Shown here: positions 1 to 12,124 of the stretch, piece by piece
How the letters are laid out: the number at the start of each line of letters is the position of its first letter
Numbering within the stretch: position 1 is the stretch's first letter
Source: Bdellovibrionales bacterium
GTDB taxonomy: Bacteria > Bdellovibrionota > Bdellovibrionia > Bdellovibrionales > DASUEL01
Assembly: GCA_050250255.1 (NCBI GenBank)
Contig: JBFWOZ010000067.1
Coordinates: 1-12,124, forward strand
DNA length: 12,124 nucleotides
Reading direction: 5' to 3'
Notes under the pieces: model-generated
Database searches by the model: none
What the model saw: the letters and a program-made list of their open reading frames with translations, nothing else
Told to the model about the DNA's origin: nothing
Made by a program: the position numbers and the translations under genes

Positions 1-89
1 TTCTGCTTCGAAGTTCAGAAAGGCTGAAATATCTCAGCAGCCGACTGTGACTAACACGGGTTCAAGCATCACCGAAAAGTAGGTTCGAT

Positions 90-347
90 TTATCGGTTGA
101 TAGGTTTCTTAGATGACTCTTGCGCTGCTGGAGTCGTTTCTTTTTTTGCAGCCGTATTGGCCGTTAGAGGTACATCGGCTTTCGCGCAAATAGCACAACT
201 CGTTTTTGTTTGATCCTGAAAGTCAGCGTCAAAGCTTGCCCCGCCAGTGAGAACATTTTCTTGAGAATCACCGAAATTGGATTCGGCCATGGCATAGCTC
301 ACAGAGCCTAAACTTAAAATCGAAATAAAAAAGAGAACTTTCAACAC
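90..347 (-). CDS. Small secreted, probably disordered CxxC protein; positional/putative homologue of Bdellovibrio Hit (Bd0108)
   Basis: GTG start with AAGGAG SD upstream; Sec signal peptide (MLKVLFFISILSLGSVSYAMA); polar low-complexity mature part with C51-A-I-C54; last gene of the tadA-tadB-YD operon, the position I recall for Bd0108. Confidence 0.7.
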   Translation of the reverse strand: MLKVLFFISILSLGSVSYAMAESNFGDSQENVLTGGASFDADFQDQTKTSCAICAKADVPLTANTAAKKETTPAAQESSKKPINR

Positions 348-378
348 ACCAAACTCCTTCTTGGTTCTTGTAGTACAA

Positions 379-2004
379 CTATAATCCTAAATCAACACCA
401 GCAGGCTCAACAACCTCGAGCAGATTGTTAAACGCCCCAGCAACCTGTACCGCAACGGTAGGGCCGGCGGGGCTATCCACCTTATTGATCTCGCCATTGT
501 TTTTATAAGAAACCTGAAGTGTTCCTACTCCTGGCCGCTCAACAGTGGCGGGTTTGCCAAATTTGTTTTCGTATTTGATATTCACTTGGCGTTTTGCCTG
601 ATCCATCAAACTTGTAATGCGTCCAACATGATCGTAACCAAGGTTTACAATTTGACCTTTTTTGTTTTTCGCATAAGTAAGATTGCATTTATAGTCATAC
701 TTATAGTTTGTCGATAGTCGGCCTTGAGATACTTTGCTGACTTTTTTGCAAGCTTCATCATATTCAAACGCGACTGCCAATTTTCCTTCGGTACGCTTTG
801 CGAGGAGGCCCGTACGTTCGTTATATTCGAATTTTGTTGTTCGACCATTTTTAGTGATGGAAAGAGGGCGTCCAAACACGGGATGGTAAGTGATATCCTG
901 AGTTTCGTTATTGTTCTTAATTAATACGCGAGAAAGATAAGTGTCGCCCTTTTGTTCGTTGGTTTTGTACCAAAACTCATAGCGACCTGTAGTAACGACT
1001 TTGTCGTTACATTTTTTTGTCACAGTAGACCAATAATGTTGTTTTGGATCATCTTTTGAAAGTTCGTACTTGTACTCTTCTTTACAATTGTCGCGGTCTT
1101 TGAAGCTCGTGACCCAGTCTTTGTTCGTATCGTAAGTGATTGTTTTTTTTGTTTTGTCTGGAAAGTCGATGCTCACGAGGTTGTGGAGATCATCGTAAGC
1201 GTAGCGGTACACGTTGCCGAAACCATTTTTAACCGTATCAAGATCATTTAAATTTTTAAATGTATACTCAGCACCTACACCATTTGGACCCGTGATTCGT
1301 TTTACTTTTTTGTTCGAGTAAAAGCTAAAATTGAGCTTCTTTCCGTTGTTATCGACCACATCTCGAAGTGTTTCGCCAGCATAAGTGAAGGCGAGCGAAT
1401 TTCCGTTTTTATCCACGAGTTGTACGAGGCGACCTTGAAAATCAAACTTTTGAGTTTCCCCACCTGGAAGTTTGCGGTGGTAGTAAGAATCACGAAGTTC
1501 GATAAAGTCTGGGCCACGTCCATTCGCCATAAAGCGACCGGCTTTTTGTAATTTCGATTGTAAGCCAAGATCTTCCATCATCTTGTCTCGAAGACGACGA
1601 TCGTTCTTGAGCTGGTTTGTTAAGTCGCTCAAGTAAGATCTCGTGAGATGAGAGCTTGTGCTTCTGAGTTTGGTAATTATTTGTTGAATCACAACATTCA
1701 CATCTTTTTTAGAAACGTTAGATGGCATATAGATCACTTCAAGACCGGCACCACACTCGGTAAGCTTGAGATTTCCTTCGGCGCTAATCTCGAGTGAAGT
1801 CTCGAAATCGGAGCACCAACCAAATCCGAACATACCGTTGAAGAGTGAGCGGCTGTTGTAAGTTCGCTGTACGCGAAGGTTATAGCCAGACCCCTGGATC
1901 TCAAGATCTATCCACGTTTCAGCGTAGTTGGCGTTTCTCATATCGACTAATGCGAAAGCAGAAACTGGAAGAAGCGAGATTAAAAGAATGAAGTGTTTCA
2001 TCAT
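379..2004 (-). CDS. Secreted YD-repeat/RHS-like protein with DUF6531-type N-terminal domain (Bd0109-like)
   Basis: AGGAG SD; signal peptide; DLEIQGSGYNLRVQRTYNS...GMFGFGW motif typical of RHS N-termini; many YD-type repeats (FDFQGRLVQLVDKNGN, YAYDDLHNLVSIDFPD, YDHVGRITSLMDQ); no RHS-core DPxG motif or toxin tail. Confidence 0.88.
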   Translation of the reverse strand: MMKHFILLISLLPVSAFALVDMRNANYAETWIDLEIQGSGYNLRVQRTYNSRSLFNGMFGFGWCSDFETSLEISAEGNLKLTECGAGLEVIYMPSNVSKKDVNVVIQQIITKLRSTSSHLTRSYLSDLTNQLKNDRRLRDKMMEDLGLQSKLQKAGRFMANGRGPDFIELRDSYYHRKLPGGETQKFDFQGRLVQLVDKNGNSLAFTYAGETLRDVVDNNGKKLNFSFYSNKKVKRITGPNGVGAEYTFKNLNDLDTVKNGFGNVYRYAYDDLHNLVSIDFPDKTKKTITYDTNKDWVTSFKDRDNCKEEYKYELSKDDPKQHYWSTVTKKCNDKVVTTGRYEFWYKTNEQKGDTYLSRVLIKNNNETQDITYHPVFGRPLSITKNGRTTKFEYNERTGLLAKRTEGKLAVAFEYDEACKKVSKVSQGRLSTNYKYDYKCNLTYAKNKKGQIVNLGYDHVGRITSLMDQAKRQVNIKYENKFGKPATVERPGVGTLQVSYKNNGEINKVDSPAGPTVAVQVAGAFNNLLEVVEPAGVDLGL

Positions 2005-2019
2005 TTCCGTGACTCCTGG

Positions 2020-2895
2020 TTACACTTTGATTTTAACAATATTTCGAATCATCAAGCCACCCGTAATTTGGAGGGCTAGCATTGCGAGCAAGAAGAAAAC
2101 ACCTAAGGTCGTGGTGAAGAGAGGTCTGATGTACGCTGGGTCCATAATGGCGAACATAAACAGAAGAAAAAATGGAACCATGGTGATGATAACTCCTTGC
2201 ATGACCCCTTGAGCAGTTAAAGCTTCGATTTTCTTTTCAATCTTCTGTCTTTCACGAATTGTCTCGACGATAGTCGAGAAAGTTTCGCCGAGATTACCGC
2301 CGGTTTCCCTTAAAATATTCACCGACAGCACAAACATTTGTACTTCTGCTCTGGGAATACGGTTTGCGAGTCCAGTAAGGGCTTCTTCATAGCTTAGCCC
2401 TAATCTCATTTGTGAGATTACTAGACCAAACTCCTGGCTGATCGGATTTCCCATGTTTTCTACAACACGTTCCATAGATTGAGGAACACTAAGTCCACTT
2501 CGTACACCGTTGCCCATAATAGTAAGTCCGTCCACCATTTGATCACCAAATTGTGAACAACGTTTGTTGTACATGTAATCCACTATGTATTTTGGAAGCG
2601 TCCAGCCGAGGGCGGTCATAATACAAAACATCAATGTCGCTGGAAAAAAATTTGGCCAGAGGAGAAGAAAAAATAAAAAGCCAATTCCAAAACTCATAAG
2701 GAGCATGACAATGGTAATGCGCTTTTGATCAATCTCCACGAACATAAGATCAAGCTTTTGAATTACATAATCTCGCTGCCCTAAGCTTTTTCGGTGAAGC
2801 CAACTAAGAATCGTATCAGACCAGTTATAGCTCACGATAAAAATGGAAATACCCAAAAGCGGAATAAGCACCCAATCGTTCGAAAAAATTCCCAT
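2020..2895 (-). CDS. tadB: Tad/Flp pilus inner-membrane platform protein TadB (T2SS F family)
   Basis: N-terminal TM segments; DGLTIMGNGVRSGLSVPQS and ETGGNLGETFSTIVETIRERQKIEKKIEALTAQG motifs; two C-terminal TM segments; ATG overlaps the ATPase TAA (TAATG coupling). Confidence 0.9.
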   Translation of the reverse strand: MGIFSNDWVLIPLLGISIFIVSYNWSDTILSWLHRKSLGQRDYVIQKLDLMFVEIDQKRITIVMLLMSFGIGFLFFLLLWPNFFPATLMFCIMTALGWTLPKYIVDYMYNKRCSQFGDQMVDGLTIMGNGVRSGLSVPQSMERVVENMGNPISQEFGLVISQMRLGLSYEEALTGLANRIPRAEVQMFVLSVNILRETGGNLGETFSTIVETIRERQKIEKKIEALTAQGVMQGVIITMVPFFLLFMFAIMDPAYIRPLFTTTLGVFFLLAMLALQITGGLMIRNIVKIKV

Positions 2896-5081
2896 TAGCT
2901 ACCTCCGCTTGCTTTTTTTACAGGTGGAGTGTTCTGTGGATTTGTTGAAGTCGTATTATTGGTGAAAAGAGTTCTTGGAATCTTCACACCTCGTCGTTCA
3001 AACTCTTCAATGAAAGAAGGGATCAATCCCATAGCCTGGAATTGGCCAATGATTTTTCTATTTTTATCAAAGCCTTCTTCTTTGAATCGGAAAATTTCCT
3101 GTAGGGTCACTGTTTCTCCCTGCATGCCGACAACTTCTGTAATACTAATGATTTTTCGTGTACCATCAGAAAGACGAGAAATTTGGATGATTAAATCTAC
3201 CGCACCAGCAATTTGTTCGCGAATCGCGCGTGCGGGTAAATCCATTCCTGCCATCATACAGAGAGTTTCTAAGCGACCGATGGCTTCGCGAGGACTGTTT
3301 GAGTGAACCGTTGTCATAGACCCATCGTGACCGGTGTTCATGGCAGAAAGCATATCTAAAGCTTCACCACCCCGACACTCTCCTACAATGATTCGATCAG
3401 GACGCATACGAAGTGTGTTGCGAACAAGATCGCGGATTGTGACCGAGCCGGTACCCTCCATGTTCGCAGGTCGCGTTTCAAGCCTCACGACGTGAGTTTG
3501 TTTCAATTGAAGTTCGGCGGCATCTTCTACCGTGATAATTCTTTCGGTCGTAGGGATAAAGCTTGAAAGCACATTGAGAAGTGTGGTTTTACCAGATCCG
3601 GTACCGCCCGAAACAATTACGTTCAGTCCGTTTTCCACACAGATTTTTAGGAAATCGACCATGGATTGAGTCATCGATCCCCATTCGAGGTAATTTTTTG
3701 TCGTGATAGGTTTTTTAGCGAATTTACGAATTGTCACTGCAGGGCCATCAATTGAAAGAGGTTCAATAATGGCGTGCACTCGGCTTCCATCTTTTAAGCG
3801 CGCATCCACATAAGGTGTTTTTTCATCAATGCGGCGGCCAAGAGGAGTCACGATACGTTCGATCACGTTTCTTAATTGTAAATTCGAGGTGAATGTCACA
3901 TCGCTTTTTTGAACTTTGCCTGATTTTTCTACGAAAATGGTATCCCGTCCATTCACCATGATTTCCGTTACGCTTTCATCATTGAGAAGATCTTCGAGAG
4001 GGCCGAGGGCCAAAGCCTCGTCTAAGATTTCTTTCACAACTTGGACGCGTTCGTTACGAGGCATATTTGCCTGTTCACGATCTACGAGTTGAGAGATCAC
4101 CTGCTGTGTCTTTTGTTTAAGCGCTAATTCTTTTGCTGGATCACCATTTGTATCCGTGAGCCCTTTTTTGAGATCAAGTGCTTTAATGAGTTCTGAGTGA
4201 ATACGCATTTTGAGAAGCGTTCGCGGATCCAGTGGCTTCACGGCCGGTTTCATGGGACTTGCATCATCGCTTGTCGTTTCAGATTTTTTGATTTGCAAAG
4301 TGGTGGGACGTTGCACGTTTTGTAGACGCTGCAAAATTCCACCAGATGCAATATTTCGAGCGAGATCGTGGTAACTGGCACTCATAGGAGTTTTACTTTG
4401 GCTCACGACAAAAGGACTTGAGCGTTGTAAAGCAGCGGTCGCAGTCACATCATCTTGAGGAATAACCGCGATGACTTGTTTGCGTAAAGTTTGCGAAACC
4501 ATTTGTGGGGATAGCCCATTCGGGCTTGTCTTATTAAGAACTATTTGAATCATATCGCTGGGTAATGTGGCGCGAGCTAATTCATTCAGTAATCGGTAAG
4601 TTTGATTGACGGCGAGAATCTCTGGAGTCGTCAGAACTAAGCACAAAGTAGAAACGGTGAGTGTGCTCATCTGTACGGGGCCTAATTCGGAACCAAGATC
4701 GATAATAATGTAATTGAAGAATCGAGTAAGGTTTTCAAGAGTTCTCACGAGAGTATCAGGTTCGCATCCTAATTGTTCGTCGGGAGATCGCACGGCCGCT
4801 AAATAATAAATTCCGTTAGGATGTTTTGTGAGAAGAGTTGGAATTGTTTGTGCCGTCAATGCCCCCGTATATTGAGTGAGCTCGCGTACGGTTTTTGTAG
4901 GTTTTAAGCCGGTGATGATATTTTGATCTCCACAGCTTTTACTATCGAGATCTATTAAGAGAACAGAGCCGCGTGTTTCAATAGGGAGAGTGAGTGCGAA
5001 GTTCGCCGCAAAGACACTTTTCCCCACGCCGCCTTTTCCACCAATGACTGAAATGATGTGACCTGTATTTTGCGAAGACAC
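2895..5081 (-). CDS. tadA: Fusion of TadZ/CpaE (MinD/ParA-like) domain and TadA/CpaF pilus assembly ATPase
   Basis: GTG start with GAGGGAG SD; N-terminal deviant Walker [10 protein letters not shown] and LLIDLD; C-terminal Walker [10 protein letters not shown], Asp box ITVEDAAEL, Walker [15 protein letters not shown], His box [15 protein letters not shown]. Confidence 0.92.
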
Positions 5082-5106
5082 TTTTAAGATCTCCCTCGTT
5101 GTTAAC

Positions 5107-5134
5107 TTGTCGGAATTTATAAGCTTTTTTATTA
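5107..5134 (-). promoter_or_regulatory. Weak sigma28 (FliA)-like promoter candidate for the tad/hit-like operon
   Basis: Minus strand TAAT-N16-TCCGACAA versus consensus TAAA-N15-GCCGATAA, 25 nt upstream of the GTG start; spacing and -35 are imperfect. Confidence 0.35.
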
Positions 5135-5192
5135 CTCATGAGAGCAAGATCAGGACTAACGATGAGTGCGAGAAACGGGACATATGTCGCAT

Positions 5193-5219
5193 TAAGAGGA
5201 TCTCGGAATGAGCCGAATA
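5193..5219 (+). promoter_or_regulatory. Sigma28 (FliA)-type promoter
   Basis: TAAG(5193-5196)-N15-GCCGAATA(5212-5219), canonical spacing, about 75 nt upstream of ATG 5294. Confidence 0.7.
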
Positions 5220-5228
5220 TTTATTCAA

Positions 5229-5289
5229 GCCAGGACGGCCCATTTTTACAAAGACCAGGATGGTAACTACTGAACCAGGGAAAGGGTTC
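5229..5289 (+). promoter_or_regulatory. Three GGA-in-loop hairpins in the 5' UTR; putative CsrA/RsmA binding sites
   Basis: GCC-AGGAC-GGC (5229-5239), ACC-AGGAT-GGT (5254-5264), GAACC-AGGGAAAG-GGTTC (5272-5289, over the SD region). Confidence 0.6.
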
Positions 5290-5293
5290 TTTT

Positions 5294-6073
5294 ATGTTTG
5301 CCAGATGGTTTGGCTATTCTATTCTTGTTGTCGCCTTTGTTGGGCTTCTCAGTTTTTTCTGTGAAATTGCTTACTCTCGAGAAGTCGCGATATTTTCCGT
5401 CAATAAAACATTGCAGATGGATCCTGATGAACCTGTTTACCACGATTACTATATAAGTGGTGGATCAGAACAAGGATTTAGAACGGGTATGCAAGTCACG
5501 GTGATTCGTAGAGTTCCCGTACATGATCTCTCCCGTAATCGAGCGCTAGGTGATCTTCGGTTACCAATTGCAAAATTAAAATTAATCTTTGTTCAAAAAG
5601 GGATGGCTGTAGGTCGTCTGGCAACTCTGACCTCCGCAAAAAATTCGCCGATCGTGGATTATAATGGGGTCATGATTGGCGATGCAATCTCTCTTGGTAA
5701 CGGACTGGATGCTAACGGCATTATGGAAGTAAACGAAGAGGGTGAAGGAAATTCGGGTAAAAGTGAATCAGGTGATTCGACTCTTAAATCAGAAGGTACT
5801 TCAGATGAAAAAGCAGAGTCTAAATCTGAAGTACCTGCCGCAGTAGAGTCGACGTCTGCCGCACCGGAGGGAGCTCCAGAGCCAGCTCCTCTTACGCCTG
5901 AGGAAATCACTAAGAACCTTATGCCGAAAGAGACGAAGACAGATGTTTCCTCGCGAGTACCAGCCGCGGCAGAGCCTAAGCCTGCGAAACCAAAAGAAAA
6001 ACAACAGCCAAGCGCGGTTCCTCATAAAGCCGACCCTGCTGTCGAAAACACCCTCCTAGCTCCAAAAGCTTAG
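5294..6073 (+). CDS. Exported hypothetical protein: small beta domain (FlgT C-terminal-like by eye) plus long E/S/P/A/K-rich disordered tail
   Basis: 259-aa ORF; hydrophobic N-terminus; YISGGSEQGFRTGMQVTVIR...IAKLKLIFV...VMIGDAI pattern; C-terminal half is low complexity. Confidence 0.75.
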   Translation: MFARWFGYSILVVAFVGLLSFFCEIAYSREVAIFSVNKTLQMDPDEPVYHDYYISGGSEQGFRTGMQVTVIRRVPVHDLSRNRALGDLRLPIAKLKLIFVQKGMAVGRLATLTSAKNSPIVDYNGVMIGDAISLGNGLDANGIMEVNEEGEGNSGKSESGDSTLKSEGTSDEKAESKSEVPAAVESTSAAPEGAPEPAPLTPEEITKNLMPKETKTDVSSRVPAAAEPKPAKPKEKQQPSAVPHKADPAVENTLLAPKA

Positions 6074-6078
6074 GGGGA

Positions 6079-6101
6079 GTTCATCAGTCTCTCTGATGAG
6101 C
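6079..6101 (+). terminator. Hairpin just after the stop codon (possible terminator or stability element)
   Basis: GT-TCATCAG-TCTCT-CTGATGA-GC; no U-tract follows. Confidence 0.35.
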
Positions 6102-6202
6102 CATCGTTATAACTACTAATTTTACTAATTAATTGGTTTTGTTTAAACCTCTCTTTGTAACAACAACCGCACAAAACGGTTCACAAACTTGGAGAGATAC
6201 TA

Positions 6203-6751
6203 ATGAAAACCTTAATTATTCTTTTTGCCTTATTTTTTAGCTTTGCAAGCGAAGCTTCTTTTTTACCAACACACGCGACAGGACAACTTGAAGTTGTTCG
6301 TTTAGATCAAAATCATTTTTCACACTTGTTTGTGAACTCTGCCTACATCGTTGTGGACGATGTGAAAAAATCTGTACATTTAATCGTTCATGGCATCCCT
6401 AAGATCACAACAATGGAGTGTCGTATGTCTAAGGACTCTAAAGGTTGTCTCCCACCTCCAGCAATTGCTGAAGACATTGAACTTCCAATTATTTCTGACG
6501 AGCGTACTCGCTGTGGAACGCGCAAGATAGTCGCTGCTGTTGATGATCGTCCAGTCGACGGTCTTTTTAGCTCTCTAGAAATTGTTGAAAAACGTTCTCT
6601 TGCTGGAAATGTTCGTTGTATGGACGCGCATGCTGAGGCAGGTTCAACTCGCGTGGTTTACACGACTTCCATTCAGACACGAGGCTCAGCCGTGTTCACA
6701 TGGACTTCTTACTTTCAAGGCCAAGCTCTCGTATATCCATTCCAAGATTAA
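6203..6751 (+). CDS. Secreted hypothetical protein with four Cys
   Basis: GGAGAG SD; signal peptide MKTLIILFALFFSFASEA; 182 aa, beta-rich appearance; no family recognised. Confidence 0.8.
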   Translation: MKTLIILFALFFSFASEASFLPTHATGQLEVVRLDQNHFSHLFVNSAYIVVDDVKKSVHLIVHGIPKITTMECRMSKDSKGCLPPPAIAEDIELPIISDERTRCGTRKIVAAVDDRPVDGLFSSLEIVEKRSLAGNVRCMDAHAEAGSTRVVYTTSIQTRGSAVFTWTSYFQGQALVYPFQD

Positions 6752-6770
6752 TTCCTTAAAGGTTCTCGTT

Positions 6771-6792
6771 GCTGGCTTCGCTCGCAGCCAGC
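6771..6792 (+). terminator. GC-rich hairpin downstream of the 182-aa gene (probable terminator)
   Basis: GCTGGCT-TCGCTCGC-AGCCAGC followed by TTCT; weak U-tract. Confidence 0.45.
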
Positions 6793-6900
6793 TTCTCCCC
6801 TGCTCAAGAAACGTACACTCCTGAAAAAAATGCTTACGCTTGCTAACAGCTAAGACTCTTCATATTTTTGCACCTGCCAGTATGGTAATTTTCTTTCGTT

Positions 6901-7785
6901 GTGAATTCTTATTTTTGCCTTACAGTTAAAAATCTTACGTCTGAAGAACTTGATGTGTTCTCTGCCGAATGTTTTGAGCGTGGAGCCGGTGGTGTTGAAG
7001 AACAACTCGCCTTTACGCAAGACTCTTTGGAGTATGAACCCAAGTTGCTGGAATCTGATACCCACAGCGTGAAGGTTTACTTTACAGAGAAGCCAGACGA
7101 AGATTTGGTGTCTTCATTACAAAACAACTATCCAGAGGCTCAGTTTTTATTAAACCAAGAGCAGAATAAAGATTGGATGGCCGAGTGGAAAAAAAGTTAC
7201 AGGCCTTTTCCACTCGTTAGTACTTTTTGGGTTGTGCCTTCTTGGTGTGAAACACCCGCAGAATGTAAAACGCCTATCCGCATCGACCCAGGTATGGCGT
7301 TTGGGACGGGCACGCACGCTACTACGCAACTCTCTGCTCGCCTTCTTCTCGAAAGACTTTCAGAGGATGAGACCGAGAACCCTTCGCTCATTGATGTTGG
7401 TACAGGTACTGGGATTCTGGCGATGCTCGGTCGCTTTTTAGGAGTAGAAAAAATTGTTGCAACCGACATTGATCCACAGGCTTGCATCGTTGCTGAAGAA
7501 AACTTTGAACTGAATCAAATCCAAAATATTTTAACGACATCAGATGATATCAGCCAGGTGGGTGATGAGTTTGATTTTGTTGTTGCGAACATTGTTGATG
7601 GCGTATTGATCAAATTAAAAAGCCATTTACTCAGACTCCTAAAACCTCAAGGCTCATTGATTGTTTCGGGGATTTTGAAAGAGAGAGAAAATATTTTTGA
7701 GACGGACTTTATTCAAGCTGAGTCTTTAAAGGTGATTAAAAAATACGAAAAAGATGAATGGTTAGGATACGAATTAAAAAGGTAA
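6901..7785 (+). CDS. prmA: 50S ribosomal protein L11 methyltransferase
   Basis: DWMAEWKKSYRP, IDPGMAFGTGTHATT, SAM motif IDVGTGTGILA, VVANI, LIVSGIL; adjacent to rsmE. GTG start lacks an obvious SD. Confidence 0.95.
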   Translation: MNSYFCLTVKNLTSEELDVFSAECFERGAGGVEEQLAFTQDSLEYEPKLLESDTHSVKVYFTEKPDEDLVSSLQNNYPEAQFLLNQEQNKDWMAEWKKSYRPFPLVSTFWVVPSWCETPAECKTPIRIDPGMAFGTGTHATTQLSARLLLERLSEDETENPSLIDVGTGTGILAMLGRFLGVEKIVATDIDPQACIVAEENFELNQIQNILTTSDDISQVGDEFDFVVANIVDGVLIKLKSHLLRLLKPQGSLIVSGILKERENIFETDFIQAESLKVIKKYEKDEWLGYELKR

Positions 7786-7788
7786 GTC

Positions 7789-8553
7789 ATGCGAAGGTAC
7801 TGGATCGAAAAAGCACAAATTCAAACTTCTGAAGTTGGTGCACTCGTCAACATCAGTGGAGATCTCTTTCACCATCTAAAAGATGTATGCCGCATTGAAG
7901 AGGGCAGCGTTTTTGAACTTCTCTGCGGTGATCAAAATGGTTACGTGGTTCGCATGATGCAAACCCGTGGTAAGCAAGCGCAGGTAGAGATTATTGAAAT
8001 AAGAAAGATCGAAGCTCTGGGATTACCGCATTTGCATTTGGCTCTTTCACTTCCACGTTTTCAAAAGGTTGATGAGATCGTGGAAAAGTGTGTGGAGTTG
8101 GGGGTTAAATCGATCACCCCTTTTACCTCACAGTATAGCTTTGTGAGAAAAATCACCGACGACTTAAAATCTAAGCAGGAACGTTGGCAAAGAATCGTCC
8201 AAGCAGCGACTCGACAAAGTGGACGCGGAGATGTGATGGAAGTTTCAGATATGACGTCTCTCCAAGAGGTGCTGAAGAATTTTAACCGAAATCACAACGC
8301 GCATGGTCTATTTGCCTATGAGGGCGAAGGTGAAAAAGCCATTCGCCAAGCACTAGATGAGCTCAAGCCTCATTCGCCTCAAAACCTTTGGGTCTTCGTT
8401 GGAAGCGAAGGTGGTTTTTCGGAGGCAGAAGTGGGATTGTTTCGAGAACATGGGATGGTTCCAGTCTCTTTAGGAAGCCAAGTCCTACGGGTGGAAACGG
8501 CTTGCCTGGCTCTCATGAGCGTCATAAAGTATGAATTCGACCTCATGTCCTAA
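7789..8553 (+). CDS. rsmE: 16S rRNA m3U1498 methyltransferase
   Basis: HHLKDVCRI, IVEKCVELGV, SPOUT motifs VGSEGGFS and SLGSQVLRVETA; follows prmA. Confidence 0.95.
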   Translation: MRRYWIEKAQIQTSEVGALVNISGDLFHHLKDVCRIEEGSVFELLCGDQNGYVVRMMQTRGKQAQVEIIEIRKIEALGLPHLHLALSLPRFQKVDEIVEKCVELGVKSITPFTSQYSFVRKITDDLKSKQERWQRIVQAATRQSGRGDVMEVSDMTSLQEVLKNFNRNHNAHGLFAYEGEGEKAIRQALDELKPHSPQNLWVFVGSEGGFSEAEVGLFREHGMVPVSLGSQVLRVETACLALMSVIKYEFDLMS

Positions 8554-8575
8554 TGAAATGAGGTGGGAGGGGATT

Positions 8576-9331
8576 GTGGATAATTTTGACGAGTTTGAAT
8601 TTAAACCGATCACAGAGGGTTTAGGATTTCACAAAAAAGCTCAGCAAATGAAAAAAGAGAGTAGTACTCTCTCGAGTTCTTTCGCTGGTAAAAATCCTCC
8701 GCAAGCGCCTGCAAATTTAAAGACGAATACTTCGACGAAGTTTTCCATGAATCCAGGCATACAGCCAAACTATACGCCAACCAAACCTCAGGCACCGCTG
8801 AAGAAAAATCCTACGGCTCCGATTCAGGAAAAAACATCTATCCAGTATCAGATGCCAGAGGCAGATACTTTGGAAATCAAACAGCCAACGCACATTATTG
8901 AACCTTCAGAAAAAAATCCTACGGCGATTGTGATTCACGCGATTCTTTTTGATGGTCTCGTGGTTTTTGGTCTCACAGGTTTGTTCGCCTTCGTTGTGCT
9001 TCTTGTAGCAAAAGTAGATCCGCTCACTATCGTGTACATGCTTAGTCGTGATTGGATGACGGCAGTGAGTATGGGTGTACTTGTTTTTGCCGTCACCGAG
9101 CTCTACATGATTGTTTCACGTAGTTTTTTCGGCTCCACTCTTGGAGAGTGGGCGTTTGATACAGAGCTTGGCTCTCGACAACAGCAGCTTTCCGCTTTGT
9201 ATCCGCTGCAAGTGGTGATTCGTACTTTTGTAAATGTCATTACCGGCTTTATCTTTTTCCCAGCGGTTGCTGCGCTTTCTGGCGTAGATCTCGCGGGTAA
9301 GATTTCCGGACTTTATTTACGTCGCGGCTAA
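8576..9331 (+). CDS. RDD-family membrane protein with long cytoplasmic N-terminal linker
   Basis: Start reassigned to GTG 8576, which follows a GGGAGGGG SD and avoids overlap with rsmE; P/Q/K-rich linker, then AILFDGLVV, TM segments, GSTLGEWAF and VIRTF motifs typical of RDD domains. Confidence 0.75.
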   Translation: MDNFDEFEFKPITEGLGFHKKAQQMKKESSTLSSSFAGKNPPQAPANLKTNTSTKFSMNPGIQPNYTPTKPQAPLKKNPTAPIQEKTSIQYQMPEADTLEIKQPTHIIEPSEKNPTAIVIHAILFDGLVVFGLTGLFAFVVLLVAKVDPLTIVYMLSRDWMTAVSMGVLVFAVTELYMIVSRSFFGSTLGEWAFDTELGSRQQQLSALYPLQVVIRTFVNVITGFIFFPAVAALSGVDLAGKISGLYLRRG

Positions 9332-9798
9332 TGGGCCAATTCACCACGCAAGAACAGCTTGAGAAAAAACTAAAAACTCTTCGTCAGGGTAAAAAAGTTG
9401 TTTTTACTAACGGCTGCTTCGATCTCCTTCACATCGGACATGTACGCTACCTCCAAGAAGCAAAATCTCTCGGAGATTTTCTGGTCATAGGTGTAAATGC
9501 AGACGCCAGCGTTCGAAAATTAAAAGGTCCCGAGCGTCCCGTACAAAACGAAACAGATCGCGCCGAAATTCTCGCCGCTCTAGAATGCGTTTCCTTTACG
9601 ACTCTTTTCACCGAAGACACTCCCGCCAATCTAATTCAACTCTTGCGTCCCGATGTCTTAGTCAAAGGCGGCGACTGGGCAGTAAAAGACATCGTCGGTG
9701 GCGACTTCGTCCAATCCTACGGAGGCTTAGTAAAATCCCTACCTTTCGTAGCCGGCCGCTCCACCTCCACCATCGTCGAAAAAATCTTAAAGCTCTAA
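9331..9798 (+). CDS. rfaE2: D-glycero-beta-D-manno-heptose 1-phosphate adenylyltransferase (stand-alone RfaE domain II/HldC)
   Basis: VVFTNGCFDLLHIGHVRYL (HxGH), VGVNADASV-type motif followed by LKGPERP, LVKGGDW, GRSTSTI; TAATG overlap with the RDD gene. Confidence 0.93.
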   Translation: MGQFTTQEQLEKKLKTLRQGKKVVFTNGCFDLLHIGHVRYLQEAKSLGDFLVIGVNADASVRKLKGPERPVQNETDRAEILAALECVSFTTLFTEDTPANLIQLLRPDVLVKGGDWAVKDIVGGDFVQSYGGLVKSLPFVAGRSTSTIVEKILKL

Positions 9799-9982
9799 GT
9801 ACAATGTCGCTGAGGTAAAGTGGGAACCCTTGCTCTTTCGCATCAGTCTTCGCTCATACCCCTTTTCTTTTGCGTATTAAGAGAAGACGCTTGTGGAATT
9901 GCATAAAGGTTTTCGGATTATTCCAAAGACACAATGTTCATTTGCGAGAACCGACACGCGAGAGCAAAAATGTTTCTTAGTC

Positions 9983-10098
9983 TGTAAGCTTTAGGAAACT
10001 TTGTGCAAAAATGAGTTCCGCAGGCGCGCTTCGTATCGAAGATACGAACGCGACGAGGACTGTCTGAAATTTTTGTGCGAAGTTTCATAAAGCTTACA
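9983..10098. repeat. 116-nt long inverted-repeat hairpin element (MITE/REP-like element or structured RNA)
   Basis: 30-nt arms 9983-10012 and 10069-10098 (26 WC pairs, 3 G-U, 1 mismatch on +); inner hairpin CGCG-c-TTCGTATC-GAA-GATACGAA-CGCG (10025-10052). Confidence 0.8.
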
Positions 10099-10142
10099 AC
10101 CCAAGGTCATATTGAAAAAATGATTTAGGGAATTCTTTGGGA

Positions 10143-10874
10143 TTAGAAGCGGACGCCGAGTTTTCCGTTGTAGACAGCTTGCGTGTATTGGTCGATTTGA
10201 AGGGCGATGAAGTAAGGTTCGATGTCGATGGTTCCGCCGACAAAAGTGTGTAGCTGATTGATGGTGTTGGATTCATCGATGCGACTTGAGGTGATCTCTC
10301 GAGAGAATTGTGCCGTTGAACCAACGGGCCCACCACCGACATACATGGCAAAGCTACTGACATTTAAGCCAGCCACGAACTCAATACCCATTGATTGGCT
10401 TAAAAATACGTTACCGACATTGGCACTATTTGCGTGAATAAGAACAGAAAACGATGCGGGAATAAAGGCGGCTTGATGAAAACAATAGCGAAGGATGCCT
10501 CCATACTCTGAAAAACCTGTATTCTGTGTGTAAGGGATAAAATGGAGAAACATATCGAGATTGTTGTAAAGCCCCTTACCCACACTGATCTTGCCGTAAT
10601 TAAAATCTTTTTCGCGTCGTGTGGTAGCGCCTAAGCGGCCGATATCTTCTGTATTGATGTGTTCGACAGAAACGCCGATCTCAACGCCGGAATAACCTCC
10701 GAGCGGGTAAGGATCAGAAATGAGTCGGCTGCTTGTGCCAAGCCCGAGAACTTCTGTTACGCGTGTACGATCTTCAAAGCTTAAATTTGTGGGAAGAGAA
10801 ATCGCCGCAAAACTTGTTATCGAAAACAAAACGATCGTTACGCTAAAAGTGAATATTAAGAACCGATTCCTCAT
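10143..10874 (-). CDS. Probable outer-membrane beta-barrel protein, unknown function
   Basis: Signal peptide (...ITSFA); Gly/aromatic-rich amphipathic strands; C-terminal KLGVRF with terminal Phe (BAM-type signal). Confidence 0.75.
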   Translation of the reverse strand: MRNRFLIFTFSVTIVLFSITSFAAISLPTNLSFEDRTRVTEVLGLGTSSRLISDPYPLGGYSGVEIGVSVEHINTEDIGRLGATTRREKDFNYGKISVGKGLYNNLDMFLHFIPYTQNTGFSEYGGILRYCFHQAAFIPASFSVLIHANSANVGNVFLSQSMGIEFVAGLNVSSFAMYVGGGPVGSTAQFSREITSSRIDESNTINQLHTFVGGTIDIEPYFIALQIDQYTQAVYNGKLGVRF

Positions 10875-10880
10875 TTAGAA

Positions 10881-10909
10881 ATGGTAGAGAATAAGCGGAA
10901 TTCAATCAA
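10881..10909 (-). promoter_or_regulatory. Sigma70-type promoter placing +1 at the ATG (leaderless mRNA)
   Basis: TTGATT-N17-TACCAT-N6-ATG; no SD present. Confidence 0.6.
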
Positions 10910-10918
10910 GTAGCAAAG

Positions 10919-10942
10919 AGGCTAGAGATGAGTGTCTAGCCT
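10919..10942 (-). terminator. Intrinsic terminator of the 368-aa gene
   Basis: AGGCTAGA-N8-TCTAGCCT directly after the TAA, followed by CTTT on the minus strand. Confidence 0.6.
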
Positions 10943-12049
10943 TTAAGGAAGTGCGGCGGTCATAGCCGTGGTGTAGCGCTGAATGGAATCTAAAGCGACT
11001 TGTGAAGATTGTCGGACCTCAGGGCTAGCGTCATTTTGAATAAGGTCTTGAAGAATTGGAATGATGGTTCCTTTAAAGTAGGGGCCATGAGCTAAAGGAG
11101 CATCGGCGATGCGACGTTGACGGCCCGTCTTTGCATCTCGTAAGTGAATCTGAGCCGCTTTTGTAATAAGAAGAGATGATTCCATGCGAACTTCTACAAT
11201 TTCTGAATGAAGTCCCTGAGAAAGAATCGCGACACGGTTAAAATCTGTCGCGTAGCTGTCTAAGCTTTTCGCTATCTCTGCCCGTGTCTCTTCATTTTCA
11301 ACATCAGCTTTTGCTCCTACCAACATACTGTAACTTGCAAGCGATGGAGTGGCATTCAAAGCCTTCACGCCCTCGGTTTGTACTTGAGGATCTGAGCTCA
11401 AAAGCATTTCTTTTGTTAGAACGTAGAACCAATCCGGTGAACCGAGAGATCCTTTTTTATAAGACTCAACAAGCTTTTGTGTTTCAGCAGGATTTGCAGA
11501 GTAGACGATCAGAGTACGCCATTGTTCAAGTGTGATGAAAGACGGCTCTTCTTCAGCGATTTGTTTTTCCACATCTTTTTTAACAGGAATCGCAACGGCG
11601 ACAACGTTATCTACATATTCGTCTTGAGTTTTCCAACCATCACCTGTGTAGCGACGTGCTTTTTCTACCTGCGAAGGAGCTTTCACGATGACATTCTTAC
11701 GTTTTTGTTTCTTTTTTTGCGCGAGTTTCTTTTTCTTTTCTTCTTTTTGCTTTTTTGCGACGAGAGCGGCAATTTTCTTTAACGTCTCTTGGGTCTCTTT
11801 ACTTTCTACGACGGTCTTAATTTCTTCTGTTGTTTTAAAAGATCCCCATACTGGAACTGCGGGAGCTTTTTTTGCGAGTGCAGGAACTTTGAAAGTGGAA
11901 GCCTTCATGTCGAAACTAATCTCTTCGTTATCTTTGGAAGTGTCTCGAATTGGTTCAATGTCGACATTGCTTGCACGTAGGCTCATCCAAACCACAAACA
12001 GAAAGCTTGTAGCTACGGCTCCGATGAGTTTTGGGTTTTTCGCATCCAT
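10943..12049 (-). CDS. Membrane-anchored hypothetical protein with Lys-rich linker and C-terminal HEAT/ARM-like helical region
   Basis: AGGAG SD; N-terminal TM helix; KKQKEEKKKKLAQKKKQKRK tract; SSDPQVQTEGVKAL, IVEVRMESSLLI and DASPEVRQSSQVAL resemble HEAT repeats. Confidence 0.8.
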   Translation of the reverse strand: MDAKNPKLIGAVATSFLFVVWMSLRASNVDIEPIRDTSKDNEEISFDMKASTFKVPALAKKAPAVPVWGSFKTTEEIKTVVESKETQETLKKIAALVAKKQKEEKKKKLAQKKKQKRKNVIVKAPSQVEKARRYTGDGWKTQDEYVDNVVAVAIPVKKDVEKQIAEEEPSFITLEQWRTLIVYSANPAETQKLVESYKKGSLGSPDWFYVLTKEMLLSSDPQVQTEGVKALNATPSLASYSMLVGAKADVENEETRAEIAKSLDSYATDFNRVAILSQGLHSEIVEVRMESSLLITKAAQIHLRDAKTGRQRRIADAPLAHGPYFKGTIIPILQDLIQNDASPEVRQSSQVALDSIQRYTTAMTAALP

Positions 12050-12100
12050 GGCTTTACTCCTGAGGGGAGGAGAAATTCACTTCCCTCATCAGAACCTATC

Positions 12101-12115
12101 GCACGCTTTGTGCCA
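12101..12115 (-). promoter_or_regulatory. Sigma54 (RpoN) -24/-12 promoter
   Basis: Minus strand TGGCAC-AAAGC-GTGC: GG-N10-GC spacing, about 50 nt upstream of ATG 12049. Confidence 0.65.
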
Positions 12116-12124
12116 AAAATGAGA

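Follow-up and report, generated by a model that had tools for sequence, protein, structure and literature searches.

The closest described system, as presented in the passages and tables cited here, is tad locus 1 of Bdellovibrio bacteriovorus HD100 (bd0108–bd0119), also called the hit locus. Its ATPase has been described as a TadZA fusion and its tadC is encoded separately (bioRxiv 10.64898/2026.07.08.737194). The synteny of the locus was reported for all eight genomes examined, and tadV was reported missing from Bdellovibrio (PMC5430801). Transcription of flp1 is driven by FliA (PMC5430801), for which a consensus of TTAAG-N16-CCGATA has been published (PMC3627812), and the separate tadC operon has a FliA site too (PMC3627812 Table S2). 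The same table of HD100 transcription starts lists none for bd0111 and assigns bd0119–bd0110 to the flp1 promoter. In a 2026 preprint, Pflp1 is taken as the native promoter of tadZA and used to drive it, yet a "tadZA-tadB operon" is targeted (bioRxiv 10.64898/2026.07.08.737194). At the end of the locus, Bd0108 (Hit) is the disordered, CxxC-containing partner of Bd0109 (PMC4267844), and binding between the two has been published (PMC3818213, PMC4267844). Bd0109 itself has been interpreted as an Rhs-like half that lacks a toxin tip, and encapsulation of Bd0108 has already been proposed (PMC4267844). In the hit locus, HD100 positions 96455–96716 were published as a small non-coding RNA (PMC3818213). 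Two small neighbours lie beside the Bd0109 homologue of the marine strain SJ (PMC4267844), and short secreted ORFs lie in arrays of two or three beside Bd0109 homologues in 20 of 21 Bdellovibrionales bins (PMC10469934).

The window analysed here is the whole of contig JBFWOZ010000067.1 (C67; 12,124 nt), one of the 95 contigs of a 3.09-Mb metagenome bin (99.2% complete, 1.8% contaminated) from a Bdellovibrionales bacterium. It carries the rear half of such a locus. As in HD100, the gene order is tadZA, tadB, YD gene and small peptide, the ATPase is a TadZA fusion, and tadC is encoded apart. Unlike in HD100, this rear half is separated from the front half that runs from flp to rcpA. What we describe is thus a known locus in a recurrent, minority and previously undescribed arrangement.

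Table 1 Features of the window that bear on the locus; positions refer to C67 unless another contig is named.
Feature	Position	Strand	Description
tadZA	2895–5081	-	728 aa; TadZ-TadA fusion, bd0111 orthologue
tadB	2020–2895	-	291 aa; inner-membrane platform protein, bd0110 orthologue
YD gene	379–2004	-	541 aa; secreted DUF6531 + YD/RHS-repeat protein, Bd0109 orthologue
First peptide	90–347	-	85 aa; secreted, CxxC (C51, C54), Bd0108 (Hit) position
Second peptide, 3' end	1–82	+	70 aa; secreted, one Cys; whole gene at C58:385–173
Candidate FliA (sigma28) promoter of tadZA	5105–5136	-	-10 box CCGACA at 5113–5108; predicted
Candidate FliA promoter, divergent 259-aa gene (outside the pilus locus)	5190–5221	+	score 9.6; predicted

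The initial annotation placed four co-oriented ORFs here, and their coordinates hold: tadZA and tadB overlap by 1 nt, and gaps of 15 and 31 nt separate tadB from the YD gene and the YD gene from the peptide. It was also right that a divergent region, and not more pilus genes, lies upstream. A divergent 259-aa ORF begins at 5294, followed by a 182-aa ORF, prmA, rsmE, an RDD gene and an rfaE-type gene, and none of the eight ORFs scanned upstream of tadZA matched a pilus family. Describing the locus as a four-gene module was wrong, however, as a fifth gene is cut by the contig end. The contig stops 89 nt past the first peptide and, because the window is the whole contig, everything beyond was invisible to that annotation. 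A search of Rfam matched no family in the window and only tRNAs in the loci of two relatives (L087 and L092), and scans of positions 1–5400 for sigma70 promoters (6 versus 9.1) and terminators (7 versus 5.4) stayed at chance level.

TadZA combines a ParA/MinD-like TadZ domain (approximately aa 8–246; Pfam CbiA/AAA_31, NCBIfam MinD/CpaE) with a TadA/CpaF ATPase domain (approximately aa 324–655; Pfam T2SSE, NCBIfam TadA). That the ATPase is a fusion of this kind had been missed in the initial annotation. For comparison we used a named B. bacteriovorus locus (L092), whose 101-aa and 550-aa ORFs cluster with HD100 Bd0108 and Bd0109, respectively. TadZA is the reciprocal best hit of its L092 counterpart (61–62% identity), and so is the YD protein (49%), which also shares 266 of 552 positions (48%) with HD100 Bd0109 (P0028) itself. 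The L092 TadB finds the window TadB as its best match in the source genome (55% over 291 aa, in this one direction), and the latter matches Pfam T2SSF at 3e-19. A match to the YD protein was found in all 41 genomes searched within the order. Judged by sequence, the three genes are genuine orthologues of the rear half of the hit/Tad locus, bd0111, bd0110 and bd0109. The claim of an orthologous locus in a divergent lineage therefore stands for TadZA and the YD protein, including the reciprocal match to Bd0109 (via L092), and one way for TadB, and the source genome is indeed a deep branch of Bdellovibrionales in our tree. It does not extend to the 85-aa peptide, which has no significant similarity to Bd0108.

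Pfam and NCBIfam identify DUF6531 and RHS repeats in the YD protein; its leader was judged from the sequence. A structure model (pLDDT 84) aligned to the Rhs cages of RhsA (7q97) and Advenella Rhs (8qja) with TM scores of 0.55–0.58, with a common YD-repeat sheet fold over about 530 columns. Compared to these cages, the protein is about half as long, ends in a conserved helix and lacks both protease and toxin tip. It is not a complete cage: its 541 aa amount to half of an Rhs core, and it scores 45 bits against the RHS_core cut-off of 2000. The model thus predicts the N-terminal half of an Rhs cage without a toxin tip. We also considered an Rhs toxin–immunity pair and ruled it out, as a toxin tip is missing from the YD protein and its small neighbour is an exported protein.

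The remainder of the Tad machine lies elsewhere in the genome. A single cluster on contig C10 (4623–9325) holds flp1, flp2, tadV, three pilin-like genes, cpaB and rcpA, so that tadZA is not contiguous with flp, rcpC or rcpA; unlike in Bdellovibrio, this front half carries tadV. A convergent, unrelated ORF follows it after 18 nt. A second T2SSF gene, on contig C55 behind FHA-like genes, is likely tadC, judging from its domain and context. The two halves do not part at a contig end: 7 kb of other genes precede tadZA, and 71 kb of sequence follow rcpA. The split is therefore real. The initial annotation had correctly separated the four genes from flp, cpaB and the secretin, which are intact on C10; its description of the locus as "reduced" and "stand-alone" does not hold, since the other Tad genes are present on C10 and C55.

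To place this arrangement among relatives, we scored the joint between rcpA and tadZA, taking a gap below 350 nt as contiguous. Among 40 relatives of the order, 39 had matches to both rcpA and tadA; 29 of the 39 were contiguous and 10 were broken, four by insertions (0.5, 0.8, 4.1 and 7.9 kb) and six by rearrangement or wide separation. Two of these six are single-contig genomes, in which the genes lie 0.9 and 1.7 Mb apart. The relative left out, a 77%-complete genome of the same family (G001), yielded no tadA, and 690 nt of other sequence without tadA follow its rcpA. A second set, the best 80 of 264 YD loci, is weighted to Bdellovibrio's family and partly overlaps the first; after removal of 14 loci with no full tadA or too little upstream DNA, 64 of 66 were contiguous, one was inverted and one had an insertion. 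Across the fetched loci, with five duplicates removed, 7 of 81 had a disrupted rcpA|tadA joint, and none of the nine other joints was interrupted more than once (24–100 loci each); within the order, tadA|tadB was broken in 0 of 95 loci and tadB|YD in 0 of 100. On a FastTree phylogeny of TadA, TadB and YD from 51 loci, some of whose deep nodes are weak, the 13 disrupted loci require at least eight changes. Outside the order, rcpA and tadA were contiguous in all 36 genomes fetched (out of 75, chosen to span families and have long contigs), as they were in 4/4 further genomes of the order itself. The split is thus not the common arrangement, in line with the initial annotation, and it is not unique either. 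The source genome offers a natural experiment on where the locus can be cut.

A candidate explanation lies directly in front of tadZA. A FliA matrix, derived from 50 flp1 sites in these same loci, scored above the 95th percentile of background upstream of tadA in 45 of 73 contiguous loci and in 10 of 12 disrupted ones (the other two had no site above background); most of these sites lie 45–55 nt from the gene. The same matrix matched before YD in 2/98, tadB in 5/95, rcpA in 6/80 and cpaB in 10/79, and sites before these genes and both peptides were at or near background. A strict -10 hexamer no more than 40 nt from tadA was present in 54 of 74 contiguous loci and in 8 of 12 disrupted ones, compared with 3–4 of 80–97 at four other joints, and the score of the -35 element peaked at the canonical 16-nt spacer (-1.7, compared with -6.5 to -12.7). 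These counts overstate the significance, because related genomes are not independent. In other orders the strict site occurred before tadA at background (2/33), with the flp1 site still present in 9/12; the further genomes of the order had the strict hexamer in 1/4. By these sequence comparisons, a FliA-type site before tadZA is conserved in place in this order only. The source genome's own site is weak, with a score of 5.5 and three of five matches in the -35 box, and is placed as in its relatives; 9% of random 225-nt windows reach this score, as do 1.1% of random 26-position slots. No promoter before tadZA turned up in the literature searched or in the passages cited; Figure 1D of the 2026 preprint marks predicted promoters.

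We consider it probable, and the best explanation of the whole, that the rear half could part from the front half by virtue of this internal FliA promoter, which would allow it to be transcribed alone and would make the rcpA|tadZA joint the fragile one. Counting against it are the lack of a bd0111 start in the HD100 table, the use of Pflp1 for tadZA in the preprint, the weak site of the source genome, the two disrupted loci with nothing above background, the single strict hexamer among four further genomes of the order, and the relatedness of the genomes together with the origin of the matrix in the very loci that it scored. Neutral rearrangement would explain the pattern differently: the joint would break simply as a non-coding gap, with no prior promoter, and each split lineage would have gained one afterwards. 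The gap between rcpA and tadZA (about 10–220 nt) often exceeds those at the tadB and YD joints, HD100 has no mapped start for bd0111, and the site in the source genome is weak, all of which suit this account. Against it, the site is already there in unbroken clusters, with constant distance and spacer, and other orders with similar gaps have neither the site nor the breaks. We therefore regard it as unlikely.

The initial annotation had instead suggested that these four genes may form the conserved core of the system and tie the YD/peptide pair functionally to the TadAB motor. On this reading the pair would be physically coupled to the motor, and selection would keep the genes together while pilin and secretin genes are free to leave. 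This is weakly supported by the cohesion of tadZA, tadB and YD, which are never separated in the order, by the presence of YD in the fetched region of 32 of the 36 genomes from other orders, and by the co-transcription of bd0108–bd0111 in pairs in HD100 (PMC3818213). That cohesion can be accounted for without a physical link, however, by the tight spacing of the genes (-1 to about 30 nt) and a promoter ahead of them. The front half is equally unbroken (0 or 1 of 24–84 per joint), and cohesion therefore marks a transcription unit rather than a core. Nor does the module encode TadC, with which TadB must pair. In other orders YD is missing, displaced or inverted beside tadB in 7 of 36 regions, being absent from 4/4 regions of one family (f21) and displaced or inverted in three more. 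HD100 RPKM values, with the columns read as attack versus growth phase, fall 68-fold for bd0111 and about 6-fold for bd0109 and bd0108, so that regulation is not uniform across the four genes. We judge a physically coupled core improbable.

Adjacency of the halves in the real chromosome, or their origin in different organisms, could be suspected from a 95-contig metagenome bin and from seven differences in an overlap between C67 and contig C58, a sign of strain mixture, yet such an artefact is scarcely credible given the intra-contig position of both break sides, the single-copy state of each locus gene, the completeness and low contamination of the bin, the same-family genome without tadA after rcpA and the two split single-contig relatives.

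The first peptide lies directly after the YD gene and has a ribosome-binding site, a hydrophobic leader and a CxxC motif; it matched no family and was counted as exported by the same hydropathy rule applied to all slot peptides. For the slot counts, 3 of the 80 loci without a YD end were dropped, and then 7 (first slot) or 10 (second slot) with too little downstream DNA. A small exported ORF fills the first slot in 65 of 70 loci, with at least two Cys in 64 of 66 peptides and CxxC in 42. Among 12,784 short ORFs the 85-aa peptide ranked first on both slot profiles (E=4 and 0.27). In a leave-out control with 20 peptides out of the 66, first rank went to 17, with E=0.51 for the weakest, and the match of the 85-aa peptide was weaker than that of any first-ranked peptide. 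Pairwise BLAST against Bd0108 found no similarity. The peptide resembles Bd0108 (PMC4267844) in position, hydrophobic leader, CxxC, lack of Trp, polar tail and size class (85 versus 101 aa), and differs in having no significant pairwise or profile similarity to it. We take it as the positional counterpart of Bd0108, and at most a putative homologue, on the basis of position, signal peptide and CxxC; its composition suggests that it may be disordered. The arrays of PMC10469934 share slot and size with the window peptides, and the passages cited from that paper give no two-Cys and one-Cys classes, promoters or rcpA/tadA split. Similar arrays of small ORFs are present in other orders. Many Bdellovibrionales are said to lack bd0108 (PMC11870529); with the slot occupied in 65 of 70 loci, search sensitivity is the probable cause of such absences.

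The fifth gene was recovered across the contig end. Window positions 1–254 overlap the start of C58 in reverse (247 of 254 identical), a 12,205-nt contig of sequencing run X1, possibly the source sample, extends 103 nt further into C58, and the join is spanned by contigs of both X1 and X2. C58 carries in order the 70-aa peptide gene, a 376-aa ORF, a palindromic repeat and a conserved hypothetical/CheY-like pair. This pair is also found 3' of the locus in relatives and downstream in HD100; unlike in HD100, the second peptide is inverted, converging on the first, and the 376-aa ORF follows. In relatives the second slot is filled in 56 of 67 loci, with exactly one Cys in 54 of 57 peptides. A sigma54 pattern, for which we used the general consensus, precedes 53 of 57 second peptides and 0 of 66 first peptides, compared with 2.1% of random windows. 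The inverted gene likewise has a sigma54-type site, 64 nt upstream on C58, and the source genome encodes both rpoN and fliA. A FliA-like site (score 9.3) overlaps it; since the sigma54 pattern recurs in 53 of 57 relatives, we favour that reading. Profiles of the mature parts of the two classes cross-react above shuffles (23/57 versus 2.0 and 10/66 versus 1.15), which makes it likely, by sequence, that the classes are paralogous. The inverted peptide itself ranked only 11th on the first-slot profile and was absent from the 58 matches of the second-slot profile.

This class also bears on the published hit-locus RNA. The second-slot ORF of L092 maps to HD100-equivalent positions 96683–96483, inside the "sRNA" of PMC3818213, and both RT-PCR primers given there match within it (0 and 3 mismatches). 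Compared with a non-coding RNA, second-slot ORFs behave as protein genes: their differences by codon position number 54/32/125, a ribosome site precedes 52 of 57, and the cluster includes the NCBI hypothetical protein WP_038450492.1. As far as sequence can tell, the "sRNA", whose expression is induced in bd0108 mutants, is most likely a messenger that encodes a secreted paralogue of Bd0108. This link was not found in the literature searched, and automated annotation already has a hypothetical protein there. HD100 Bd0103 (96125–96385) corresponds by position to the convergent hypothetical gene and not to the second peptide.

Under the internal-promoter explanation, FliA would act in trans to co-express both halves and tadC in attack phase. 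Their products would form one ordinary Tad machine with TadZA as motor, TadB and TadC as platform, RcpA as secretin and the Flp proteins as pilins. The YD protein would be an open periplasmic Rhs half-cage with the disordered CxxC peptide as its ligand, in the manner of Bd0109 and Bd0108, and the pair may tune the state of the pilus and the switch between predatory and free growth. The second peptide would be a paralogue under separate, sigma54-driven control, and could be inverted for that reason. More tentatively, the locus may comprise not one operon but three separately driven units: a FliA unit for the pilins and secretin, an order-specific FliA unit from tadZA that makes the locus breakable, and a sigma54 unit for the second Hit paralogue published as a non-coding RNA. 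The half-cage could then sense two peptides that compete, one supplied by the tadZA-side transcript and the other controlled through an enhancer-binding protein, and so set the lifestyle switch.

As the locus itself was known, what these results add is a predicted internal promoter and a new interpretation of the hit-locus "sRNA", by-products of the analysis that are directly testable in HD100. An unmapped tadZA promoter, if true, would affect the reading of knock-downs and of Pflp1-driven fusions in that strain. On the other side of the intergenic region, the candidate FliA site of the divergent gene exceeds the 95th-percentile background of 6.7.

The flp cluster, which forms the front half of the Tad pilus locus on contig C10, includes a prepilin peptidase gene, tadV, also present in many other Bdellovibrionales genomes. 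In contrast, tadV is reported as missing from Bdellovibrio strains (PMC5430801). The Asn/Gly-rich ORF immediately ahead of the flp1 promoter had no match in Pfam. The cluster is directly divergent from bacterial microcompartment genes, which reach as far as the contig start.

Features of the window, of L195 (region of contig C10 of this genome, G000) and of L194 (region of contig C58)
Feature	Location	Strand	Remarks
Bacterial microcompartment cluster	L195:169-3928 (G000:C10)	-	2 EutN/CcmL, 3 BMC, 1 aldehyde dehydrogenase
165-aa ORF	L195:4002-4499	+	secreted-looking, Asn/Gly-rich
tadV prepilin peptidase	L195:5058-5606		within flp cluster
259-aa ORF	window 5294-6073	+	hydrophobic leader, acidic low-complexity tail
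243-aa ORF and 368-aa ORF	window 10143-12049	-	
376-aa ORF with leader	L194:738-1868	+	between peptides and conserved hypothetical/CheY pair
Palindromic repeat, about 88 nt	L194:1864-1951 (G000:C58); C10:12488-12567		REP-like

Ahead of tadZA, the gene of the TadZ-TadA fusion ATPase, lies a divergent 259-aa ORF whose predicted FliA-type site (5190-5221) stands back to back with that of tadZA. It matched nothing in Pfam or NCBIfam and had no counterpart near the tadZA locus among the 20 relatives checked.

Among Tad regions from other orders, several (L161-L164, L187) carry cpaB duplicated in tandem, and in these a small secreted ORF was sought 3' of the YD gene and none was found. In family f18 (L165-L167), ATPase matches start only at query residue 108-135, corresponding to a shortened TadZ part, and the regions of family f21 (L174-L177) lack a YD gene after tadB.

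At the far end of the window, the 243-aa ORF has a leader and a C-terminal Phe and appears outer-membrane-like by eye, and the 368-aa ORF is membrane-anchored and HEAT-repeat-like; neither was assigned a curated family. On C58, the 376-aa ORF had no Pfam match. The palindromic repeat occurs in ~20 copies genome-wide, several of which sit at contig ends.

Follow-up and report, generated by a model that had tools for sequence, protein, structure and literature searches.

Does the small exported peptide encoded at the end of a tad operon in a Bdellovibrionales genome take the place of Bd0108 (Hit), and if it does, which of its residues would do the work? We put this question to a stretch of 12,124 nt, positions 1 to 12,124 of contig JBFWOZ010000067.1 and hereafter the window, in which an 85-codon reading frame (gene 1) lies directly behind an orthologue of Bd0109, at the end of the operon, and faces the 3' end of another small gene (gene 2). 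The features on which the argument draws are the following.

2..82, plus strand: 3' end (last 26 codons) of gene 2, convergent with gene 1
90..347, minus strand: gene 1, an 85-aa Hit/Bd0108-type ORF with a GTG start, 31 nt behind the YD stop codon
153..167, minus strand: post-Cys motif L61-T-A-N-T65, of the form [LIFM]-x-x-[DNS]-T, a predicted docking strand 7 aa past Cys54
186..197, minus strand: CAIC (aa 51-54), with Cys51 and Cys54 a putative intramolecular disulfide, as Bd0108 C56-C59
291..347, minus strand: predicted Sec signal peptide (aa 1-19), from sequence and hydropathy, probably cleaved after S-Y-A or A-M-A
354..359, minus strand: Shine-Dalgarno AAGGAG, 6 nt ahead of the GTG
379..2004, minus strand: YD/RHS-repeat protein of 541 aa, the Bd0109 orthologue, with DUF6531 and YD repeats
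YD protein residues N24, A25, W297, Y313, L315, Y324 and F344: predicted peptide pocket, from a complex model and conservation
2020..2895, minus strand: TadB (T2SSF), context
2895..5081, minus strand: fusion of a ParA/MinD-like part, which we take to be CpaE-type, with the TadA ATPase, context

The tad operon begins at this fusion (window 2895-5294), with a divergent gene of no known type at 5294, and pilin and secretin genes are not adjacent to it in the window.

The gene 1 peptide runs from Lys and a hydrophobic N-terminus through an acidic segment and CAIC to an Ala/Thr/Lys-rich tail and a terminal Arg. By hydropathy and the A-x-A rule its N-terminus carries a predicted export signal, and its mature part is likely disordered, with which both a mean hydropathy of -0.65 and the pLDDT of 0.29 of its Atlas model are consistent. 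Two cysteines randomly placed in 66 aa would give CxxC with p=0.029. Database searches pass the peptide by: BLASTP against a 101-aa Bd0108-type protein gave no similarity (E=76), the NCBIfam equivalog NF053838 hit_Bd0108 (cut-off at least 40 bits) did not match it at E<=0.1 and exceeded its cut-off nowhere in the window's genome (G000), Pfam and NCBIfam held no family for it, the Atlas returned no fold match (top feature scores of at most 0.82, leads only, with a PatX-family row at 0.79), and a profile search with our alignment A3 found 4 proteins only. The NPGEDPNEA segment with its DPN is absent, and GDSQENV stands there instead. On these points the first-pass annotation read the locus well: the ORF is real, with signal peptide, acidic part, CAIC and polar tail, it resembles Bd0108 by position, and ordinary annotation does miss it. 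Its picture of Bd0108 also holds, as the accessible text of PMC4267844 describes a disordered protein of 101 aa with an oxidised C56-C59 disulfide that binds Bd0109.

The order tadB, YD gene, small exported ORF is what ties gene 1 to Bd0108. The YD protein of the window shows 49% full-length identity to the Bd0109 of B. bacteriovorus type in locus L006, whose 101-aa Bd0108-type neighbour is the same as in a named strain record (L082). Its structure model is a beta shell (pLDDT 88) of Rhs-like fold; PDB sequence and fold searches with it returned distant Rhs/teneurin shells only, and no solved structure of any Bd0109-family protein. A survey of 221 YD loci, reduced to 189 with enough downstream DNA and then to 141 that were non-redundant, placed a small signal-peptide ORF behind the YD gene in 131, or 129 once two calls (L045 and L054) with no credible signal peptide or RBS were dropped, and tadB less than 1 kb upstream in 127 of 130. 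By position gene 1 is very probably the Bd0108 orthologue, and its product is likely this lineage's Bd0108 (Hit) counterpart. When the 120 small signal-peptide ORFs of the genome were ranked by an HMM of the mature gene-1 set, built without the window, L002, L142 and L143, the window peptide came first, as it did with an HMM of gene 2. Its gene-1 score of 9.3 bits is not significant (70 of 500 Cys-fixed shuffles match it); its gene-2 score of 15.3 bits, from an alignment of C...LTANT, was equalled by none of 1000 such shuffles.

Twelve loci lack a small ORF behind the YD gene, eight of them in family f2 (L044, L045, L053, L054, L055, L057, L059 and L060), where the YD gene has neither small peptide gene nearby.

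The cysteines follow a looser pattern than the window alone would suggest. Five of the 131 peptides have no Cys, five have one, 93 have two, four have three, 22 have four and two have six, an even number (two, four or six) in 117. CxxC is the commonest spacing, present in 62 of 129 counterparts (6.5 in shuffles), and some close Cys pair occurs in 112 of them; about 50 carry CC, CxC, Cx3C, Cx4C, Cx6C or Cx8C instead, and the window's own clade mixes CKVC, CLNGC and CFNC. Mapped on the YD tree, a three-state Cys label switches state 39 times, against 62.6 when shuffled. From the variable spacing and the even counts we infer that the pair serves as a structural disulfide and not as a metal or thioredoxin-type site, which would call for fixed CxxC spacing and a conserved fold or ligand set; here the spacing varies and neither Pfam nor fold searches gave a match. 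The supposition that little besides CxxC and gene position would be conserved in the small ORFs behind YD genes, and that CxxC is the sole obvious motif of this one, thus gave way: positional homologues do carry CxxC far more often than chance would have it, but its spacing is not fixed, fewer than half of them have it, and beside it stand LTANT (aa 61-65) and the R/K/Q/N residue with which peptides of the family tend to end. A DPN motif (Bd0108 32-40) also recurs, in 43 of 129 gene-1 counterparts against 4.0 by chance, and is mostly missing from gene 2 as from the window peptide.

We spotted the post-Cys motif [LIFM]xx[DNS]T by eye in loci L001-L061, allowing it 2-20 aa after a Cys, and then tested it on the remaining peptides. 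It occurs in 15 of 40 discovery peptides (null 1.7), in 16 of 84 held-out ones (null 3.0+-1.7, maximum 11 of 1000) and in 24 of 88 gene 2 peptides (null 3.4); several regular expressions were tried, all seven of them enriched in the held-out peptides, and de novo Gibbs sampling recovers the motif in the gene-1 and gene-2 sets alike. It lies 7-11 aa past the Cys in 40 of 45 gene-1 matches and 8-9 aa past it in 30 of 41 gene-2 matches. Only a minority of gene-1 peptides show a recognisable motif (31 of 124 by a strict and 47 of 124 by a loose definition, 25-38%), and it is not commoner than CxxC; what sets it apart is its presence in both paralogues. Outside the order, 16 of 20 loci have similar Cys peptides, the motif is found in 0 of 27 peptides, and YD residues A25, W297 and F344 are mostly replaced. 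A literature search, with most subscription papers outside its reach, brought up no account of the motif, nor is it mentioned in the accessible portions of PMC12075869, PMC2797640, PMC5430801, PMC13689555 and 10.1101/2020.08.18.256230.

In Bd0108 the equivalent is R74-H-D-D-T78, which the sequence GKGSRLSDDTT of locus L090 bridges to the family motif. These residues fall inside the 42-bp host-independence deletion, the lesion of the commonest prey-independent Bdellovibrio mutant, which lies between 10-bp repeats and removes Bd0108 residues 73-86, RRHDDTVSREIKGS. The accessible text of PMC3818213 reports that this deletion allele does not complement and that a transposon after codon 64 of bd0108 also gives the host-independent phenotype, and that of PMC11323537 lists a frameshift at residue 73 among the host-independent alleles; all three keep CxxC and lose the motif segment. 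Compared with Bd0108 of B. bacteriovorus HD100, the window peptide has the same place in the tad operon, after the YD gene, a signal peptide, a polar and likely disordered mature part, a central CxxC, the post-Cys motif and a C-terminal Q/R. It differs in its length of 85 against 101 aa, in the similarity searches and the DPN segment already noted, and in a motif that begins with Leu rather than Arg and stands at 7 residues from the Cys, not 15.

Gene 2 is only partly in the window. Window positions 1-254 overlap positions 1-254 of contig C58 of the same genome (L222) in reverse orientation, with 247 of 254 identical and six T/A and one A/G differences, so that the two contigs are adjacent. 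Within gene 1 they differ by K81N and by two changes that are synonymous, with stop, frame, CAIC and LTANT the same; sequencing run X1, whose contig covers the window without gaps, agrees with C58 at 89, 105 and 114, and may be the source data and so not independent. The full gene 2 (C58:385-173) encodes 70 aa with a single Cys and an RLGSAT motif behind a promoter-like, sigma54-type TGGCA-N-GC. Its stop codon is 7 nt from that of gene 1, which leaves no room for a terminator, so that antisense overlap of the two convergent transcripts would be expected; the genes are co-directional in most other loci, and L035 is a further locus with an inverted copy. Gene 2 is separated from the bd0103 homologue by an inserted signal-peptide ORF of 376 aa (L222:738-1868, plus strand), without an NCBIfam match and kinase-like by eye only.

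Across 90 loci gene 2 is a shorter exported peptide, encoded some 300-630 nt downstream; 85 of these peptides have a single Cys, and none has CxxC. A sigma54-type promoter precedes it in 58 of the 90, against 0.4 expected; gene 1 has one in 1 of 129 loci (0.8 expected), and a sigma54 scan of the window stays at chance level (13 against 8.8), the genome-wide pattern being uninformative. At window 12101-12115, on the minus strand, a sigma54-like TGGCAC-N-TGC lies 52 nt upstream of a 368-aa HEAT-like ORF (10943-12049). Full-length gene-1 and gene-2 profiles aligned in hhalign through their signal peptides alone. A search for gene-2-like peptides elsewhere in three f2 genomes and G001, in which the positive control G019 was recovered, met only longer, unrelated signal-peptide proteins, a result that at its low sensitivity does not amount to absence.

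A counterpart of gene 2 already stands in the published record under other names. PMC3818213, in its accessible part, describes a 261-nt 'sRNA' between bd0103 and bd0108 that is up in all bd0108 mutants, and treats the region as non-coding; the accessible text of PMC5941755 names the downstream hypothetical protein BD_RS00505. In genome G061 a 66-aa ORF (96,483-96,683; L223:1429-1629), exported, with a single Cys and a sigma54-type promoter, falls inside the 'sRNA' interval and contains both RT-PCR primers, and against three relatives its synonymous changes dominate (13:3, 11:1 and 14:3). Window gene 2 is the counterpart of BD_RS00505, a short exported peptide with one Cys, the same motif and the same type of promoter, and it differs in its inverted orientation and in the 376-aa gene inserted ahead of the bd0103 homologue. 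PMC10469934 likewise describes, for 20 Bdellovibrionales bins, arrays of two or three short genes with signal peptides near Bd0103/Bd0109 homologues, in the position considered here; its accessible portion contains no motif, Cys-pattern or docking analysis.

To what, then, would the motif bind? We modelled residues 19-541 of the YD protein together with residues 21-85 of the gene 1 peptide. The complex scored 0.67, against 0.00 for the best control, and passes a mark that 116 of 157 solved and 2 of 215 mismatched pairs reach, counts that are only roughly valid with our own alignments; between runs at least 75% of the contacts coincide, and the partner pLDDT is at least 51. The 25 contact pairs of least error all fall at peptide residues 55-63, led by Leu61, which in the model touches N24, A25, W297, Y313, Y324 and F344 of the YD protein. 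Cys51 is not among these contacts and Cys54 sits at the edge of the predicted interface; residues 36-47 are also listed as contacts. On the YD side the contacts fall on alternate residues, which suggests one face of a sheet. Binding of the peptide to the YD protein is thus predicted, and the model supports it without demonstrating it.

The interface positions of the YD protein are more conserved than the rest (0.76 against 0.61, p=3e-6). Position 315 is non-hydrophobic in 7 of 11 loci with Arg at the peptide's Leu position and in 6 of 49 others (p=0.001, the top rank among 523 positions; the lineages are scattered, and kin are not independent), a signal that fails Bonferroni over the 523 and concerns a position picked after the model and one example. 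In its acidic-only version this comparison is weak (2 of 12 against 1 of 69), and it was later widened to non-hydrophobic residues. Because the alignment rows (48 of 129) were selected for the motif, neither the model nor the covariation is independent of it. The B. bacteriovorus-type loci, outside this count, have Asp at 315 and Arg in both paralogues. The window YD protein shares DUF6531, YD repeats and an RHS-shell-like fold with Bd0109 and differs from it here, with Leu315 against Asp316 in B. bacteriovorus-type numbering, and we propose Bd0108 R74 and Bd0109 D316 as a compensating pair. We had expected the pocket to be lost in f2 YD proteins, an expectation that we rejected, as all eight keep N24, W297, Y324 and F344 without an adjacent peptide.

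We consider it moderately probable, taking all of this together, that gene 1 encodes an exported Bd0108 counterpart in which CxxC forms a disulfide and Leu61-Thr65 docks in the YD pocket. The idea put forward in the first pass, that CxxC is itself the functional core, be it a switch responding to redox state or metal or the epitope for docking, seems improbable to us. It can claim the commonest spacing (62 of 129 against 6.5), a His within 6 aa in 26 of 62 cases, Cys54 at the interface edge, and the oxidised C56-C59 of Bd0108, for which a redox or helix-seed role has been proposed in the accessible text of PMC4267844, where strain W is also noted to be without CxxC. It fits poorly, however, with the other spacings in some 50 counterparts and the five peptides without Cys, with the 39 label changes on the YD tree (shuffled 62.6), with even Cys counts in 117 of 131 as in structural disulfides, and with a paralogue that has CxxC in none of 90 loci; host-independent alleles lose function with CxxC intact, and the best contacts gather around Leu61, not the cysteines. 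The interaction with the YD protein that the same annotation wished to see predicted was predicted, then, through other residues. Less probable still, indeed very improbable, is that gene 1 is a drifting or silent low-complexity ORF whose likeness to Bd0108 is merely one of position and composition. The BLASTP result, the lack of a Pfam or NCBIfam family and a gene-1 HMM score that is not significant past Cys and composition would all agree with such drift, but the RBS and signal peptide are intact, the layout recurs in 129 of 141 loci, no shuffle in 1000 reached the gene-2 HMM score, the complex model passes its mark, and in the B. bacteriovorus-type orthologues the changes are mostly synonymous.

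A weightier alternative, which we nonetheless regard as rather unlikely, gives the peptide two faces: its N-terminal half, together with the CxxC helix, would form a fuzzy complex with the YD protein, as measured for Bd0108, and a third partner, perhaps a sensor that feeds a sigma54 activator, would recognise the post-Cys motif. The accessible text of PMC4267844 describes a fuzzy Bd0108-Bd0109 complex of about 3:1 with a Kd of 45 uM, in which titration with Bd0109 costs Bd0108 residues 24-66 90-100% of their NMR signal and residues 74-85 a moderate part; we count this preference for 24-66 against motif docking; the two could be reconciled if the B. bacteriovorus motif were degenerate and displaced. 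In the same work Prehna et al. proposed encapsulation by Bd0109 and expected an unknown further partner. The transcript covering gene 2 that rises in all bd0108 mutants, the sigma54-type promoters (58 of 90 against 0.4), the f2 YD proteins that keep the pocket with no neighbouring peptide, and the model contacts at residues 36-47 would also suit a third partner. Against it stand the least-error contacts, all at 55-63, the covariation of YD position 315 with a motif residue, and the near absence of DPN from the window peptide and gene 2. For the deletion form, Capeness et al. speculated that it binds more strongly (PMC3818213, accessible part), which we likewise count against docking through the motif.

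On the reading that we favour, docking of Leu61-Thr65 in the YD pocket, the peptide would be made with the tad operon and then exported, CxxC would form a structural disulfide that clips it, and the Leu61-x-x-x-Thr65 strand would dock in the conserved pocket, as the model predicts. Occupancy of the YD protein might in turn tune pilus extrusion and hold the cell prey-dependent, a physiological role that we infer from B. bacteriovorus genetics, while loss of the motif would release the YD protein and switch on the paralogue, which with its sigma54-type promoter would act as a feedback ligand. A broader form of this scheme is possible, and we offer it tentatively: in the hit locus, Bd0108-type peptides and a sigma54-driven paralogue may compete through Cys-x(7-11)-[LIFMR]-x-x-[DNS]-T for one pocket of the Bd0109 RHS shell, the 42-bp deletion removing the motif, the paralogue being the feedback output, and nearly all members of the order carrying the switch. 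The docking hypothesis itself, if right, would account for the failure of the in-frame 42-bp deletion, in which CxxC survives, and would recast the hit-locus 'sRNA' as a peptide gene. In the two-ligand circuit even members reported without bd0108 would carry the switch; the absence from several relatives given in the accessible parts of PMC11870529 and PMC5941755 may reflect search sensitivity. Bd0108 counterparts at this position have been published before. What is new here is the residue-level docking hypothesis, which names a motif, a Bd0109 pocket and a compensating residue pair for the hit switch.

The C-termini show a further regularity. The last residue is R, K, Q or N in 100 of 129 gene 1 peptides, 65 of 90 gene 2 peptides and 26 of 27 outside the order, as against 29% of the 1754 long ORFs of the window's genome, and a G-x-[RKQN] end occurs in 38 of 129 and 20 of 90 of the two paralogues. 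Perhaps a common reader lies behind this bias, or it shields the peptides from tail-specific proteases. A protease link of this kind was set aside, as Bd0108 is not cleaved by Bd0967 according to the accessible text of bioRxiv 10.64898/2026.06.08.730854. Within a genome the last 5 aa of the two paralogues resemble each other more closely than they do between nearest relatives (4.09 against 1.68, p=0.004).

Several loci depart from the common form. In the gene-1 variants of L048, L050, L051 and L052 a first Cys lies close to the start and a second at the C-terminal end (DPF-x-x-PC), and a disulfide loop of 50-60 residues is possible. Genome G022 has two YD genes (L028 and L061): behind the tad-linked one comes a Cys-free peptide with GEDPN, and behind the other a CxxC peptide that lacks GEDPN. 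Two loci titled Bacillota and Streptomyces (L069 and L127) are typical Bdellovibrionales hit loci and probably come from mislabelled bins.
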